Shown: positions 1 to 64,000 of the stretch, one piece after another
Position numbering within the stretch: position 1 is the first letter of the stretch
How the letters are laid out: each line of letters opens with the position of its first letter
From: Gammaproteobacteria bacterium
Lineage (GTDB): Bacteria > Pseudomonadota > Gammaproteobacteria > Ga0077536
Length of the DNA: 64,000 bases
Assembly (NCBI GenBank): GCA_963662545.2
Contig: CAXXLL010000002.1
Coordinates: forward strand, 1,664,001 to 1,728,000
Direction: 5' to 3'
Position numbers and translations under genes: made by a program
The notes under the pieces: generated by a model
Database searches by the model: none
The model's input: only the letters and a program-made list of their open reading frames with translations
Told to the model about the DNA's origin: nothing

Positions 1-1215
1 ATGGACGAATTGCTCGAACGCAACCGCCGTGCGATGGCACAGCTTATCGCCAAGGTCATTCCGGAAGAGAAACGCTATTTCGAGGATTACGTATGCGACG
101 ACGGGTTGGGTATGGGGCCTTACAAACTGGCCTGCACCATGTGGCGCGAAGGGGAGAAAGTCATTTTCGATTTCTCGGGCACCGATCCACAGTCCGTCGG
201 CTCGATTAATTTTTACCTCAACGAAGAAATGTTCAAGATGTTCTGCGGCGTTTTCATGATCATGGTTTTCGATCCGCAGATCATGTTCAACGATGGCTTT
301 TACGACTTGATGGAGGTTCGAATCCCGGAAGGAACGCTGCTCAAACCGAAGCATCCCGCCGCGCTGTCCTGTCGTACGCACGCCCTAGGGCGCATATTCG
401 ACATCATCAGCGGCCTGTTTGGTCAGGGTGCGCCGGAATTCATGTGCGCGGCCGGCTTCTCCGACAGTCCCCATTTCATGTACTCCGGGGTCGATTCCCA
501 TGGCGACTGGTACCAGTTGTATCAGATTGGCTTCGGCGGCATTCCGGGCAGGCCCATGGGCGACGGCCCGGATGGTCATTCGCTTTGGCCGAATTTCACG
601 AACGTTCCCAACGAGTTTCTGGAAAGTTACTTTCCCTTGCGAATCGACATCTATGAAACGATCGCGGATTCGGGCGGGCCGGGTCTGCATCGCGGCGGCA
701 ACGGCGTGCGCGTCGGCTATCGGTTTCTCGAACGCGGCGAGATCTCCGTGCACGACGATCGCTGGCTGACCTATCCCTGGGGCGTGAACGGGGGCCTGCC
801 CGGCGCGCGCAGCCGCAAGCTGTTGCAGCGTGCGGACGGCACTGAGCAACTGGTGCCTTCTAAATGCGATCGCGTCGCAGTCGAAGCCGGCGATCTGCTG
901 TTGTTCGAAACCTGGGGCGGCGGTGGCTGGGGTGATCCGCTGGCGCGCGACCCGGATCGCGTTGCCCTCGATGTCCGGCGCGGTTTAGCTACCGTGGAGG
1001 GTGTGCGGCGCTACGGCGTTGTCGTCGGCGACGATGGCCGAGCGATCACCGACAAAACCGAAACGCTGCGCGGCGAGATGGCTGCCGCCCGGACCGAAAT
1101 ACTGCTCGTCGACAAGGGCGGTACGATCGAGGAGCTGAAAGCGCGTTGCCTGGAAGAAACCGGTTTCGAACCGCCGGTGGCACCGGTATTCGGTACTGGT
1201 ACCGGGCCGACGTAG
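1..1215 (+). CDS. Hydantoinase B/5-oxoprolinase family protein (5' end probably outside window)
   Basis: Motifs DFSGTDPQ, GGIPGRP.GDGPDG, NVPNEFLE..FPL, DSGGPG..RGG, GGGGWGDP. Confidence 0.9.
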   Translation: MDELLERNRRAMAQLIAKVIPEEKRYFEDYVCDDGLGMGPYKLACTMWREGEKVIFDFSGTDPQSVGSINFYLNEEMFKMFCGVFMIMVFDPQIMFNDGFYDLMEVRIPEGTLLKPKHPAALSCRTHALGRIFDIISGLFGQGAPEFMCAAGFSDSPHFMYSGVDSHGDWYQLYQIGFGGIPGRPMGDGPDGHSLWPNFTNVPNEFLESYFPLRIDIYETIADSGGPGLHRGGNGVRVGYRFLERGEISVHDDRWLTYPWGVNGGLPGARSRKLLQRADGTEQLVPSKCDRVAVEAGDLLLFETWGGGGWGDPLARDPDRVALDVRRGLATVEGVRRYGVVVGDDGRAITDKTETLRGEMAAARTEILLVDKGGTIEELKARCLEETGFEPPVAPVFGTGTGPT

Positions 1216-1294
1216 TATGGTTTGATCGAATCGCCGCGGGCCGCGCCGACTCTTCACTGCGGCGGCGAGGTGGCAGTCACAGGAGGATTCCCCG

Positions 1295-2893
1295 ATGAGT
1301 TCGACCCAGTCCCTGGCGCCACGCGACGGCGTCATCGAGCGCCTCGCCGATATCGTGGGCGCAGACCACTGCCTGACTTCGGAGAAAGACCGACGCTTCT
1401 TCTCGACGGATCTCAGTTACATTCCGGACGAGGTCGCCGAAGTCGTCGTGCAGCCCGACAACGCAGAACAACTCGCCGCGTGTGTTCGCTGCGCGACGGA
1501 TGCCGGCATGGCGGTGGTAGCACGCGGCGGCGGTATGTCCTATACGCGCGGTTACCAGCCGGAGCGCGCGGATTCAATGCTTATTGACCTGCGCCGTTTG
1601 AACCGCATTCTCGACATCAATACCGAAGACATGTATGTCGCCGTCGAGACGGGTTGTACGTGGATGCAACTGTACGAGGCCTTGAGTGAGCGGGGCGTCC
1701 GAACGCCCTATTTCGGTCCCCTGTCGGGGATGTACGCCACGGTTGGTGGCGCGCTGTCGCAGAACAGCCTGTTTTTAGGCTCTGGCGTTTACAACACGGT
1801 GGCCGAAAGCGTCATCGGGCTCAAGGTGGTGCTCGCCGACGGCAGCCTGCTGCAGACGGGCTCGGCGGCGCACATCAACGGCCAGCCGTTCTGGCGTCAT
1901 TTCGGACCTGATCTGACCGGTATTTTTACGGCCGACACCGGCGCTTTCGGCGTCAAGGCCGAAGCCACCCTGCGATTGATCGAGGCGCCCGAAGTCACGC
2001 TATTCATGTCCTACGCCTTCGACACCATCGAGGCGATGATCGCAACGCAGACGGTGCTGGCCCGCAAACGGATCTGCGCGGAATGCTACGGTTTCGATCC
2101 GTACTACAACGCGGCCTTCGAAAAGCAGGGCTTCACTTTCGGCGAGGGACTGGCGGTGCTGCGGGACGTCGCCATAAGCGAAGGCGGCATCAAGGGTCTG
2201 TGGACGTCCTTCAAGGTCGCCACCGCGGGAAAGACGTTCCTCAGCAAGGTGAATTACTCGTTGCACATGACGTTTGACAGCTACGACAAGGATGTTGCAC
2301 ACACGGCGCTGGAGCTCGCACGCGGAATTTGTCTCGAACAAGGCGGCCGTGAAATCGACAACACGCTGCCGACTGTGTTCAGAGCCCAACCGTTCGGCGG
2401 CGTGCGCACGGTGCTGCTCGGTTCCGAAGGCGAGATCTGGCTGCCGGTGCACGGGTTCATGCCCTTGTCTAAAGCCGTGGAAGTGGGTAATGCGACGGAA
2501 TCTTTTTTCGCCGAGCATCGCGAAACGATGGAAAAATACAATATTCACAGTTCCTACTTGACCTGTTTCGCCGGTACAGAGTTTGTGATCGAACCCAGCA
2601 TTTACTGGCACGACGAGCTCGGTGATTTCCGCTTGAGTCTGATCGAAGACGAGTTTGCCGAAAAGTGGAAAGACATTCCCGCGGACGAGGAAAAGCGCAA
2701 GATTGCACTCAAACTCCGCGACGACCTGCGCGATCTCTACGATCGGCACGGCTGCTGTCATCTGCAGTTGGGCAAGTACTATCCCTACCAGGAGATGATG
2801 AATAACGAAGCACTCCGCAAGCTGCTTAACGGCGTCAAGGATTTGCTCGATCCGGCGCGCCAGATAAATCCGGGGTCGTTGGGATTGCGCTGA
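1295..2893 (+). CDS. FAD-binding oxidoreductase (VAO/PCMH, GlcD-like)
   Basis: ARGGGMSY, ATVGGALS, FGPDLTG.F, C-terminal LLDP..QINPG; RBS AGGAGG upstream. Confidence 0.85.
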   Translation: MSSTQSLAPRDGVIERLADIVGADHCLTSEKDRRFFSTDLSYIPDEVAEVVVQPDNAEQLAACVRCATDAGMAVVARGGGMSYTRGYQPERADSMLIDLRRLNRILDINTEDMYVAVETGCTWMQLYEALSERGVRTPYFGPLSGMYATVGGALSQNSLFLGSGVYNTVAESVIGLKVVLADGSLLQTGSAAHINGQPFWRHFGPDLTGIFTADTGAFGVKAEATLRLIEAPEVTLFMSYAFDTIEAMIATQTVLARKRICAECYGFDPYYNAAFEKQGFTFGEGLAVLRDVAISEGGIKGLWTSFKVATAGKTFLSKVNYSLHMTFDSYDKDVAHTALELARGICLEQGGREIDNTLPTVFRAQPFGGVRTVLLGSEGEIWLPVHGFMPLSKAVEVGNATESFFAEHRETMEKYNIHSSYLTCFAGTEFVIEPSIYWHDELGDFRLSLIEDEFAEKWKDIPADEEKRKIALKLRDDLRDLYDRHGCCHLQLGKYYPYQEMMNNEALRKLLNGVKDLLDPARQINPGSLGLR

Positions 2894-2897
2894 TCCA

Positions 2898-3695
2898 GTG
2901 CCCGTATCGATTCGCAAGTCCTACGCCGACACCAGCGGCGGGCAGATCCATTACCGTCACACGGGCAGCGGGGGCACGCCTATCGTCCTGCTCCAGCAGA
3001 CCGCGAGCTCCTCGCAGATGTATCTACGGATGATGGAAGTCCTGGGCGAGGACTTTGAGCTCGTAGCCTTCGACACGCCGGGATTCGGCGGATCCTTCGA
3101 TCCGCCCCAGCAATCGCGACCGTCGATTGAGGATTATGCCGGCTGGCTTCTCGAAGCGATGAACGCGGTGGGATTATCGGCGTTTCATCTCTTCGGACAC
3201 CACACGGGCGCGTGTATCGGCGTGGAGATCGCAGCGGCGCACCCCGACCGCGTGGCCTCGTTAATGCTATGCGGCCCGGTGCCGTTGACCGCTGCCGAGC
3301 GCCATGAATTCAGCAAGCAGTTCGGTAAACCGATCGCGCCGACGCCGGACGGCTCCTATCTGCTCGAGACCTGGGAGTATCTTCGCAGCCTGGGCGCCGA
3401 CCGGGACCTCGCGCTGCACCATCGCGAGATGATCGATACCTTGCGCGCTTACGAGGGTCGGGCCATCGCGTATGCCGCCGTCTGGAAGCAGGACTGGACG
3501 GCTACCTACGAAAAGCTTACCTGTCCCCTCTTGCTCCTGTGCGCCGAGGACGACGTGCTGTACCCGTTTTTCGAACGCGCGCAGACCCTGCGTAGCGATG
3601 CTAAGGCGGTGACGATCAGCGGCGCCAACTTTGCACCCGATCTCGACACCGAGGCGGTCGCGAGTGCGATCCGGAAGTTTTTGGCTGACGGCTGA
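2898..3695 (+). CDS. Alpha/beta fold hydrolase with atypical nucleophile elbow (GHHTG)
   Basis: DTPGFGGS, LFGHHTGA.IG, HPDRV.SL.L. Confidence 0.85.
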   Translation: MPVSIRKSYADTSGGQIHYRHTGSGGTPIVLLQQTASSSQMYLRMMEVLGEDFELVAFDTPGFGGSFDPPQQSRPSIEDYAGWLLEAMNAVGLSAFHLFGHHTGACIGVEIAAAHPDRVASLMLCGPVPLTAAERHEFSKQFGKPIAPTPDGSYLLETWEYLRSLGADRDLALHHREMIDTLRAYEGRAIAYAAVWKQDWTATYEKLTCPLLLLCAEDDVLYPFFERAQTLRSDAKAVTISGANFAPDLDTEAVASAIRKFLADG

Positions 3696-3784
3696 ACGGG
3701 CATCGTCAACGTAAAAGGGCCGCGAACGTAGCGCCGTGAGGCGCGGCGAGCGTATTTTGATCATTCATTGAGGAAGAGCGGTCG

Positions 3785-4660
3785 ATGCAAATCGGATATA
3801 TCGGGGCAGGATTGATGAGTACGCCCATGATCGAGAATCTGCTCGACGATGGCCACGAAGTCACCGTATGGAACCGCACTGCGGCCAAGGCGGAGGCCCT
3901 GGTCGCGCATGGGGCGAAGTTCGCCCCCGAGGCGGCCGCCGTCTGTTCTCCGGGCGGGCTCGTCATGAGCTGTCTCGCCGACGATGCCGCACTCGAGGCG
4001 GTGTTCGAAGACGGCAGCGTACTTCAGGCCCTGGGACCGGGGGGCATTCACGCGTCGATGAGCACCATTTCGGCCGCCTGCGCCGCGCGGCTGGCCGAAC
4101 GGCATGGCGATCTGGGGATCGTCTACCTCGCCGCGCCGATTTGCGGCCGTCCGGATGCGGTGAAGGCGCGCCGGCAGTCCTTTCTCCTTGCTGGTGATGC
4201 GAGCGCCAAAGCGCGCGTGATCGGAACGCTCGAAGCGCTCGGCCGGCGCGTGTTCGATTTCGGTGAGGATCCGACCGCTGCCAACGTCGTCAAGATCAAT
4301 TTCAATTTTCTGATCGTCTCGGCGGTCGAGGCGATGGCCGAGGCATTTGCGGTCATTGAAAAATCAGGTCTCGACGTTGCGGCGTTCCATGAGATGATCA
4401 TCGGCACGGCCTTCGGTTGTCCCCTGTATGAAGGCTACGGGCGTCAGCTTCAGCAACAAGCGTGGGACGTGGCCGGCTTCAGGCTGGCCCTCGGACTGAA
4501 GGACGTTAAACTGGTCGCCGAGACCGCTGCCGCATGTGGCGCGCGGATGCGCCTCGGCGAATTATTGTTGAAACGTTTCGAAACTGCCGTCGCCAACGGC
4601 CTGTCGGACAAAGACTGGACTGCGGTCGCAGAAGAGATCCGCGCCGAAGCTGGATTGTAG
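3785..4660 (+). CDS. NAD(P)-dependent beta-hydroxyacid dehydrogenase family protein
   Basis: IGYIGAGLMS, VWNRT, MSTIS, AAPICG, VKI..N, LGLKD. Confidence 0.9.
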   Translation: MQIGYIGAGLMSTPMIENLLDDGHEVTVWNRTAAKAEALVAHGAKFAPEAAAVCSPGGLVMSCLADDAALEAVFEDGSVLQALGPGGIHASMSTISAACAARLAERHGDLGIVYLAAPICGRPDAVKARRQSFLLAGDASAKARVIGTLEALGRRVFDFGEDPTAANVVKINFNFLIVSAVEAMAEAFAVIEKSGLDVAAFHEMIIGTAFGCPLYEGYGRQLQQQAWDVAGFRLALGLKDVKLVAETAAACGARMRLGELLLKRFETAVANGLSDKDWTAVAEEIRAEAGL

Positions 4661-4695
4661 AGCAACGGAACCACCGTAACTGGAGCGAATGTCTA

Positions 4696-5562
4696 ATGGC
4701 GAAAGTCGGTGTAATCAAGGAAATCTGGCGCTTCCCAGTGAAGTCCATGCAGGGCGACACGGTGGCACGATGCACGGTATCGAAACAGGGCCTGCTGGGC
4801 GATCGCTGTTGGGCGATGCGCGATGAAGGGCGTAAAGAAGTTCAATGGGGCAAGAAGTACCCGCAGCTGATGCTGTGCAAAGCGCGTTACCGCGAAGAAC
4901 CGGACGGCGGTGACATCAAGCCCGTTGAGATAACCTTTCCCGACGGCGAAACCGTGGGCAGCGACGATGCGGCCGTGCACGCCAAGCTGACGGAACTCAT
5001 CGGCCGCGAAGCAATGCTGTGGCCCTTGCAACCGGCCAGCGACGTTAAATTCTATAAACGCTATAAGCCCGATGAAGAACAGTTCATGAAGGAGATAGCC
5101 GAGGCTTTCGCCCGCGAACCGGGCGAGCCGGTGCCCGACATGAGTCAGTTCCCGGAAGTGCTCATGGATCACGTTTCGGTGCCGGGGACGTTCTTCGACA
5201 ACGAGGAACTTAATATGATCACGACGGCCTCGATGCGCTACATTGCATCGAAGAATCCTGAAGCCTCTTGGGACATTCGACGCTTTCGGCCGAATTTCTA
5301 CATCGAGACGGACAGTGGACTCGAAGGACTCGTGGAAAACGAGTGGGTCGGCCGGCGCTTGCGGATCGGCGCGACCACGGTCGAAATATCGGCGCCGACG
5401 CCGCGTTGCGGGATGACCGTGCGGCCACAGGGCGACCTCGACTACGACAAGAGTATTCTGCGTACTATCGTCAAGGACGGCGATCAGAATCTCGGCGTCG
5501 GCGCGCATTTTCGTGAGGGTGGCGAGGTTCGGGTTGGCGATACGGTCGAGGTACTCGATTGA
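4696..5562 (+). CDS. MOSC domain protein
   Basis: WRFPVKSMQG, GDRCWA, RRFRPNF, PRCGM, G.VRVGD; start moved to ATG 4696 after GGAG. Confidence 0.9.
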   Translation: MAKVGVIKEIWRFPVKSMQGDTVARCTVSKQGLLGDRCWAMRDEGRKEVQWGKKYPQLMLCKARYREEPDGGDIKPVEITFPDGETVGSDDAAVHAKLTELIGREAMLWPLQPASDVKFYKRYKPDEEQFMKEIAEAFAREPGEPVPDMSQFPEVLMDHVSVPGTFFDNEELNMITTASMRYIASKNPEASWDIRRFRPNFYIETDSGLEGLVENEWVGRRLRIGATTVEISAPTPRCGMTVRPQGDLDYDKSILRTIVKDGDQNLGVGAHFREGGEVRVGDTVEVLD

Positions 5563-5584
5563 ACAGCCGTTCGGTCAAACCTAC

Positions 5585-6274
5585 ATGATTTCGTTTAACG
5601 GATTCCCCAAGGGGTGTATTCCCTACCTTAAACGGCTCGCAAGGAATAACGAACGCGCCTGGTTTAATGAGAACAAGCCGCGTTACGAGGATTGCGTGCG
5701 TGAACCGGCGCTCGCTTTTATCGAGGCCATGGGACCGGAAATCGGGAAGTTATCGCCGCATTTTCGCGCGATTCCCAAGAAAGTGGGCGGTTCGTTGATG
5801 CGCGTGTACCGCGATACGCGCTTCGCCAGGGATAAAACGCCCTACAAAACGAATATCGGAATTCAGTTCCGCCACGAACTCGGCAAGGACGTCCATGCGC
5901 CGGGATTTTATGTTCACATCGAGCCGGGTAATTGTTTCATTGGCGCGGGGATTTGGCATCCCGAATCTAAGGTGCTAACGCGGATCAGAGAATTCATTGC
6001 GGATAATCCAAACGCCTGGAAGCAGGCGAGCATGAAGCGGCGATTCAAGAAGGATTTCTCGTTCGTCGGCGGTACGCTCAAGCGGCCCCCGCGCGGGTTT
6101 TCCCCCGACCATGAGCTGATCATCGATCTCAAGCGCAAGGATTTCATCGCCTGCAAGAATTTCGACGACACGGAGATCCTGAGCCGCGCATTCGTACACT
6201 TCGTCTTCCGTGCGTTCAAGCGCGCCGATCCGCTCATGAGTTATCTCTGCATGGCAGTAGACGCCCAATATTGA
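5585..6274 (+). CDS. DUF2461 family protein
   Basis: NNERAWFNENK, RVYRDTRFARDKTPYK, GFYVHIEPG, LKRPPRG. Confidence 0.85.
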   Translation: MISFNGFPKGCIPYLKRLARNNERAWFNENKPRYEDCVREPALAFIEAMGPEIGKLSPHFRAIPKKVGGSLMRVYRDTRFARDKTPYKTNIGIQFRHELGKDVHAPGFYVHIEPGNCFIGAGIWHPESKVLTRIREFIADNPNAWKQASMKRRFKKDFSFVGGTLKRPPRGFSPDHELIIDLKRKDFIACKNFDDTEILSRAFVHFVFRAFKRADPLMSYLCMAVDAQY

Positions 6275-7023
6275 TCGTTGCGCCGATAGAGGAGGCTCGT
6301 TCGTTGCGTCCCGCCGTTCGATTTTCGTTCCGTCCTTGGGGTCAATTGATCGCGGCGGCCCTCGTCGCGTGGTCGACAGCGGGCTGGGCCGCCGAAGAAG
6401 CCAGCGTCAGCCCAGGCGTCAACCGTCAATACCTTCGGCCCGACGTAAACGTCGCGGAATGGATCGATCGCTTCGAAGGCGAGAGCCGCGAAATCTACGC
6501 CCTGCGTCACGCTATCGCCGATGCGGTTGGGATCGAAGCCGGCGACGTGGTGGCCGATGTCGGCGCCGGCACCGGACTGTTCGTCCCGCTGTTTGCGGCG
6601 CGTGCCGGCTCCGACGGTCATGTCTATGCGCTCGATATCGCGCCCAAGTTTGCAGCCCACATTCGCGACCGCGTTGACGAGGCCGGTCTGGCCGGCGTCA
6701 GTGTTGTGCTGAGCCGGGAACGATCGATCACCTTGCCGCGGGACTCGATCGACATCGTCTTTCTGTGTGACGTCTATCATCACCTCGAATATCCGCAAAC
6801 CGTACTCGCCTCCATACGCCGCGCCCTGCGACCGCCGGGACGACTGGTCGTCATCGATTTCGAGCGAATCCCTGGCGCCACCCGGCCATGGATACTCGGA
6901 CACGTCCGTGCGGGTCGCGAGACCGTGATCGAAGAGATCCAGGCCGCGGGTTTCGTCCTCGAAGAGATGGACGCGGTCGACGGTTTGAAAGAGAACTACT
7001 TCCTGCGCTTCCGTAATCCCTGA
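6271..7023 (+). CDS. Class I SAM-dependent methyltransferase, possibly exported
   Basis: VADVGAGTG motif I, DVYHH, LRPPGRLVVIDF. Confidence 0.85.
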   Translation: MIVAPIEEARSLRPAVRFSFRPWGQLIAAALVAWSTAGWAAEEASVSPGVNRQYLRPDVNVAEWIDRFEGESREIYALRHAIADAVGIEAGDVVADVGAGTGLFVPLFAARAGSDGHVYALDIAPKFAAHIRDRVDEAGLAGVSVVLSRERSITLPRDSIDIVFLCDVYHHLEYPQTVLASIRRALRPPGRLVVIDFERIPGATRPWILGHVRAGRETVIEEIQAAGFVLEEMDAVDGLKENYFLRFRNP

Positions 7024-7029
7024 CGCGCC

Positions 7030-8346
7030 GTGTTGGCGCCGCGCTTCGGCCTGCTCTCTCTGGTCGGCCTGGTAGTCGCCAACATGATCGGCGTGGGCGT
7101 TTTTACGACCTCGGGATTCGCGCTGGCGGACCTCGGCACGCCGGACCGCGTGATGCTCGCCTGGCTGACGGGCGGCTTGCTGGCCGTTTGTGGAGCACTC
7201 AGCTATGGAGCGCTGGTGCGGCGCATGACTGATTCGGGGGGCGAATATCTGTTTCTGTCGCGTGCCATACATCCGGCGGCCGGTTTCGTTGCCGGCTGGG
7301 TGTCACTGCTGGCCGGATTTACGGGCGCCATCGCCCTGGCGGCGACGGCGCTCGAAGCGTATCTGTTGCCGGCTGGCACGCGCGCCGGCTGGATCCCCGA
7401 GGACGCGGTGGCGCTTACGGTGGTTTTCGCGGCCGGCGCCTTGCACGTCCGTAAGGTCGGTCTCGGTGCAGGCATCCAGAATGCGCTCGTGATCGTGAAA
7501 CTCGTTCTGATCGGCGCGATCACCGTCTTCGCCCTGGTGAAGCTGTCCACGACTACGGGTCCCACGGGCATGCCTTTGGCGATCGGGGATGGCGCCGTAC
7601 CGGATTTCGAGTGGTCGGGATTCGCCATAAGCCTGATGTGGATATCGCTGAGTTACTCCGGTTTCAACGCAGCGGTCTACGTCGCCGGTGAAGCCCGGGA
7701 CGCGAAACGCCAGGTTCCCCGCGCCTTGATCCTGGGCACGGTCGTCGTCACCGTCATCTACCTTGCGCTCAACGCCTTGTTCGTCTATGGCGCACCATTC
7801 GCGGCGATCGCGGGGTACGAAGACGTCGCCGCACGCGCGCTGACGGCGCTCGGCGGTGAGACCCTGGGCTTGACGATGCGCGGCATCGTCATCCTGGCGT
7901 TGGCGACTTCGGTGTCATCAATGATCATGGCCGGTCCGCGCGTCTACGCACGCATGGCCGACGACGGGGTGTTACCGCGCGTTTTCGCCACGCAGGACGG
8001 TCGGATCGCACGCGCGGTGACCTTGCAAGTAGTGCTCGCCGCGCTGATCATCGTCGTGTCGGATCTGCGGGAACTACTATCCTATCTCGGCTTCACGCTG
8101 TCGGTCAGCGCAGCCCTGACGGTCAGTAGCTTGTTTGTACTGAGGCGGCGCGAAGGCGCGGCGGCGGTGCCGGTTCCGGGTTATCCTTGGGTGCCGGGCC
8201 TTTACGTCGGTGCGACATTGATGTTTGCCGCAATCGCCGCAATGTATCGCCCGTTAGAGCCCGTCGTCGGTGTCGCCACTCTCGCGACCGGGGTCGTCGC
8301 GTGGCTCATCATCGAACGGCGGCGGAATCGTATTAAAGCTCTTTGA
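7030..8346 (+). CDS. APC family amino acid permease
   Basis: About 12 hydrophobic segments; ANMIGVGVF, SGGEY.F, SYSGFN, GPRVYARMA.DG. Confidence 0.9.
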   Translation: MLAPRFGLLSLVGLVVANMIGVGVFTTSGFALADLGTPDRVMLAWLTGGLLAVCGALSYGALVRRMTDSGGEYLFLSRAIHPAAGFVAGWVSLLAGFTGAIALAATALEAYLLPAGTRAGWIPEDAVALTVVFAAGALHVRKVGLGAGIQNALVIVKLVLIGAITVFALVKLSTTTGPTGMPLAIGDGAVPDFEWSGFAISLMWISLSYSGFNAAVYVAGEARDAKRQVPRALILGTVVVTVIYLALNALFVYGAPFAAIAGYEDVAARALTALGGETLGLTMRGIVILALATSVSSMIMAGPRVYARMADDGVLPRVFATQDGRIARAVTLQVVLAALIIVVSDLRELLSYLGFTLSVSAALTVSSLFVLRRREGAAAVPVPGYPWVPGLYVGATLMFAAIAAMYRPLEPVVGVATLATGVVAWLIIERRRNRIKAL

Positions 8347-9412
8347 CACCCCCGCTCACGGGATGGCCCTGGGCCCGCCAGCCGAGCATGCCGCCGGCGA
8401 GGTTAGCGGCATCGGAGACGCCCGCGCGGCGCAGGATGACGATGGCCTGTGCCGAGCGACCGCCGGCGCGGCAGACGGTGACAATGGGCTTGTCCGTTTG
8501 CACTTCGTCCATGCGCTCGTTAAGGGCGCCGAGCGGTATCAGTGTCGCGCCCGCGATGTGGCCGAGCGGCCCGTCGTATTCGTCTGGTTCGCGGACGTCG
8601 AGAATATGCACCTCGGCAGGATGCTCTTCGATCCAACTCGGTTCGATTTCCCAGATGCCGGCAAAGGTGTAGCTGAGCGGCGCCCAGCTCGGCGTATCGT
8701 CCGGCAGCTCGTCGTTGTCGGGTCGGCCACATTTCAGGTTTGCCGGCAGCGCGATGTCGAGTTTCTTCGGGTGATCGAGCCCGAGGTTATTCATATAGCC
8801 CGTAAAGTCCTGCTCGCTGATCTGACCGCCGAGGCGCGGATTGAATTGCTTCTCTTCGCCGACGCTGGTCACGGTCAGGCCATTGTAGTCGTGCCCGGGA
8901 TAAAGCCGCGTAGTGTCGGGCAGTGAAAAAATTTGGGTACGCACCGAGCGGTACAAGTTCGCCGGGCTCCCCTGCTGAAAATCCGTTCGGCCGCAGCCGC
9001 GCACGAGGATGGTGTCGCCGGTGAAGGCCATGCTCTCGTCGTCCATCACGTAGGTGATGCAGCCGTCGGTGTGTCCGGGCGTTTCCCGGACTTCGAGAAA
9101 GCGATTTCCGAACGGCAGGTGGTCACCCTGTCGCAAATAGATGTCGGCCCCCGCAACCCCGGCATTTTTCGAGATCGCAATCTGCGCGCCGGTGCGCCGC
9201 TTGAGCAGCCAGGCGCCAGTCACGTGATCGGCGTGGCAGTGCGTATCGGCCACGGTTATGAGGGTCAGCCCGAGTTCGTGCAACAGCGCCGTATCGCGGC
9301 GGGCAAGTTCGAACACGGAATCGATCAGCAAGGCCTCACCGCTCTGCAGGTCGCCCAGTAGATAGGTTAAAGTCGAAGATTCCTGGTCGAAAAGCGGTCG
9401 AAATATGAGCAT
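8333..9412 (-). CDS. Persulfide dioxygenase (ETHE1-like MBL) fused to a rhodanese domain
   Basis: THCHADHVTG, TPGHT.GC, GCGRTDFQ, YPGHDY; C-terminal LDVREPDEY...CRAGGRS. Confidence 0.9.
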   Translation of the reverse strand: MLIFRPLFDQESSTLTYLLGDLQSGEALLIDSVFELARRDTALLHELGLTLITVADTHCHADHVTGAWLLKRRTGAQIAISKNAGVAGADIYLRQGDHLPFGNRFLEVRETPGHTDGCITYVMDDESMAFTGDTILVRGCGRTDFQQGSPANLYRSVRTQIFSLPDTTRLYPGHDYNGLTVTSVGEEKQFNPRLGGQISEQDFTGYMNNLGLDHPKKLDIALPANLKCGRPDNDELPDDTPSWAPLSYTFAGIWEIEPSWIEEHPAEVHILDVREPDEYDGPLGHIAGATLIPLGALNERMDEVQTDKPIVTVCRAGGRSAQAIVILRRAGVSDAANLAGGMLGWRAQGHPVSGGVKEL

Positions 9413-9444
9413 CGCTATTCCTCAGGGCGCGACGGCGGATGCAC

Positions 9445-10113
9445 TCACAGGCTTTTGGCGACAGCGCGTTCGAACGCGAGCGCGATCGTGCGGGGATCCT
9501 GAGCGCCCGAAAACAACAGTTTACCGTTGAAGAGGAACGCTGGAACGCCCTGTACGCCGAGTTCCTGGGCTTCACGCTCTTGCGCGTCGATAGCGGCATC
9601 CGCTTCGTCATCGGCGAGCAGGGCATCGACTGCCGCTGCGTCCAGCCTGGCATCGTGCGCAACCGCGCCCAGTACGGCAGCGTCACCGATGTCGCGGCCT
9701 TCGACGAAGTAAGCGGCGAAGAGGGTGTCGACAAGATCGTTCTGGCGCCTGTGCTCTTCCGCATAGGCAATGAGCCGATGGGCAAGGCGGGTGTTTGGGG
9801 TTCGCGCGATGCGATCGACCTCCATCGGCAGGCCGTCGGCCTTGGCATTTGCCGCGACGTTCGCGTAGAGCTGCCGAGCGTATTCGATTGAACCGAATTT
9901 ACGCTCGCAATAGGTGTCGCGGTCCATCCCTTCGCGGGGCATGGTCGGATTGAGTTCGAACGGGCGCCAGCGAACGTCGATTTCGATTTCAGGATCGAGC
10001 AATTCGAGCCCCTGCTCAAGGCGGTGCTTGCCGATGTAGCACCATGGACAGATAGGGTCGGAAACTACGTCCAGCTGAATCTTGCGCCGGGCATCGGGTG
10101 TGTTTGCGCTCAT
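9445..10113 (-). CDS. DsbA/FrnE family oxidoreductase
   Basis: SDPICPWCYIG, WRPFELNP, GVQGVP, SGAQ. Confidence 0.9.
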   Translation of the reverse strand: MSANTPDARRKIQLDVVSDPICPWCYIGKHRLEQGLELLDPEIEIDVRWRPFELNPTMPREGMDRDTYCERKFGSIEYARQLYANVAANAKADGLPMEVDRIARTPNTRLAHRLIAYAEEHRRQNDLVDTLFAAYFVEGRDIGDAAVLGAVAHDARLDAAAVDALLADDEADAAIDAQEREAQELGVQGVPAFLFNGKLLFSGAQDPRTIALAFERAVAKSL

Positions 10114-10190
10114 GTGGGTGCCCCTCGAGCTTGCTCGGGTCGTGGTATGGCATTGTGTCGCTCCGGCGTCCGGAAAAAAAGACCGGCATT

Positions 10191-10238
10191 CGGCAAACGC
10201 TTGCCGGGTTTGCCGGCGAACCCGGCAAATTAATGCCC
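10191..10238. promoter_or_regulatory. Paired palindromic candidate enhancer (bEBP) sites
   Basis: CGGCAA-ACGC-TTGCCG (10191-10206) and CGGCAA-ATTA-ATGCCC (10223-10238) upstream of the sigma-54 box. Confidence 0.5.
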
Positions 10239-10281
10239 TCGCTCAGCAAGGGCACGGTCGGTACACCAGGTTCTACGATCC

Positions 10282-10297
10282 TGGCACACGAATTGCT
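10282..10297 (+). promoter_or_regulatory. Sigma-54 (-24/-12) promoter
   Basis: TGGCAC-ACGAA-TTGCT matches TGGCAC-N5-TTGCW, about 40 bp upstream of ATG 10339. Confidence 0.7.
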
Positions 10298-10338
10298 GAA
10301 ATTACCAGCGACAAGCTCCTGTGGACGTTCAAGAAACC

Positions 10339-10884
10339 ATGTTAAGCGGATTTCAAGCCCAGACGCTTCGTGCCTATACGCCGCCGTCGGTTGCGCCCGC
10401 GCCGGCACTCAAAATTTTCGGTGACGACGGATTGACCTTCCGCGACGTCATTGACCTGGTCAATCCGCTGCACCATCTGCCGATCATCGGCAATCTGTAT
10501 CGTCGTATCACGGGCGACATCATCGACCCCGCGATCCGCGTTGCCGGGGGCGCTTTGTTCGGCGGACCGCTGGGGGCGGGTTTCGCGGCCGTCAGCATTG
10601 CGGTCAAAGGGATGTTGGAATTCAGTGACGAAGTAGAGGCGGGCAGTGGGACGATAGACAAGCATCGTCCAGATTCTCGCGGTGGATGGATGGTCGCCGC
10701 CACGCGCGCCGTCAACGGCTCACGCGCGCCGGACCTTGTGGCGGTCGCGGTAGAACTTGGCGACGCCCCGGCACGCGTACGGCGCGGCGGCTGGATGGCG
10801 CAGGCGGCGTACGCAATGGCGGATGCGCGTGCGCGTTCGGGCGGGGATGGTATGCCGCGTGCCCGCATTGATACGACCGCCTAA
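10339..10884 (+). CDS. Conserved hypothetical protein (DVIDLVNPLHHLP...GGALFGGP motif)
   Basis: Intact ORF with a conserved-looking N-terminal block and a repeated RGGWM motif. Confidence 0.65.
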   Translation: MLSGFQAQTLRAYTPPSVAPAPALKIFGDDGLTFRDVIDLVNPLHHLPIIGNLYRRITGDIIDPAIRVAGGALFGGPLGAGFAAVSIAVKGMLEFSDEVEAGSGTIDKHRPDSRGGWMVAATRAVNGSRAPDLVAVAVELGDAPARVRRGGWMAQAAYAMADARARSGGDGMPRARIDTTA

Positions 10885-10907
10885 AACGCGACCCTTCGAA
10901 CACTGCC

Positions 10908-11978
10908 TCAAGCGAAAGCGGGCATGATCTCGGAGGCGACCTGGTCGACCACTTCGCGTGTCGCCCGGATCGGCTGGATCGCGACCTGGTGTACGCCGGC
11001 GTCCCGCATCGCTTCGATCATCCCGAGGACTTCCTGCTTAGTGCCGGTCAGCGTCGTGGCCTGGATAATTTTCTTGGTCATCAAGGCCTCGTGTTCCGCT
11101 TTCAGGTGCTGGAGGTAGCCGGTGTAGAGCTTGAGATGCCGTGTTTCGACCGGTGCGTCCGGTTCGCGGTAGACGCCGACGAAGTCCATCAGTTCGTCGC
11201 GGAAGTCTTCCGGCAGGGCCTTGGGATCCTTGTGACAGGACAGCGCAAAGATGTTGCTGCTGGACGCCACCATCGGTCCTACCGCCGCGCGTACCTCGGG
11301 CGTTTCAATCTGCTCGTCAGATTCCGTCAGGTAGAAAGCCGTCATCGAAAGAACATAGATGTCGTCCGGGTTGCGGCCGGCGGCCTCCGCGCCTTCACGC
11401 ATGTGTCCGATCATCCACTTGACGATGGACGGATGCACCGCGCCGAACAGGATCAGTCCGTCCGCAATTCGCCCGGCGAGCCGCGCGACTTTGGGGCCGC
11501 TGGCGGAAATGTAGATTGGAATCCGGTCCTTGATGTTGATAAACCCGAGGTCCGGATTCAGGAATTTGATCTTTCGATGGCGCTCGTCTTCGCTGTAATC
11601 GACGGTATCGCCGTTGAACAAACCCTTGCAGACACGAACGTGGTCCTCGAGTTCGGCCACTCGGGCGGCCGGCATGCCCATCGTTCGCCGCGTTGTGTTG
11701 CCGGTGCCAATGCCCATGATGACGCGTCCCGGCGCGAGCGAATTGATCGTGGCCATGCCGCAGGCCGACAGCGGCGCGATGCGAGATTTCGGATTGGTTA
11801 CGCCGGGCCCGAGCTTGATTTTCGTCGTGCGATCAGCGCACAGAGCGAGCGCCGTGTAGACTTCGCTGCCGAGCATTTGTGTGTCATAAAGCCATGCGTG
11901 GGAAAAGCCATTGTCTTCAGCGTACTTCACGTCGCCATGAATGTGGCAGTCCCCCATGAACACGAATCCAAAATCCAT
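10908..11978 (-). CDS. LLM-class flavin-dependent oxidoreductase (Mer-like)
   Basis: IKLGPGVTNP..R, APGRVIMGIGTG, IYISASGPK....AG.IADG. Confidence 0.9.
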   Translation of the reverse strand: MDFGFVFMGDCHIHGDVKYAEDNGFSHAWLYDTQMLGSEVYTALALCADRTTKIKLGPGVTNPKSRIAPLSACGMATINSLAPGRVIMGIGTGNTTRRTMGMPAARVAELEDHVRVCKGLFNGDTVDYSEDERHRKIKFLNPDLGFINIKDRIPIYISASGPKVARLAGRIADGLILFGAVHPSIVKWMIGHMREGAEAAGRNPDDIYVLSMTAFYLTESDEQIETPEVRAAVGPMVASSSNIFALSCHKDPKALPEDFRDELMDFVGVYREPDAPVETRHLKLYTGYLQHLKAEHEALMTKKIIQATTLTGTKQEVLGMIEAMRDAGVHQVAIQPIRATREVVDQVASEIMPAFA

Positions 11979-12106
11979 TCTTATTCCTCCCCCTTCGTTT
12001 AATGTCGATGCGATCGTTCGGCGTCGATGAATGGGTCGGGCTGACGTCTCGTCCGGGCCCGCATAAATTAACAGGCTAGCGAAAAACGCAGCTCATCGAC
12101 AGTCTG

Positions 12107-12778
12107 TTAAATGTCTACTCCGGTTAAGCGATTACCGATCCATTCACCGATGTCCCGGATTTCCGTCAGGTCGATGCCGTGTTCGACCGGGTAGGTCCGG
12201 TATTCGGCGGCGTAGCCCATTTCCAGGAGACGACGATAGCTGGCCTCGCCGTGGGATTCGGGCACCATGGGGTCGCGGGTGCCGTGACAGATCAAGATCG
12301 GCAGGTTTTCGTTGACCGTGCCGGGCACAATTGAATTTCGGGTGGCGAAGTAGGTAGAGATCGCAACCAGACCGGCGAGACGCTTTGTGAAAGTCAGCGC
12401 GATCTCGTAGCCAACGGCACCACCCTGCGAGAACCCCGCGACGATGATACGGCGACTGTCGATGCCGCGTCCGATCTCACGCTCGATAAGTGCCGCGCCT
12501 GCAGCCGCGGATGCGCGCAGCTGGGTTTCATCGATTTTTCGCTCGAGGTCCATTTCTAGAATGTCGTACCAGGCCGGCATGACGTAGCCGTTGTTGATCG
12601 TGACGGGTATTGCAGGGGCGTGCGGAAACACGAAACGTACTGCGGCCACACCGTCCAGTCCGAGCTGCGGCACTATGGGTTCGAAGTCATGGCCGTCGGC
12701 GCCGAGTCCGTGTAACCAGATCACGGCCGCCGTCGCCGGCGACGACGGTTCGACTTCTACGCAGGGGAGATATTGCAA
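12107..12778 (-). CDS. Carboxylesterase/phospholipase (acyl-protein thioesterase-like)
   Basis: WLHGLGADG, MPAWYDI, GFSQGG, HGTRD, catalytic His in VEHGI. Confidence 0.9.
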   Translation of the reverse strand: MQYLPCVEVEPSSPATAAVIWLHGLGADGHDFEPIVPQLGLDGVAAVRFVFPHAPAIPVTINNGYVMPAWYDILEMDLERKIDETQLRASAAAGAALIEREIGRGIDSRRIIVAGFSQGGAVGYEIALTFTKRLAGLVAISTYFATRNSIVPGTVNENLPILICHGTRDPMVPESHGEASYRRLLEMGYAAEYRTYPVEHGIDLTEIRDIGEWIGNRLTGVDI

Positions 12779-13288
12779 TTAGAGGTCTGCGTCGGCGAGT
12801 TCCAGGCTGACCGGAACGGGCGTGGTGAGCATGTCGAGCAAAGGGCAATGGGTGTCGACGGCGGCTTTGAGTTTCTGCAGCGCGTCGCGTGACGCGCACG
12901 ATTCGATATGAACCGTGCCACGGATCTTCTGGTAACCGGCCCTTACCGTTTCATCGACGCCAAAAAAGCCGCGCAGATCGATATCGCCCTTAAGTTCTAC
13001 CGAGACGCGCTCGATGTCGATCCCCATGGCCGTCGCGTAGGCTTTGTAGGTGATCTCCTGGCAGGCACCGAGCGCCGCGAGCAGCAGTTCGATCGGATTA
13101 GGCCCCGCATCTCCGCCACCCAGTTGCGGTGGCTCGTCGACCACTACGTGGTGGTCCCGGATCGTGACGTCGGAGCGGAATCCTTCGACGAGTTCCGATT
13201 TTGAGTGAAAAGTCGCGAGTGCTTCCGCCGGATTCAGCCGGTATTTTTCCTGCGTGGCGGATATGGTCTCGCGTAAGGAATCATTCAT
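12779..13288 (-). CDS. OsmC/Ohr family protein
   Basis: DEP..LGG.D.GPNP.ELLLAALGAC ... HCPL. Confidence 0.9.
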   Translation of the reverse strand: MNDSLRETISATQEKYRLNPAEALATFHSKSELVEGFRSDVTIRDHHVVVDEPPQLGGGDAGPNPIELLLAALGACQEITYKAYATAMGIDIERVSVELKGDIDLRGFFGVDETVRAGYQKIRGTVHIESCASRDALQKLKAAVDTHCPLLDMLTTPVPVSLELADADL

Positions 13289-13700
13289 CGGTCACACCTA
13301 GTCCTGTTGATGAGGGGATATCATCATATTCAACCGCTTCGATCGCGTGAAGGAGTCAGCGGATGAATTGCGGAGAACGGGCCTGCGTCGTCGCGGGTGC
13401 CCGGAGGGAATCGGCGCAGGCCAGCTGCATTCGGCCTGCGAACCGGAAGGTAAACCATCGTCATCAGGCAGTGGTCATGCAGCGCCCGTTGGTCGAATCC
13501 TCCTGTCTATCAGGCGGTAAATAACCGACGGTTGACGGCACCACGGGATGGCAAACCATCGACGTCTCCGAAACAGGCTGACGAAAAACGGAGTTTTTCA
13601 CCGGCCTGTCAGGACTTCAGATCGGCGCTAAGCCCGTCTACGCCGTCATTCAGCGCGCCCGTCAACATAACGAAAGGGCCGCCCGGCGCGGTCGCAGCGA

Positions 13701-13976
13701 TTACGACCCCGCCTGGTGGCCTTGCTCGGTGAGGCGGCGAAGGCGTCCATCCTTGTTCATGAGTTCCAAATCGTCGAAACTGCCTATGTGTTCACCGTTT
13801 ATGAATATCTGCGGGACGGAACGTTCACGCGGGAGGCGTTCGATGAACGCTGCCCGGTTCTCGTCATTCTCGGCGATATCGATCTGCTGATAAGAAAGGC
13901 CTAATTGCAGCAGCAGAGCCTTGGCCTCCTTGCAGTAGTTGCAATTCGGGCTCGTGAATATTTCTATGTTCGCCAA
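13701..13976 (-). CDS. grxC: Glutaredoxin 3-like protein
   Basis: CNYC, SVPQIFING.HIG; TTG start after AGGAGG. Confidence 0.8.
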   Translation of the reverse strand: MANIEIFTSPNCNYCKEAKALLLQLGLSYQQIDIAENDENRAAFIERLPRERSVPQIFINGEHIGSFDDLELMNKDGRLRRLTEQGHQAGS

Positions 13977-14040
13977 GCAGTAAACCTCCTGCCCACGTGT
14001 ACTATTCGGGAAACTCGGCCCCGAGTTTCTCAGCAAAAAC

Positions 14041-14616
14041 TCAATAAGTGACGTGGAGAATCGGTTTGATGTCGGAGAAAACGGGCTCGAGGGCCACGCC
14101 CAAGGCATCGCCAAACTTACTTACGGCGATGTAGATGGTGATGGTGAACACGGCCTCTACGATTTGCGGCTCTGTCCAGTGCTGGTGCAGACGGCCCCAG
14201 AGATCTTTCGACAAGCGATTCGCATCGACCCCGATTTGCACGGTTAAATCCAGCACCACTTTTTCAGCATCAGTAAAGTGCGGACTGTTCTTGTATCAAT
14301 CATCGCCGATATCAGCGATCTTCTCTTCTGAAATTCCCATCCGTTTGCTCAAGGTCTCATGCTGCACTATGCAATACTGACAGTCGTTGCGATGAGTCGC
14401 TTTCAAAATAATCAATTCTTTCGTCACCCATTCGAGTTCGCCGTCCTTCAGGACCGCCATGATCAGGTCAGTGAAGACCGTACCCAGTTCCGGGGTGTGG
14501 CCGAACACTTTGAAAATGTTCAAGAGCATTTCAAAACGCCCCTCGGCCTTGTCGTAAAATCGGATTGTCTCGTCATTTGCTTGTTCACGTTCTACGTATG
14601 AAACAGACATTTTCAT
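14041..14616 (-). pseudogene. Carboxymuconolactone decarboxylase/AhpD-like protein interrupted by one in-frame TGA (14296-14298)
   Basis: NDCQYC...H motif; the frame continues after TGA as YKNSPHFTDAEK..LDLT...WTEPQIVE. Confidence 0.75.
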
Positions 14617-14633
14617 TTACCTCCTAGATAGTC

Positions 14634-14649
14634 TTGAACAATCATTCAA
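14634..14649. promoter_or_regulatory. TetR-type operator palindrome, copy 1
   Basis: TTGAACAATCATTCAA just upstream of the AhpD-like gene; similar copy at 15285-15300. Confidence 0.6.
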
Positions 14650-14668
14650 AACTGAGTCCAAAAGAAGA

Positions 14669-15250
14669 TCACCGCAGTTGGGCCATAGCGCCGTCCGCAA
14701 TTGATCTCATTAACGCGCGTTCCGGGCGGCTTCGTGCCAGGACAAGCAGCCCGATCAACGCGGCGAGTAACGCTCGCGAAATATCTTTCGCGTGCAAGTC
14801 CGGAGCAATCTCACCGGTCTTTTGGCCGGCTTTGATTACTCGGTAGAAGAATTTTTCGGTCTCTTTCTGGCTGGCAGCGACGATCGCGCCGATCTCGTCG
14901 TCATGCGCAGCCACTTCGAGCGCGGTATTGGTCAGAAAACATCCGCGCCGTGAACTATCGTGCGAGATCACCTCCAGCCATTCATCGAACAGTCGGCGAA
15001 TGGCTTTTCGGGGAGGATGGGTGTTCTCGAGATCACACAGCCACGCGTGGCGACATTTCCTGTCGTAACGTTTGAGTGCCGCGATGAACAGAGCCCGTTT
15101 GCTTTCGAAAGTGTCATAGATACTGCCCCGGTTGAGCCCCATGCCATGCACGAGATCCTGCATGGAAGTTGCCTCGTATCCGCGAGACCAGAAGATCCCC
15201 ATCGCCTTTTCCAGCGCGTCATCGATATTAAAGTTTTTTTCCCAGGGCAT
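14669..15250 (-). CDS. TetR/AcrR family regulator (NemR/ComR-like)
   Basis: FWSRGYEATSMQDL...GLNRGSIY.TF..K, RGCFLTNTALE. Confidence 0.9.
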   Translation of the reverse strand: MPWEKNFNIDDALEKAMGIFWSRGYEATSMQDLVHGMGLNRGSIYDTFESKRALFIAALKRYDRKCRHAWLCDLENTHPPRKAIRRLFDEWLEVISHDSSRRGCFLTNTALEVAAHDDEIGAIVAASQKETEKFFYRVIKAGQKTGEIAPDLHAKDISRALLAALIGLLVLARSRPERALMRSIADGAMAQLR

Positions 15251-15284
15251 GATCGGATCCTCAGGCCGCAATTTAAGCATAGTA

Positions 15285-15300
15285 TTGAACGATCGGTCAA
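15285..15300. promoter_or_regulatory. TetR-type operator palindrome, copy 2
   Basis: TTGAACGATCGGTCAA upstream of the TetR gene. Confidence 0.6.
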
Positions 15301-15430
15301 AACCAGTACGCAGGATTATTTTTAGTCATATTCGGGCGGGTCGGGCAACGGCCGAATTTAATTTCGGTGCCCATTTGGCCGAGCAGGTATCATCGTACCA
15401 ACCGCTTCGATCGAGCGCAGGAGACGCTGA

Positions 15431-16258
15431 ATGAATTACGAAGGACAGGTTTGCATCATCACCGGCGGCGCCTCCGGTATCGGGCGCGCACTGGCAGCGG
15501 AACTCTGCAGGCGCGGCGCTACTGTCGTGCTGAGTGACATCGACGGTACGACGGCTGATGCGGCCGCATCAGAGCTTCGCTCGGCGGGCGCACGGGCAGA
15601 ATCGGCGGAAGTCGATGTCACCGATGCCGCAGCCGTGGGCGGCCTGGTGGAGAACGCAATTGAGAAGCACGGGCGGCTCGACCTCATGTTCAATAACGCC
15701 GGCATCGCAGTCACCGGCGATGCGCGCGATCTAAGCCTTGAACACTGGCGTCGCGTTATCGACGTCAACCTCATGGGCGTCGTCTATGGCTCGGACGCGG
15801 CCTACAAGGTCATGGCACGGCAAGGGCACGGCCATATCGTCAACATCGCCTCGCTTGCCGGCCTGACGCCATTCCCAACCAACGTACCCTATAGCACGAC
15901 CAAGCATGCTGTCGTCGGACTTTCGATGTCCCTGCGCGCGGAGGGAGAGGCACTGGGGGTGGGCGTCAGCGCGGTGTGCCCCGGATTCATCGATTCCAAC
16001 ATCTATACCGCGAGCGAAGCGGTTAACGTGCCGCAGGAAATGCTGCTCGATCAGATTCCGTTCAAGAAGGTCCCGGCCGATGACGCGGCCCGCAAGATCC
16101 TCGATGGCGTGGCGCGCAACAAACCCATCATCGTGTTTCCATGGTATGCCCACCTGATCTGGTGGCTGTACCGGCTGAGTCCGCGCACGGCCGCGCCATT
16201 GGGCCGGCAGGCGATCCGGGATCTGCGCAAGATTCGGCAAAGCGCGGACGAGGCCTGA
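15431..16258 (+). CDS. SDR family oxidoreductase
   Basis: TGGASGIG, NNAG, YSTTK. Confidence 0.9.
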   Translation: MNYEGQVCIITGGASGIGRALAAELCRRGATVVLSDIDGTTADAAASELRSAGARAESAEVDVTDAAAVGGLVENAIEKHGRLDLMFNNAGIAVTGDARDLSLEHWRRVIDVNLMGVVYGSDAAYKVMARQGHGHIVNIASLAGLTPFPTNVPYSTTKHAVVGLSMSLRAEGEALGVGVSAVCPGFIDSNIYTASEAVNVPQEMLLDQIPFKKVPADDAARKILDGVARNKPIIVFPWYAHLIWWLYRLSPRTAAPLGRQAIRDLRKIRQSADEA

Positions 16259-16276
16259 GGCCCGCGGAACGGCGCT

Positions 16277-16720
16277 GTGATCGACAGGGCCATTATAGGA
16301 TTCCGCACCAAGCCTTTTGCGGCCGAGGTTGAAAAGGGCCGCCTGCGGCTGTTTGCGAAGGCCATCGGCGAAACGGATCCCATTTATTTCGACGAAGCGG
16401 CGGCACGGGCGGCGGGCTTCCGCTCGCTGCCCGTCCCCCTGACCTTTCTTTTCTGCCTCGAGATGGAGCGCCCCGATCCCTACGACTGGTTCGATCAACT
16501 GGGGATCCCCCTGGGTCGCGCGCTGCACGGTGAGCAGTCCTTCGAATACCACAATGGCACTTGTGCCGGCGACGTCCTCACGTTCGAATCAGAGATCATC
16601 GATATTTACGATAAGCGCGGCGGTGCGCTCGAGTTCCTGGTGCAAGAAAACCACATCACCGATCAGCGCGGCGACCGCGTCGCAAAGTTCACGCGCACCC
16701 TTGTCATACGGCATGACTGA
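16277..16720 (+). CDS. MaoC-like dehydratase (N-terminal/FAS1-type subunit)
   Basis: FAKAIGETDPIYFD, LHGEQ.FEY. Confidence 0.85.
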   Translation: MIDRAIIGFRTKPFAAEVEKGRLRLFAKAIGETDPIYFDEAAARAAGFRSLPVPLTFLFCLEMERPDPYDWFDQLGIPLGRALHGEQSFEYHNGTCAGDVLTFESEIIDIYDKRGGALEFLVQENHITDQRGDRVAKFTRTLVIRHD

Positions 16721-16732
16721 ACCCAGCGATCC

Positions 16733-17155
16733 ATGATGCAGCTGCCCGACTATGAGGCGATCGAGGTCGGCGACGAGCTGCGGCCGCTGAGCCTGCCGCC
16801 GATCACCCGGCAGGCGCTCGCCGTGTACTGCGGTGCTTCCGGCGACCACAATCCGATCCATGTGGACATCGATTTCGCGCGTGAATCCGGGCTCGACGAC
16901 GTCATTGCGCACGGCATGCTCGTGATGGCCTATATGGGTCGCATGCTCACGCAGTGGGTGCCGCAGAGCGCGGTTCGCCAGTTCGACACTCGTTTCCTTG
17001 CGATGACGCGCGTGGGTGACCGCATTACGGCCAGCGGCCGGGTGGCGGAGAAATATACGGATGGCGATAAACGCTACGTTCGCGTCGAGATCGTCGCGAG
17101 CGATCAGACGGGCGAGGCGAAAACTTCCGGCTCTGCAGTCATAGCGTTGGCGTGA
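16733..17155 (+). CDS. MaoC family dehydratase
   Basis: Hydratase motif ASGDHNPIHVD, IAHGM. Confidence 0.9.
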   Translation: MMQLPDYEAIEVGDELRPLSLPPITRQALAVYCGASGDHNPIHVDIDFARESGLDDVIAHGMLVMAYMGRMLTQWVPQSAVRQFDTRFLAMTRVGDRITASGRVAEKYTDGDKRYVRVEIVASDQTGEAKTSGSAVIALA

Positions 17156-17832
17156 AGCTGGGAAGGGGGCACGTACCGTCCCTCCGGGACCGTCGCATTG
17201 CGGACGCACTGTTTCTGATCCAGATAGTGGGTGCGACAACGTTTGGCGCGGCCCAGTTTCGGGTCATGCAATCGACCGTTGAGGGCGTCAACACTTCGTG
17301 GTTCGCGTTCTGGCTGGCCTTTCTGGTACTCAATCTTGTGCTCGCGATCAACGCGCACCGAACGGCGCCGAGCCGAGTTTCCCGCCAGACCGTCGTCATC
17401 TACGTGGTCTGGACGGCGGTCATCTCGGTAGATCTCCTCATGCTGTTGCGCGCTTCGGGGGCAACCTGGAGTACGCTCGACACGATCACAACCGCCGCCA
17501 CCTTGGCGGGGATCGGCACGGCAATGGCAGTCGGACGCCTGCGCGGATTCGGAGTTTCCGATCCAATGATGCGGGCGACCATTGCCGTATTCTGCCGGGG
17601 CGTGCCCCAATTGACGCTGGCTTATAACGTCTGGATCGAGGGTGGCGCGGGTCTCTCGCTCGTCGGGATCGCCGCGGGCCACGTGATCATTTCGCTCCGG
17701 CTGTTCCACGTGTGGTTTTCGATCCGCGATGCCGGCTGCGATCGCAATCGACTCGGAATCGCCATCGGCGAGGCGGCGAATGAGCTAAGCTGGATCGTCG
17801 TGACCGTCGTGTGGGCCGCGGTCATGCTGTAA
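17152..17832 (+). CDS. Hypothetical integral membrane protein
   Basis: 6-7 hydrophobic segments; start overlaps upstream stop (GTGA). Confidence 0.6.
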   Translation: MKLGRGHVPSLRDRRIADALFLIQIVGATTFGAAQFRVMQSTVEGVNTSWFAFWLAFLVLNLVLAINAHRTAPSRVSRQTVVIYVVWTAVISVDLLMLLRASGATWSTLDTITTAATLAGIGTAMAVGRLRGFGVSDPMMRATIAVFCRGVPQLTLAYNVWIEGGAGLSLVGIAAGHVIISLRLFHVWFSIRDAGCDRNRLGIAIGEAANELSWIVVTVVWAAVML

Positions 17833-17863
17833 CAGTTCAGGACGGAACGAGGAGAAGGGAAAC

Positions 17864-18316
17864 GTGATCAAAATCAACGGCATGGCGCACGTTATATTGA
17901 GCGTTAGCAATTGGCCGGCCTGCCGCGCGTTCTACACAGAATTGCTGCCATTTCTCGGCATGTCGCTCGTGTTCGACGGCGAGGACATGATTTACTACGT
18001 CGGCGCGCGCACCGCGCTTGGTGTTGGCAAATGTGACAAACGGTACGAGGACGAGCACTTCGTGCAGAACGGCATCGGCCTGCACCACCTGTGCTTTCGC
18101 GCACGCAACAACGCCGATGTCGACGCGGTGCAAGAACTCCTGGTGTCGATGGACGCCACCATCGTACACGGACCCGAGGCCGGGCCCTGGGCGCCCGGGT
18201 ATTATTCTGTCCTGTTCGAAGATCCGGCCGGTACGCGGCTCGAGGTCAATCATGTGCCGGGCAAGGGCCTGTTGGCCGACGATGCCTCGTTCAACCCGGT
18301 CGATGGATACCGTTAG
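17864..18316 (+). CDS. VOC/glyoxalase family protein
   Basis: HVILSV, GLHHLCF, YYSVLFEDPAG.RLE. Confidence 0.9.
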   Translation: MIKINGMAHVILSVSNWPACRAFYTELLPFLGMSLVFDGEDMIYYVGARTALGVGKCDKRYEDEHFVQNGIGLHHLCFRARNNADVDAVQELLVSMDATIVHGPEAGPWAPGYYSVLFEDPAGTRLEVNHVPGKGLLADDASFNPVDGYR

Positions 18317-18967
18317 CACGGAGACATTGCACTGGGTGATCAGATGGGACGAGAGGTCCCGGCAGAGGCGACAAATTCCTCGATGCGTGATCCATCGCAA
18401 ACAAACTCTGGCGGCTCGCGAGGCTTCACAAACCGCGGGAACGCTCGGCTTTGCCGATATCCTCGGCCTCTCAGTGTCAGACCTGACGTCCACAGCTTTC
18501 ATGGTGCTTACACTGACACTTTGGGGCCCATCGCTAGAATCATGCCCATCACCGCGCGTCGCGGCGGCCATCGCGGCCGCCAACCGGGTCAAGAAAATCG
18601 ACGGGAGCGTGGCTTCTGGCAGGTGAGTTTGCAGGTCGATTGGGTTAGGCTGGCACCTGTCAACTCCCCTATTTGACGCACCGCAGCAATTTGGTGAAAC
18701 CGGCACCACCGATACGACTTATTGGGCAACGGGCCGCCCGAAAAAAAACGGGCGATGGAATGAACGGAAATCGCCGGAAGCGGAACATACCCCTAGACTG
18801 AATTCGGGCCTTTAGCTAAGGCCTTGGATGACAGCGTCAGATGCGGTATCTTCTGCGCCGCTAGCAGAGCCTGAACGCGGGTATTGAAGGGCTCCAAGAC
18901 GAAAAGCCGCGGATCAGGTGACTTTAAAAATTTATTTTCGATATCCGATCGGAAAGGCAGGGAATAT

Positions 18968-20416
18968 ATGCATATTAGAAAGTACGATTACGAGTACAGC
19001 CGGCGCCACTTCATGGAGAAAGTGGCTAAAGGGACGGGTAGTGCCGGCGTTCTGTCGGCCTTATGGCCGTTAATGGCGCATACCGGCGACAGCTACAAGG
19101 CTTATCCCGAAGAACTGACCGACATCGAGGCCTATACCAAGGGTAAGGTCAAGGTGGGCGACGTCATCGACAAGGACAACATCGAACTGGTCCAAGATAT
19201 TATCGATCCGATGTTGTTCCAGGAAGTGACCCAGGACGGCCGTTCGTTCTTCGTTCTACCGACGCAGACCGAGACGGAAGTGCATTTCCCGCCCTATTAC
19301 CTCGATGCAACCTTGAAAAACTGGGGCCAGGCGAAGTTCGGTCCCGACGGCAACGTCTATACCCAGGACGGCAAGCCCTGGATCGGCGGCCATCCGTTCC
19401 CGGATCCGCAGGACGGTTACGAGACGATCGCCAATATCACGCTGTCCTGGGGCCGGCATGACCAGGACATGTTCGCCATCCCGACCGTGTCTCTCGATCC
19501 CGAAGGGGAGATTCAGTACAAATACGACTTCGTGTGGGCACAGCAACAGTGCACCGGCCTGGTCCATCCCAGCGCCGGCGGCAATCCCTATATTCCCGGC
19601 AAAGAGCACATGACCCGTTACCAATCGGTCTGGTTCACCTCGCCCAACGACGTCAAGGGCACGGCGTTCATGAACGAGTGGTATTACGATCAGGCCAAGT
19701 ACCCTGAACTGTTCGGCTATCTGCCGGCGTTCAAGCGCGTACGTCGATTCCCGACCAACCAGCGCTTCGAGCCGCTGGTGGCCGGTATCAACCTGTTCCT
19801 GTCCGACGCCTGGGCATCCGGCGATCCGATGCTGACCTGGGGCAACTGGAAAATCATCCACCGCGGTCCCTACCTCGGTGCCATGCACCACAACTGGGTG
19901 CCGCAGAATGAAAACTGGAAACTCCCGGTCTGTGGTGGACCGAAGGGCCAGTCCTATTTTTATGCCGGCCGTTCACTCATTCCGGAAGTCCTCGTCATCG
20001 AAGGCGAACCGACGGGCTACCCGCGTGCACCACTCAGCAAGCGTCGCATCTACCTCGACGCGCGCAACATCGAGTATCCGCAGGCCATCTCGTTCGACCG
20101 CCGCGGCGAAATCTGGAAGTCCTTCGAACCAGGTTTCGGGCAGTGCAAGACCGATCCGTCCCTGGCAGAACTTTGGAGTTCTGGGCCCGATTCATCGGGT
20201 GCAGGCATCGAGGCGTCGGTCCTGGCGTCCGACGGCCGTCCGGACTGGATGTGGAACTGGGTGATCAGCAACGACATTCAATCGAAGCGCATCACTTACT
20301 TCCACCAGGCCCATCACTGCAAGGGCGGTTGGAAGTCTGAGTATGACAAGGTGGACTCCGAAGAATTCTTGTCTTCATATATGACCACCTCGGCCATGCG
20401 TCGACTCGGAACGTAA
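18968..20416 (+). CDS. DUF1329-like exported protein with twin-arginine-like signal
   Basis: SRRHFMEK N-terminus; GHPFPDP, YLPAFKRVRR, SKRRIYLD, FDRRGEIWK. Confidence 0.7.
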   Translation: MHIRKYDYEYSRRHFMEKVAKGTGSAGVLSALWPLMAHTGDSYKAYPEELTDIEAYTKGKVKVGDVIDKDNIELVQDIIDPMLFQEVTQDGRSFFVLPTQTETEVHFPPYYLDATLKNWGQAKFGPDGNVYTQDGKPWIGGHPFPDPQDGYETIANITLSWGRHDQDMFAIPTVSLDPEGEIQYKYDFVWAQQQCTGLVHPSAGGNPYIPGKEHMTRYQSVWFTSPNDVKGTAFMNEWYYDQAKYPELFGYLPAFKRVRRFPTNQRFEPLVAGINLFLSDAWASGDPMLTWGNWKIIHRGPYLGAMHHNWVPQNENWKLPVCGGPKGQSYFYAGRSLIPEVLVIEGEPTGYPRAPLSKRRIYLDARNIEYPQAISFDRRGEIWKSFEPGFGQCKTDPSLAELWSSGPDSSGAGIEASVLASDGRPDWMWNWVISNDIQSKRITYFHQAHHCKGGWKSEYDKVDSEEFLSSYMTTSAMRRLGT

Positions 20417-20438
20417 AACCCGTTCCCGACGTCAATTC

Positions 20439-20476
20439 AAAAACCGCGGATCGGGAAACCGGTCCGCGGTTTTTTT
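20439..20476 (+). terminator. Rho-independent terminator (probably bidirectional)
   Basis: AAAAACCGCGGATCGG-GAAA-CCGGTCCGCGGTTTTTTT just after stop 20416. Confidence 0.85.
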
Positions 20477-20567
20477 ATGTCAAATGAATTACTGGATCGT
20501 CATGCGCGGCCTACTTTCATAGCGGTGACGGCGCGGTATGATAGCGCCCGAAAAGGGGGGGCTTATC

Positions 20568-21242
20568 GTGGCGACTGTCATCGTGACCGGCGCGGATCGC
20601 GGCATTGGTGCTGCACTCGTACGCAATTATCACCGACGCGGAGACCGTGCCATAGCCGCATGCCTGGATGACGGCCGCGATATGATCGCTGACGGCCTCG
20701 AGGTTCACACGCAGGTTGACGTCACCGACATGGGCTCGCTGCTGCGCTTACGCGATCGCCTGGGCGATACCCGCATCGATATCCTCATCAGCAACGCCGG
20801 CGCGTTCCACCCGGATAAATTCGACGATCTTGATTACGGCGCAATGCAGCGGCTTTATGACATCAATGCGCTGGGGCCCTTGCGGGTGGCGCAGGCGCTG
20901 GTGCCGCTGATGGGCGCGGGTGGGAAAATGGGCATCATCACCAGCCGGGTTGGCTCGCTTGCCGACAACAGTTCCGGCGGTATGTATGGCTACCGCATGT
21001 CGAAATGCGCCGCCAACCAGCTCGGGGTCAATCTCTATCACGAGCTCAAACCACGTCGTATAGCGGTCATGCTGTTGCATCCTGGCCAGGTCGCCACGAC
21101 CATGACGCGCGACCTCGGGGTGCCCGGCGATTTCATCACCCCGGAACAATCGGCAGCCGGCCTTGTTCGTCAGCTCGACCTACTCAACGCAGAGTCGTTG
21201 CCCGAGTTTCGTCACACTGACGGCACCTTGTTACCGTGGTAA
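20568..21242 (+). CDS. SDR family oxidoreductase (CsgA-like)
   Basis: TGADRGIG, SNAG, YRMSK, HPGQVAT.M, C-terminal LPW. Confidence 0.85.
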   Translation: MATVIVTGADRGIGAALVRNYHRRGDRAIAACLDDGRDMIADGLEVHTQVDVTDMGSLLRLRDRLGDTRIDILISNAGAFHPDKFDDLDYGAMQRLYDINALGPLRVAQALVPLMGAGGKMGIITSRVGSLADNSSGGMYGYRMSKCAANQLGVNLYHELKPRRIAVMLLHPGQVATTMTRDLGVPGDFITPEQSAAGLVRQLDLLNAESLPEFRHTDGTLLPW

Positions 21243-21261
21243 GAAACCGGGAGTTTCGAGC

Positions 21262-21981
21262 ATGATCAGAGTTTTCGGTCTGGCCAAAACCTGGGACTTT
21301 CCAGACGCCAGTCCCTATGTCTGCAAGCTCGTGATGTGGTTACGCCTGGCCGGCCTCGAATACGAACTGCTCTACGTGCCCTGGCCGGAAATGATCGAAC
21401 GTGCACCGCGCAAGAGCGTGCCCTGGATCGAGGACGCCGACGGTGAGGTTATTCATGACTCGCAGCGCATCATCGATCGTCTGACCGACAAGCGTGACAT
21501 CACGCTCGATGCCCACCTGTCGCCCCGCGAACGCGCCCAGATGCGTGCCTGGCAGCGCCTGCTCGAAGATCACTATTACTGGGCCGGGCTGGTGCAGATG
21601 CGCTGGGTCGAGGATCACAACTGGGCCATCTACAAAAAGGAACTGGCAGCCGAGCTCGAGTCCTCACCCGAAGTCGAACAGTTTTTTCAAGAGATTCGCG
21701 ATTATTTGGTGAATGAATTCCACGGCCATGCGGTCGGCAAGATGACCCTCGACGAAGTGCGTACCGTCGCCTGTCAAGATCTCGATGCGCTATCGGACTG
21801 GCTCGGCGATGCGGCCTATTTCATGGGTGATAGACCTACCAGCGTCGACGCCGTCCTGTACGCCTGGCTGTTACAGACCTATGCCACGCCGTGCACCTCG
21901 CCGGTGGTCGATCACGCCCGCACCCTGGGCAAGCTCGAGGCCTATTTCAATCGCCTGCATGCCGCGTTCTGGGACGCCTGA
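21262..21981 (+). CDS. Glutathione S-transferase, metaxin/FAX-like
   Basis: DASPYVCKL, VPWIED, DSQ.II, YFMGDRPTSVDA. Confidence 0.85.
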   Translation: MIRVFGLAKTWDFPDASPYVCKLVMWLRLAGLEYELLYVPWPEMIERAPRKSVPWIEDADGEVIHDSQRIIDRLTDKRDITLDAHLSPRERAQMRAWQRLLEDHYYWAGLVQMRWVEDHNWAIYKKELAAELESSPEVEQFFQEIRDYLVNEFHGHAVGKMTLDEVRTVACQDLDALSDWLGDAAYFMGDRPTSVDAVLYAWLLQTYATPCTSPVVDHARTLGKLEAYFNRLHAAFWDA

Positions 21982-22005
21982 GACCGCGGGCGCGAGGAGG
22001 GAAGT

Positions 22006-22884
22006 ATGATCAAAATGTATGGACACGTGCCCGCCTGGGGCATCCCGGACCTCAGTCCCTATGTCACTACCATCGATCTCTACCTGCGCATGACCGGTTT
22101 GCCCTACGAGCTTGAACTCGGTGATCTCGGCATAGCGCCGTATGGCAAGCTGCCCTACATCGAAGACGGTGACACCGTCGTCGCCGATACCAGCTTCATT
22201 CTCGAACATCTCAAGAGGACCTATGGCGATCCGCTAGACGGCGGCCTCGATGAGAAAGAGGAAGCAGTGCGGCTGATGTTGTGGCGCATGATGGATGAAA
22301 GTTTCTATTGGTACCTGATCCAAGGCCGTTACCGGCGCGACGAAGATTTCGCACTCTATGATCCCTTGTGGGCGCAGTTCTTCGGTCACCTGTCTGAGAC
22401 CGAAAAAACCACCGCGATTACGGGGATCGAAAGCGGCCTATCCGCCTATTGGGCGGCGGCAACCGCTGCGGAAAACACGCTCGCGGCCTCGGGCCATGGC
22501 AGTATCGTACAGATCGCCTCGATCGCCGGCGCGCGCATGGGGATCGAATTCGCGAGTGAGGCTTACTGCGCCGCAAAAGCCGGCATCGTCGGCCTGACGC
22601 GTAAACTCGCTAAACGCCTCGGGCCGCGTGGCGTGCGGGTCAACTGCATCGCACCGGGCGTGATCAAAACGCCGCGCCTGCGTTTCTCAGGTTCGGACGA
22701 ACCCGAGTTCGCGCGCCGTACGCGCAAAGTGACGCCGCTTCAGCGCCTCGGCCGCGCCGAGGAAGTCGCCGATCTGGTGCTATTCCTGGCCTCGGATCGT
22801 TCCAGCTACATCACCGGCCAGGACATCGCCATCGACGGCGGCTTATCGGTGGCGACGATGTTCGAATCCGTGGTGTTGCCGTGA
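22006..22884 (+). CDS. Chimeric ORF: N-terminal half of a metaxin-like GST fused to the C-terminal half of an SDR
   Basis: DLSPYV..GKLPYIED..DTSFI, then GSIVQIAS..YCAAK..VRVNCIAPG..YITGQDIAIDGG; no SDR GxxxGxG. Confidence 0.75.
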   Translation: MIKMYGHVPAWGIPDLSPYVTTIDLYLRMTGLPYELELGDLGIAPYGKLPYIEDGDTVVADTSFILEHLKRTYGDPLDGGLDEKEEAVRLMLWRMMDESFYWYLIQGRYRRDEDFALYDPLWAQFFGHLSETEKTTAITGIESGLSAYWAAATAAENTLAASGHGSIVQIASIAGARMGIEFASEAYCAAKAGIVGLTRKLAKRLGPRGVRVNCIAPGVIKTPRLRFSGSDEPEFARRTRKVTPLQRLGRAEEVADLVLFLASDRSSYITGQDIAIDGGLSVATMFESVVLP

Positions 22885-22966
22885 GAGCGGTGGGCATTCG
22901 GCTACTCGATTCCACCACGCGCTCGACCCGATCCGATATATCGACGTTGGTCTGGAACAGCCACGT

Positions 22967-23419
22967 TCAGGAGCAGGATGCGCGATACTCCCCCGGCGTC
23001 GCGCCGAATTGATTCTTGAACAACCGTGAAAAGTGCGATTGCGACGAAAATCTGAGCCGTTGCGCAATCCCGCAAATCGGGACGCTGCCGTCCGACAGCA
23101 GCTTACGCCCGTACTCGAGCTTTTTCTCGACGACGTAGCGATGCGGCGGTACGCCCGTCAGCGTCTTGAACGCTCGGGCGAAGTGGTACGGGCTCAGGCA
23201 AGCCTCGGCGGCGAGGTCGCCTAGCGTGATCTTCTTCTCCATGTTGCACTGGATGTAGTCGAACACGCGCCGGCTGCGAGTCTTTCCCAGCGCCCCATCC
23301 GGACGTGGGAAACGGCACTGCCGCAGCGCGAGGTTCGAATAATGCCGCAACATGTGTGCGCACAAGGTGGCGCTGATCGAGTCGATCAACAGCGCCCCGG
23401 CGGGTGATTCGTCATCCAT
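22967..23419 (-). pseudogene. AraC family regulator, C-terminal fragment
   Basis: LAAEACLSPYHFARAFK, FSSQSHFSRLFK..GATPG; N-terminal sensor domain missing. Confidence 0.75.
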
Positions 23420-23559
23420 TTCCTGCAGGACGGCGCGGGCGCAAGTTCGAGCATCTTCCGCCCCATGGAGGCTGAGTCACTTGCACTGGGCGCGAACGCT
23501 CCGGCTCGTCGGAGACCGCGACACTTCCGCCCGGCTGCGAAGGCCGATTGGATGAGGAG

Positions 23560-23757
23560 TCAGTCGGTCGGATGGGGCGCGGTGTCGTCTGCCGTGGTAT
23601 CGGCCGGGCGGCTGTCATCGTCCGACTCGGGTGTCGACTCAGCGGTTTCTTTCTCCGCTTTGGAGGCAAGCTTGGCCAACCGCTTCGCCTCGCGCTTCTC
23701 GGCCTTGGCCTTAGCCCTTGAATTTCGTTCGAACGCGTAGTTCGTCTTTCGCGCCAT
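23560..23757 (-). CDS. Small basic hypothetical protein downstream of the cold-shock gene
   Basis: RBS AGGAGG; MARKTNYAFER..RAKAKAEKREAK. Confidence 0.6.
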   Translation of the reverse strand: MARKTNYAFERNSRAKAKAEKREAKRLAKLASKAEKETAESTPESDDDSRPADTTADDTAPHPTD

Positions 23758-23843
23758 CCTGCACGACCTCCTGACAACGGCGAATGTAAAGGCGGCAACC
23801 GCATCGCGAGACGCGATTGCCGATCGTTAAAAAAGGAGGCGAC

Positions 23844-24053
23844 TCATTCGACCAGGCGGACGTTCTCCGCCGAAGTGCGGCCGTCACGGCCGGCGCCGAT
23901 CTCGTACTCTATTTTCTGGCCTTCCGCCAGTCCGCTAATTCCGGCTTTTTCGAGGGCGGAGATATGAATGAACACGTCCTTGCTCTTGTCTTCAGGTGCA
24001 ATAAACCCGAATCCTTTCGTCGGGTTAAACCACTTAACAGTTCCCATCGCCAT
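23844..24053 (-). CDS. Cold-shock protein (CspA family)
   Basis: [21 protein letters not shown]. Confidence 0.95.
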
Positions 24054-24556
24054 TGTAATTTCCTCAGTTTCGGTTCGGTATTTGTAGGTTTAGTTTGTTC
24101 GCGTGCGGCGTGACCGATCAGTCATCCCAACGTTGCATCCACGATATCGGCGTCGCTATCAAAAGCCCCCGCAGCGACTGAGTCCTGAGCCCAACGGATT
24201 CGAATGTCAGCGAACTTGCTCCTGGTGGCGGAAGGGCTGTACGTGCCCACGCCGGTCCACGCATTGTGAGTCTAAAATCGGGGATAGCCTTGGAGGGGTA
24301 TGCCGCGAGTGCGGGCTGACCTGAACCGGTTTGTCAGCCAAGTTGCGCGAGCGTACACGATTCTTTTGAGAAATGCATCCTGGAATCGGGGGCTTACATT
24401 GGAACGTTCAGGAATGAAGTCGTGAAACGACGGTGCGGGACACCGGCGATGCCAGGCGTAAATGCGTCCCCGCGGAAACGCTATTTTAGTGAGAATCATT
24501 CGCATGCACTGAACGAGCCTAGGTAGGCTATTTCCGGCAGTGCTTAGGTATTACGA

Positions 24557-25450
24557 TCAGTGCCCTTGGCGCAAGTGGGCAGGCGTGAACACGATGTTAC
24601 GGATGGCCGGATTGATCCTGATGTCGGCGGTCGCGAGGACGGTACGGCGATCGCGTTTGTAATCCCGCATTACGACGCGAAATGGGACCCAGCGGTCGCT
24701 CACTTTGCGCACGTGTTGCCGCTCGACGAAGAGCACTTTGTGGAGTGAGCCGTTCGGCGCGAAGAACTCCGTCTTCACGGGCAGGCACTTTTTCTGATCG
24801 ACATAGGTCAGGATGCGTGAATAGGCGGATTTCCCGTCAACGGGAATGTTCTCGAGCACGTACACCGGGTGTCCGTCGAGGGTCACATCGTCGAGCCGCG
24901 TGGCTATACCCGTATCGACCATCTGCTGGAAATGGGTGAAATCTTCGTAGCTCAGATCCGTTCCCAACATCGAGGCCCCGAGCGTGCGCGCCCCCACCGG
25001 GCGTACCTGACGGCGCTCGGGAATGTACATGAACACGTCAGGGTTCGCGCCTTCGCGCTCGATCAATAGCACCGCCACACCCGCCCGCTCAGGCGGTGCC
25101 ACGATGCTCACGACCAGCTTCGCGCGGCCGTCTTCAAAACGTTTCCACGAAAGGTAGCCGCTCGATTCGCTGATCGCGCCGTCGTCATCGAGCATCTGGA
25201 CGTCGAGTCTCTGGGTCATGGAGTAATCGGGGACGGTGCGCGCGACGCAGGCGCGGACCTCGAGGTCTTCGATGCGAGAGGCGTCCATGGCTGATACTGT
25301 CGAGGTATCGATTACGAGGGTGAAGACGCAGACGGCTATGGCTGTACGGGCGCGGCGGTTGGTCCAGGGATTGCTGCGTTGCACAGTGACTTCCACGGTT
25401 TCGTTCGGCGGTGTGAGGATGGGTTGTGTAGCGGACGTCGTTGCTGACAT
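24557..25450 (-). CDS. Outer-membrane lipoprotein-sorting (LolA-like) protein
   Basis: MYIPERRQVR, SMLGTDLSYEDF, SAYSRI. Confidence 0.7.
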   Translation of the reverse strand: MSATTSATQPILTPPNETVEVTVQRSNPWTNRRARTAIAVCVFTLVIDTSTVSAMDASRIEDLEVRACVARTVPDYSMTQRLDVQMLDDDGAISESSGYLSWKRFEDGRAKLVVSIVAPPERAGVAVLLIEREGANPDVFMYIPERRQVRPVGARTLGASMLGTDLSYEDFTHFQQMVDTGIATRLDDVTLDGHPVYVLENIPVDGKSAYSRILTYVDQKKCLPVKTEFFAPNGSLHKVLFVERQHVRKVSDRWVPFRVVMRDYKRDRRTVLATADIRINPAIRNIVFTPAHLRQGH

Positions 25451-25756
25451 TGTTGTGTCCTCCTCAGTTTGTGGAAGACAGTTTCAATGGCGCGGGGCCT
25501 GCGCGATGTGGGAAATCGCACTTCTCGTGTTGAATCGATGCACCGAACGGAGTGGTCATGGTGGACGGCGGCGCTCGTGCCCTCGAAAAATAGATCGCCA
25601 ATCGCTGCCGGATGGAGGTTGAAATGGGGTGACGGGTCGGCTCTGCGGTCGCGTGGCCGACCTAGTGTGATTTCTATTATTCTTCTAAAATATTATATTA
25701 ATCATATAAATATATAATATATCTCGATTATAAGTGAGATTCGATGCGCTCGGCGT

Positions 25757-26407
25757 TTATTTGCCGAACAGGCCTTTGAATGCGTCCTTAAGCTTACCGG
25801 CCGCACCCGTGACGGCCTTAGTGGTGGCCTGCCCTGCCTTTTCGAGCTTCGACGGGGGCTTACTCGCGGTGCTATCCGCGGGCAGTTCGGCGTCGCCGCG
25901 CGCGATGGCACAGACGTCGGTATCGGCGCTGACGCGATCGAAAACACCCTCGGCCAGCAAAGACAGTCCGCCGGTTGCAATGGCTGCCCCGACTTTGAGC
26001 CCCGCCGTCGCTGCGCCCTTGGCGTCGGTGGTGGGCTTGGGGTGCGCGAGGGTTCCGCCGAGCCGCACGAATTCCGACAGGCTCGTAAGGTTCAGACCGA
26101 TGCCTTCACGCGGTTTGGGATTGACGCCGATATCGATCTTCTCGGTCTTGAAGTCCACGGCGCCGCCGCCGAGGATATTCAGCTTGGCCGTACTGATGCC
26201 GATCCCCGTCTCTGCGGACATTATCCCGCCTTTCACGGGGAAATTGACGACGGCACATTCGATCACGGTCCCGTCATCGGATTTACTGAGCGGATTGAGA
26301 ATGTCGAAGGCCTTCATGAAGAGGTCCGCGCCGGCGATGCCCGCCACCTGGTTGGATAATTCAAGGCCGGTGACGTCAATGCGGATGTGACCATTGGCGC
26401 TGCCCAT
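25757..26407 (-). pseudogene. AsmA family protein, C-terminal fragment
   Basis: IECAVVNF.VKGG, GGGAVDFKTE.ID, V.LGGTLAHPK; far shorter than a full AsmA. Confidence 0.65.
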
Positions 26408-27592
26408 GATTGCCGCCAGAGATTTGCCTTCAGTATCATTTCGGCTTGATTTCTTGACATATCTTTCCTAGATTCAATTAATTGCTGACAATACGTCGTC
26501 GCTTAGAAAATGTTGCGTCACCAATATGTCACAACGCCGCCAGAATTCTGAGGGAGACGGAGCAGGTAACACAGCGTCATGTTTCAACGGGCCGAGAACG
26601 AGGTGGCCCTGTTTTGTGCGGAACCCGGCGAGACAGCGGTTTCTGCACGCGATGGATTGTACCGCGGCCCGGACGCAGTGCGCTCGGGCCCTGGGCGATG
26701 ATGCAATTGAGGTGCCCAACGAGGCCGGTACTATGGACGCTGCGCGATGTCGAACGGCCATGGCCGCATCTCTACCGCTGGTGCGGGCAGGGTTTGAAGC
26801 CCGTGTTTGCGCAACGGGTGCTGGCGCGCCAGCAGCGCTGGGCAGAGGGCAGGTTCGGCGTGATGAAGCCCAGTTCTTCGATGCGATACCGGTTGAGTGC
26901 GTGAGCGCGTGGGACACAACGCCCCGGAATGACGCCTCACAGCAGCTGACAGGCCCTTTATCTCATCTTCCCGAAAAGACCTGCAAAATTGCGCCCATTG
27001 CGCCCATTGCGCCCTTCATCGGCGCCGTTTGGGCTATGGAGCATCGTTATGGCTCCACGTTGTAGCTGTTCTAACAATGTCTTAGGTCCTTGAATTGACA
27101 TCCAAACCACGCCCCCGGTGGAGGCCGGTCCATGCGTGAATGCCTTGAGTCGTGAAGCCACGCAGCCACCACGATACCCGCCTCGTCGCGCGTCTCGAGC
27201 TGGAAGGCGTATCGCGCATCCCTGTTTCTCAACGGCACGTCGATGCACGCGCCGGACAACACCCCTTCGCTGGAAGCTGTCGTGGATAGATGGTTCCGCA
27301 ATTACCGTACCGCCGCAACGAGTAGCCGCCCTCGCAGGGGACGGCGAGAGCGCGTGATCCCCGAGCAGGGCGTGCCGGTGGTCGCGGGGCGATAGCCCCA
27401 TGCGATGGCGCGGGCGACCCTGGCGCGCAGAATCTCATGACCCTGCGAGACACCCTGTGTGAAGTATTGCAGGCCCCTGTCGGTCTCGGTCAACGTGCGC
27501 CCCCGCTCACGTCCCGGGCGCTCGAATCATGGCTGAACCGGGTTCCCGATACGCGATAAATGAGTTTATCGCGCATGTGGAAAGAGTCGCGG

Positions 27593-27666
27593 ATGGGACC
27601 CGTTGGCTTGAAGCACCAGAGGGGGGAGCCTCCAACGGTGTCGGCGAATTTCCTAAGTACCTATGG
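27593..27666. repeat. About 73-bp imperfect direct repeat, copy 1
   Basis: ATGGGACCCGTTGGCTTGAAGC...GGGGGA...CCAACG..GTCGGCG...TAAGTACCTATGG; matches 28723-28794. Confidence 0.75.
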
Positions 27667-27879
27667 GTCTGAGCCTCACACTTTTCGCGCTACGCGCGAG
27701 CGGTGCACACCGCCCTGCCAAAGCCGCTCAACCCCGCTCCGGTTCGCGGATCGCCTTGACGCCTCGAACCGTGTTGTTTGGGCTCGCGTTGCACTTGTAC
27801 GTAGCAGTAATGTTGCGAGTGCCCTATCGCAAGATGTGTCCCGGTTGCGGCGTCACCTGCCCACCACCACTCGAATGCG

Positions 27880-28117
27880 GTAGCTACCCGTGGTTGTCAA
27901 GTTTCGAGATAGCGATGCGATCGCAGGTGCGCTCCTCGTCGTCCGCAACCGCCATCTCGGCCTTTTCCGCATCGTCTGCGACCGCCACTTTGGCAGCCGG
28001 CTCAGGCGTCGGCCTCTCGATCGCGGCGGTTATAGCGGTCTACGGCGCAACCTGGTCATCGCCACAGGCGCTGATGAGCATGCCCGCCAGGCAAAGCAAT
28101 ACTCCACGGCATGACAG
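27880..28117 (-). pseudogene. Degenerate paralog of the adjacent small lipoprotein
   Basis: VLLCLAGMLISAC lipobox, internal TAG, no canonical start; acidic ADDEE tail. Confidence 0.55.
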
Positions 28118-28170
28118 GGCGTCCTCCCAGGCCGTGGGTGCAAGCGCCGGTGAGGTCAGGTGACTACCGG

Positions 28171-28317
28171 TTAATCCTCTTCCTCGTCGTCCGCCGCAAC
28201 CGGCTCTGCTGGTGTCTCGGTCACGGCGGGTGCGGTGGTCTGTGTCTCGGCCTGGTTTCTGTCGCAAGCGCCGATGAGCATTCCCACCAGACAAAGCAGT
28301 ACTACGCGATAGAGCAT
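28171..28317 (-). CDS. Small (48 aa) putative lipoprotein
   Basis: RBS GGAGG; MLYRVVLLCLVGMLIGAC lipobox, acidic tail. Confidence 0.6.
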   Translation of the reverse strand: MLYRVVLLCLVGMLIGACDRNQAETQTTAPAVTETPAEPVAADDEEED

Positions 28318-28429
28318 GATGGCTTCCTCCCAGGTTGGTCCAAGTGTAAGGGCTGATGATGTCAGATGATTGCGGGTTAAGCATAACAGCGAAATCGTCT
28401 CGACCGATGTTTTTCGAAGGGCGTGTTGC

Positions 28430-28675
28430 CGCCACCAACGCGATTGAGAGTCTGCACAGCCAGGTGAAAGAGCATTCGAAACAAGAGCCACTTCGCCAAT
28501 GGTGAAGCTGCTACCAAGCTGATCTGCTGGCATTGCGCTACATCACCGCGAAGTGGAAGAATCCACCGGTCGCTTGGCGCAAGGCGAAGGCGCAGTTCGC
28601 GATCCAATTTGGAGAACGATTTACCCTGTACGATTGATCAACCCAACTGGCTCATACACAAAATTCCTGACACCA
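28430..28675 (+). mobile_element. IS256 family right-end remnant
   Basis: Frameshifted TNAIESLH...KLI..ALR.ITAKW.NPP..W..AKAQFAIQFGERF followed by terminal TACACAAAATTCCTGACACC. Confidence 0.7.
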
Positions 28676-28722
28676 CCAATGCGTAGTAATTACCGTGGTC
28701 GCGCAGGTGAGGAGTTTCGTTC

Positions 28723-28794
28723 ATGGGACCCGTCGGCCTGAAGCGATAGGGGGGATCTCCCAACGCCGTCGGCGTTTGGCTTAAGTACCTATGG
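28723..28794. repeat. About 73-bp imperfect direct repeat, copy 2
   Basis: ATGGGACCCGTCGGCCTGAAGC...GGGGGA...CCAACG..GTCGGCG...TAAGTACCTATGG. Confidence 0.75.
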
Positions 28795-28883
28795 TAGCGG
28801 TGGACCCCATCGATTGGACAGCTGAACGGCGGAGCTAAGTGAAATCTTCTGTATTAAAGTACTCGGCGGAGAAGGAGCAGAAG

Positions 28884-29177
28884 ATGACAAAGAGGAAACG
28901 ACGCAATCATTCGGCAAGCTTCAAGGCGAAAGTGGCTGTGGCGGCGGTTCGAGAGGACCGCACGGTGGTTGAACTCGCTGAGCAGTTTGATATTCACCCC
29001 AATCAAATCCAGGACTGGAAGAAGAAGCTGTTGTCGCATGCGGAGGAGTTTTTTGGCAATGGCGCTAAGGACGGAGGCGAGAACGGTGAACGCGAGACCG
29101 AGAAGCTCCACGCCAAAATCGGTCAACTGACAATGGAGAAGGATTTTTTATCCAAAGCGCTCGGTCGCGACCGATGA
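28884..29177 (+). CDS. IS3 transposase OrfA
   Basis: [28 protein letters not shown]; T6 run near the end. Confidence 0.9.
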
Positions 29178-30013
29178 GCGAGCGCAGACAGATGGTCCAG
29201 CGCGAACATTCATTGCCGGTCACCCGGCGCTGTGAGCTGCTCGAGGTCGCGCGCTCGACGGCGTACTACCGCCCGAGCCCAGTGTCGGAGGCAGACTTGG
29301 CGCTGATGCGTCTGATCGACGAGATTCATCTCGAACGCCCGTTCTACGGCAGTCGTCGGATGCGCGACGAACTGGAGACCCGCGGGCATTGGGTCAATCG
29401 CAAGCGGGTGCAGCGACTGATGCGCCAGATGGGGCTGGCGGCGCTCTATCCGAAGCCTCGCACAAGCGTGGCGGGTCGTGGCCATAAGGTCTACCCGTAC
29501 TTGCTCAGGGACATTTCGGTCGCGCGGGCGAACCAGGTCTGGGCAACGGACATCTGCTATATCCCGATGGCCCGGGGGTTCATGTATCTGGTCGCGGTGA
29601 TGGATTGGTACTCGCGGCGGGTGCTCTCGTGGCGGGTATCGAACACGTTGGACAGTGCGTTCTGTGTCGAGGCACTTGAGGAGGCGTTGGCTCGGTACGG
29701 GGCGCCGGAGATCTTCAACACCGACCAGGGCGCGCAATTCACCTCCGAGGCGTTCACCGATGTGCTCAAGACACACGGCGTGGCGATCAGCATGGATGGC
29801 AAGGGGCGCTGGCTCGACAACGTTTTCGTCGAGCGACTGTGGCGCAGCGTGAAGTACGAGGATATCTACCTGCGAGCCTATGACACGCCGGCCGCGCTGC
29901 GTGTCGGCCTCACCCGCTATTTCGATTTCTACAATGCTCGGCGCCGCCACACGGCGCTGGACCGACGCACCCCGGATGCGGTGTACTTCGATGAGGTCGC
30001 CCAAGCGGCCTAA
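29174..30013 (+). CDS. IS3 transposase OrfB (DDE)
   Basis: [28 protein letters not shown]. Confidence 0.9.
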
Positions 30014-30608
30014 GACCCAGTGGAGATTTCACTTAAGACAGTGTCCAAGATCCGGGGTCCACTTCTCTTTCAACCCCAGGCCGACCTCCAGTAGTCCCCG
30101 CAGGGCGCGATGTGATGGAGCAATGCGGTCGGGAAATTTCCCTCACTGCTCGCTTCTGATTCACTTCGTTACGAGGGCCGACCCCCATGTAAGCATGAGC
30201 ACGCAGGCGGCGCGGTAGACGTCGGAGAATTGGTATGGGATGCTCAGATGAGGCTAGGGATCGTCGACTATTTGCGCCGCTTGGGTTTATGCAGGGAGGA
30301 TAAACGCCGAATTTCGTCAAGTCGAGGATCAGAAGAATTGACCCGGCGGCATCGAATTGTCCTGTACCGCCGATGTCAAAGGGCATTGCGATCCAGATTG
30401 GGCGTGATGAACGAAACGTAACTTGCGAAGGGCCGGGATCGGTTTACGAAATGGAAACGGATCACCGAGGCGGCGATCAAGGCAAATGATTCAGTACCTT
30501 GATTCAGTTTCGCGTCGATGGCGCTAATCTGAGCAGCTGCCCGTAAATGTACTTCATATCAACTTAGCGTTTGCGTAATCGGCACCTGGGCAGGACTGGA
30601 CAACACGC

Positions 30609-32300
30609 ATGAAGATCCTCATGGCGCGCATTAGCCCATTCATGGCGCTGTACGAATGGTTTCGAGCGACGCTGCCGACATTGCTAATGGTGGCATTGTC
30701 TGTTCAGTCCACAAGCGCTTCTGAGCCCTTACGACCATCGAACTACGTCCCCGTTGGTATCGAAATCTCCGAGCTATCGATGTATTTCAAGCTGTCTCCT
30801 TCACCCGAGAGCTTTAAACCGCGTCGCGATGTCCCGGCGTGGGATGCTTCACTTCCGATCGACTGGTCTGCCGATCCGTTTAAGGACCGCAATTGGCAGT
30901 TCCAACTTCATGCGTGGCGGGTCATGGACTTCCATTTAAACCAGTACCGGGAGACCGACGACGCGACGTGGTTGCAGGGTGCTGTCGAGATTGCCCTCGA
31001 CTGGGAACGTTACCACGTGAATTTAGGCAAGCGTAGCGCCTTTACATGGTACGACATGGCCACGGGGCTCCGATCGTCACGATTGGCGTTTTTGCTCGAC
31101 CATATCCTTTCAGGCCAGCTTGACGTCAGCAATACCGATCTTGCAGCACTCATGCGCCTGGTCGATCTCCACGCGGAAAAACTCCAGGAGCCCAAGTTTC
31201 TCGCCGGGAACAACCACGCTATTTTTCAACTAGTCGGGCTCGACGCGTTGTGCGAAGTCGCATCATGGCGCAAAGCCTGTAGCGAGGCTCACCCCTATGC
31301 CAGCGCGGCATTCGCCGAGCTGATACGGCGGCAGTTCACAGATGAAGGCGTTCATACCGAAAGCTCGCCGGCCTACCATCAGTTCGTGCTGCGGAAGCTC
31401 CGCACTACGCGTGCCGTTGAGCGGTTCGGCCACGCCGACGTGGCATCCATGCTGGAACGGGCGGAGACGGTCACGCCGTGGCTGACTTATCCGAATAAAG
31501 AAATCATCGCTGTCGGCGACAGTACCGGCACGGGGCCTGCGCTGGAAACACCTGTTGAGCCGGTGTGCATGTCTGATACTTCATGTTGGGCGGTTCGTGA
31601 CCTCACGAGGTCAGGATATGCGATCATTCGGTCCCTTCCAGAGACGCCCCTGGACGAGGCGAGCCTATTGTTCGTTAGTGCGATGGCCCACTCGACCGGA
31701 CATAAACACGCCGATGATCTTGGCTTTGTGTTGATGGAAGGCGGCCGTAAGGTCTTCGTGGACAGTGGGAAGTACGGCTACAACGACGACGAGGCGAGGC
31801 GCTATGTTGTCAGTGCCCGGGCACACAATGTGCCGAGCTTGGCCGGCCGCACGATTGGGCCGAAGGATCTAAATGTCGATACAGCGCATATTGGTCCGAT
31901 CTGGCTGAATGGATCTAAGTTCATGATTGATGGCGCTGTTGAGCGCCCGGGACTATTCCGCCACGAACGCACCTTTCACTACACACCGGGGATCTCACTC
32001 AGAATCAAAGATCGTTTGTACAATCGAACGAACAAGCCTTGGCTGTCGAACCTTCACCTTGCCGTAGGTCTCGTTCCCGAGGTCGATGGGTCCGGGTTTA
32101 CCGTCCAAGTCGGCAACCGAATCGTGCACGCTGAATTCAAGGGGCTGGGCTGCGAGTTGATCTTGACGAAGGGAGACACCGAACCCTATCAGGGCTGGGT
32201 CAGTACAGGCTATTTGGAACTCACACCCGCACACACGGTGAGCGCATTGTGTCCCGCCAAACTCATTGAAAGTGAGTGGCTCGTAACGATTAAAACTTAA
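30609..32300 (+). CDS. Heparinase II/III family protein (polysaccharide-lyase-like)
   Basis: WYDMATGLR, NNH, E.SPAYH, GHKHADDL.F, VDSGKYGY, ARAHN. Confidence 0.8.
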   Translation: MKILMARISPFMALYEWFRATLPTLLMVALSVQSTSASEPLRPSNYVPVGIEISELSMYFKLSPSPESFKPRRDVPAWDASLPIDWSADPFKDRNWQFQLHAWRVMDFHLNQYRETDDATWLQGAVEIALDWERYHVNLGKRSAFTWYDMATGLRSSRLAFLLDHILSGQLDVSNTDLAALMRLVDLHAEKLQEPKFLAGNNHAIFQLVGLDALCEVASWRKACSEAHPYASAAFAELIRRQFTDEGVHTESSPAYHQFVLRKLRTTRAVERFGHADVASMLERAETVTPWLTYPNKEIIAVGDSTGTGPALETPVEPVCMSDTSCWAVRDLTRSGYAIIRSLPETPLDEASLLFVSAMAHSTGHKHADDLGFVLMEGGRKVFVDSGKYGYNDDEARRYVVSARAHNVPSLAGRTIGPKDLNVDTAHIGPIWLNGSKFMIDGAVERPGLFRHERTFHYTPGISLRIKDRLYNRTNKPWLSNLHLAVGLVPEVDGSGFTVQVGNRIVHAEFKGLGCELILTKGDTEPYQGWVSTGYLELTPAHTVSALCPAKLIESEWLVTIKT

Positions 32301-32362
32301 CCCGACGGCCGAAATAGGAGACACGACTAATGGTCACGCCATCCTCCTTAGATGGCCGGGAC

Positions 32363-32799
32363 GGCATTGTCAGACTAACTGGATTGGGCTTGTAGCACCT
32401 GCAATCGAAGGCTCTCAGGCTGCAAGTTGACGCTACTCGGCCAGGGCGCCGGCTTGGTTTTGTTTGAAAATATCGCGGCGGTTACGATGGTGTCCGTGGT
32501 TGAAATGATTGTAGATCGAGGCATGGACAGAGGCGAATTTCTGTGGGGTCTTGATGTCTCTAAACCGCGCCATCGACCCTTCCCGCCTTCGAAAGGGCTG
32601 ATGTGAGTGTTCTGCCCGGTTGTTCAGCCAACGCCTGGTCTCTTGGCAACCTTCGTTGCCAACCACCTTCATCGCCGCCCGGTATGACGGTAGCCTGTCC
32701 GTGACGATCGAAGCCGGCCGGCCATAACGCTTCATAGCCCGTTTCAGAAACCTAAGCGCGGCCTTGCGGCCCCGCCGTTTCGTGGCAACAACCTCAAGG
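32363..32799 (-). mobile_element. IS6 family right-end fragment truncated by IS21
   Basis: IR GGCATTGTCAGACT; IVTDRL.SY, WLNNRAE.SHQPFRRRE. Confidence 0.85.
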
Positions 32800-32872
32800 T
32801 GTTGAGTTGCACCTAAAACTGACCCAGGTTTTGCATTTAAAAGTGACCCACCTGGAAGAGCCAGAGTATGGC

Positions 32873-33649
32873 TCAAGTGTTCTTGGATTTTCTAGTTTTT
32901 ATCTCCTTGGTTTTCTTCGTCGAGCTGTGTTTGAAGCGGTAGCTATCGTTGCCGGTTTCAACGATGTGGCAGTGATGAGTCAGCCGGTCGAGTAACGCCG
33001 TCGTCATCTTGGGATCACCGAACACATTGGCCCACTCGGCGAAGCTCAGGTTGGTCGTGATTAGGATGCTGGTGCGCTCATAGAGCTTACTCAATAAGTG
33101 GAACAGCAGCGCACCACCGGCCTGGCTGAACGGTAGAGAGCCGAGTTCGTCGAGCACAACCAGATCGGTGTGGACCAGCCGATGAGCCATTTGTCCCGGC
33201 TTGCCACGGGCTTTCTCCTGCTCCAGTACGTTAACCAGCTCGATAGTCGAGAAGCAGCGAACGCGTCGATGTTGGTGCACAATCGCCTGTCAGCCGATGG
33301 CTGTAGCGAGATGGGTTTTACCCGTTCCCGGTCCGCCGATTAGCACGACGTTGTGCGCATCATCAATGAAGTCGCCGCGATGCAGCGACCTCACCAGGGC
33401 CTCGTTGACCGTGCTCTCGTGGAACTCAAAGCCAACCAGGTCACGATGGACGGGGAAGCGCGCAACCTTGGTTTGGTCGTTAATCGAGCGCACCTCGCGC
33501 TCGGCCACCTCGGCTTTGAGCAGGCTGTCGAGGACCGACTCAGCACCTTGCCAGGCCGGTGAACTTTGTTGGGCAAGATCGTCGATGGCTTGTGCCATGC
33601 CGAACAGCTTGAGCGATTTGAGTGTCGCAATCATCGCCTCAGGATGCAT
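32873..33649 (-). pseudogene. istB: IstB ATPase with in-frame stop
   Basis: GGPGTGKTH; TGA at 33290-33292; LDELG, ITTNL, ALLDRL. Confidence 0.85.
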
Positions 33650-35165
33650 GGTCCACCTCCCGTAAACCGTCGTAACGGCTAACGTTGGCGACTGGCTCAG
33701 CTTCTAACGCCAGGTGCCCTGGGGTATCGATTGGCGCAGGTAATGCCGGCTCGAGCAGACGCGCTAATACGTTCAGAACGTGTTGCTTGGAGACGCCCTC
33801 GGCGTCGAGCGCAAGTTCGACCGCGCACAACACCGCTTGCTCGTCATGATGCAATACCAAAGCCAGGACCTCGGCCATCTCGCGATCACCACCGGGCCGC
33901 TTAACCAAAATCGACTGCCGGCGTTTGAAGGCTTCCGGCAACTCGGCAAACGGTGCACCGTTGCGTAGGGCACCGGGCTTGCGCTGTACGATGGCGAGAT
34001 AATGCCGCCAGTCGTACACCGTGCGGCCTGGGCGGTCGTGGCTCTGCGCCATCAACCGCGCATGCTCGGCGATGACCTCGCCTTCAGCCACCACGATCAG
34101 CCGATCAGCGTAAACACGCAGAGTGACCGGCCGATTAGCGAACGGCGACGGCACGCTGTAGCGGTCACGCTCGAACGCAAGCAGGCAGGTCGGTGAAACG
34201 CGCTTGGTGTGTTCGACAAAGCCGTCGAAGGGTGGCGGCAGCAGCATCAAGTGGGGCTGCTCGTCAGCCCACACCTCGGCTCTCGTGCGATCTTTCTGCT
34301 CGGGGTGTTTTATCGCGTGCCACAGCGCCACACAACGTTGTTCTAGCCAGTCATTCAGCGCCGCCAGACTCGCAAACGCCGGCACGTCCTGCCACACCCG
34401 ACGCCGTGCATCCTGTCCGTTCTTCTCGACCTGGCCCTTCTCCCAGCCCGACGCCGGATTGCAGAACGTCGGCTCGAACAGGTAATGACTGGCCATGGCG
34501 ATGAAGCGCGCGTTGACCGTTCGCGCTTTGCCGCGGCCAATCTTATCGACCGCAGTCTTCATGTTGTCGTACAAGCCCCGGGCCGGTACTCCGCCCAAGA
34601 CCGGCAGCGCATGATTGTGCGCATCGAACAACATCTCGTGGGTTTCCTGTCGGTAGGCGCGCAGGACAAACGCCCGACTATGGGCCAACTTGAAGTGCGC
34701 GACCTTGAGCTTCATACGCTCGCCGCCGATCACAGCCCAATCCTCGCTCCAGTCGCATTGGAACGCCTCGCCCGGCGCAAATACCAACGCTACGAACGTA
34801 CCACCGCCAGCAATCCGGGCCACTTCCCGTTGCCGGCGACGCCAGTCTCGCGCAAAAGCAGCTACCCGATCGTAGGAGCCCCGGTAACCCAATGCGACCA
34901 GGTCACCGTACATCTGCCGCAGATTACGGCGCTGCTTGCGGCCTTTACCGGGCTCTGTCTCCAGCCAACGTCCGAGCTTGTTCTCAAACGCATCAAGCTT
35001 GCTGGCTCGTTTCGGCGTTGCCTACTTCGGCTCAACGACTTTGTTCTGCAGATATTTACGGATGGTGTTCCGCGACAATCCGCTTCGTCTGCAGATCTCG
35101 CGGACCGGGAGTCCGTCCCGTCACCGCCACCTTCGGATCACACTCAATAACGCCACGTCGATCAC
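33639..35165 (-). pseudogene. istA: IstA transposase, frameshifted near the 5' end
   Basis: YDNMKTAV, SGWEKGQVE, KPGALRNGAPF. Confidence 0.85.
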
Positions 35166-35271
35166 TCCTTTGTCTCCTGCCCGGATATCGGGCAGGTCAG
35201 TGTCTAGTCGTGGGTCAAATTTCGATGCAAATATCGGCCTCAGGTGGGTCAGTTTTCAGTGCAAATCAACA

Positions 35272-35458
35272 TCGAGATGCCATAGTTAAGGAATTTGAAC
35301 GTATAGTGCTTAGGACCCACCACTTATCCAGTGGAAAGAATAATGGCTACCATGTGCGTGACGAAGCGAAAGATTGCATGAGCTTTTACGGAACGAACAA
35401 TGTATTCACAGGGCCACTTCAAGAAGCCTACCAACGTTTAAAGAACAAACTGCTTTAA
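35272..35458 (+). pseudogene. 3' end of an AT-rich gene truncated by IS21
   Basis: Open frame from the IS boundary to TAA with low-GC codons. Confidence 0.4.
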
Positions 35459-35485
35459 GCTATGGAAGCCGCGAGCTAATCTGAC

Positions 35486-36630
35486 TAGTCCTCCCCCCGA
35501 GAAGTGGTCCACCGTAATGTTTAGGGAAACGGAGGGTCATAGCTGGCGAACAAACGACACAAGGCAGAGGAAATTGTTTCGAAGCTTCGGCAAGTTAAGG
35601 TTTTGTTGGGCAGGGAACGGCACGGGTAGATGCGCTCCGCAAGGTGGGTATTACTGAACAAACCGATGACCGGTGGCGGAAGACCTACGGCGGAATGGGA
35701 ACGGATCAATGGCGGGAGCTGAAGCGACTTCAAAGGGAAAATGAGGGCCGCCGCCGAGCGGTGTCGGGTCTGACGCTGGACAAGCTCATTCTGACAGCGG
35801 CGTCACGGGGAAACTTCTGAGCTCTTCCCGTCGGCGTACCTGCATTGGTCAAGTTCTCAGCCGTATGAACGTGTCTGACCGGCGTGTCTGCCGGTTTTTG
35901 GGCCCGCATCGTTCGACGCCAAGGCGTTGGCCGCGAGGCCGTGCCGATGAACAACGCCGGGTCGCGGGCTGGCAGGTGAACGACAAACGCGTCGAAAGGC
36001 TATGGCGGCGGAAGGGGTTGAACGTGCCTGCAAGACAGCCACAGAAAGGGCGGCTCTGGCTCAACGATGGACCGTGCGTTCGGCTTCGGCCCGCGTATCG
36101 CAACCCCATCGGGTCTTACGACTGCGTTCACTGCCGAACCGATGATGGCCGGGCGTCCCACGCCCTGAACATGCGCGATGAACACAGCAAGGCATGCCTG
36201 GCCATCAAGACCGAGCGCAAGCTCAATTCGACCGATGTCATCGACACGCTGACCGATTTATTCGTCCTGCGTGGCGTGCCCACCTACATAAGCTCCGATA
36301 ACGGCCCGGAGTTTGTTGCTCAAGCCGTCCGGGACTGGATCGTGGCAGTCGGCGCGAAAACAGCCTACATCGAGCCTGGCTCACCTTGGGAGAATGGATG
36401 CTGCGAGCGTTTCAACGCACGCTGCCGTGACGAATTGCTCGACCGGGAAATCTTTTACAACCTGCGCGAGGCGCAGATTCTGATTGAACAATGGAGGAGA
36501 TACTACAACACGAAACGACCACACAGTGCTTTGGAATACCGACCACCGGCCCCAGAAACCATCGCCCCGATGGACCAAAGGCCTATCATGCACTAATAAT
36601 CAAACTGGACCACTCAACGGGGGCAGACCA
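35486..36630 (+). mobile_element. Degenerate IS3 family element (IS407-like)
   Basis: IRs TAGTCCTCCCCCCGAGAAGTGGTCCA and TGGACCACTCAACGGGGGCAGACCA; SDNGPEF, PGSPWENG..E. Confidence 0.85.
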
Positions 36631-36676
36631 TTTCAATACCTGAATCGGTACGTCACTTGCGTGCAACCCGTTGTAC

Positions 36677-37375
36677 TCAGGCCGATCCCATAAATTCCCG
36701 AAAAAGCACTTTCGCGTAGTTCCTTCCGTAGAAATTCAAAATTATTTTGCTCAAAGCAAGAAGTAGCAGGTATAGGATTAGTGTAACGACACTCAGGGTG
36801 ACGGCGGGTTCATGAGGCACAACTTTTGAGAAGAACCAAATATTTATTGACGAAAGTATTGTGCCCAACAGTGCCCCACCAATGGCATTTCTCATCGCCC
36901 CATATTCGATATTGTGTTGAAGTAGGAACTCATTGTCTTTGAGTTTCTTCCGAACCAACGCCATTGCCTCCACGATCCTCGCTCTGGCGGCGCGCTCATC
37001 AGCTGCTTCATCATTGAGATTAGGGAGTCCGAGGCCAAATTCTGAATGTACGCTATCTCGGAATTTTTGCTTGTACTCTGAGCTGTATGTATCGTCAGAG
37101 TGCATGAGAAAGTTTGTAGTGGGCATCTCTGATTCGTCCCTGAAATAACGTCTCTCGATAACATTCTTGCCCATAATTCGGCCAAACTCAGACAAGTAAT
37201 ACAAAAATACGGCGGATATCGTTAGATTCGAAATCAGCTTTGCACCCACCAATTCTCCGACAAATTTCGAGAATTCAGCACTAACAAAAAAATGGTTAAA
37301 CACCATTATCGGAATGATGATCGTCAGGAGTGCCGGAGCGTATCGGGCCTTTAGCGCGTACTCATCGATTTTCAC
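36677..37375 (-). CDS. Hypothetical protein with about four transmembrane segments
   Basis: Two hydrophobic pairs flanking a soluble region; AT-richer than host; 5 bp after the MBL gene. Confidence 0.75.
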   Translation of the reverse strand: MKIDEYALKARYAPALLTIIIPIMVFNHFFVSAEFSKFVGELVGAKLISNLTISAVFLYYLSEFGRIMGKNVIERRYFRDESEMPTTNFLMHSDDTYSSEYKQKFRDSVHSEFGLGLPNLNDEAADERAARARIVEAMALVRKKLKDNEFLLQHNIEYGAMRNAIGGALLGTILSSINIWFFSKVVPHEPAVTLSVVTLILYLLLLALSKIILNFYGRNYAKVLFREFMGSA

Positions 37376-37380
37376 GCGAT

Positions 37381-38214
37381 TTACCCATTCCTTTCGGGAT
37401 AGATTCGCTTGACAGATTGGCTGACCTCGACCGTGATGTTGCCGAAGTGCTTTGTCGAATACACTTGGTCATTTGCGAGGTTGTTGTAGTAGTTGTAGTC
37501 GTGAGAATGACCGTAGTGATCAGAAATCACGACATATTGTGGGTCAATTTCCTTGAAAACGTCTTTCTCGATATTGGCACTACTTCCGTGATGTGGTGCT
37601 AGGAAAATATTTGCCGCCAACGCGCCAGCTTCGTGGTTGTCACGAATCTCCCGCCAGGACTCTGGCGTCGCATCACCACCGAGTAGAATTTTAATCCCCT
37701 CGTGTTTGAGCATTAGCACATAGCTGCAGTGGTTGTATTCTTCTGTTACGTTAGCTTTTTCCACCATCTTTCGAGACGGCCCGAGGATTCTAAGATTGTC
37801 TTCGTTCCAGAACTGGTCAGGATCGTCACCTTGGTAAATGCGTAATACTTTCGGGCTTTCTCTGCTATTTCGCATCTGTTGGTACCGGTCCCAGTCCGCC
37901 CGGCAGTAACCGCCAAGATCCATCTTTGTTCTATCCACCGTCTTGTTGTTATTAGTGTCCCAAAAATTCGTGATCGTTCGTGACCGGTATAGCTCGTCAA
38001 GGCCAGACATGTGATCCATATCTGGATGGGTGAGGACAAATCGGAATATCGGCTCATCTGGATAATTTTTGTTCAAGAACTCGATCGGATCCTGAAGTGG
38101 ATTGTCTACCTCGACCTTGGAGTTATCGATATCAATGACCGCGAGTCTACCGAGGGGAAATTTCGCGACAACGCAGTTTCCTTTTCCGACGTTTAGGAAG
38201 TGGACCTTCAGCAT
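37381..38214 (-). CDS. ComEC/Rec2-like metallo-beta-lactamase fold hydrolase, stand-alone
   Basis: FLNVGKGN, THPDMDHMSG, LGGDA, APHHGS. Confidence 0.85.
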   Translation of the reverse strand: MLKVHFLNVGKGNCVVAKFPLGRLAVIDIDNSKVEVDNPLQDPIEFLNKNYPDEPIFRFVLTHPDMDHMSGLDELYRSRTITNFWDTNNNKTVDRTKMDLGGYCRADWDRYQQMRNSRESPKVLRIYQGDDPDQFWNEDNLRILGPSRKMVEKANVTEEYNHCSYVLMLKHEGIKILLGGDATPESWREIRDNHEAGALAANIFLAPHHGSSANIEKDVFKEIDPQYVVISDHYGHSHDYNYYNNLANDQVYSTKHFGNITVEVSQSVKRIYPERNG

Positions 38215-38438
38215 ACCGAACCGACCTAGTCAAACAGTAATGACAAGTTAACTGATTTTATCTGTCAACGGCGGAGCAAAACTAGTCCACTTAACGTTAT
38301 GCGGTACGCAGTGTTGGGGGGTTGTCCCGGTAGTCCATAGGAGGGACCCGCGCTGCTTCGTGTAGCGCTTGCGTTACGCGGAGCGAAGCAGCGTGGGAGG
38401 TTCCTGTGGACCCACCGGGTCAACCTTGAGTTCGGTGG

Positions 38439-39209
38439 TCAAGCAGGCGTATTTGGGGATTTCCGCCGTTTTTGGCTTTGGTTGAGACGATAGCTCTCGC
38501 CGTTCATTTCCAGGATATGGACAGGGTGGGTCAGGCGGTCCAGCAAAGCCCCGGTCAGACGTTCCGAGCCGAATATCTCCGTCCACTCATCGAACGGCAA
38601 GTTGGAGGTCACCATGATCGAGCCCCGCTCGTAGCGCTGGCTGAAGACTTCGAACAGCAGCTCGGCGCCGGTCTTCGAGAGCGGCACGAAGCCGAGTTCG
38701 TCGATGATCAGAAGGTGATACTTTGCCAGTTGCTTCTGCAGGCGCAACAGGCGTTTTTCATCCCTGGCCTCCATCAGTTCATGAACCAGGGCGGCGGCCG
38801 TGATGAAGCCGACGGAGAGCCCCTTTTGGCAGGCCGCCAGACCGAGACCGAGGGCGATATGGGTCTTGCCGGTTCCGCTGTTGCCGAGCGCGATGATATT
38901 CTCACGACGCTCTACGTATTCGCATCGCGCCAACTCCAGAACCAGCATCTTGTTGAGCGAGGCGATGGCCTTGAAGTCGAAGCTGTCGAGGCTTTTGACG
39001 GCGGGGAACCTGGCCTGTCTGCTCCGCCGCTCGACCATGCGGCGCTCACGGTCGATCAGTTCCAACTCGGTCAGACGGACAAGATACCGCACAGGGTCGG
39101 CGCCCTCGGTGGCGCATTGGCGGGCCAGCTTGTCGTATTCGCGCAGGAACGTCGGCAGTTTCAGGGTCTTGAGGTGATGGGCCAGCAACACTTGCGGCGT
39201 ATCGGTCAT
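38439..39209 (-). CDS. istB: IstB ATPase
   Basis: GNSGTGKTH, IIDELG, TSNLPF, ALLDRL. Confidence 0.9.
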   Translation of the reverse strand: MTDTPQVLLAHHLKTLKLPTFLREYDKLARQCATEGADPVRYLVRLTELELIDRERRMVERRSRQARFPAVKSLDSFDFKAIASLNKMLVLELARCEYVERRENIIALGNSGTGKTHIALGLGLAACQKGLSVGFITAAALVHELMEARDEKRLLRLQKQLAKYHLLIIDELGFVPLSKTGAELLFEVFSQRYERGSIMVTSNLPFDEWTEIFGSERLTGALLDRLTHPVHILEMNGESYRLNQSQKRRKSPNTPA

Positions 39210-40720
39210 GACGCGCCTCCACCCAACAAGCTCATATAACTGGCGGCGGCCGTGGTCGCCACGTTGGCCCGAGGCAGGTAGGGATAGATATCCAGGTCGA
39301 GTTTGGGCGGGCGTCGCTCGATACGGCACAGCACAAGGTGTTTGACGGCGTCGTAGCCGATCGCGCCCAGGCGCAGGGCGTCCTTCACCGCGCCGTGAAG
39401 CACCTCGAGATCGAAGGTCTCCAGAAGCCGAAGGACCTGGACGTATTGCCGCTTGCCGGCCTTGCCCATGCGCGCCTCCAGGAGACGGCGCAGGGTTGGG
39501 AAGGCATCAGGCAGTTCCCATCCGGCTAGCGGCGCGGCCTGATCCAGGGCACCGATCTTGTGCTCCAGCAAAGGCAGGTAGTGGATCGGATCGAAGACCC
39601 TATCTTCCCGGTCGTAGGAACGGGGGTGTCGGGCAATGATCCCGGCGCCGCAACCGATAACCACCTCGTGGACATAGCCACGGCTCCAGACTTCCTGATG
39701 GCCGTAGGCGACGGGCACGGAATAGTCATTCGTCCGGTAGCGCACCAGGGACAGCGAGTTGACCCGCGTGCCCTGCTTGTCGCACGCGTCGAACGGTGCC
39801 GGCAGTGGCCTCTTCAACGCTTCGCGGTCACGCACAAACCGTTCGCCGATGCTCTCGCGGTGGCCGCGCAGGACGTCGTCTTGCCGTTTGCGGCATTGTT
39901 CCTCCAGGTAAGCGTTGAAGGCGTCCCAGCTCGCGAACCGGGGAAGCGGCGTCATGAAGTTCCGTCGGGCGTAGCCAACCACCCCCTCAACATTGCCTTT
40001 GTCGTTGCCCTTGCCGGGACGGCCGTAACGGTCCTCGAAGAGGTAATGGGACTGCAGTCCGCTGAACGCTCGCGTTCGTTGTCGCGTGCCATCCGGCAAG
40101 ATGCGCGACACCAGGCACTTGTCGTTGTCGTAGAGAATCGATCGGGGAACACCGCCGAAGAAGGCGAAGATTCTGTTGTGCCCGTCCAGCCAGGCCTCCG
40201 TCGTCGCTGACGGGTAGGCCGCAACGAAGCAGGCATCGCTGTGGGGAAGTGTCATGACGAAAAAATGCGCCCGATACTTGACGCCGGCGATGATCGCATC
40301 CGCCTCGCCAAAGTCCGCTTGAGCATGGCCCGGAGGATGTGACAACGGCACAAACATCTCACGCCGACGAAGGCGCCGTTCCCGAACGTAATCCTTCACG
40401 ATGGTCTCTTTGCCCGTGAAGCCATGTTCGTCGCGAAGGCGCTCGAATATACGCTTCGCCGTGTGGTGCTGCTTACGGTGAACCGTTCGGTCCTCCTCCA
40501 GAATACGGTCGATGATATCCGTGAAGGGGGCCAGTTTCGGGCGTTTCGGTGGCTGGCGTCGCCGATATCCCGGCGGTTCCGAATGCCGCAGCATCTTCCT
40601 CACCGTCTCGCGCGCAATGCCAAACCGACTTGCCGCCTCTCGCTGGCTCAGACCATCAACATGGCAGGCCAGCCGAACGCGCAGATATAGGTCCACGGTG
40701 TACATCCTCCCGCCTTCCAT
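39206..40720 (-). CDS. istA: IstA transposase
   Basis: AQADFG, LYDND, KGNDKGNVE. Confidence 0.9.
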   Translation of the reverse strand: MEGGRMYTVDLYLRVRLACHVDGLSQREAASRFGIARETVRKMLRHSEPPGYRRRQPPKRPKLAPFTDIIDRILEEDRTVHRKQHHTAKRIFERLRDEHGFTGKETIVKDYVRERRLRRREMFVPLSHPPGHAQADFGEADAIIAGVKYRAHFFVMTLPHSDACFVAAYPSATTEAWLDGHNRIFAFFGGVPRSILYDNDKCLVSRILPDGTRQRTRAFSGLQSHYLFEDRYGRPGKGNDKGNVEGVVGYARRNFMTPLPRFASWDAFNAYLEEQCRKRQDDVLRGHRESIGERFVRDREALKRPLPAPFDACDKQGTRVNSLSLVRYRTNDYSVPVAYGHQEVWSRGYVHEVVIGCGAGIIARHPRSYDREDRVFDPIHYLPLLEHKIGALDQAAPLAGWELPDAFPTLRRLLEARMGKAGKRQYVQVLRLLETFDLEVLHGAVKDALRLGAIGYDAVKHLVLCRIERRPPKLDLDIYPYLPRANVATTAAASYMSLLGGGAS

Positions 40721-40819
40721 CTCAAAAAAGATCGAAGGCTACAGGTGGCAGAGTTTTACTCCGCCCGCGGCTGGGAAATCCCGCCGCTTCCGTGGACTAA
40801 TTTGTCACCGCCGTTCTCA

Positions 40820-40977
40820 CACGCTGACGTTTTGGCCCTGGCCCAGCAACACGTCCGCTTCCCGCAGCTTGTGGATGATCTCTTCGGCGTTGTATCGTTT
40901 CGATGGCACGGTTCAGAACGCCTCTTGCTACCTTTTTATCACTTCAGATCTGGACCAGGAATTCCGGGCAGGGTCAC
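40820..40977 (-). mobile_element. IS3 family left-end remnant
   Basis: Minus-strand KRYNAEEIIHKLREADVLLGQG and terminal TGACCCTGCCCGGAATTCCTGGTCCAG. Confidence 0.7.
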
Positions 40978-41048
40978 TACCATAGCATCGTCGAGAAAAC
41001 CTGACTTTCGATTTCACCCACTTGTCATTAAGGGAACTGGGGAAACCG

Positions 41049-41714
41049 ATGCCGCCGAAGAAAAATAATTCTGACCATGCTCTCGCGGTAATAAAAGCGG
41101 GACTGTCAGCAGTTCCCGGAGTCGGGGGGCCGTTAGCAAGTTTGCTTGGTGACTACGTCCCGACCCACACCGAGAGATCGATAGAAAAAGCAATAGAACT
41201 CCTCGGGAAGCGCCTCGAAGAGCTTGAACAACGTATCGATTTAGAAGCACTCAACAAAGACGACCTCGCAGAGCTATTCAAGTCGTGCTATTTGTCCATT
41301 GTACGAACTCATCGCGAAAGCAAATTAAAGGCGGCTACTTCCATTCTAGCGAATCTCCTCTTGCGAGAAGGTGACCCAGAAAAACTTAGCTACACGGAGT
41401 TAGATCATTTTGCCCGGTGTGTAGAGACACTCTCCAGCGGCGCAGTCGAGGTGCTGGGTGAAGTCGTGTGTGCGGCTGATTCGGCAGGATGCGCGGACTT
41501 GGACACTAAGCCATATGGCATGAACTTTTTTGTTCTTAGCGATCGATTCCCCGAGCACTCACCGCATTTATTGATGGGGCTAGTAGCAGAGTTGGATAGT
41601 GCTAATCTTCTCCATCGCGGCGATGTTCCGTCGATTCAAACTCCAGACTATGGAAACTATCCATTGAACCTCACACCACTAGGGATGCAGTTTGCTCAGT
41701 TTCTCCTTAGGTAG
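41049..41714 (+). CDS. Hypothetical protein (possibly Abi-alpha/DUF4393-like)
   Basis: Intact AT-richer ORF; N-terminal AVPGVGGPL, C-terminal LTPLG..F. Confidence 0.6.
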   Translation: MPPKKNNSDHALAVIKAGLSAVPGVGGPLASLLGDYVPTHTERSIEKAIELLGKRLEELEQRIDLEALNKDDLAELFKSCYLSIVRTHRESKLKAATSILANLLLREGDPEKLSYTELDHFARCVETLSSGAVEVLGEVVCAADSAGCADLDTKPYGMNFFVLSDRFPEHSPHLLMGLVAELDSANLLHRGDVPSIQTPDYGNYPLNLTPLGMQFAQFLLR

Positions 41715-41748
41715 AGCGACACAACACCACACAGGATCTTCGTACGAT

Positions 41749-42317
41749 TTACTCGCCGGTCGCCGCCTCGCCTACCACCAGCCCGGATAACCCCGTCGCC
41801 TTCCCAACATCCATCCCACCGGCAACCAGCTCTTGGAATGCTTGCGCACGCCCGGCAAGATCGTGCATGTACAGCTGATCGAAGTTCAGCGCGATCTCGG
41901 TGTCCAACTTGGCCGACAACTCGGCCGCTAACATCTTCCTCAACGACCTTACCGTGCCATGCAAAAACACCCGTTGCGCTTCGCTCTTCGATGTACCGTC
42001 ACTGTCATCGAACATCGCAACGGAACATCCACACGCGGCCAACACGGTCGCGAATGTTTGCTTTGCGATCATCGTCATCGCTTCGGGCGGTTGCGGCCCG
42101 AGTCGCGACGCTTGCCAATCGCGTTGCGGTGCCGACGCGCCCTCACAATATCAGCCTTGAGCGCGGCGAGCGGATCATCGTCGCCGCCGGTGCCGCCGTC
42201 TTGCGGGATCGCGAGTAGTTGCGCGAGCGGCCCTTGCGCTTCGACTAGTCTTACACCAGCGTCGCTAAAGTCGCCGCCGCTATCGCGCTTCGCAGTTTTC
42301 GCCCACGGCCATCTCAT
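41749..42317 (-). pseudogene. Fragmented phage portal-like gene remnant
   Basis: MRWPW...KR N-terminus, a large apparent internal deletion, C-terminal DLAGRAQAFQ.LV.GGM; recognised by resemblance only. Confidence 0.4.
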
Positions 42318-42370
42318 GTAGATTCAAGTGCTGGTTAGCGTGGCCTCAGGCTAATAAGAGGAGCCGTCGT

Positions 42371-43039
42371 ATGACAATTGACGAGGTAATCGTAGCGCGT
42401 ATAAGAGATCTAATTGCGAGAGGCCATGCATTACGATGCGGAAACGAACACGGCCAGGCTCGATCTGAAGGACATGTACAGCATTACCGTGGTTGGCTTG
42501 CCGCTGCTACAAATATAGTTCAGATGCTAATTCATGATCCTCAAGCTGCATATAGGCGAACTTCGGAGCACATAGCAAATCAACACCATGGATTCGTTAT
42601 TCATAATGCAGTCGGAGAAGTAACGATCGTACTAGAAAATCTACTTGAAGACGCTCAATCCGGTCTTGTATCGTCCGTTGCGAATAGCGCTCGCGCAGAA
42701 GTTTTCGATGATTTCCTCGACCATGCGAAATCTTATATGAAGGACGGTAAGAAAAATGAAGCGGGAGTAATCGCCGGAGTCGTGTTCGAAGATTTTGTCC
42801 GTCAAGTTTGCAGAACGGAAGGGATAGCTGACAAAGGCGAGAAATTAGATGACCTAATTACTGCATTGGCAAAATCGAATACCTTGTACGGCACCAAGGC
42901 AAAACGAGCTCGAGTTGCGGCGCATATTCGGACAAAAGCTACGCACGCACAGTGGGACGAGTTCGACGAAAACGACGTAAAAACCGCAATTGAAATTACG
43001 GAAGAACTAATTACTAACCACGTAGACAAACAGGGCTAA
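42371..43039 (+). CDS. HEPN (DUF4145-like) domain protein
   Basis: AGVIAGVVFED, Rx4H motif RTKATH followed by QWDEF; RBS GAGGAG. Confidence 0.7.
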   Translation: MTIDEVIVARIRDLIARGHALRCGNEHGQARSEGHVQHYRGWLAAATNIVQMLIHDPQAAYRRTSEHIANQHHGFVIHNAVGEVTIVLENLLEDAQSGLVSSVANSARAEVFDDFLDHAKSYMKDGKKNEAGVIAGVVFEDFVRQVCRTEGIADKGEKLDDLITALAKSNTLYGTKAKRARVAAHIRTKATHAQWDEFDENDVKTAIEITEELITNHVDKQG

Positions 43040-43237
43040 TAGATCGTTCTAGTGCGCTTCATTGCAAGCGGGTGGTTAAGGCCTATTGCTTTTTTCGACA
43101 GATATGTTTCACCCTATACCAATTTTGTTTCATCAAAGGGATTTGCCTGAAGAAATCTGCTGCTCTTCCCGCCTGTTGCCCGTCATGGCATAAAAACCGG
43201 GTTGTTCAACAGGCCGTCGAAACTTCTACACATTATC

Positions 43238-44281
43238 CTAAGGGATAATAACCCCTCGCCCCACAATGTCCCGGTTTTTAAAGTCTGTAATGGCAGCATT
43301 GATGTTGTCTAAAGCGTATTCCTGGGCGTGAATATTGACCCGCCGCTCTGCGTTAAGCTCCATCAACTCGACCAATTCCATATAGTTCCCCACCAAACAG
43401 CCCGCGACTGCAATCTCGTTGATAATCATATGTGCGGTGGGAATTTTAATTTCACCACCATAGCCGACGATGAAGTGCGTACCTCCCTGGCGCAACATTT
43501 GCCAACACTGTTGTTCAGCTCCCAGCTCACCTACCAAATCAATCACGGCGTGAGCACCGCCTTTGGTCAATTCTTGCACTTCCTCGACAACATTAGGGCC
43601 CCCGTCAAGCACATGCGTTGCCCCAAGGTCTGCCGCCAGTTTGCGTGCCGACTCACTGGTATCAATCGCAATAGTACGGGTTCCACATAACTCGTGCAGC
43701 GACTGCAACGCGATGTGACCCAGGCCCCCAACCCCCAGCACCACACAATATTGACCCGGCGTTAACTGTTTGGCCGCCCGTTTGGCCGCCCGATAGGCGG
43801 TGATGCCAGCATCGGCCATTGGGGCTACGGCCACAGGTAAAACATCTTCGTTAAGCTTGATCAGTGCCCGCTCGTTGGTGAGCACATAATCAGCAAAGCC
43901 ACCGTGGATATTCAGACCGGGAAAGATGCCGTTCTCACAATACATATCCTCACCCCGACGGCACGGATGACAGACACCACAGGTGCGTAAGGGGTGGCAA
44001 ATCACTGCGTCGCCGGGCTTCACCGAGGTGACTCCACTGCCTACCGCCTCGACCCACCCTGCATTTTCGTGACCCATGATGTAGGGCAACAATGCCCCTT
44101 CCGGGTCCATGAGGTCTTTCCAAACGCCTTCGACGATGTGTAAATCGGTCCGACACAATCCGGCTGCACCAACCCGTACAATCACCTCATCAGCGGCTTT
44201 GATGGTTGGATCAGGCACGGTTTCAAGCTTTAACTCAACATTCATCTCTTCGTCGTACTCATACAACATTGCTGCTTTCAT
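43238..44281 (-). CDS. Zinc-dependent NAD(P) alcohol dehydrogenase (MDR)
   Basis: GLCRTDLH, GHE, CxxCxxCx7C, GVGGLG. Confidence 0.92.
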   Translation of the reverse strand: MKAAMLYEYDEEMNVELKLETVPDPTIKAADEVIVRVGAAGLCRTDLHIVEGVWKDLMDPEGALLPYIMGHENAGWVEAVGSGVTSVKPGDAVICHPLRTCGVCHPCRRGEDMYCENGIFPGLNIHGGFADYVLTNERALIKLNEDVLPVAVAPMADAGITAYRAAKRAAKQLTPGQYCVVLGVGGLGHIALQSLHELCGTRTIAIDTSESARKLAADLGATHVLDGGPNVVEEVQELTKGGAHAVIDLVGELGAEQQCWQMLRQGGTHFIVGYGGEIKIPTAHMIINEIAVAGCLVGNYMELVELMELNAERRVNIHAQEYALDNINAAITDFKNRDIVGRGVIIP

Positions 44282-44951
44282 ACTAATACGCTCCTTATCT
44301 GCATTATCAATGCATAGTTAGATTGACTACTTCAGCATCAGTGGGGATGCGGATCAACATGCTGGCCTCCCCTACTGATTCCCTACTTCAGCGCCGGAGC
44401 AAAACACCGCGCGGATCGACGTGCTCGCGGATCACGCTGAACTCTTCGGAGCCCGGCACCGAGGTTTGCGGCACCGCATCGGGAACGCAGTCGTGGATGA
44501 AGCCGGGGTGGTCTTCCAGAACCGTTCCGCTCATTCGTTGACGCACCCCTACTTGAGATTACGGGCGACACCGAAGAGAGCTAATAGCTTCGTGTGTACC
44601 AAGACGCTGAAGCGGCCAAACGCAGGAGCGTGATCGTACCCCTAGACTCGAGCCACGTTTGATGTGGGAGATTGAACATATCAGGCGACTTTCCCGACGA
44701 ACACTTGGGGTGACTATGACGAGCGGCGGCCCGCGGCCATTAGCCGACATCGAGCGGACGTGACTGCATAGTCGATCGGTGAGTGTGAAAACGATGTGGC
44801 TCAGTCAAGCATATGGCAATAAGCTTTTTGGATAATGGAGATGTTTCCGAATCTTTATTGTGTGCGAACCCCTCAAACCGCGCGAACGAGCCGACCGAGA
44901 ATACGGCGCTGGACGGCATTTCGAAATAGCGGACGAGCGGATGGAGCAATC

Positions 44952-45521
44952 ATGTCAAAGCTATCGATTCACGCGAGCTTAGTACTTCTCAGCCTTCTTT
45001 CGCTGTCGAGCGCTATCGCCGTCGATATTTTCAATCAACCGACGACATATCCGAACGTATGTGCAGGCTGTTGGACTTCGCACACGTCGACCGGGAAGAA
45101 CGGATTCCAGGCCTTCGAGAGTTTTGCGCTCTCGAGCACCCAGCGAATGTCCGAGGTGCGTTGGCAAGGCTTGTATTGGGATTCCATCAAGGCAGCGAAT
45201 AATCCGGTGGCGCCTATCACCACGACTTGGGAGATCAGTATTTGGTCCGACGCTGCCGGGGCGCCGGGCGTCCAGCTGTACGTGGAAACGAAACCTTTTG
45301 CGGACGTGTCGTCAATCTTGGTCGGGAACACCGTAATGGATAACGGCGACACCGTTCCTGCGTTCGATTTTTGCCTTTCGTCTGGCAACGCCCTTTTGGG
45401 CATCGGCGGAAACCACTTATTGGGTACCTCCCCGGTCGTTTGGACCGGCCTCCAATGCGATTTTTTCTCGGGGCTCAGGCACTGGCGGGGACGGCACGAC
45501 GTTTCAACTGGCGTATCCTAG
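44952..45521 (+). pseudogene. Secreted protein of PEP-CTERM-cargo type, probably frameshifted
   Basis: Signal peptide; F.LS...I/M..V.WQG.Y and W.ISIWSDAAG.PG motifs; C-terminus looks out of frame. Confidence 0.4.
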
Positions 45522-45707
45522 CGGAAAGACCTTTATACAATCGGGTGACCGCGCCTTGATGTTGGTAGAGTCCGAGTAATCTATCGGCCCTTTGTAGCTA
45601 TTGAGATCGTTGATGACGGGTTTCGGTCTGCACCCCGGTCACATTCGAACCTTCTGGTCTTGGCCATGCCCTTCGATTCCGTCGGTTCGTACTAACCGAG
45701 GAGGGGG

Positions 45708-46370
45708 CTAGTCGGCCGCGAAGCAATACAGGAAGCCTTCTCCGCCGGTGTTCACCAGGTTCTGCTGACTGCAGCCGCGCGATGGATGAGTGGAGTTCCA
45801 CGAGGTGTTGCCGCCCCCGTGCCGATCGTGGTGGCCTACCTGCGCGCTACCTTTGCCGTCTTCCGAACTCGTCCAGTTACTGCAGGTATGGTCGCCTTTC
45901 TCCCACGGAAAGTAGGCCGTGCCGTCGTCCTTGGAACCTGTCAGGATGTCGTGTTTGTTTGGCTTGTCACCGCGCCCGTTGACCAAATTGCCGTTTTCAT
46001 CCAGCGCTGTGCGTTTGACGATGTTGGGGCCCAGGTGCAGTTGGTCGAGGTCGCTGGCGATCAATTCGCCGCGTGCGTTATACCAGGGGCCTTTGCCGAT
46101 CCGGTCGCGCGCGGATTTACCGTATGCTTTGCCGTCGGGTGATTGTGTGCTCAGGTAGGCGCGCCACTCCCGTGCTTTGGAACCGGCAGCTTCGGCCAAC
46201 TTGGCGCAGTGTGCGTCGGCCCCTTCGAGCCCGCCGAGGTCACCGCCTTTGCCGATACTAACGCTGGTCACGAAAAAGCCCATAGAGTGATCGGCCGCGC
46301 TCGTAGTACCCGTCACCATCAGTAGTCCGGCGACAATCACTATTGTTGTGGCGGTTTCTGCGATTTTCAT
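45708..46370 (-). CDS. Secreted lectin-like (endostatin/C-type-lectin fold) protein
   Basis: Signal peptide; GDLGGLEGADAHC..LA, WRAYLS, ARDRIG.GPW, HDILTG, LYCFA. Confidence 0.75.
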   Translation of the reverse strand: MKIAETATTIVIVAGLLMVTGTTSAADHSMGFFVTSVSIGKGGDLGGLEGADAHCAKLAEAAGSKAREWRAYLSTQSPDGKAYGKSARDRIGKGPWYNARGELIASDLDQLHLGPNIVKRTALDENGNLVNGRGDKPNKHDILTGSKDDGTAYFPWEKGDHTCSNWTSSEDGKGSAQVGHHDRHGGGNTSWNSTHPSRGCSQQNLVNTGGEGFLYCFAAD

Positions 46371-46939
46371 TTCGGTTTCCTCCTGAAATACGGCGCTCAT
46401 TGGACACTGCAGTTTCAGTCTGCGAACGCACAATTCTAGAGCGTGGGTGACTACCGGTCAACGGACCAATTCTGTAAAGTAACTGTGCAAAAACTCACAG
46501 GTGTGGCTCCCGAAAAAGAGGTCGTTTCGACGAGCGCTACATCTTGACGCGCAGGTTCTGCTTATAGTAGAGCGGCCCCGAGGTCAGACGGGTTGCGGGC
46601 CGAGGCGGATGCCGGAAAGTCGGTCTACTCATTGCCGGTTAGAGTGCAGGCTTCTTAACCCTGTTCCCCGTCCTCGGGAGGCGAAAAATCCTCTGCCCAG
46701 AATTTCTTCCGCGCCCACAACCACACCTACCAGGACGCGGCCATCCAGAACGTGAAGGCGAGTGCTACTGGGATCGGATTTGACTCGGGAGCGCCAAGAG
46801 CGAGCCACAGACCAAACGACACGCCGATTAAGTTCGATTGTGCGTGCCCGCTCGATTCTATCGTCGACAAGCGCGGTCGCGAACGAGCCGGGGAGTGGCT
46901 AAAATCGTCGTCCGTCTATTCAGAGCCAAGGGAGGTCCC

Positions 46940-47326
46940 ATGAACAAGAAACATGTGCCCGACACGATCGCGCCGCCGATCGCCGCCTATAGCCACGGCA
47001 TTGAGATCCCGCCGAACTCGCGAATCCTGCACACCGCGGGGCAGGTAGGCATATTGCCTGACGGCACAACACCTGAGGGAATCGAGGCGCAGACTGATGC
47101 CGCCTGGACCAATCTCATAGCCATTCTGGCGTCAGCCGGTATGGGGATCGATGATGTCGTCAAGGTCGTAACCTACGTGACGAGCGAGGAGGACTTCTGG
47201 CCGATGGCGCAGACCCGCGCCAAATTCTGGGGTGATGCGCGGCCCGCTTCGACAGGCATTATCGTCAAGGCGCTGGCCAAACCGGAATGGGTGGTCGAGG
47301 TCGATCTCGTCGCCGCCAAAGCCTGA
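46940..47326 (+). CDS. RidA/Rid family protein
   Basis: YSHG, AGQVG, RPAST, VEVD; RBS GGAGG. Confidence 0.9.
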   Translation: MNKKHVPDTIAPPIAAYSHGIEIPPNSRILHTAGQVGILPDGTTPEGIEAQTDAAWTNLIAILASAGMGIDDVVKVVTYVTSEEDFWPMAQTRAKFWGDARPASTGIIVKALAKPEWVVEVDLVAAKA

Positions 47327-47590
47327 ACTCGAACCCACGTTACGCGCTGTAGGACGGGCGCCGGCCCGCCTTGAGTCGCGTGCTATCGGCAGGTGGCCTA
47401 ACGACGTTTGCTCAGAACTCGTTCTTCCTGAGCTGATCGGCGACGTATTCGGCTTGGCGGATGGCGAGCCTCACGATCGTCAGCGTTGCACGAGGTGCCG
47501 CTCGCGGAGATCAGCTTCATCGATCCCGACGCGGGCGAGAGCTTTACCGGTCAACGCCACCGAGATTTGATTAGCGCTATTCATAACAAT

Positions 47591-47686
47591 TCATTTCGGC
47601 ATCGCGACGAAGCCGAATAAGCCCATTACAGCCGTGGCGAGCAGAGGGAGTGCGGCGGGGACGGGAACGGCGCTTGCCGTAGTGCT
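47591..47686 (-). pseudogene. Orphan VPLPA/PEP-CTERM-type sorting tail
   Basis: Minus strand reads STTASAVPVPAALPLLATAVMGLFGFVAMPK*. Confidence 0.6.
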
Positions 47687-47788
47687 ATTCTCGAATCCGA
47701 TTCAAAAATATTCACTTAATTAACTATCCGCTTTTCTGGGACCAGATCAGTCGGACCCCTGAAGCGGATCCATTCGAGGGGGCGATCA

Positions 47789-49213
47789 ATGAGCAACCCG
47801 GCCAGTCCTCAATCCGCTCTTGAGTGCGATCTGCTGCTTACGGGCGGCGCGGTGGTAACGATGGACGACGAACGCAGGGTCTTGGAGCCGGGCACGGTCG
47901 CCGTGAAGGGCGAAGCGATCACCGCCGTCGGAACGCCGGGAGAGTTCGACGGGTACCGGGCGCGGCGGACGATCGACTGCAGCGGGAAAGCGGTGATACC
48001 CGGCTTCGTCGACTGTCACAACCACTTCTTCCAGACGCTCGGCCGCGGGATCGGCGAAGGCATGCCACTCCTGCCGTGGCTCTCACAGTTCATGTGGCCC
48101 TACGCTTCACACGCGACGACTGCCGACGTGCGGGCGGCCGCCTGGCTGGCCGCCGTCGAGGCCGTCAGGACGGGGACGACCTTCGTGCTCGACAACCACT
48201 ACTCGCCGACCGATCTGGACAGCGTTCTCGCCGTAGTCGACGCGATAGCCGACGTCGGCCTCCGTGGGGTCGTGGCGCGCGGCGTCAACGGGCCGATGAA
48301 CGACGTGGCCCGCGGCCAGGGATTACTGGAGACGATGTATCCATACTCCGCGTCCGAAGAGCTCGACATCACGCGGGACTGCCTGCGCGCCCGCCCGCCC
48401 GGCAGCCCCGTGACCGTGTGGCCGGCGCCGCTCATCATGACGTTCGTCGACCAGTCCTTGACGCTCGACTGCATCGCCCTGGCGCGCGAGTTCGGCACGC
48501 ATTGGCACACGCATTGTTCAGAGACGCGCGACGACCCGGAGATCTTTCTCGACGCATACGGGGTTCGTCCCGCCGACTGGCTCTACGAGGAAGGCGTCCT
48601 CGACGCCCGAACGACGCTCGCGCACGGGATCTGGTTCGACGACCGCGAGATAGAGCGGCTCGGCGAAGCGCGGGTGGGCATCGTCTACAACCCGATCTCC
48701 AATCAGTACCTGGCCTCGGGATCGATTCGCCTGCAGGCCCTGCAGCAGGCGGGCGCGGTCGTCGGCCTGGGAACCGACGGCGTCGCTTGCACCGGCCGTC
48801 AGGACATGTTCGAGACCATGAAGCAAGCCATCCTCCTGCAGCGCGTGAGCACGCTGGATCCCGAGTCCTGCAGCAGCGAGAACGCCCTGGAGATGGCGAC
48901 GGTCGAAGGTGCTCGCATGTGCGGCATCAACGCGGGGGCACTTGCGCCGGGAAAGAATGCGGATCTGGCCGTTGTTCGGCTCGATCGGCCCCACGCGACG
49001 CCGCTCAACAGGACGGTGGCGACTCTGACGTACGCCGCGCGCTCGGACGACGTACAGATGACGGTGATTGGAGGCCGCATCGTCTACGAGAACGGCCGCT
49101 GCACGCTCGTCGACGAGGAGGAGATCCGGTCCGAGGCCCAGCGCAGATGCGACGATCTGGTAGGGCGTGCCGGAATCGGGCATCTACGAACGCCTTGGAG
49201 AGGTACGGCGTGA
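47789..49213 (+). CDS. Amidohydrolase family protein (MTA/SAH deaminase or chlorohydrolase-like)
   Basis: PGFVDCHNH, HTHCSE, LAHG, LGTDG, GALAPGK.AD. Confidence 0.9.
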   Translation: MSNPASPQSALECDLLLTGGAVVTMDDERRVLEPGTVAVKGEAITAVGTPGEFDGYRARRTIDCSGKAVIPGFVDCHNHFFQTLGRGIGEGMPLLPWLSQFMWPYASHATTADVRAAAWLAAVEAVRTGTTFVLDNHYSPTDLDSVLAVVDAIADVGLRGVVARGVNGPMNDVARGQGLLETMYPYSASEELDITRDCLRARPPGSPVTVWPAPLIMTFVDQSLTLDCIALAREFGTHWHTHCSETRDDPEIFLDAYGVRPADWLYEEGVLDARTTLAHGIWFDDREIERLGEARVGIVYNPISNQYLASGSIRLQALQQAGAVVGLGTDGVACTGRQDMFETMKQAILLQRVSTLDPESCSSENALEMATVEGARMCGINAGALAPGKNADLAVVRLDRPHATPLNRTVATLTYAARSDDVQMTVIGGRIVYENGRCTLVDEEEIRSEAQRRCDDLVGRAGIGHLRTPWRGTA

Positions 49214-49391
49214 GTCGGCTGCGCAAGCGGTACGTCCCATTTGTAGGTTGGGGTGGAAGCGCAGCGCAACCCCGACACGTCCTCGACAATCGGGGAAAGG
49301 GAATCGGTGTCACACGTATGCGACCAGTTCTGTTGACGATTACGCTCCTCACTTTGAGTAACGAGAATGTGGCCTGTCGCGTTTGGTTCCG

Positions 49392-49458
49392 GTGAGTAGC
49401 CCGGGGGATTTCACCCCGAGGCCCTCGTAGAACCGGACGTGAACGTCTCCGTTCATCC
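49392..49458 (-). ncRNA. Group II intron 3' remnant (part of domain V plus domain VI)
   Basis: Minus strand GGATGAACGGAGACGTTCACGTCCGGTTCT-ACGAGGGCCTCGGGGTGAAATCCCCCGGGCTACTCAC; the start of domain V lies at 51081-51095. Confidence 0.85.
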
Positions 49459-51080
49459 TATTGTGTTGAAAAACGTCGGTTGAAACCGGAGTTGCACGTG
49501 AGATGCTGGAAGTTCGTCGGGTTAGCGAACCCGTTTTGGGTTTGTTCGTCGGCTCGGTGGCCGATTGTTGTTGGTTATCGGGTCAAATCCGTTAAGCGAG
49601 CACACCCATCCCACAGGGTGGCGAGCGACTTACCAGTTTGGCGAGCTTTCGAAGGTTCTGGGCAGTCGCGGCTAACAGAAACTCATCCTGTGCGCCGCTC
49701 AAGCCGCGTAATCGCAGGCGGTCCAGTTTCAGAATGCGCTTGAGATGCGCGAACAACATCTCGACCTTCTTGCGGTCGTTGCGTGACTGCGCGTAAGCCT
49801 CGGTGGTTGCGAGTGCCCGGACCCGGTCACGAGCGTCCTCGTGAATAGAGCGGTGGATCTTTCGAGCCGGTTCCTTCGGGCAGCACTGGTCTTTCAACAA
49901 GCAGTGGCCACAGTCGGATTGGCTCGCACGATAGATGATGGTGTTGGCTTTCGTGACACCGGTACGCTTGTTTTTGAACTGGCGTCGATTGCGCCTGAGC
50001 GACTTGCCGTCTGGACACAGATAACAGTCCGCTTCAGGCTTCCAGGTAAACTCAGAGCGACCGAACTGACCCTCCTTGCCCGCGGATTTATCCATCACCG
50101 GAACGTGTGGGGTAATTTGTTTCTCTTCAACTAACCAGCCGAGCATCTGTGCATTGCCGTACGCCGTGTCACCGGCGAGGTGCTCAGGTTTAACCCCGAA
50201 ACGTTTCTCAGTGTGGTCAATCATCGTACGGGCTGCTTGTGCCTCCTCGCTCAGCGTGGACGGCGAGGCTTCGACACCAACGATAATCGCCGAGTCGATG
50301 TCGATAAGATAGTTAGTCGAATAGGAGTAGTTCGCTGGCCCGCCGGGCGCCGAGGTCCAACACGATGCCGGGTCGGTCAGTGAAATCGCTTTGCGTGTTG
50401 CTTCATGGGCACGCACCACCTGCTCATCATTATCCAGTGCGTCGAGATACTCGCGTACCGCTCGGGTCTTGCGTCCTGGTCGTTCCCACTTGATGCCTTC
50501 CTTACCCGAGAACCCACGTTTACGATTTGCGTCGGCCTTAATGAGGCTCGCGTCTACCGCGAAACCTTCGCCTCCCACCAACCCTTCAGCCATACAACGC
50601 TCAACCACCGACTCAAACACGAACCGAAACAGCTCACAATCGCGGTACCGGCCATGCCGATTCTTCGAAAACGTCGAGTGCTCGGGCACCTGGTCTTCCA
50701 GACCCAGCCGACAGAACCAACGATAGGCCAAATTAAGATGAACCTCTTCGCACAGCCGGCGCTCCGAGCGGATACCAAAGCAGTAACCCACCAGCAGCAT
50801 GCGAATCATCAACTCCGGATCAATCGAAGGACGACCCATGTCACTATAGTAAGGTGCGAGGTGTTGACGTATCTGGCTGAAGTCGAGGAAGCGGTCAAGC
50901 GCACGCAGTACATGCTTCTCAGGCACGTGCTGCTCAATGCAGAACTCATAAAACAGTTGATTTTGACCCGCCGGCAGTCGTCCCATCATCGACGCGTCTC
51001 TCCGCGAAAAGGGGTACGCGGGATCTGATCAATGAATTGCCCGATAGTTCCCTGTTGTGAGCGACTTTTTCAACACAATA
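49459..51080 (-). mobile_element. IS1182 family element with 4-bp target duplication ATCC
   Basis: IRs TATTGTGTTGAAAAA and TTTTTCAACACAATA; ATCC at 49455-49458 and 51081-51084. Confidence 0.9.
49592..50989 (-). CDS. IS1182 family transposase
   Basis: GRPSIDPE, IRSERRLC, PEHSTF, GDTAYG, RKKVEMLFAHLK. Confidence 0.9.
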   Translation of the reverse strand: MMGRLPAGQNQLFYEFCIEQHVPEKHVLRALDRFLDFSQIRQHLAPYYSDMGRPSIDPELMIRMLLVGYCFGIRSERRLCEEVHLNLAYRWFCRLGLEDQVPEHSTFSKNRHGRYRDCELFRFVFESVVERCMAEGLVGGEGFAVDASLIKADANRKRGFSGKEGIKWERPGRKTRAVREYLDALDNDEQVVRAHEATRKAISLTDPASCWTSAPGGPANYSYSTNYLIDIDSAIIVGVEASPSTLSEEAQAARTMIDHTEKRFGVKPEHLAGDTAYGNAQMLGWLVEEKQITPHVPVMDKSAGKEGQFGRSEFTWKPEADCYLCPDGKSLRRNRRQFKNKRTGVTKANTIIYRASQSDCGHCLLKDQCCPKEPARKIHRSIHEDARDRVRALATTEAYAQSRNDRKKVEMLFAHLKRILKLDRLRLRGLSGAQDEFLLAATAQNLRKLAKLVSRSPPCGMGVLA

Positions 51081-51129
51081 ATCCGACTCCCGTCATTCAG
51101 CCAGGATGGTATTTCCGCACTTGGAAATA

Positions 51130-52516
51130 GAGTTATTGTCAAAAGTGGTGTTCAGGCGGTTGAATCAAGCGGCGACCTGATTGACCCTTGTCACCTCGAT
51201 ACCATCTTCAAATTTAACTCCAGTAATCACCTTGGCCAGATAGTCGAATCCACGTAGGCGTCGCCAATTCTTCTGCGCACACCGCCCCAGCTTGAACATC
51301 ATATGGAGCATGCCGTCCCGAGAGAGACAGCCCTTGGAGCGCCGGGTCCGGTGCCGGATCGTAGCGAAGGTGGATTCAATCGGATTGCTCGTGCGAATGC
51401 TTTGCCAATGCGGTGCCGGAAAATCATAGAACACCAGCAACTCCTCACGGTCTTTCTGTAGGCACAGGGTCGCCTTGGGATACTTCGGTTCATAGGTCTT
51501 GAGGAACAGCTCGAACGCCTTCTCGGCGTCGGCCTTTGTCGCGGCCTGCCAGATCGCGTGCAGGGCTTGCCTGGCTTTGGCCTGTGCCGACTTCGGTAGG
51601 CAGTTCAGCACCGTTCATCGTCTTGTGCATCCAGCAGCGTTGCTGGCGGGTCTCACCGTAGACTTCCTCCAGTGCGGCCCAGAAGCCCATGGCACCGTCC
51701 TCGATCGCCAGCTTGGGAATATTCATCCCGCGTGACTTCAATTTCAGCAACACCTCGCGCCAGCTCTGCGTGGACTCCCGCACACCATCCTCCATCGCCA
51801 AAAAACGCTTCTCACCTCGCGCATTTACGCCGATCACCACCAACGCACACAGCTTCGTGTGCTCCGCCCGCAGGCCACTGTAGACACCGTCCGCCCACAC
51901 ATACACCCAGCGGTCTTGGTCCAATCGCCCCTCGCACCAGTCGCGGTATTCTTGCGCCCACACCTGCTTCAAGCGCGACACTGTGCTCGCCGACAGGCCC
52001 TTCGCCTGCGGCCCCAACAAAACTTCCAGCGCAGCGCCCATTTCGCCACTGGAAACGCCCTTCAAATACAGCCACGGCACGGCCGCCTCCAAGGTTCTTG
52101 TCTTGCGCACATACGGCGGCACCAGCGCTGAACGGAAGGTCACCGGCTCGCCGAGCTTCGAACGAACCTTCGGTATCCTCACCGTCACCGGCCCCAAGCC
52201 CGTCTGCAACTGTCGCTCCGGCAAATAGCCGTTCCGAACGACACCCGCTTTGTCGTCCGCCGTGCGATGGCTTGAATACTGCGCCAAATACTCTGCCAGC
52301 TCGCTTTCAACTGCTCGCTCAATCAGCGCCCGTGCACCGTTTCTCAAAACCTCCGTCAACGGATCTGAAATTCCTCCTCGACCTGATATTTCAACAACGT
52401 TACTCTCTCTCATGGTGGCGTATCCTCTTTGGTTGGCTTGCTGCTTGGTAACAACATTTCAACCAGATACGCCGCCTTTCTTCAACTATCTCAAACACCA
52501 GATTCCGTTATAACTC
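51130..52516 (-). mobile_element. IS256 family element, transposase frameshifted near 51610
   Basis: IRs GAGTTATTGTCAAAAGTGGTGTT and AACACCAGATTCCGTTATAACTC; WADG, DGAMGF, QQRCWMH, IRTSNPIES. Confidence 0.9.
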
Positions 52517-52974
52517 TGTCGATCACGAAGGGGAGGTGCTCGAAGTTTTTGCCACGAAACAGCGGGGTCGCAAGGCTGCACTGAGGTTTCTGAAACGCGC
52601 AATGAAGCGCTACGGCCGGCCAAAGGTGAGCGTGACGGACCGGCTCAAATCATACCGGGCTGCGATGAATGTGATCGGCAATGCCGCCGCTCAGACTTGC
52701 GGTCAGTGGCTCAACAATCGAGCAGAAAACTCACACCAGCCGTTCCGGCGACGGGAAGGGGCAATGGCCAGGTTCAGGGGCATCAAGACCCTGCAGAAAT
52801 TTGCTGCTGCCCACGCCTCGATCCACAATCATTTCAATCAGGAACGTCATCTTTATAACCGCGAAACCTTCAAACTCAATCGCTCCGCCGCTTTGGCCGA
52901 GTGGCGTCGACTTGTAGCCTGAGAGACCTCGATTGTTGGCTCTACTGCTCCGAGCAAGTTAGTCTGACAATGCC
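52517..52974 (+). mobile_element. IS6 family right half
   Basis: VTDRLKSY, WLNNRAENSHQPFRRRE; IRR AGTCTGACAATGCC. Confidence 0.88.
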
Positions 52975-53343
52975 ATTGGGTGTGATGGACGAGGGGATGG
53001 TCGTGCCGGATCGTGACCAGACGACACGGCCACGGCGAAGGTGGAAATGGCTCCGGCAGCCGCGCGTCCGCCAGACGGAAGGGTGCAACGAGACGGAGCC
53101 GCTGAAGTGCCGGGTGGCGCGCCAGCTCGGGGAATCGTCGGGGACGAGGCTGAGCTGGATGGTGGCGCCGCAGCCGCAGGGGCAGAGCATGGCGGCGGAC
53201 CACGGCCGCGGCCCGTCGCCGACCAGATAGAGCCGGCGAGGTTCGAGCAGATCGGGCACGTCCTCGACGGGTTCGGTCGCGAAATTCGGCCGGAGCCCCG
53301 AACGCTCTACCAGCCGCCACCACAGGTTCGCGAGAGCGGTCAA
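52942..53343 (-). CDS. DUF6527-like protein (Bub-associated); last codons supplied by IS6
   Basis: CPCGCG, SLHPSVW, GCRSHF..R.G.V.W; start overlaps upstream stop. Confidence 0.8.
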   Translation of the reverse strand: MTALANLWWRLVERSGLRPNFATEPVEDVPDLLEPRRLYLVGDGPRPWSAAMLCPCGCGATIQLSLVPDDSPSWRATRHFSGSVSLHPSVWRTRGCRSHFHLRRGRVVWSRSGTTIPSSITPNGIVRLTCSEQ

Positions 53344-54737
53344 GCGGCCTCCCTGGCAACGCTGAGTTCGGCCCAGTCGAGCAGTGGCGAGATGTCGCCC
53401 CGGCCGACGTACCGGGCTAGTACCGGGCAGGGGTCGCCGTCGCCTTCGTGTTCGTAGATGCCGTGGCTGAGGCTGAGTCGATGGACGGCGTACTCGGCGT
53501 TGGGATCCAAGCGGTACGGGTGCAAGCGGGCGAGAAACTCATTGACGGCGAGGCTCGCGAGCAGGACGTTGAGCTGCACCACGGCGGGCCGGTCCTCGTC
53601 GACGCCGCGGATGTAGCCGTCGTCGAGCAGGGCTCGGTAGGCGGCCGGATCGGTGCGGTAGAGCCCCGCTGCGCGCACCTGGTCCATGGTGTAGACGTGC
53701 CTGCTCAGCAGACTCGAGCCGCCGGGCTGGAGGTAGTGCACGGTACCGCACACCTGGTCGACGCCGCCGTGGCCGTCGGCCTCGAGCTTCACGCCGAGAT
53801 CGAAGTAAGGAATCAGGTAGAAGGTCGCCAGCTTGTTGAGGAGGTGGCGGCCGTCGATCGAGTCCATGCAGCCGAAGACGACGTCGCAGGTCGCGACGGC
53901 GCGCACGATGTCGGCGTCGAAAAGGCTTCGGGGATGGGTGTCGACCCGGGTGCCGAGTCCCATGGCCCGGATCGCACGGGCGGCGACGTCGACCTTGAGC
54001 CGTCCTTGCCGCGCATCCTCCATGGTGGCGTTGAGGATGCGGTTGAGGTTCTTCTCCTCGACGCGGTCCGGATCGACGAGCACCAGTTCGCCCACGCAGT
54101 TGCGGGCGAGCTGCTCGATCAACGGGCTCCCGGTTCCGGAACAGCCGACAACGGCGATGCGCAGGCGACGGAGACGGTCGTAGGTGCCGGCACCGAAGGT
54201 CTGGGCGATGCGGCGGCCGAACTCAGGTATGCTGGTCGTCGGCGATGCGGCGGGCCACAATGCCAGGTCGTCGCCGACGACGTTGACCGCGTGGAGCGGG
54301 TGGAAGCGGCCACGCTCGTCGACGAGTCTGCCGATCATGCGGCCGTCTTCGAACATGAGCGCGCTGCCGTGCGGCCCGGCGTCCGTCCAGGCGTGGACGG
54401 AGGGAAAGAGCTCGCGGTCGGCGCGGTCATCGATGCGGGAGAAAGGCGACGGGAGACGGTGGCCGTGCACCTTGACGACGGCGAGGCCGTGCCGGTCGGC
54501 CTGGGCGAGCACCGGTGGCAGCACCTTCGTCGGCCAGGTGACGCGTGTAGGCGTGCGCACGGAGCAGACGTGGTGAGGCACGGGGACGAGTTCGCGGACC
54601 AGCAGACGGTGTCGCTGGGCGGCTCGCCGGTGGCCGCACAATGCGAAGGCGACGGCCTCGCAGCCGTCGCCGGGGAACAGGTGGCGCTGCAGATCGGCGT
54701 GCTGGGGGCCGGTGAGCGTCAGGGTGGCGGTGCTCAC
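53340..54737 (-). CDS. JAB-peptidase/ThiF (E1-like) fusion, BubCD-type
   Basis: N-terminal DGCEAVAF and HGH-x6-S-x2-D; C-terminal VVGCSGTGS, DPDRVEEKNLNR, CMDSIDGR; GTG start at 54737. Confidence 0.85.
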   Translation of the reverse strand: MSTATLTLTGPQHADLQRHLFPGDGCEAVAFALCGHRRAAQRHRLLVRELVPVPHHVCSVRTPTRVTWPTKVLPPVLAQADRHGLAVVKVHGHRLPSPFSRIDDRADRELFPSVHAWTDAGPHGSALMFEDGRMIGRLVDERGRFHPLHAVNVVGDDLALWPAASPTTSIPEFGRRIAQTFGAGTYDRLRRLRIAVVGCSGTGSPLIEQLARNCVGELVLVDPDRVEEKNLNRILNATMEDARQGRLKVDVAARAIRAMGLGTRVDTHPRSLFDADIVRAVATCDVVFGCMDSIDGRHLLNKLATFYLIPYFDLGVKLEADGHGGVDQVCGTVHYLQPGGSSLLSRHVYTMDQVRAAGLYRTDPAAYRALLDDGYIRGVDEDRPAVVQLNVLLASLAVNEFLARLHPYRLDPNAEYAVHRLSLSHGIYEHEGDGDPCPVLARYVGRGDISPLLDWAELSVAREAA

Positions 54738-54742
54738 GGATG

Positions 54743-55426
54743 TCAGGCCCTGCCGACTTCGCGGGCGAACCAGTGCTCGACCAGGCCGAAGTGGGTGGCG
54801 AGATTGTCGACGCCGGGACGCCACGGGTTCTCGCCGGTGCGGTGGCGGCTCCAGCGCTGCCACTGCCAGCCGTCGAAAGCGTCGTTCGAGATGGCGGCGA
54901 TGGGCCTTCCGTCGGCGCGCGCGAGTCCCGGGTGGACGTAGACCATGTCGATCTGTGTGTCCGGGTAGCCGGACTCGATACGGACGTTCACGTCGGCTTG
55001 ATGGCACTGGTAGCCGGGCGGGATGGGAAAGTCGTATAGGACGACCCGCAGGACGCCGCCTTCGGCAACGAGCTCGAACCGGTGCGGCGAGCCCTCGAGC
55101 CACTCGAGGTCCTCCTCGGGTAGGACGAACTCCCGGCGTCCGCCGAAGCCCTCGGTCTGGTCGAGCGGCAGGGTCACGAAGCGCTCGACGCCGGGCTTGC
55201 TGAGGTCGATCTTCTCGTCGAGATCGAGCCGGTCCGGATGCCCGCCCTTCACCTTGAGATAGATGCCGAAGCGCTCGGCCGGCTTCTTGCCGGCGAGTTC
55301 GAGGAGCTCGCGCCCGGTCATGAGCGGGACGGGAGCCTCGAAGAAGTCCTTGTCGATCTGGACTTTGAAGTGCTGGTCGGGAACGGCGATGGTGTCGCCG
55401 GGCTTGTCGTTGCGATCCTTGGTCAT
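54743..55426 (-). CDS. Ubiquitin-like (multiubiquitin) domain fused to a prokaryotic E2 family E domain, BubAB-type
   Basis: TGRELLELAG...IDL..PGVERF...DQTEG, then LPEED, P.PPGY, GYPDTQIDM, WQRWSRH, WRPGVD. Confidence 0.85.
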   Translation of the reverse strand: MTKDRNDKPGDTIAVPDQHFKVQIDKDFFEAPVPLMTGRELLELAGKKPAERFGIYLKVKGGHPDRLDLDEKIDLSKPGVERFVTLPLDQTEGFGGRREFVLPEEDLEWLEGSPHRFELVAEGGVLRVVLYDFPIPPGYQCHQADVNVRIESGYPDTQIDMVYVHPGLARADGRPIAAISNDAFDGWQWQRWSRHRTGENPWRPGVDNLATHFGLVEHWFAREVGRA

Positions 55427-55581
55427 GGGTCGGTTCCTTCGGTTGTTGGCTGCGGTCCTACCCCCTTATGCTGGCGAGAGCGGGCGTCGCGGACACGGGG
55501 GCACTTTTTTTTCGTGGCGATGTCCGCAGACAGGCGTTTGGTGCGCATTGGAGGAGTAGGAACGGACCGCAAGCAGTCGCA

Positions 55582-56160
55582 ATGGGGCTAGTGCAACGGA
55601 AAATGGCGACGCCGAAAGAGTGCGCTGCAGCGCTGCGGAAGCTCAGCGATAAGGATTTAGGGCGACTGGACAAGGCGGCGCAGCTACGCGCGACAGGGTT
55701 GGCGAACGTGGAAGGACGCGACCTACGGAACGAGGCGATCGCGCGGATGCTGGAAGGGCGGCGGCAGTGGCCGCAGGGCGTGGCGCTGGACGTTTTCCTG
55801 CTGGAGACGATGCGAAGCATCGCTAGTGATTATCGGCGGCGGCAGAAATCGGCGCGGGTGGTCGCGGAGTCCGAGGTCCGGGCGGATTCGGAGACCGGCG
55901 ACGGCGCGATAGCAACGGCGGGGGACGTGTCGATGGCGCCGGAAGCCCGGACAGCCGCGGCGGAAACGCTAGCGCGGATCGACTCGCTGTTCAGTGAAGA
56001 CGCCGACGCGCAGGCGGTCATCGCCGGCAAGGCAAAAGGCATGTCACCGGCCGAAATTCAGAAGGAGCACGCGATGGACGAGACAAGATACGCGACGACC
56101 CTGCGCCGGATCCGGCGCGGCGTGGCTGGCTTGTCCACAGAAGGAGGGGAGCAAGCATGA
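55582..56160 (+). CDS. ECF-type sigma-factor-like protein
   Basis: Region-2-like DL..EAI.R.LEG.R.W...FL...MRSIAS; region-4-like GMSPAEI...Y.T..RRIRR. Confidence 0.65.
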   Translation: MGLVQRKMATPKECAAALRKLSDKDLGRLDKAAQLRATGLANVEGRDLRNEAIARMLEGRRQWPQGVALDVFLLETMRSIASDYRRRQKSARVVAESEVRADSETGDGAIATAGDVSMAPEARTAAAETLARIDSLFSEDADAQAVIAGKAKGMSPAEIQKEHAMDETRYATTLRRIRRGVAGLSTEGGEQA

Positions 56161-56543
56161 GCGAAAAGCGGAACGCGCTCGAGCGTCTCGAGGCGCTGTT
56201 GAGGGGTCTCGAAGACGAGGTGATGCGCAGTGAAGGGTGCGTCGGCACGGACGTGGCGGCGATGAGGGCAGAGATCGAGGCGCTGATCGAGAAGCATGTC
56301 GGCGCCACGGGGTCGGCGGAAGCTCCGGTGTCTCGGACGGGAGACGCCAAGGGCAAGGTGAGCGGCGTCGTAGAACTGCTCGGCCGGTGGGCCGGGATGG
56401 GCCAGAGCGGAGTGCGGGGGGCGCTGGCGCCGAGGGTGAGGATGGCGTTCTCCGGAACGAAGCCGAAGCAGGACGATCGGGGGAGGGGGCACCCGAGGGG
56501 CGTCGGCGATGGCGGGGACCGCCAGGGGGAAAAGGAGGACTAG
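56157..56543 (+). CDS. Hypothetical protein translationally coupled to the sigma-like gene
   Basis: ATGA overlap; RBS GGAG. Confidence 0.6.
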   Translation: MSEKRNALERLEALLRGLEDEVMRSEGCVGTDVAAMRAEIEALIEKHVGATGSAEAPVSRTGDAKGKVSGVVELLGRWAGMGQSGVRGALAPRVRMAFSGTKPKQDDRGRGHPRGVGDGGDRQGEKED

Positions 56544-56616
56544 CGCGAGTCGACGGGCGCGGTGGTGCGAGCGTGGTCGTTAACGGGATGCGGCAGGTGG
56601 ACGCGGTGGAGCAGCA

Positions 56617-57981
56617 ATGACGTCGGAAGTGGTGGTCATGAATCGGCTGGGCGTAGCGCTGGCCGCCGACAGCGCCGTCACGGTCGACATGGGTCAAAGC
56701 TCGAAGGTGCGGGACTCGGCGCTGAAGGTCTTCATGCTCTCGAAGTACCGGCCCGTGGGCGTGATGGTGTACAACAACGCGTCGCTCCTAGGGGTGCCCC
56801 TGGAGACGGCGATCAAGGTGTTCAGGCAGGTGCTGGGACGGAACGGCTACCCGAAGCTCCACGAGTATGGGGACGCGTTCGTCGAGTACCTGAACTCGAA
56901 CCGCTCGTTGTTCCCGCAGGCGGTCCAGGACAGGTACTTCGTCGCCGCGTTGGAGGTCGAATACGAACGCATAGCGGAGTTCGTGGAGAAGGCGCTCGCG
57001 AGCGGGGTCTACGGTCCGGAGGACGAAGAAAGTCAAGAGACGGCGGTCGAAACGGCGGACCGGATCATCGCTGAACGGCTGGCGTTCTGGGAGAGCCAGA
57101 GCGACGCGGATTACTTTGACGCGGATTACTTTGAGGTGAGCGCAGAGGACGTCGTCGGGCGGAACTCCGGCAACGTGCTCGACGTGATCAATCGGAAGTT
57201 CCTCGGCTGGACCGCCGTGAGCGACGAGGCGCGACAGCACCTGTACGAGATTGCGAAGTACCTCGTGTGTAAGGACCACTTCCCGCCGGATGTTTTGACC
57301 GGTCTCGTGATCGCCGGATTCGGCGGGGAGGAGCACTTCCCGGTGGTTCAGCACTTGGAGTTTGGCGGGATATACGACAACCGGCTCAAGGTGCGGCCGG
57401 CGACTTTGCACGAGGTTTCCGACGACGTACCGTCCGAGGTATTGGCGTTCGCGTACCAGGACATGGTGGACGGGTTTCTCGACGGGATTTCTCCGGATGT
57501 GTTCGAACATCTGGGGGACGCTGCCGCCTTCATCCGGGAGATGCCCGTGGTGGCCCTGGACGCGGTGGAAGGGATTGCGCCGGAAGCTAAGGAAAAAGCA
57601 GCGGAGATCATCCGGCAGGAGAGCGTGAGGAAGGCGGGAGACTTCGCACGCGGCGTTCTTCGCGGTGCGGAGGAGAGACGCGGGCAGATCGAGCAGGCAG
57701 TGGAGGCCTTGTCGCTGAAGGAGCTGGCGCAAGTCGCGTCGACCTTGGTGGGTCTGAGTTCGTTCGAGCATCAGATGTCCCTGGATCGGGAGACGGTCGG
57801 TGGACCTGTGGACGTGGCCGTTATCTCGAAAGGAGACGGATTCATCTGGATGGACCGCAAGCACTATTTTCGGCGGGAGCTGAATAGCCATTTTTTTCGG
57901 AGATATTTCGATGGTGCGGCGCCCGAGAGTGACGATGATCCAGTGGGGGACGACGAGGAGGAGATGTCGGATGGCGAATGA
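56617..57981 (+). CDS. Proteasome-beta/Ntn-hydrolase-like protein with large insertions
   Basis: (M)TSEVVVMNRLGVALAADS...KVF gives Thr1, Asp17, Lys36; C-terminal ETVGGPVDVAVISK.DG. Confidence 0.7.
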   Translation: MTSEVVVMNRLGVALAADSAVTVDMGQSSKVRDSALKVFMLSKYRPVGVMVYNNASLLGVPLETAIKVFRQVLGRNGYPKLHEYGDAFVEYLNSNRSLFPQAVQDRYFVAALEVEYERIAEFVEKALASGVYGPEDEESQETAVETADRIIAERLAFWESQSDADYFDADYFEVSAEDVVGRNSGNVLDVINRKFLGWTAVSDEARQHLYEIAKYLVCKDHFPPDVLTGLVIAGFGGEEHFPVVQHLEFGGIYDNRLKVRPATLHEVSDDVPSEVLAFAYQDMVDGFLDGISPDVFEHLGDAAAFIREMPVVALDAVEGIAPEAKEKAAEIIRQESVRKAGDFARGVLRGAEERRGQIEQAVEALSLKELAQVASTLVGLSSFEHQMSLDRETVGGPVDVAVISKGDGFIWMDRKHYFRRELNSHFFRRYFDGAAPESDDDPVGDDEEEMSDGE

Positions 57982-58249
57982 GCGGGACAGAAATAGGCCG
58001 GTGCGGGGGAAACCGGATCGGCCAGGTGGCGAGGGACAGGCGATGGCGTTCGAGAAGCTGGTTCGCAGGGCTCCGCAGTTCCGAGGCTTGGCCAAGGTAG
58101 CTCAAGGCGACGAAGAAAAGCTTACCGCATCACAGAAGAAGTTCCTGAACGAGTTCACCGTGGGTCTGGCCAAAGGCGTGGGGGAGAGCGAATCCCAGCA
58201 GGATGCCACGACTGAAGTGGGAACCGGGAAGCGAACCCAGGGACGCTAG
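57971..58249 (+). CDS. Small hypothetical protein overlapping the end of the Ntn gene
   Basis: ATG 57971 with GGAGGAG upstream. Confidence 0.45.
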   Translation: MANERDRNRPVRGKPDRPGGEGQAMAFEKLVRRAPQFRGLAKVAQGDEEKLTASQKKFLNEFTVGLAKGVGESESQQDATTEVGTGKRTQGR

Positions 58250-58639
58250 TAGCTAGGGTGGTTCGTCGCTCGGCGGGACCGGGTACCGAGTGATTCCGCA
58301 CATGGTGCGGCAAACTGGACGTGTTCGTCCTCCTGACCCGGCGCTGGCGGTGAGACCTTGCAGAACCTAGCGGGCCGCGCTTGGTTGCGGAAACGAAGTC
58401 CGGAAATCACCATATGACTTGACGCGTTTTCCGGGCAATCGGGATGACGACTTGCCGATAGGCTACTCCCGCTCGCGCCCGTCGCGGCCGTACGCCCGCG
58501 AATTCCCCTTGCGAAGTGGGTCCACCGAGCGGCCACCATTGGCTAACGGCGTCAACGTGCCACCTCTTCTGCCTCGTGGGACGGTCGGTCAGGATGGCAA
58601 TCAGGAGTGTTTGCCCGCCCTGGTGTACCGTGCCGAGCT

Positions 58640-58818
58640 GTAGGACACACGGTGAGGTCCAGCCGGCATCGAGGTTCGGCGGGCACGCCGCCGACTCCTT
58701 GAGCGACGTCGTGCAGGCGTACATCGACGCGGGCTTCCGCTGGGTTTGCCTCACCGAACGCATGGCGCCGCACCGGCGGGATCTGATTGCCGCCGACGAG
58801 GCTCCGCTCGATGTGGAG
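58640..58818 (+). pseudogene. PHP/histidinol-phosphatase-like N-terminal remnant
   Basis: GHAADSL.DVV.AY...GF..VCLTE, cut by IS6. Confidence 0.5.
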
Positions 58819-59623
58819 GGCATAGTTAGAGTAAATCGTCTTGAGCCACCCATTGAGGTCTTCTAGCCTGTAGGAATGCAAAATCGCTTCCGCTATTTCA
58901 ACAGTGCGCCCGAGGTCATTCGCCTCGCGGTGATGTTGTACATCCGCTATCCGCTTTCGTTGCGCCAAGTTGAAGACATTCTGTTCGAACGGGGCATCGA
59001 CATCTGCCACGAGGCGGTGCGGTACTGGTGGAACCGCTTTGGTCCCCTGTTTGCAGCTGAGATCCGGAAACGCCGCGTTCATCATGGATCCTATTCGAAC
59101 TGGCGCTGGCATCTTGATGAGGTGTTTGTCCGGGTTAACGGCGAGATACATTATCTATGGCGCGCTGTCGATCATGAAGGAGAGGTACTCGAGGCTTTTG
59201 CCACGAAACAGCGGGATCGCAGAGCGGCACTGAGGTTTCTGAAACGCGCAATGAAGCGCTACGGCCGGCCAAAGGTGATCGTGACGGACCGGCTCAAATC
59301 ATACCGGGCTGCGATGAATGTGATCGGCAATACCGTCGCTCAGACTTGCGGTCGGTGGCTCAACAATAGAGCAGAAAACTCACATCAGCCCTTTCGGCGA
59401 CAAGAAGGGGCAATGGCCAGGTTCAGGGACATCAAGACCCTGCAGAAATTTGTTGCCGCCCACGCCTCGGTCCACAGTCATCCCAATCAGGAACGTCATC
59501 TTTACAGTCGCGAGGACTTCAAACTCGATCGTTCCGCCGCTTTGGCCGAGTGGCGTCGACTTGCAGCCTGAGAGACCTCAATTGTTGGCTCTACTGCTCC
59601 GATCAACTCAGTCTGACAACGCC
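58819..59623 (+). mobile_element. IS6 family element, complete
   Basis: IRL GGCATAGTTAGAGT and IRR AGTCTGACAACGCC. Confidence 0.9.
58876..59571 (+). CDS. IS6 family transposase
   Basis: YPLSLRQVE, WHLDEVF, YLWRAVD, VTD, LNNRAENSH. Confidence 0.92.
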   Translation: MQNRFRYFNSAPEVIRLAVMLYIRYPLSLRQVEDILFERGIDICHEAVRYWWNRFGPLFAAEIRKRRVHHGSYSNWRWHLDEVFVRVNGEIHYLWRAVDHEGEVLEAFATKQRDRRAALRFLKRAMKRYGRPKVIVTDRLKSYRAAMNVIGNTVAQTCGRWLNNRAENSHQPFRRQEGAMARFRDIKTLQKFVAAHASVHSHPNQERHLYSREDFKLDRSAALAEWRRLAA

Positions 59624-59816
59624 CGTGGCAGATGTCGATGCCACGTTCGAACAGAATGTCTTCAACTTGGCGCAACGAAAGCGGATAGCGGATGTACAAC
59701 ATCACCACGAGGCGAATGACCTCGGGAGAACTGTTGAAATAACGGCAGGGATTTCGCATCGCTTGAGGCTACGGAACTCCCCTTCCCGGCTCAAGCCGAT
59801 TTACTCTGACAAAGCC
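59624..59816 (-). mobile_element. IS6 left-end fragment in opposite orientation
   Basis: IRL GGCTTTGTCAGAGT on the minus strand; MRNPCRYFNSSPEVIRL...DICH. Confidence 0.85.
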
Positions 59817-59877
59817 CATAGACGCACAAGCCGATGGACGACGTTCCCTCTCTTAATGCACATATATAATCCTCTCC

Positions 59878-60354
59878 ATGGCGGAGGACCCTCAGTTCGG
59901 CATCGGAGACGCGACGTTTCAAGCCGCGGGCGGTGAAGCAGGCATTTGTGCCCTGGTCGATACGTTCTACGACATCATGTCATCCGATCTCCAGTATCGA
60001 ACGATCCGTTCTTGGCATCCCGATGATAACCGCGTTTCCCGAGACAAATTAGCGCGTTTCTTGTGTGGTTGGATGGGTGGGCCACGTCGTTACACTGAGA
60101 AGTATGGCCCGATCAGTATCCCTCGCGTTCACGCACATCTGGACGTCACCGAAAAGGAGCGCGATGACTGGCTCGGCTGCATGGCGAAGGCGCTCGCAAA
60201 ACAGGCGTATTCACCGAGCCTCATTGCCTATCTGTTGGAGCAGTTAGCCGTACCGGCGGAAGCCGTAAGGGGGCTTTGGTCCGTTGTTTGGCGCCGAGAT
60301 CCGGACACGCCGCATTCATCATGGATCCTATTCGAACTGGCGCTGGCACCTTGA
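59878..60354 (+). CDS. Group II truncated hemoglobin; C-terminus replaced by IS6-derived sequence
   Basis: GGEAGI..LVD.FY, KLARFLCGWMGGP..Y, H.HL, ERD.WL.CM; IS6 internal fragment at about 60274-60372. Confidence 0.8.
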   Translation: MAEDPQFGIGDATFQAAGGEAGICALVDTFYDIMSSDLQYRTIRSWHPDDNRVSRDKLARFLCGWMGGPRRYTEKYGPISIPRVHAHLDVTEKERDDWLGCMAKALAKQAYSPSLIAYLLEQLAVPAEAVRGLWSVVWRRDPDTPHSSWILFELALAP

Positions 60355-60444
60355 TGAGGTGTTCGTACGGGTCTGTAAATAGGCATCGAAAACTGACCCA
60401 CTATCGGCGTCGAATATTGACCCACCCAGAAATGGTTTTTTGCA

Positions 60445-61176
60445 TTAATCTGTGTGCTTGATTCTCCAACTGTCGTTGCCTGTTTCGATGATGTCGCAGT
60501 GATGTGTTACTCGATCCAGCAGTGCGGTCGTCATTTTCTTGTCGCCAAAGACCGCTGGCCATTCACCGAAGGCCAGGTTGGTGGTGATGATGACCGAGGT
60601 GCGTTGATAAAGATGAGAGAGCAGGTGGAAAACGAGCTGGCCGCCATTCTTTGAAAATGGCAGATAACCGAGTTCATCGAGCACCACCAGTTCGGTGTAT
60701 TTAGCCAGTCGATCGGCAAGACGACCGCCTTTGCCGTTGAGTTTTTCCTGTTCGAGCGGGTTGGCCAGATCAACCCGGTTGAAAAACTTGGCCCGATAGC
60801 CGGATCGCACAGCCTGCGAGGCGATGGCGGTTGCCAAATGCGTTTTACCGGTACCCGTGCCGCCGACAAAAACAATGTTGCGGTGTTCCTCGATAAAGTC
60901 GCCACCGTAGAGGCTCTTGATCTGCGTCTCTTCGACGGAGAGCTTGTCGAACTCGAAGCTGTCCAGATCTTTGGACACTGGGAATCGTGCCTGCGTCATG
61001 CGGTAACGAATCGATCGTGCCTGACGCTCACGGACCTCGATCTCGAAGAGTTGCTCGATGACGGTCTCGGTCGTTTGCTTACGCTTGCGGGCGGTGGCGA
61101 GGACCTCATCATAGGCTTTCGGGATCGCCACAAACTTCAGGGACTTCATCAGCCCCATCACATAATCACGCGACAT
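60445..61176 (-). CDS. istB: IstB ATPase
   Basis: [25 protein letters not shown]. Confidence 0.9.
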
Positions 61177-62521
61177 GGACCCCCTCCTTCCTGAAGCGGT
61201 CATAACGGGCGCAGTCTGCAACCGGCGGTTCGTTGAGTTCCAGGTGGGCCGGGATGGTGACGATTTCGGGACTGGCTTCCTCATGTTGGCGGGCCAGCAG
61301 GTTGATGATGACGTCGCGGCTCACCGAGCCGTTGCTCCGTGCCTCGTTGCAAGCATCGGCAACGGCATCCAGGCCATAGCCTGGTAGGCAGGCGAGGATG
61401 TCGACCAGTTGCCGATCCCAGTCGGGATAATGCTTCAGCCGCTGCCAGGTGCGATGAATGGAGCGGGGCAGATCCCAGTCCTTGAACGGTGCGCCGTTGC
61501 GTAACGCTCCGGGCTTCTTCTGCAGCACCGGCAGGTAATGCCACGGGTCGAAGATCATTTGATCGCGCTGGAAGCAGCGTGAATGCTGGGCCACGCACTC
61601 GCCACCGTGCATCACCACGATCTTGTCGGCATAGCTTCTGAGCTCAGCGGTCCGACCGGGCGCTTTGCAAGCGACGCTGTAGCGATTGCGGTCAAAACTC
61701 ACCAGCGAGGTTGAACTGACGCGCACGGTACGTTCGGCATAACCGTCAAAGGCCCGTGGCAATGTCAGTAACGAAGGTCGTTCAGACACAAAGACGGACC
61801 ATACTGTCTGATCCTTGAGGACTGGGTGACGCTGATTCTTCACCCACTGCAGGCACTCCGCCCGTAGTGCGTGGTTGAGATCATCGAGGCTCGCGGCTTT
61901 GCGCGTGGGCGTGAACAATCGCCGTCGGACCGTGCGCACCTGGTTCTCCACCTGACCTTTCTCCCAGCCCGCGGCCGGCGTACAGGCCACCGGCTCAAAA
62001 AGGTAATGACTGGCCAGTTCCTCGAAGCGGCGGTTGAAGTCGCGTTCCTTGCCTCGCAGGATGCGGCACACGGCCGTCTTCATGTTGTCGTAAATGCCGC
62101 GCCGGGTGACGCCACCGAAAAACTCGAAGGCTCTGCGATGGGCATCGAACACCATCTCCTGTGACTCGCGAAGATAAGCGACGGTCAGGAACAGTCGGCT
62201 GTGACACAAGCGGAGGTGGGCAATCTTCACGTCGGTCATGGCCCCGGCAAAGACGATCTTCTCGTGGCTCCAGTCAAACTGGAAGGCCTCGCCGGGCTCG
62301 AATACGAGTGGGATGTAGGCGTCGGTAGGACTTCCCTGATGTTCTGCCCGCCAGTTCTTCACAAAACGACGCACGCTATCGTAAGCACCGCGGTAACCTT
62401 CGGCCTGCAGTGCCTCGTAGTAACCTTGCGCTGTACGCCGTTGCTTCAACGGCAGAGGCTGATCGTGCTTCAACAACGTCGTCAATGTATCGATAAACGG
62501 ACCGAGCTTGGGTCGGTGCAC
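61166..62521 (-). pseudogene. istA: IstA transposase lacking its N-terminal HTH
   Basis: FQFDW, YDNMKTAV, AGWEKGQVE. Confidence 0.85.
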
Positions 62522-62608
62522 CGTAACCGGTCAATCCAGGCCGTTATTCACGGTCTCGGGCAGATGGTTTAGTTTGCCAGGTTTCCCAGTCAATCGGGAG
62601 CTTGGTAA

Positions 62609-62899
62609 ATGAATGATCACGGAAAACCTCGGAACAAACGACGTAGTGCGGATGAGTGGCGTGGCCTATTAGCGGAGCAGGCACAAAGCGGTTCATCGAT
62701 CCGCGCATTCTGTGCTGAGCGAGGAATTGGATATTCGACGTTCAGTAAAAGGAAGTCGAGGTCAGCGAGGGACGCTCAGATAGGGAAGGCGGAAACACGT
62801 TTCGTCGAGTTGGCCCCGTTACAACCATTAACCAATGCACAATGGGATATCGAGTTAGCGCTCGGTGATGACATCGTGCTACGTGTGTCACGGCACTGA
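62609..62899 (+). CDS. tnpA: IS66 accessory protein TnpA
   Basis: W..LL..Q..SG.SIRAFC..RGI..STF, FVEL. Confidence 0.8.
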   Translation: MNDHGKPRNKRRSADEWRGLLAEQAQSGSSIRAFCAERGIGYSTFSKRKSRSARDAQIGKAETRFVELAPLQPLTNAQWDIELALGDDIVLRVSRH

Positions 62900-63267
62900 T
62901 GTGGTCGCCCCCATCGGGTTTGCGTATATGGTTATGTCGGGCACCGACTGATATGCGTCAATCGTTCCATGGTTTATCGGCGTTGGTGCGGCAGGCGTTA
63001 CACGAGGAGCCCCTCGATGGGGCACTGTACGTTTTCGTCAATCGCCGGCGTACGTTATTAAAAGCGCTGTACTTTGAGTCGGACGGATATTGTCTGTGGA
63101 GTAAGAAACTCGAACGCGGTCAGTTCCAGGTTCGGTGGAATAGCGAGGTCAAACAGCGGCTGCAACGCAGCGAATGGCAGTGCATTATTGAAGGGATCGA
63201 TCTACGCTCAGTGCGTCGATTAAAACGGTTTCGATTACCGGAAAACGATCGACGGTCAGCAGTGTAA
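62899..63267 (+). CDS. tnpB: IS66 accessory protein TnpB
   Basis: PTDMR.SFHGL, VFVNRRR, KKLERGQF. Confidence 0.9.
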   Translation: MWSPPSGLRIWLCRAPTDMRQSFHGLSALVRQALHEEPLDGALYVFVNRRRTLLKALYFESDGYCLWSKKLERGQFQVRWNSEVKQRLQRSEWQCIIEGIDLRSVRRLKRFRLPENDRRSAV

Positions 63268-63285
63268 ACGGTACAATACGTACCC

Positions 63286-64000
63286 ATGAATGGGGGTTAT
63301 GCAACGCCGGAAATATCACTTGATGCGGCGGTGTTACAAGCGGAAAACACAGCCCTCAAAACGCAGGTCGCCACACTCACCCAACAACTCGACTGGTTCA
63401 AACGCCAACTGTTCGGTCGCAAGTCTGAACGGCGGCTGATTGATCCCAATCCCGATCAACGGTTACTCAATGGCTTCGAGGATGAGTCGTCATCGACGGC
63501 GGCGGTTGAGAAAGAAACGATCACTTATCAGCGGCGCAAAGGAAAGCGCCGTGGCGATGATTGTGTGACTGATCAAGGGTTACGTTTCGATGACTCGGTG
63601 CCGATTGAATGCATCCAATTGTCGGTACCTGAAGATGTCGCGGATGCGTTTGAAGCGAGCAGTGAAAAGATCACCTATCGTTTAGCGCAACGGCCGGCGG
63701 CCTATGTGGTCTTGAAGTACATCCAACCGGTAGTGAAGCGCAAAAGCGACGGTCAGATCTTCACGATCCCGGCGCCCGATGGTCTGTGGTCCGGCTCATT
63801 GGCGGATGTGAGTGTGGTTGCGGGGATGCTGGTTGATAAGTTCGCTTATCACCTGCCGCTGTACCGTCAACATCAACGAATGGGGCTGAACGGCATTACC
63901 GTGGCGCGGTCGAGTCTGACGCACTGGGTGCAGAAGGCAAGTGACCTGTTGAAGCCGATTTATCTGGCGCAGTTGCGGCATATCTTGTTATCGAAGACGC
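63286..64000 (+). CDS. tnpC: IS66 transposase TnpC (partial)
   Basis: KRQLFGRKSER, DKF.YHLPLYRQ; open to window end. Confidence 0.9.
   Translation, partial: MNGGYATPEISLDAAVLQAENTALKTQVATLTQQLDWFKRQLFGRKSERRLIDPNPDQRLLNGFEDESSSTAAVEKETITYQRRKGKRRGDDCVTDQGLRFDDSVPIECIQLSVPEDVADAFEASSEKITYRLAQRPAAYVVLKYIQPVVKRKSDGQIFTIPAPDGLWSGSLADVSVVAGMLVDKFAYHLPLYRQHQRMGLNGITVARSSLTHWVQKASDLLKPIYLAQLRHILLSKT

What the first reader, a model, noticed from the sequence alone, without database searches (positions are those of the whole stretch)
52942..58249. Ubiquitin-like conjugation operon linked to a sigma-like gene and a proteasome-beta-like Thr protease: candidate bacterial Ubl tag-and-cleave system
Seen: a minus-strand operon encoding Ubl-E2 (54743-55426), JAB-E1 (53340-54737) and DUF6527-like (52942-53343) proteins. 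About 155 bp away, a divergent plus-strand run encodes a sigma-like protein, a coupled 128-aa ORF, a 454-aa Ntn-type protein and a 92-aa ORF. All are open frames in an island where most neighbours are broken. Known: the three-gene operon matches described bacterial ubiquitination-like (Bub) loci, which are proposed to act in stress or phage defence; Thr1-Asp17-Lys33 is the proteasome-beta/HslV catalytic set. Inference: the Ntn protein could degrade, deconjugate or be the target of Ubl tags, under control of a dedicated sigma. I do not recall this pairing being described, but cannot verify novelty here.
Basis: partly seen in the sequence, partly recalled or inferred. Interest (0 to 1): 0.88.

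Follow-up and report, generated by a model that had tools for sequence, protein, structure and literature searches.

The report
Bub operon wired to proteasome-like protease
A known bacterial ubiquitin-like tagging operon is linked here, and in dozens of other bacteria, through shared promoter motifs to its own sigma factor and a proteasome-type threonine protease, which gives that orphan protease family its first functional context.

Summary
52942-55426(-) is an intact Type I Bub operon (BubAB, BubCD, BubE). 155 bp away, 55582-58249(+) encodes four proteins. They are an ECF-like sigma (fold level only), a 128-aa protein, a 454-aa proteasome-beta-fold Ntn protein and a 92-aa protein. The Ntn protein scores VIA Z 14.5. 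In 188 homologues, Thr follows the start codon in 187, and Asp18 and Lys37 are in all 188.

The pairing is not chance:
- 25 of 80 genome loci holding a homologue carry the same cassette, and these form one clade.
- 26 of 42 metagenomic Bub loci with enough flank also have it.
- Both divergent operons sit behind the motif TGTCCG-N18-GCAT. It occurs 39 times in 6.2 kb of intergenic DNA from 25 loci and 0 times in 1.25 Mb elsewhere.

The protease family, probably 'PMI-4' of Fuchs et al. 2021, also occurs without Bub in prophages and archaea, followed by a small ORF. In two Bub loci an ImmA/IrrE-type metalloprotease replaces it behind the same sigma.

I read it as the protease arm of a sigma/anti-sigma switch that turns Bub on (about 0.42), rather than a Ubl tag-and-cleave enzyme (about 0.25). 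My literature searches found no description of the linkage.

The parts
52942..53343 (-). bubE: DUF6527 protein, 133 aa (the serine protease of Bub operons according to Ye et al.)
   Evidence: Pfam DUF6527 E 8.7e-22. It has C54-x-C56-x-C58 and S89-x6-C96-x2-H99, the same spacing as C57/C59/C61 and S92/C99/H102 quoted from Ye et al.. Homologues are found in 25 of 80 loci.
53340..54737 (-). bubCD: JAB peptidase fused to E1 adenylyltransferase, 465 aa
   Evidence: Pfam ThiF E 4.5e-30. PADLOC E1-E2 models reach up to E 7.9e-14. It is 61-87% identical over its full length in 21 aligned homologues, with E27, H91, H93, S100 and D103 invariant.
54743..55426 (-). bubAB: one-domain Ubl (residues 1-93, 55148-55426) fused to a Prok-E2_E domain (about 54743-55123)
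   Evidence: Pfam Multi_ubiq plus Prok-E2_E. The Ubl ends in ...LPLDQTEG in all 23 aligned copies. In five or six of the 25 loci Ubl and E2 are separate ORFs; in three the Ubl ORF visibly stops right after TEG. The E2 carries S193-R-H195.
55468..55495 (-). Promoter-like bipartite motif TGTCCG-N18-GCAT facing bubAB (41 nt between its end and the bubAB start codon)
55521..55548 (+). Second copy of TGTCCG-N18-GCAT, facing the sigma operon (33 nt between its end and the sigma start codon)
   Evidence: These are the only two matches in the 64-kb window (0.18 expected by chance).
55582..56160 (+). ECF-like sigma factor, 192 aa (diverged; below the Pfam and NCBIfam thresholds)
   Evidence: TIGR02937 gives 20.9 bits against a cut-off of 42.9. 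The AF2 model has pLDDT 82.7. The top Foldseek hits are ECF sigmas SigH, SigL, BldN, RpoE and AlgU, best E 4.2e-3. VIA: sigma region 4 at Z 9.4 (rmsd 2.1), sigma region 2 at Z 7.4. ESM Atlas neighbours are auto-named sigma-70 family.
56157..56543 (+). p128: conserved small protein of no known family, translationally coupled to the sigma gene; proposed anti-sigma and protease substrate (inferred)
   Evidence: It lies between the sigma gene and the Ntn gene in all Bub-linked loci read. The alignment of 17 copies shows a conserved N-terminal helix motif and a C-terminal ..RMAFSG motif. There are no Pfam, PDB or Atlas matches.
56617..57981 (+). Proteasome-beta-fold Ntn protein, 454 aa, with two helical insertions (PMI-type proteasome homologue; phrog_5990)
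   Evidence: No Pfam hit. phrog_5990 E 2.1e-88. AF2 pLDDT 77.7. VIA Z 14.5 to a 20S beta subunit (6e5b_H; rmsd 3.5; 181 residues aligned; model 2..419 against chain 1..194), Anbu 13.2, HslV 11.4. Of 188 homologues, Thr2 is in 187 (one Ser), and D18 and K37 are in all 188.
57971..58249 (+). p92: small protein overlapping the end of the Ntn gene; partner of unknown role
   Evidence: tblastn finds it in 10 of 80 loci. A 50-100-aa ORF sits in this position in nearly all genome and viral loci. Homology between the Bub-linked and the distant small proteins is not detectable (hhalign probability 3%).
52516..52922 (+). IS6-family transposase fragment abutting bubE (left flank of the cassette)
   Evidence: DDE_Tnp_IS240 E 1.5e-21. 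A direct repeat, 93% identical over 300 nt, links 52516-52815 to 59165-59464.
58864..59771 (.). IS6-family element (transposase 58876-59571) plus an inverted IS6 fragment (right flank of the cassette)
   Evidence: DDE_Tnp_IS240 E 4.6e-42. Inverted arms at 58864-59011 and 59624-59771.

Best explanation
The window holds a seven-gene, two-operon cassette that behaves as one inherited and co-regulated unit. It pairs a Type I Bub ubiquitination-like operon (bubAB-bubCD-bubE) with a divergent operon encoding an ECF-like sigma, p128, a PMI-type proteasome homologue and p92.

Proposed mechanism:
1. The cassette's own sigma factor reads the two TGTCCG-N18-GCAT promoters. It therefore drives both its own operon and the Bub operon.
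2. p128 holds the sigma inactive, acting as an anti-sigma.
3. The Thr1 Ntn protease is the signal-responsive enzyme that removes p128, and p92 possibly modulates it. This frees the sigma and switches on Ubl conjugation.
4. It would do the job that the CapP metalloprotease does for CapH at other Bub and CBASS operons.

Shown: the gene content, the folds, the conserved catalytic residues, the clade-wide linkage, the shared motif, and the in-place replacement by an M78 protease.

Inferred: that the motif is a promoter read by this sigma, that p128 is an anti-sigma, that the Ntn protein cleaves p128, and what the signal is.

My odds: about 0.85 that this is one co-regulated functional unit, and about 0.42 that the protease's role is regulatory as described.
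For: 1. Linkage.
- tblastn with the window's proteins finds BubAB, BubCD and BubE in 25 of 80 genome loci that hold an Ntn homologue, and the sigma in 26 of 80. Order and orientation are always the same.
- Among the 29 closest loci, 25 have Bub. Two (L021, L026) have room but lack Bub, sigma and p128. Two (L017, L027) are cut by contig ends.
- On a quick IQ-TREE tree of 88 rows, the Bub-linked proteins lie on one side of a branch with SH-aLRT 100: 26 rows, made up of 23 Bub-linked plus L021, L026 and L027. The clade includes alpha-, beta- and gammaproteobacterial genomes and Ntn identities down to 40%.
- In the reverse direction, 42 metagenome loci found with a BubCD profile had at least 3200 nt upstream. 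Of these, 26 carry the Ntn gene and 28 the sigma.

2. Shared control.
- TGTCCG-N18-GCAT occurs twice in the window, both times in the 155-bp gap, one copy facing each operon.
- Both copies are present in 17 of 25 genome loci, one copy in 5, and none in 3.
- That makes 39 matches in 6,177 bp of intergenic DNA, against 0 in the other 481,747 bp of those loci and 0 in 771,872 bp of the 55 other loci.
- In metagenome loci both copies are present in 21 of 37, one in 10, and none in 6.
- The 18-nt spacers are not conserved, and the distance between the two copies varies (225 nt in L012). This fits two promoters rather than one operator.

3. The sigma. Its fold matches are dominated by ECF sigmas.

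4. The protease is probably active. Its fold is that of a proteasome beta subunit, and the Thr/Asp/Lys set is kept in 187-188 of 188 homologues.

5. Position and displacement.
- Other Bub operons carry regulators at this divergent position: CapW, CapH+CapP and CapK+CapS (passages read).
- In my own sample, other Bub loci carry Sigma70_r2/r4 proteins or HTH+Peptidase_M78 there.
- In L251 the same sigma family and a p128 homologue (hhalign probability 95%, E 3.4e-8) are followed by a 256-aa Peptidase_M78 protein where the Ntn gene would be.
- L229 has the same layout and carries both promoter motifs.

6. Prophage context. The Ntn gene with its small ORF often lies beside repressor, CII-like, anti-repressor and early genes. 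Among 126 neighbouring ORFs of 21 viral loci, the hits include phrog_4 repressor 9, phrog_8 regulator 9, CII-like 7, phrog_2328 repressor 7, Ant 3 and CI-like 3.
Against: - The Ntn gene with its small ORF occurs widely with no sigma, p128 or Bub: 0 of 80 viral loci and none of the 51 distant genome loci. Its basic activity therefore cannot be to cleave p128.
- L021 and L026 kept the Ntn gene and small ORF after losing the sigma, p128 and Bub.
- Other Bub loci manage with a sigma plus a single partner. The Ntn gene and p92 could therefore be extra cargo or a co-induced effector rather than part of the switch.
- In one cultured phage the homologue is a lone opposite-strand gene between the lysis and tail genes. 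That looks more like a self-contained accessory gene than a regulator.
- p128 has no recognisable anti-sigma domain.
- The sigma assignment rests on fold-level matches of middling strength. Pfam finds nothing, and NCBIfam scores 20.9 bits against a cut-off of 42.9.
- Three of 25 genome loci and 6 of 37 metagenome loci lack the exact motif.
- Nothing here shows binding, cleavage or expression.
Confidence: 0.42

Rival explanations
1. The Ntn protease, with p92, is a co-induced working partner of the Bub pathway rather than its switch. It might cleave or degrade Ubl-tagged proteins, process or deconjugate the Ubl, or itself be the protein that receives the Ubl. Sigma and p128 alone would then form the regulator.
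For: - The linkage to Bub is stable and has a single origin across deep divergence.
- Both operons share one promoter motif.
- Sister Bub loci need only a sigma plus one partner as regulator. That leaves the Ntn gene and p92 as additional cargo.
- The sigma-p128-Ntn-p92 operon was seen next to Bub in 25 of the 26 genome loci that have the sigma. The 26th, L027, is cut by a contig end.
- The Bub-linked proteins carry an extra acidic C-terminal tail (alignment A1), whereas matches in distant loci end near residue 431.
- According to Ye et al. the targets of Bub conjugation are unknown (passages).
Against: - Bub already encodes two peptidases, JAB and BubE.
- No unfoldase ATPase lies in the cassette.
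- Fuchs et al. predict that insertions at the PMI-3/4 sites hinder ring and double-ring assembly (section 3.3).
- The Ntn family works without any Ubl system in most of its range.
- An M78 regulatory-type protease can take its place.
- Four Bub-carrying genomes drawn without regard to the Ntn gene have no homologue (0 of 4).
Confidence: 0.25
2. The Ntn gene with p92 is an autonomous, prophage-derived accessory module, for example an abortive-infection or toxin-antitoxin-like protease with a small inhibitor. It was captured once into the same mobile cassette and regulon as Bub. The two are induced together but do not touch each other biochemically.
For: - The two-gene unit is found on its own in 80 of the 80 viral loci kept (of 106 relatives in IMG/VR).
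- It occurs in cultured phages and streptococcal satellite phages.
- It occurs in archaea and many bacterial phyla, in contexts with no shared neighbour. Among 133 neighbouring ORFs the most frequent Pfam family appears only 5 times.
- One phage carries it in a moron-like position.
- The window's cassette is bracketed by IS6 sequences.
Against: - The gene order sigma-p128-Ntn-p92 has been kept with overlapping or closely spaced genes for a long time.
- Two independent modules would be expected to separate more often than the single loss seen (L021/L026).
- The replacement by an M78 protease at the same position suggests that the position has a defined role.
Confidence: 0.2
3. The adjacency is a chance product of an IS-rich island and has no functional meaning.
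For: The window's copy lies among IS6, IS256, IS5-like and IS21 elements.
Against: The same seven-gene layout appears in 25 genome loci and at least 26 metagenome loci from different lineages. A shared motif is confined to the intergenic region.
Confidence: 0.02

Closest known systems
Type I Bub (bacterial ubiquitination-like; formerly 6E.1/DUF6527) operons. Ye, Gong, Chambers, Corbett, bioRxiv 2024, PMC11601596 (passages and section 5 read)
   Same: The architecture matches: a BubAB Ubl-E2 fusion, a BubCD JAB-E1 fusion and BubE (DUF6527). The E2 has Ser-x-His instead of Cys. BubE has the CxCxC and Ser/Cys/His spacing. A regulator-type gene set lies divergently upstream.
   Different: The upstream set is an ECF-like sigma, p128, a proteasome-fold protease and p92, not CapW, CapH+CapP or CapK+CapS. 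In some related loci Ubl and E2 are separate genes, whereas the paper says all Type I operons have them fused.
PMI-type proteasome homologues ('proteasome homolog with multiple insertions', most likely PMI-4). Fuchs, Alva, Lupas, Bioinformatics 2021, PMC8665760 (abstract, sections 3.1-3.3 and 4 read)
   Same: It shares the proteasome-like core with Thr1/Asp/Lys and no propeptide. Long insertions lie after H1/H2 and between H3/H4. It occurs in many bacterial phyla, Euryarchaeota and phages, and it is a large family.
   Different: I could not test membership by sequence, because the representative accession was not retrievable here. The paper states that no genomic context or co-occurrence pattern suggested a function. 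Here one clade has a fixed context (Bub, sigma and p128), and nearly all members have a small downstream ORF.
CapH+CapP (an HTH repressor plus an ImmA/IrrE-type M78 metalloprotease) and CapK+CapS regulators of CBASS, Bil and Bub operons (as described in passages of PMC11601596 and PMC13373217)
   Same: They occupy the same divergent position upstream of Bub. They follow the same logic: a transcription factor plus an enzyme that inactivates its inhibitor or the factor itself on a stress signal. In L229 and L251 an M78 protease sits exactly where the Ntn gene sits.
   Different: The switch uses a sigma and a putative anti-sigma instead of a repressor. The protease is a threonine Ntn enzyme instead of a zinc enzyme. 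The signal is unknown, and nothing here has been tested experimentally.
ECF sigma/anti-sigma pairs released by regulated proteolysis (general knowledge, recalled; no call)
   Same: The sigma operon appears autoregulated, has a co-translated small partner, and is proposed to be released by a protease.
   Different: p128 has no recognisable anti-sigma domain or membrane segment. The protease is encoded inside the operon and is of the proteasome fold.
Ubiquitin-proteasome and Pup-proteasome systems
   Same: A small protein tag with its activating and conjugating enzymes is encoded next to a proteasome-fold Thr protease.
   Different: There is no AAA+ unfoldase in the cassette and no Pup ligase family member in the genome (0 matches; genome 96.85% complete). 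The helical insertions are predicted to hinder ring assembly (Fuchs et al.). The host already has HslVU and an Anbu-like protein elsewhere.
Connectase (a monomeric proteasome homologue acting as a protein ligase; abstracts, text)
   Same: It is a proteasome-fold enzyme that need not form rings and that works on a specific protein substrate through its N-terminal Thr.
   Different: The structural match is only distant (Z 8.3). The connectase signature insertion between S3 and S4 is not seen in the model.

Membership tests
Type I Bub operon | BubAB: a Ubl (beta-grasp) fused to a Prok-E2_E-type E2 | tested here: met
   Multi_ubiq E 3.7e-13 plus Prok-E2_E E 9.9e-35 in one 227-aa ORF.
Type I Bub operon | BubCD: a JAB/JAMM peptidase fused to a ThiF-type E1 | tested here: inconclusive
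   The ThiF domain is met (E 4.5e-30). The JAB half gives no Pfam hit. It shows only invariant E27, H91-x-H93, S100 and D103, next to E28 and D104 mutated in the Citrobacter protein. The fold was not predicted.
Type I Bub operon | BubE: DUF6527 with a C4 zinc site and a Ser-His dyad | tested here: met
   DUF6527 E 8.7e-22. The CxCxC and S-x6-C-x2-H spacing matches the published residues.
Type I Bub operon | E2 without a catalytic Cys, using Ser (with His) | tested here: met
   S193-R-H195 is present in the E2 domain. Ye et al. name S333 and H335, which is also an S-x-H pattern. The residue correspondence is by pattern, not by alignment to their protein.
Type I Bub operon | Forms Ubl-target conjugates through oxyester intermediates | not testable with these tools
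   This needs biochemistry.
Proteasome-like Ntn hydrolases (T1 fold; PMI subfamilies of Fuchs et al.) | The proteasome beta-type core fold | tested here: met
   VIA-align Z 14.5 (rmsd 3.5; 181 residues aligned) to the 20S beta subunit 6e5b_H; Anbu 13.2; HslV 11.4; BPH 10.5. All top Foldseek rows are 20S beta or Anbu, best E 1.1e-3.
Proteasome-like Ntn hydrolases (T1 fold; PMI subfamilies of Fuchs et al.) | An N-terminal nucleophile Thr exposed without a propeptide, plus the Asp17 and Lys33 equivalents | tested here: met
   A start codon is followed directly by Thr in 187 of 188 homologues (one Ser). D18 and K37 are in all 188. Structural alignments start at model residue 2 against chain residue 1. 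The assignment of D18 and K37 to Asp17 and Lys33 is by strand register, not by a printed residue-level superposition.
Proteasome-like Ntn hydrolases (T1 fold; PMI subfamilies of Fuchs et al.) | Match to the Pfam Proteasome family (PF00227) | tested here: not met
   There is no Pfam hit at E up to 0.1. The same model finds the host's HslV and an Anbu-like gene. It is therefore a fold-level relative outside the Pfam family, as Fuchs et al. describe for their new groups.
PMI-4 (or PMI-3) subgroup of Fuchs et al. 2021 | Long insertions after H1/H2 and between H3/H4 | tested here: met
   The model has helices at 101-218 between the first helix pair and the next strand, and at 293-388 before the last strands. 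The sites are as described in section 3.3.
PMI-4 (or PMI-3) subgroup of Fuchs et al. 2021 | Sequence clustering with the published representative | not tested
   The representative accession and the authors' alignments could not be fetched with these tools. The assignment rests on architecture, family size and distribution.
ECF (group 4) sigma-70 family | Two domains, sigma region 2 and sigma region 4 | tested here: met
   The AF2 model has two helical domains joined by a disordered linker. Sigma region 4: Z 9.4, rmsd 2.1, 74 residues. Sigma region 2: Z 7.4, rmsd 2.8, 82 residues. SigL full length: Z 8.1. Foldseek rows 1-8, 11-14 and 16 are ECF sigmas. The Z values are middling, so this is fold-level support only.
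ECF (group 4) sigma-70 family | Passes the curated sequence models (Sigma70_r2/r4, TIGR02937) | tested here: not met
   There is no Pfam hit. TIGR02937 gives 20.9 bits against a cut-off of 42.9. A profile of 26 homologues against PDB sequences finds only SigH at E 0.66.
ECF (group 4) sigma-70 family | A cognate bipartite promoter, including one upstream of its own gene | tested here: inconclusive
   A conserved TGTCCG-N18-GCAT motif lies in front of both operons and nowhere else in 1.25 Mb of loci. That this sigma reads it is inferred.
CapH+CapP-type regulator | An HTH repressor plus a Peptidase_M78 protease | tested here: not met
   The window has neither. M78 proteases occur at the equivalent place in L229 and L251, and fused to an HTH in L241 and L250. 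The window works like this family at most by analogy.
Pup-proteasome system | A Pup ligase or deamidase (PafA/Dop) | tested here: not met
   PF03136 gives 0 matches in the window's genome (96.85% complete). The control genome Corynebacterium glutamicum matches.

The most novel reading that the evidence does not exclude
The proteasome-fold protein is a true biochemical partner of the ubiquitin-like pathway. This would be a minimal bacterial 'Ubl plus proteasome-type enzyme' pair that works without an unfoldase.

In the boldest version, its Thr1 hydroxyl takes the Ubl from the E2 serine oxyester and passes it to targets, as an E3-like transpeptidase in the manner of connectase. Alternatively it cleaves proteins marked by the Ubl. 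Bub chemistry runs entirely through oxyesters, and Thr1 enzymes form exactly such acyl intermediates.

Nothing in my data excludes this. The single-origin, long-kept linkage and the common regulon are what one would expect if it were true.
Probability: 0.15. Interest if true: 0.9.

Novelty: new variant of a known kind. Interest (0 to 1): 0.64.

Why it matters
- **Bub function.** The biological role and the targets of Bub operons are still unknown, and no phage protection has been found (Ye et al., passages). This cassette offers a natural handle: a dedicated sigma, two defined promoter motifs and a protease whose activation should report the inducing signal.
- **The protease family.** Fuchs et al. 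reported no informative genomic context for any of their 22 new proteasome homologues. This clade provides one and turns a large orphan family into a testable case: at least 2,782 proteins at E <= 1e-3 and 531 matching places in a collection of one genome per species.
- **Regulator recruitment.** If the regulatory reading is right, it adds a fourth, sigma-based class to the known Bub/CBASS regulators. It would also show that proteases of unrelated folds were recruited to the same position.
- **Evolutionary interest.** If the partner reading is right, it would be a bacterial coupling of ubiquitin-like tagging to a proteasome-fold enzyme. That bears on the origin of the ubiquitin-proteasome system.

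Tried and rejected
- **Complex prediction.** Ntn protein (residues 1-432, alignment A1) with the mature Ubl (residues 1-93, alignment A6): the verdict was 'no answer', score 0.00, and the controls were not run. This is neither for nor against binding.
- **Sequence route to the fold.**
  - phmmer of the Ntn protein against PDB sequences found nothing.
  - hhalign of A1 against the host's single HslV and Anbu-like sequences was not significant (probability below 1%).
  - The fold claim therefore rests on the predicted structure.
- **p128.**
  - A profile against PDB gave only chance-level rows (best E 0.15).
  - ESM Atlas gave no usable hit.
- **Sigma.** A profile against PDB sequences found only SigH at E 0.66.
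- **p92.** Compared with the small ORFs of the distant clade, hhalign probability was 3%. Homology is not shown; they share only position and size.
- **A common partner for the distant Ntn genes.**
  - BLAST clustering of 1,043 neighbouring ORFs found nothing shared beyond the small downstream ORF.
  - Pfam on 133 neighbours agreed; the top family, CO_dh, appears in 5 and comes from related Methanosarcinales.
- **PADLOC.** No model matched six of the seven proteins. BubCD matched only generic E1-E2 models.
- **Unbiased reverse count.**
  - Prok-E2_E passed its cut-off in only 5 of 401 sampled genomes of the phylum, the window's own genome included.
  - The four others have no Ntn homologue (0 of 4).
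  - This sample is too small for a rate, so I used a metagenome scan with a BubCD profile instead. That scan keeps the 80 best matches to the window's protein and so leans towards its clade.
- **Motif specificity.** The 10 specified bases match 21 places in the whole genome against 10 for the control pattern. The motif alone does not define a regulon, and I make no claim about other targets.
- **A single operator read by a dimeric factor.** Rejected because the distance between the two motif copies varies widely.
- **Expression.** No RNA holder was listed, and read laying was not used.
- **A Pup-like system.** No Pup ligase was found.
- **Tree.** The careful search did not finish within the time limit, so the quick tree is reported. 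Five of the 80 genome loci were left out because their Ntn ORF was shorter than 380 aa. Twelve of the 80 viral loci were added by hand.
- **Supplements.** Supplementary tables were not readable (Table S1 of Ye et al.; Dataset EV1 of the CapK/CapS paper). They list the 544 Bub operons and may record neighbours, so they may bear on the novelty claim.
- **Literature searches behind 'not described'.**. In addition, I searched for 'sigma', 'proteasome' and 'Ntn' inside the two Bub preprints and the CapK/CapS paper.

Full report
**1. What is in the window**

The minus strand from 52942 to 55426 carries three tightly packed genes.
- The 227-aa product has a Multi_ubiq domain and a Prok-E2_E domain.
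- The 465-aa product has a ThiF domain.
- The 133-aa product is DUF6527.

This is the Type I Bub architecture (BubAB, BubCD, BubE) described by Ye, Gong, Chambers and Corbett (PMC11601596; passages and section 5 read).

The sequence keeps the features those authors tie to activity.
- The E2 has S193-R-H195.
- BubE has CxCxC and S-x6-C-x2-H with the published spacing.
- The N-terminal half of BubCD has invariant E27, H91, H93, S100 and D103 across 22 copies.

The mature Ubl probably ends at G93 (...LPLDQTEG).
- That C-terminus is invariant in 23 copies.
- In five or six related loci Ubl and E2 are separate ORFs; in three the Ubl ORF visibly stops right after it.

**2. The plus-strand operon**

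Alignment with homologues moves the sigma-like start to ATG 55582. The operon then continues as follows.
- p128 (56157-56543) overlaps the sigma stop by 4 nt.
- The 454-aa gene follows at 56617-57981.
- p92 (57971-58249) overlaps the end of the 454-aa gene.

None of the four has a Pfam or PADLOC hit.

The sigma-like protein:
- It reaches only 20.9 bits on TIGR02937, against a cut-off of 42.9.
- Its predicted structure (pLDDT 82.7) has two helical domains.
- Foldseek matches those domains almost only to ECF sigma factors (SigH, SigL, BldN, RpoE, AlgU, SigW; best E 4.2e-3).
- VIA-align matches sigma region 4 (Z 9.4, rmsd 2.1) and sigma region 2 (Z 7.4).
- I call it ECF-like at the fold level, not a proven sigma.

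**3. The 454-aa protein**

- It belongs to phrog_5990, a family of unknown function (E 2.1e-88).
- The family is large and unannotated. At least 2,782 proteins score E <= 1e-3 among the 8,000 candidates scored.
- 531 places match in a collection of one genome per species.
- The AF2 model (pLDDT 77.7) aligns to 20S beta subunits at Z 14.5. This covers 181 of about 200 core residues, with model residue 2 on chain residue 1.
- Anbu (13.2), HslV (11.4), BPH (10.5) and, far lower, connectase (8.3) follow.
- Two helical blocks (about 101-218 and 293-388) are inserted into the core.
- Among 188 homologues from genomes, viral contigs and metagenomes, the codon before Thr2 is always a start codon. Thr2 is kept in 187 (one Ser), and D18 and K37 in all 188.

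This fits the 'PMI' proteasome homologues of Fuchs, Alva and Lupas (PMC8665760).
- Their PMI-3 and PMI-4 groups have insertions at exactly these two sites.
- Their PMI-4 is the large group found in bacteria, Euryarchaeota and phages.
- I could not check this by sequence.
- Those authors state that they found no genomic context suggesting a function.

**4. The linkage is real**

Forward direction, starting from the Ntn protein:
- tblastn with the window's proteins on the 80 best genome loci found BubAB, BubCD and BubE in 25 and the sigma in 26. p128 was found in 11 and p92 in 10; these short, fast-evolving proteins are seen in more loci by reading the ORFs.
- The layout is always the same.
- Of the 29 closest loci, 25 have Bub. 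L021 and L026 have room but lack Bub, sigma and p128. L017 and L027 are cut by contig ends.
- On a quick maximum-likelihood tree (88 rows; the careful search did not finish), the Bub-linked proteins occupy one side of a branch with SH-aLRT 100. L021 and L026 are nested inside as a loss.
- The clade includes alpha-, beta- and gammaproteobacterial genomes, with Ntn identities down to 40%.

Reverse direction, starting from Bub:
- A BubCD profile found 383 relatives in metagenome contigs, of which the 80 best were kept.
- Of the 42 with at least 3200 nt upstream, 26 carry the Ntn gene and 28 the sigma.
- Fourteen of the 16 without it have BubCD below 60% identity to the window's.
- Four Bub-carrying genomes drawn from a phylum-wide sample have no Ntn homologue (0 of 4).

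The module therefore marks one clade of Type I Bub, not all Bub operons.

**5. One regulon**

The 155-bp gap holds two copies of TGTCCG-N18-GCAT, one facing each operon.
- The copy facing bubAB ends 41 nt before its start codon. The copy facing the sigma gene ends 33 nt before its start codon.
- Both copies are present in 17 of 25 genome loci, one in 5, and none in 3.
- In metagenome loci, both are present in 21 of 37, one in 10, and none in 6.
- The spacers differ between loci, and the distance between the two copies varies.
- Counting all 80 genome loci, there are 39 matches in 6,177 bp of these intergenic regions and none in the other 1,253,619 bp.
- In the whole host genome the bare pattern is not specific: 21 matches against 10 for the control.

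I read the motif as the -35 and -10 elements of a promoter used for both operons, most simply by the cassette's own sigma. This is inference.

**6. Where else the protease lives**

- The 51 more distant genome loci (31-37% identity; bacteria of many phyla and archaea) have no Bub, sigma or p128. They also share no common neighbour.
- Nearly all have a 50-100-aa ORF starting at or over the stop codon.
- IMG/VR holds 106 relatives. None of the 80 kept has a Bub gene, and most have a small downstream ORF.
- Their neighbours are rich in repressors, CII-like activators, anti-repressors and early recombination genes.
- Cultured carriers include Stenotrophomonas, Providencia and Porphyromonas phages and streptococcal satellite phages.
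- In one phage the gene is a lone opposite-strand insert between the lysis and tail genes.
- On a Mesorhizobium plasmid the full cassette is present. RefSeq names the sigma, p128 and the Ntn protein 'hypothetical protein'.

**7. What sits at this position in other Bub operons**

- According to the Corbett laboratory, the divergent position holds CapW (43 of 544), CapH+CapP (168 of 544) or CapK+CapS (59 of 544).
- In my metagenome sample, the Ntn-free loci carry Pfam-recognisable sigma-70 proteins with an unknown 186-241-aa partner. L217, L224 and L235 were tested singly. In the tally of 41 ORFs, 7 hit Sigma70_r2.
- Others carry HTH+Peptidase_M78 proteins.
- Most telling, L251 has the window's sigma family, then a p128 homologue (hhalign probability 95%, E 3.4e-8), then a 256-aa Peptidase_M78 protein in the Ntn gene's place.
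- L229 has the same layout (its p128-like match is weak, probability 37%) and carries both promoter motifs.

An ImmA/IrrE/CapP-type protease, whose known relatives cleave transcription regulators, thus substitutes in place for the proteasome-fold protease.

**8. Reading**

I am confident of two points (about 0.85): the cassette is a single selected unit, and its two operons share control.

For the protease's role I favour a regulatory one. On a signal it removes p128 and releases the sigma, which raises its own operon and Bub. The grounds are the position, the M78 displacement and the immunity-region habit of the family in prophages.

Several facts weigh against this and keep it at about 0.42.
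- The Ntn gene with its small ORF is self-sufficient elsewhere.
- Sister Bub loci need only a sigma plus one partner.
- p128 has no recognisable anti-sigma domain.
- There is no binding or cleavage evidence of any kind.

An independent hitch-hiking module stays at about 0.20. The one complex prediction I could run (Ntn protein with Ubl) gave no answer (see Tried and rejected).

**9. Novelty**

The Bub operon and the protease family are both already described. The following appear in none of the papers my searches reached, nor in the text I searched within the two Bub preprints and the CapK/CapS paper:
- their conserved linkage;
- the ECF-like sigma and p128;
- the shared promoter motif;
- the small ORF that accompanies the protease family almost everywhere;
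- the M78 displacement.

I therefore rate this a new variant of a known kind.

Noticed in passing
window 52516-52922 and 58864-59771: The whole seven-gene cassette is bracketed by IS6-family sequences in direct orientation (93% identical over 300 nt). The left copy is a fragment, and the right copy has an extra inverted fragment. The cassette could have moved as an IS6-bounded unit.
   Followed up: partly
L013, L019, L020, L022, L028, L029 (bubA/bubB region): In these related loci the Ubl and the E2 are separate ORFs. In L019, L022 and L029 the Ubl ORF visibly ends ...LPLDQTEG followed by a stop; in L013 and L028 the E2 ORF begins right after that point. Ye et al. state that all Type I Bub operons encode the fusion. 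This also fixes the likely mature C-terminus at G93 in the window, three residues before the GG that a reader might pick.
   Followed up: partly
L217, L221, L224, L226, L227, L235, L246 (metagenome loci), divergent from bubAB: Another set of Type I Bub operons carries a sigma-70 family protein (Sigma70_r2/r4 tested singly in L217, L224 and L235; 7 of 41 ORFs in the tally). In L217, L224, L227, L235 and L246 an unknown 197-241-aa protein follows it (L222 has the same partner family, 186 aa, after a 223-aa protein with no Pfam hit). These partners share conserved motifs with each other. This looks like a further sigma-based regulator class for Bub that I did not find described.
   Followed up: partly
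L251 7302-9246 and L229 539-2316: The same sigma family and a p128-like protein are followed by a Peptidase_M78 (ImmA/IrrE-like) protein instead of the proteasome-fold protein.
   Followed up: yes
L021 8140-9933 and L026: These are the two clade members that lost Bub, the sigma and p128 but kept the Ntn gene and its small ORF. In L021 the upstream genes are a MazG plus MazG_C protein and a UDG-superfamily protein.
   Followed up: partly
window 57900-57981 (C-terminus of the 454-aa protein) and alignment A1: Bub-linked copies carry an extra disordered, acidic tail of about 20 residues, often ending in D-G-E, D-G-Q or D-G-G. Matches in the distant clade end near residue 431. Its meaning is unknown.
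   Followed up: no
G000 contig C3: L171 1483-2022(-) and L172 1492-2247(+): The host genome also encodes an ordinary HslV next to an HslU-like ATPase gene, and a 251-aa Anbu-like protein. The cassette's protein is therefore a third proteasome-fold gene in this genome.
   Followed up: partly
phage records; L254 4001-5251: Homologues occur in several streptococcal satellite phages (Javan series), near one end of the record in those listed. One occurs in Stenotrophomonas phage vB_SmeS_BUCT708 as a lone opposite-strand gene between the holin/lysozyme genes and the tail genes.
   Followed up: partly
window 59878-60354: A bacterial-like globin ORF (Bac_globin, E 2.2e-24) is stranded between IS6 fragments and an IS21 element. 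Its 3' end runs into a 100-nt repeat of IS6 sequence (60273-60372).
   Followed up: no
window 51165-52413: An IS256/Mutator-family transposase is split into two overlapping ORFs (307 aa and 148 aa), probably by a frameshift.
   Followed up: no

Follow-up and report, generated by a model that had tools for sequence, protein, structure and literature searches.

A proteasome homolog with multiple insertions in a sigma-factor cassette divergent from a Type I Bub operon: a candidate regulator of Bub

What would a proteasome-like protein of 454 residues do beside a ubiquitin-like conjugation operon in a bacterium? The question arises at positions 56617–57981 (+) of the window, the whole 64,000-nucleotide stretch of gammaproteobacterial DNA analysed here, where an open reading frame translates without a stop. 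The product begins with MTSEVVVMNRLGVALAADS and also carries ALKVF (K37), LVIAGFG and TVGGPVDVAVISKGDG; all of the features named in the original prediction of an oversized proteasome-β-like protein, namely the Thr start, the ALKVF lysine, the LVIAGF strand and the C-terminal motif, are found on translation. A GGAG sequence lies 6 nt 5′ of the ATG. Residues are numbered here with the Met counted, so that T1, D17 and K36 of the chain with Met removed are T2, D18 and K37. We compared 140 diverged representatives of the relatives, one for each cluster at 50% identity. The start at Met-Thr is supported, since 124 of the 140 open with ‘MT’; nine lack T2 and are N-terminally short calls, eight of which open with ‘MN’ at the position of M8. 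The predicted catalytic residues, nucleophile T2 with D18 and K37, are kept in 131, 139 and 140 representatives, respectively, as are S19, N9, E392, D399 and D407 (140 each) and G48 (137). Removal of the Met would make the Thr nucleophile position 1 of the mature chain, and the predicted intact N-terminal Thr without a propeptide agrees with both the conserved start and the superposition described below, in which residue 2 falls on Thr1. Cluster members are annotated solely as ‘hypothetical protein’.

The AF2 model of the protein (pLDDT 78, pTM 0.74) shows β-strand blocks at 4–52, 228–278 and 398–414 and long helices at 101–218 and 322–363, with residues 415–454 disordered. In a Foldseek search of the PDB, the top matches of this model are Anbu and 20S β subunits, with an E value of about 3e-4 and a probability of 1.00. 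VIA-align of the model with active β5/β2 gives a Z score of 14.7 and an r.m.s.d. of 3.8 for 186 aligned residues, which span 2..418 of the model and 1..194 of the chain, and the α-β-β-α sandwich of proteasome subunits is present by both comparisons. Together with the residue conservation, the modelled structure supports a proteasome-β/Anbu-like Ntn hydrolase fold, as had been proposed from the sequence. At the sequence level the protein matches neither PF00227 (Proteasome) nor any PDB chain: Pfam returns no family at E values up to 10, PF00227 included, searches of NCBIfam, PADLOC and the PDB sequences give no useful match, and a profile of 38 relatives yields chance matches alone against the PDB sequences. 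About 250 residues are extra relative to the proteasome core, since only 186 align to the β chain. These residues are acidic and helical, and form two insertions (about 95–225 and 316–366) and an acidic disordered tail (415–454); the net charge is −16 for 95–225, −8 for 415–454 and −38 overall. The AF2 helices, the alignment length and these charges bear out the earlier estimate of some 250 added acidic helical residues. The functions proposed earlier, a sensor, gate or adaptor role of the added residues and protease or transpeptidase activity of the protein, would be compatible with these findings.

The protein fits the ‘PMI’ homologs (Proteasome homolog with Multiple Insertions) among the 22 new proteasome homologs of Fuchs, Alva & Lupas 2021 (Bioinformatics, PMC8665760), and we refer to it as PMI. 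The family, which is mostly bacterial, is therefore not new; low pairwise similarity to known proteasome-like proteins had kept PMI homologs undetected, and their genomic context gave no functional hint (Fuchs et al. 2021). By topology and distribution, the subfamily is most likely PMI-4; HDY66466.1 and OGZ26396.1 represent PMI-3/PMI-4. Like the protein described here, PMI-3 and PMI-4 have a proteasome-like β core with equivalents of Thr1, Asp17 and Lys33 and lack a propeptide. One long insertion follows H1/H2 and a second separates H3 from H4, and these homologs are spread widely across bacterial phyla and Euryarchaeota. In our model, helices 101–218 follow the H1/H2 pair and precede strand block 228–278, and helix 322–363 lies between H3 and H4. 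Insertions at these places are expected to impede ring and double-ring assembly (Fuchs et al. 2021, PMC8665760). Anbu, HslV, BPH and 20S β, the best structural matches, share the fold and the catalytic residue set, but are ring-forming proteins of about 180–240 residues without large insertions. Connectase (DUF2121) resembles PMI in its proteasome fold and its helical additions, and probably also in acting on a specific partner and in not being a ring protease; unlike PMI, it is a ligase that is confined to methanogens and carries an S3/S4 insertion and a C-terminal β-barrel. The AF2 model has no helices between strands 22–31 and 38–42, the site of the connectase insertion, and PMI shows neither the two-helix S3/S4 insertion nor the restriction to methanogens.

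The genomic context appears to be the new part. To the left of PMI, on the opposite strand, lie the genes of a Type I Bub operon: bubAB, a Multi_ubiq (Ubl) domain fused to Prok-E2_E (54743..55426, −; Pfam E 3.7e-13 and 9.9e-35), bubCD with a ThiF-type E1 (53340..54743, −; E 4.5e-30 at residues 177–318) and bubE, a DUF6527 protein (52942..53343, −; E 8.7e-22). The start of bubCD is placed by tblastn matches in relatives, and Pfam (E up to 0.1) shows no JAB domain in its N-terminal part, where one is expected. The order BubAB, BubCD, BubE is that of the Type I operon (6E.1/DUF6527) in the available text of Ye, Gong, Chambers & Corbett 2024 (bioRxiv 10.1101/2024.11.21.623953), where PMI is not among the components described. 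IS6/IS240-family transposases flank the island, truncated on the left (52536..52922, +; DDE_Tnp_IS240 E 1.5e-21) and full on the right (58876..59571, +; E 4.6e-42). Metatranscriptomic contigs (X9, X12) cover only 54301–55152 and a library that is presumably RNA (X13) contributes 56227–56397, all with 100% identity and low depth; among the RNA libraries compared, no contig covers PMI, and neither transcription nor silence follows.

Between bubAB and PMI, two genes face the same direction as PMI. The gene at 55582..56160 (+), within a frame open from 55468 and placed by its conserved start, is predicted to encode an ECF-type sigma-70-family factor with sigma-2 and sigma-4 domains. Its AF2 model (pLDDT 81) has two helical domains, and SigH, SigL, sigmaE and AlgU head the Foldseek matches (E 4e-3, probability 0.99–1.00); the first ten rows hold nothing but sigma factors, most of them ECF (E 4e-3 to 7e-2, probability 0.80–1.00). 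Relatives give weak Pfam matches to Sigma70_r2 or Sigma70_ECF, and alignment agrees. The next gene (56157..56543, +), whose start overlaps the sigma stop, encodes a small helical protein of 128 residues, conserved in alignments and a putative anti-sigma factor in the CapH slot; for the four such proteins of PMI-type cassettes that were examined, Pfam gives no match with an E value of 0.01 or less. On the other side, a gene for about 91 residues (57974..58249, +), present in gamma-type cassettes only, begins in overlap with the PMI stop; a 12-sequence alignment keeps its start and motifs, and it has no Pfam family. The tripeptide ‘MAF’, common to both small proteins in the window, was rejected as a signature, being not kept in the alignment of the downstream protein. 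In a complex prediction of sigma factor, PMI and small protein, the score of the small protein is independent of PMI, in a three-chain design that lies outside the calibration of the tool; nothing about binding follows from it.

To analyse how far this arrangement extends, we compared it across loci. In one proteobacterial clade the order is ECF-type sigma factor, small helical protein and PMI, divergent from Type I Bub. The best 80 genome loci together with the window include 24 with a sigma-like gene directly 5′ of PMI, and the Bub E1 is on the opposite strand in 23 of these; the remaining locus (L010) ends at a contig edge. A 197-residue frame upstream of PMI in L028 was rejected as a sigma factor (hhalign probability 0.3%). 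Of 46 metagenome loci seeded with the sigma factor, 32 have PMI 3′ of it and three have Peptidase_M78 there; the other 11 hold less than 600 nt after the sigma gene and are unscorable. The divergent bubAB/sigma arrangement occurs in 53 loci in total, and the gene order, the overlapping or close frames and the promoter-like motif described below are kept down to about 38% PMI identity in alpha-, beta- and gammaproteobacteria. The sigma-like protein is found in 3 of 401 genomes sampled at random from the phylum, the genome of the window included. We found no printed record of this sigma/small protein/PMI context beside Bub.

In the tree, the Bub-linked PMIs all fall within one clade (39 rows, SH-aLRT 98), of which 36 adjoin Type I Bub; the PMI–Bub linkage is thus essentially one evolutionary event, inherited with the island. 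PMI-type cassettes are seen with Type I Bub only, plus one lineage without Bub in the DNA covered: L084–L087 have the sigma gene, the small gene, PMI and the motif upstream, with no Bub within the roughly 1.1 kb covered 5′ of the sigma gene. None of the loci examined pairs a PMI-type cassette with CBASS or another system. A specific functional tie of PMI to Bub would also fit this pattern. An E1-like gene 3.5 kb from PMI in an actinobacterial locus (L079) was considered as a second PMI–E1 link and rejected as a defence-island coincidence; it has its own adjoining M78 peptidase, and a SEC-C protein separates it from PMI. Outside the Bub-linked clade we found no conserved neighbours of PMI, so a regulatory role cannot be the general function of the family. 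The strictly kept context of this one clade contrasts with the uninformative context of PMI-3 and PMI-4 in Fuchs et al.

The 155-bp intergenic region between bubAB and the sigma gene holds two back-to-back copies of a promoter-like motif, TGTCCG-N18-GCAT, one facing the sigma operon (55521..55548, +) and one facing bubAB (55468..55495, −). We scanned 49 distinct intergenic regions with the pattern TGTC[CT][GA]-N(15-19)-GCAT. The motif points towards the sigma gene in 44 of them, towards bubAB in 41 and in both directions in 37. Its spacer is always exactly 18, though 15–19 was allowed. By contrast, the distance separating the two boxes varies: it is 9–36 nt in 35 of the 37 regions, and the remaining two have 224 and 461 nt. 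About 0.06 matches would be expected by chance in the 8155 bases scanned, and elsewhere in the 64-kb window there is one further match only. The motif would be the promoter read by the sigma factor of the cassette.

Sister cassettes carry a different enzyme in the PMI position. L119, L122 and L123, the only loci with an M78 enzyme in this slot, combine Peptidase_M78 (E about 1e-11) with a small protein and a homolog of the sigma factor (tblastn E 1e-16 to 1e-19). The cassettes of L122 and L123 are divergent from a patatin gene and a SMODS CD-NTase (CBASS), with the motif again facing the patatin gene. Small proteins from PMI-type and M78-type cassettes align with an hhalign probability of 93% (E 3.4e-7, 118 columns), although pairwise BLASTP is weak (E 0.003); by these comparisons, the sigma factors and the small proteins of both types are homologous. 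The arrangement resembles that of CapH and CapP, in which CapP cleaves the repressor CapH and induces CBASS, and in which a small regulator gene and a protease gene likewise precede a defence operon in divergent orientation; the available text of Lau et al. 2022 (bioRxiv 10.1101/2022.04.27.489752) also mentions ‘24 systems’ of this kind that encode a sigma-70-family factor. CapP is an M78 (PF06114) zinc peptidase, whereas PMI is a predicted proteasome-fold Thr hydrolase with no Pfam match. CapH is an HTH-type DNA-binding repressor, whose cleavage mediates induction by DNA damage; in the four small proteins examined here, Pfam detects no HTH.

We consider it somewhat better than an even bet, at a probability of roughly 55%, that Bub is turned on through a sigma/anti-sigma switch in which PMI is the protease that responds to the signal. 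In the resting cell, the small protein would keep the sigma factor inactive. A stress or infection signal, perhaps sensed via the acidic helical insertions, would lead the Thr1 site to cleave the small protein, its predicted substrate. The released sigma factor would then read the two back-to-back TGTCCG-N18-GCAT promoters, switching on bubAB-bubCD-bubE as well as its own operon, in a positive feedback. Several observations count against this switch. The sole precedent in the family for a site-specific proteasome-fold regulator is connectase, which is a ligase; the PMI–Bub linkage has a single origin instead of repeated independent association; none of the loci examined joins PMI to another defence system; the BLASTP similarity of the small protein to that of the M78 cassettes is weak; and the strongly acidic insertions are unlike CapP, which senses ssDNA. 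We see about even odds that evolution has put a proteasome-fold Thr protease to use as the sensor in a sigma/anti-sigma switch for Bub, forming a new class of ‘Cap’ regulator. In the boldest version, PMI may also act on BubA conjugates and couple Ubl tagging with a proteasome-family protease in bacteria.

The single origin of the linkage also weighs on another explanation, in which PMI is a Bub effector that degrades or clips BubA-tagged proteins or BubA itself, with the sigma factor and the small protein merely co-regulating it. Such a bacterial analogue of ubiquitin–proteasome coupling would suit the adjacency of 36 of the 39 clade rows to Type I Bub, the absence of other defence partners among the loci examined and the expression of PMI from the motif shared with bubAB, and it leaves room in a pathway whose cellular role and targets are unknown according to the available text of Ye et al. 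2024 (bioRxiv 10.1101/2024.11.21.623953). We nevertheless regard it as unlikely: PMI is located in the regulator operon and not in the Bub operon, a CapP-type regulatory peptidase fills its slot in the homologous CBASS-attached cassettes, and clade members L084–L087 and L028 have no Bub in the DNA covered. In addition, PMI has no detected unfoldase or Ubl-binding domain and goes unmentioned where the 544 catalogued Bub operons are described, as far as the available published text extends.

Which reaction the Thr1 site would carry out is a further point, since the available text on connectase (PMC8665760) describes a proteasome fold that acts as a specific ligase and owes its specificity to helical insertions. 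A connectase-like, sequence-specific transpeptidase or ligase that joins or remodels, instead of destroying, one of the small proteins of the cassette would also be in keeping with the missing propeptide and with the two conserved small proteins that flank PMI. The PMI insertions after H1/H2 and between H3 and H4 lie elsewhere than the S3/S4 insertion by which connectase is defined, the connectase motif is unrecognizable in PMI, which has no Pfam match, and the M78 enzyme in its place in the sister cassettes is a hydrolase; we regard ligation as very unlikely. We also think it highly improbable that PMI is a general self-compartmentalizing or stress protease that rides the same mobile island with no specific partner. 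The IS elements bracketing the island and the lack of a conserved context in the wider family, noted also by Fuchs et al. 2021 (PMC8665760), would allow this; however, the expected hindrance of ring assembly by the insertions speaks against self-compartmentalization, and the gene order, frame spacing and shared motif, kept to about 38% PMI identity across three proteobacterial classes, speak against the lack of a partner.

The switch reading returns these observations to the biology of Bub. The Bub pathways are biochemically characterized, but a regulator has been identified for only about half of the catalogued operons. The cassette offers a candidate regulator with a defined motif (TGTCCG-N18-GCAT), a candidate substrate (the 128-residue protein) and a target for mutation (T2A). 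The exchange of an M78 zinc peptidase for a proteasome-fold Thr hydrolase within an otherwise homologous switch would be a non-orthologous protease replacement that informs the evolution of defence-operon regulators. The cassette also places a proteasome-family enzyme next to a ubiquitin-like conjugation system in bacteria, for which a link to degradation was thought unlikely in the available text of the Bub authors (Ye et al. 2024, bioRxiv 10.1101/2024.11.21.623953). One clade of the largest group of the homologs of Fuchs et al. thereby gains a precise, testable context and, if the switch reading is true, this would be the first cellular role assigned to any PMI proteasome homolog.

The original prediction placed an oversized proteasome-beta-like protein at 56617-57981, and this plus-strand frame is open for 454 codons, with GGAG 6 nt 5' of the ATG; the segments MTSEVVVMNRLGVALAADS..., ALKVF, LVIAGFG and TVGGPVDVAVISKGDG are all present. 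The gene occurs in one copy in the 5.58-Mb genome. No match to the protein was found in Pfam, NCBIfam, PADLOC or the PDB sequences, and its named relatives are all labelled 'hypothetical'. A word-indexed search returned at least 2782 relatives of like length, and an exhaustive search gave 4742 cluster representatives at E <= 0.001, of which 1893 reach E <= 1e-30; 450 loci were confirmed in species-representative genomes, some of them from Methanosarcinales, ANME and Altarchaeum. Fuchs, Alva and Lupas (2021; PMC8665760) describe 22 new proteasome homologs, including six groups of 'Proteasome homologs with Multiple Insertions' (PMI), the largest of which, PMI-4, holds 501 sequences at nr90 from most bacterial phyla and Euryarchaeota. 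Both insertions (after H1/H2 and between H3/H4) described there for PMI-3 and PMI-4 are found in our model, which narrows the candidates to these two groups, and the taxonomic spread of the 450 loci agrees with the published PMI-4 distribution. By insertion topology and distribution, as described for those groups, the protein is probably PMI-4.

We compared an AlphaFold2 model of PMI (input of 38 relatives; pLDDT 78, pTM 0.74) with known structures. The predicted proteasome-beta/Anbu-type fold was recovered by Foldseek against the PDB, with Anbu (5nyj, 5nyw) and 20S beta subunits as the top matches (E ~3e-4, probability 1.00). Between strand blocks at residues 4-52, 228-278 and 398-414 (numbering counts Met) the model has long helices, spanning 101-218 and 322-363, and residues 415-454 form a disordered tail. 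In a second alignment with VIA-align (Z 14.7, rmsd 3.8, 186 residues aligned), residues 2..418 of the model match residues 1..194 of the catalytically active beta5 and beta2 chains, thus placing T2 on Thr1. The model, this alignment and a charge count bear out the extra acidic, helical residues expected from the sequence, with ~250 lying outside the proteasome core; the net charge is -16 for residues 95-225, -8 for the tail and -38 overall. Among 140 representatives with pairwise identity of at most ~50%, the anticipated catalytic Thr, Asp and Lys are retained as T2 (131/140), D18 (139/140) and K37 (140/140), and the nine proteins lacking T2 are all N-terminally short gene calls. S19, E392, D399 and D407 are each conserved in 140/140, and G48 in 137/140. 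A Met-Thr start is found in 124 of the 140; Fuchs et al. assign propeptides to proteasome beta and HslV only (PMC8665760).

PMI is the third gene of a tight plus-strand operon. It is preceded by a gene for a ~190-aa protein (55582-56160) and one for a 128-aa protein (56157-56543), whose start overlaps the stop of the first. The ~190-aa product is an ECF-type sigma factor: AF2 models it as two helical domains (pLDDT 81), and the first ten Foldseek matches are all sigma factors, mostly ECF (SigH, SigL, sigmaE), with AlgU, SigW and CnrH lower; E values run from 4e-3 up and probabilities are 0.99-1.00 in the first seven. Sequence models agree weakly (PDB SigH, E 0.52; Sigma70_r2 in 5/20 members, best E 0.0025), and scores among relatives go as low as E 8e-5 for Sigma70_r2 and E 9e-4 for Sigma70_ECF. 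No family was found for the 128-aa protein; its relatives have in common an N-terminal helix RLDALLxGLE and a C-terminal segment LLxRL..R..P....MAF. A ~91-aa gene (57974-58249, +) overlaps the PMI stop; no family was found for its product, whose relatives (~75-95 aa, motifs KLLxRAPQF and SQQEFLDDF) occur only in gamma-type cassettes. Two same-strand IS6/IS240-family transposase genes, one truncated (52536-52922, +) and one on the right flank (58876-59571, +), bracket the island in a composite-transposon-like manner. Further IS elements lie on both sides, comprising a split Mutator-type transposase gene (51165-52413), a DDE_Tnp_1 gene (49592-50989) and a two-ORF pair (60445-62521, -), which we take to be IS21-type istA/istB.

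The divergent minus-strand genes are a Type I Bub operon as defined by Ye, Gong, Chambers and Corbett (bioRxiv 10.1101/2024.11.21.623953), corresponding to the '6e' neighbourhood of Iyer et al. 2006 (PMC1779556). Domain matches identify bubAB (54743-55426, -; Multi_ubiq and Prok-E2_E), followed by bubCD (53340-54743, -), encoding a ThiF-type E1 with an additional N-terminal domain, and bubE (52942-53343, -; DUF6527). The N-terminal ~170 residues of BubCD, where a JAB/JAMM peptidase is expected, gave no Pfam match even at E 0.1.

ORF clustering of the best 80 genome loci and the window shows that the arrangement recurs. A sigma-like protein is encoded in 24 of the 81 loci, directly upstream of PMI every time, and a Bub E1 lies on the opposite strand in 23 of these, the exception (L010) being cut by a contig end. 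These loci come from alpha-, beta- and gammaproteobacteria, among them Mesorhizobium, Bradyrhizobium, Sphingomonas, Novosphingobium, Rubrivivax and Hydrogenophaga, and their PMI is 38-78% identical to the window's copy. The other 56 loci, from many phyla and archaea (PMI ~31-35% identical), have variable, unrelated neighbours, in agreement with Fuchs et al. In a quick-search maximum-likelihood tree of 87 rows, the context-bearing PMIs form a single clade of 39 rows (SH-aLRT 98): 36 have Bub, two (L010 and L084) have sigma without Bub in the DNA fetched, and one (L028) has another context. The PMI-Bub linkage therefore looks single in origin and passed on as an island. It speaks strongly for co-selection, but the loci are not independent replicates. 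At L028 (3178-9329), PMI follows genes for a 5-hmdU DNA kinase helical domain, ThsB-TIR-like, Nmad2, MazG_C and UDG-superfamily proteins, with no sigma gene in the cluster, which looks like a DNA-hypermodification cluster. A second conserved context of the family, unrelated to Bub, is found in five methanogen or ANME loci (L047, L054, L058, L059, L067), where the PMI homolog directly follows cdhA (Prismane/CODH) on the same strand, and cdhB (CO_dh epsilon subunit) also precedes it in four.

Most loci have 125-180 bp between bubAB and sigma. We searched 49 distinct intergenic sequences for TGTC[CT][GA], 15 to 19 bases and GCAT, and found the motif towards sigma in 44, towards bubAB in 41 and on both strands in 37; chance would give ~0.06 hits in the 8155 bases. 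The spacer is exactly 18 in 85/85 instances, and the two boxes lie 9-36 nt apart in 35 of the 37 two-motif regions (224 and 461 nt in the others). This rigid spacing within sites and loose spacing between them resembles two back-to-back sigma-70-type promoters; it is the wrong pattern for a single palindromic operator. In the window, the motifs face sigma at 55521-55548 (+) and bubAB at 55495-55468 (-); the one further match in the 64 kb, TGTCCA...GCAT at 7544 (+), is probably due to chance. We infer that the cassette's sigma reads these promoter-like TGTCCG-N18-GCAT sites.

A metagenome scan seeded with the sigma alignment yielded 46 loci, in which sigma is followed by PMI in 32 and by another protease in 3, the sequence ending before scoring was possible in 11. 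At L119, L122 and L123, sigma is followed by a 150-aa protein and a Peptidase_M78 (PF06114, E ~1e-11), the family of CapP. In L122 and L123 a CBASS system is divergent from these genes, encoding a patatin phospholipase and a SMODS CD-NTase, and TGTCCG-N18-GCAT is directed at the patatin gene. The small proteins of M78-type and PMI-type cassettes are homologous from end to end, aligning by hhalign over 118 columns (probability 93%, E 3.4e-7; pairwise BLASTP is weaker, E 0.003). Homologous sigma and small proteins and a common motif thus make sigma, small protein and promoter one module, whose protease slot is taken by an M78 zinc peptidase or PMI. On four near-identical contigs (L084-L087), the motif precedes an operon of sigma, small protein and PMI, but the 8.6 kb fetched, of which ~1.1 kb lies upstream of sigma, contains no Bub gene. 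Among the neighbouring genes (L084:1-8657) are one for a NikA-like mobilisation protein and one for a YAcAr (SLOG) protein; a YAcAr gene is also found next to the sigma-only locus L082.

The best-supported reading is that PMI would be the protease of a sigma/anti-sigma-type switch governing Bub. On some signal, PMI would inactivate the small protein, which would free the sigma factor to transcribe its own operon together with the Bub operon. CapP has been shown to cut the repressor CapH and so induce CBASS after DNA damage, and 24 such systems are mentioned as also encoding a sigma-70-family factor (Lau et al. 2022, bioRxiv 10.1101/2022.04.27.489752). That PMI senses ssDNA in the manner of CapP is unlikely because of its acidic insertions. 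A switch fits known Bub regulation: CapW or CapH+CapP is reported in 219 of 544 catalogued Bub operons and CapK+CapS in 59 (PMC13373217), leaving many without a known regulator. The main rival to a switch, that PMI acts on BubA-tagged proteins, is kept in play by PMI cassettes pairing exclusively with Type I Bub. According to the companion Bub paper, a signal for degradation is improbable in bacteria (10.1101/2024.11.21.623966). Neither the PMI family nor the derepression of defence operons by a protease is new. In the literature searched, we found no proteasome-fold enzyme as such a derepressor, no sigma-based cassette beside Type I Bub and no TGTCCG-N18-GCAT motif, with the proviso that Table S1 in the supplements to the Bub and CapH/CapP papers may list such neighbours uncommented. 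The pairing of PMI with Bub is notable because the Bub authors doubt a degradation role in bacteria.
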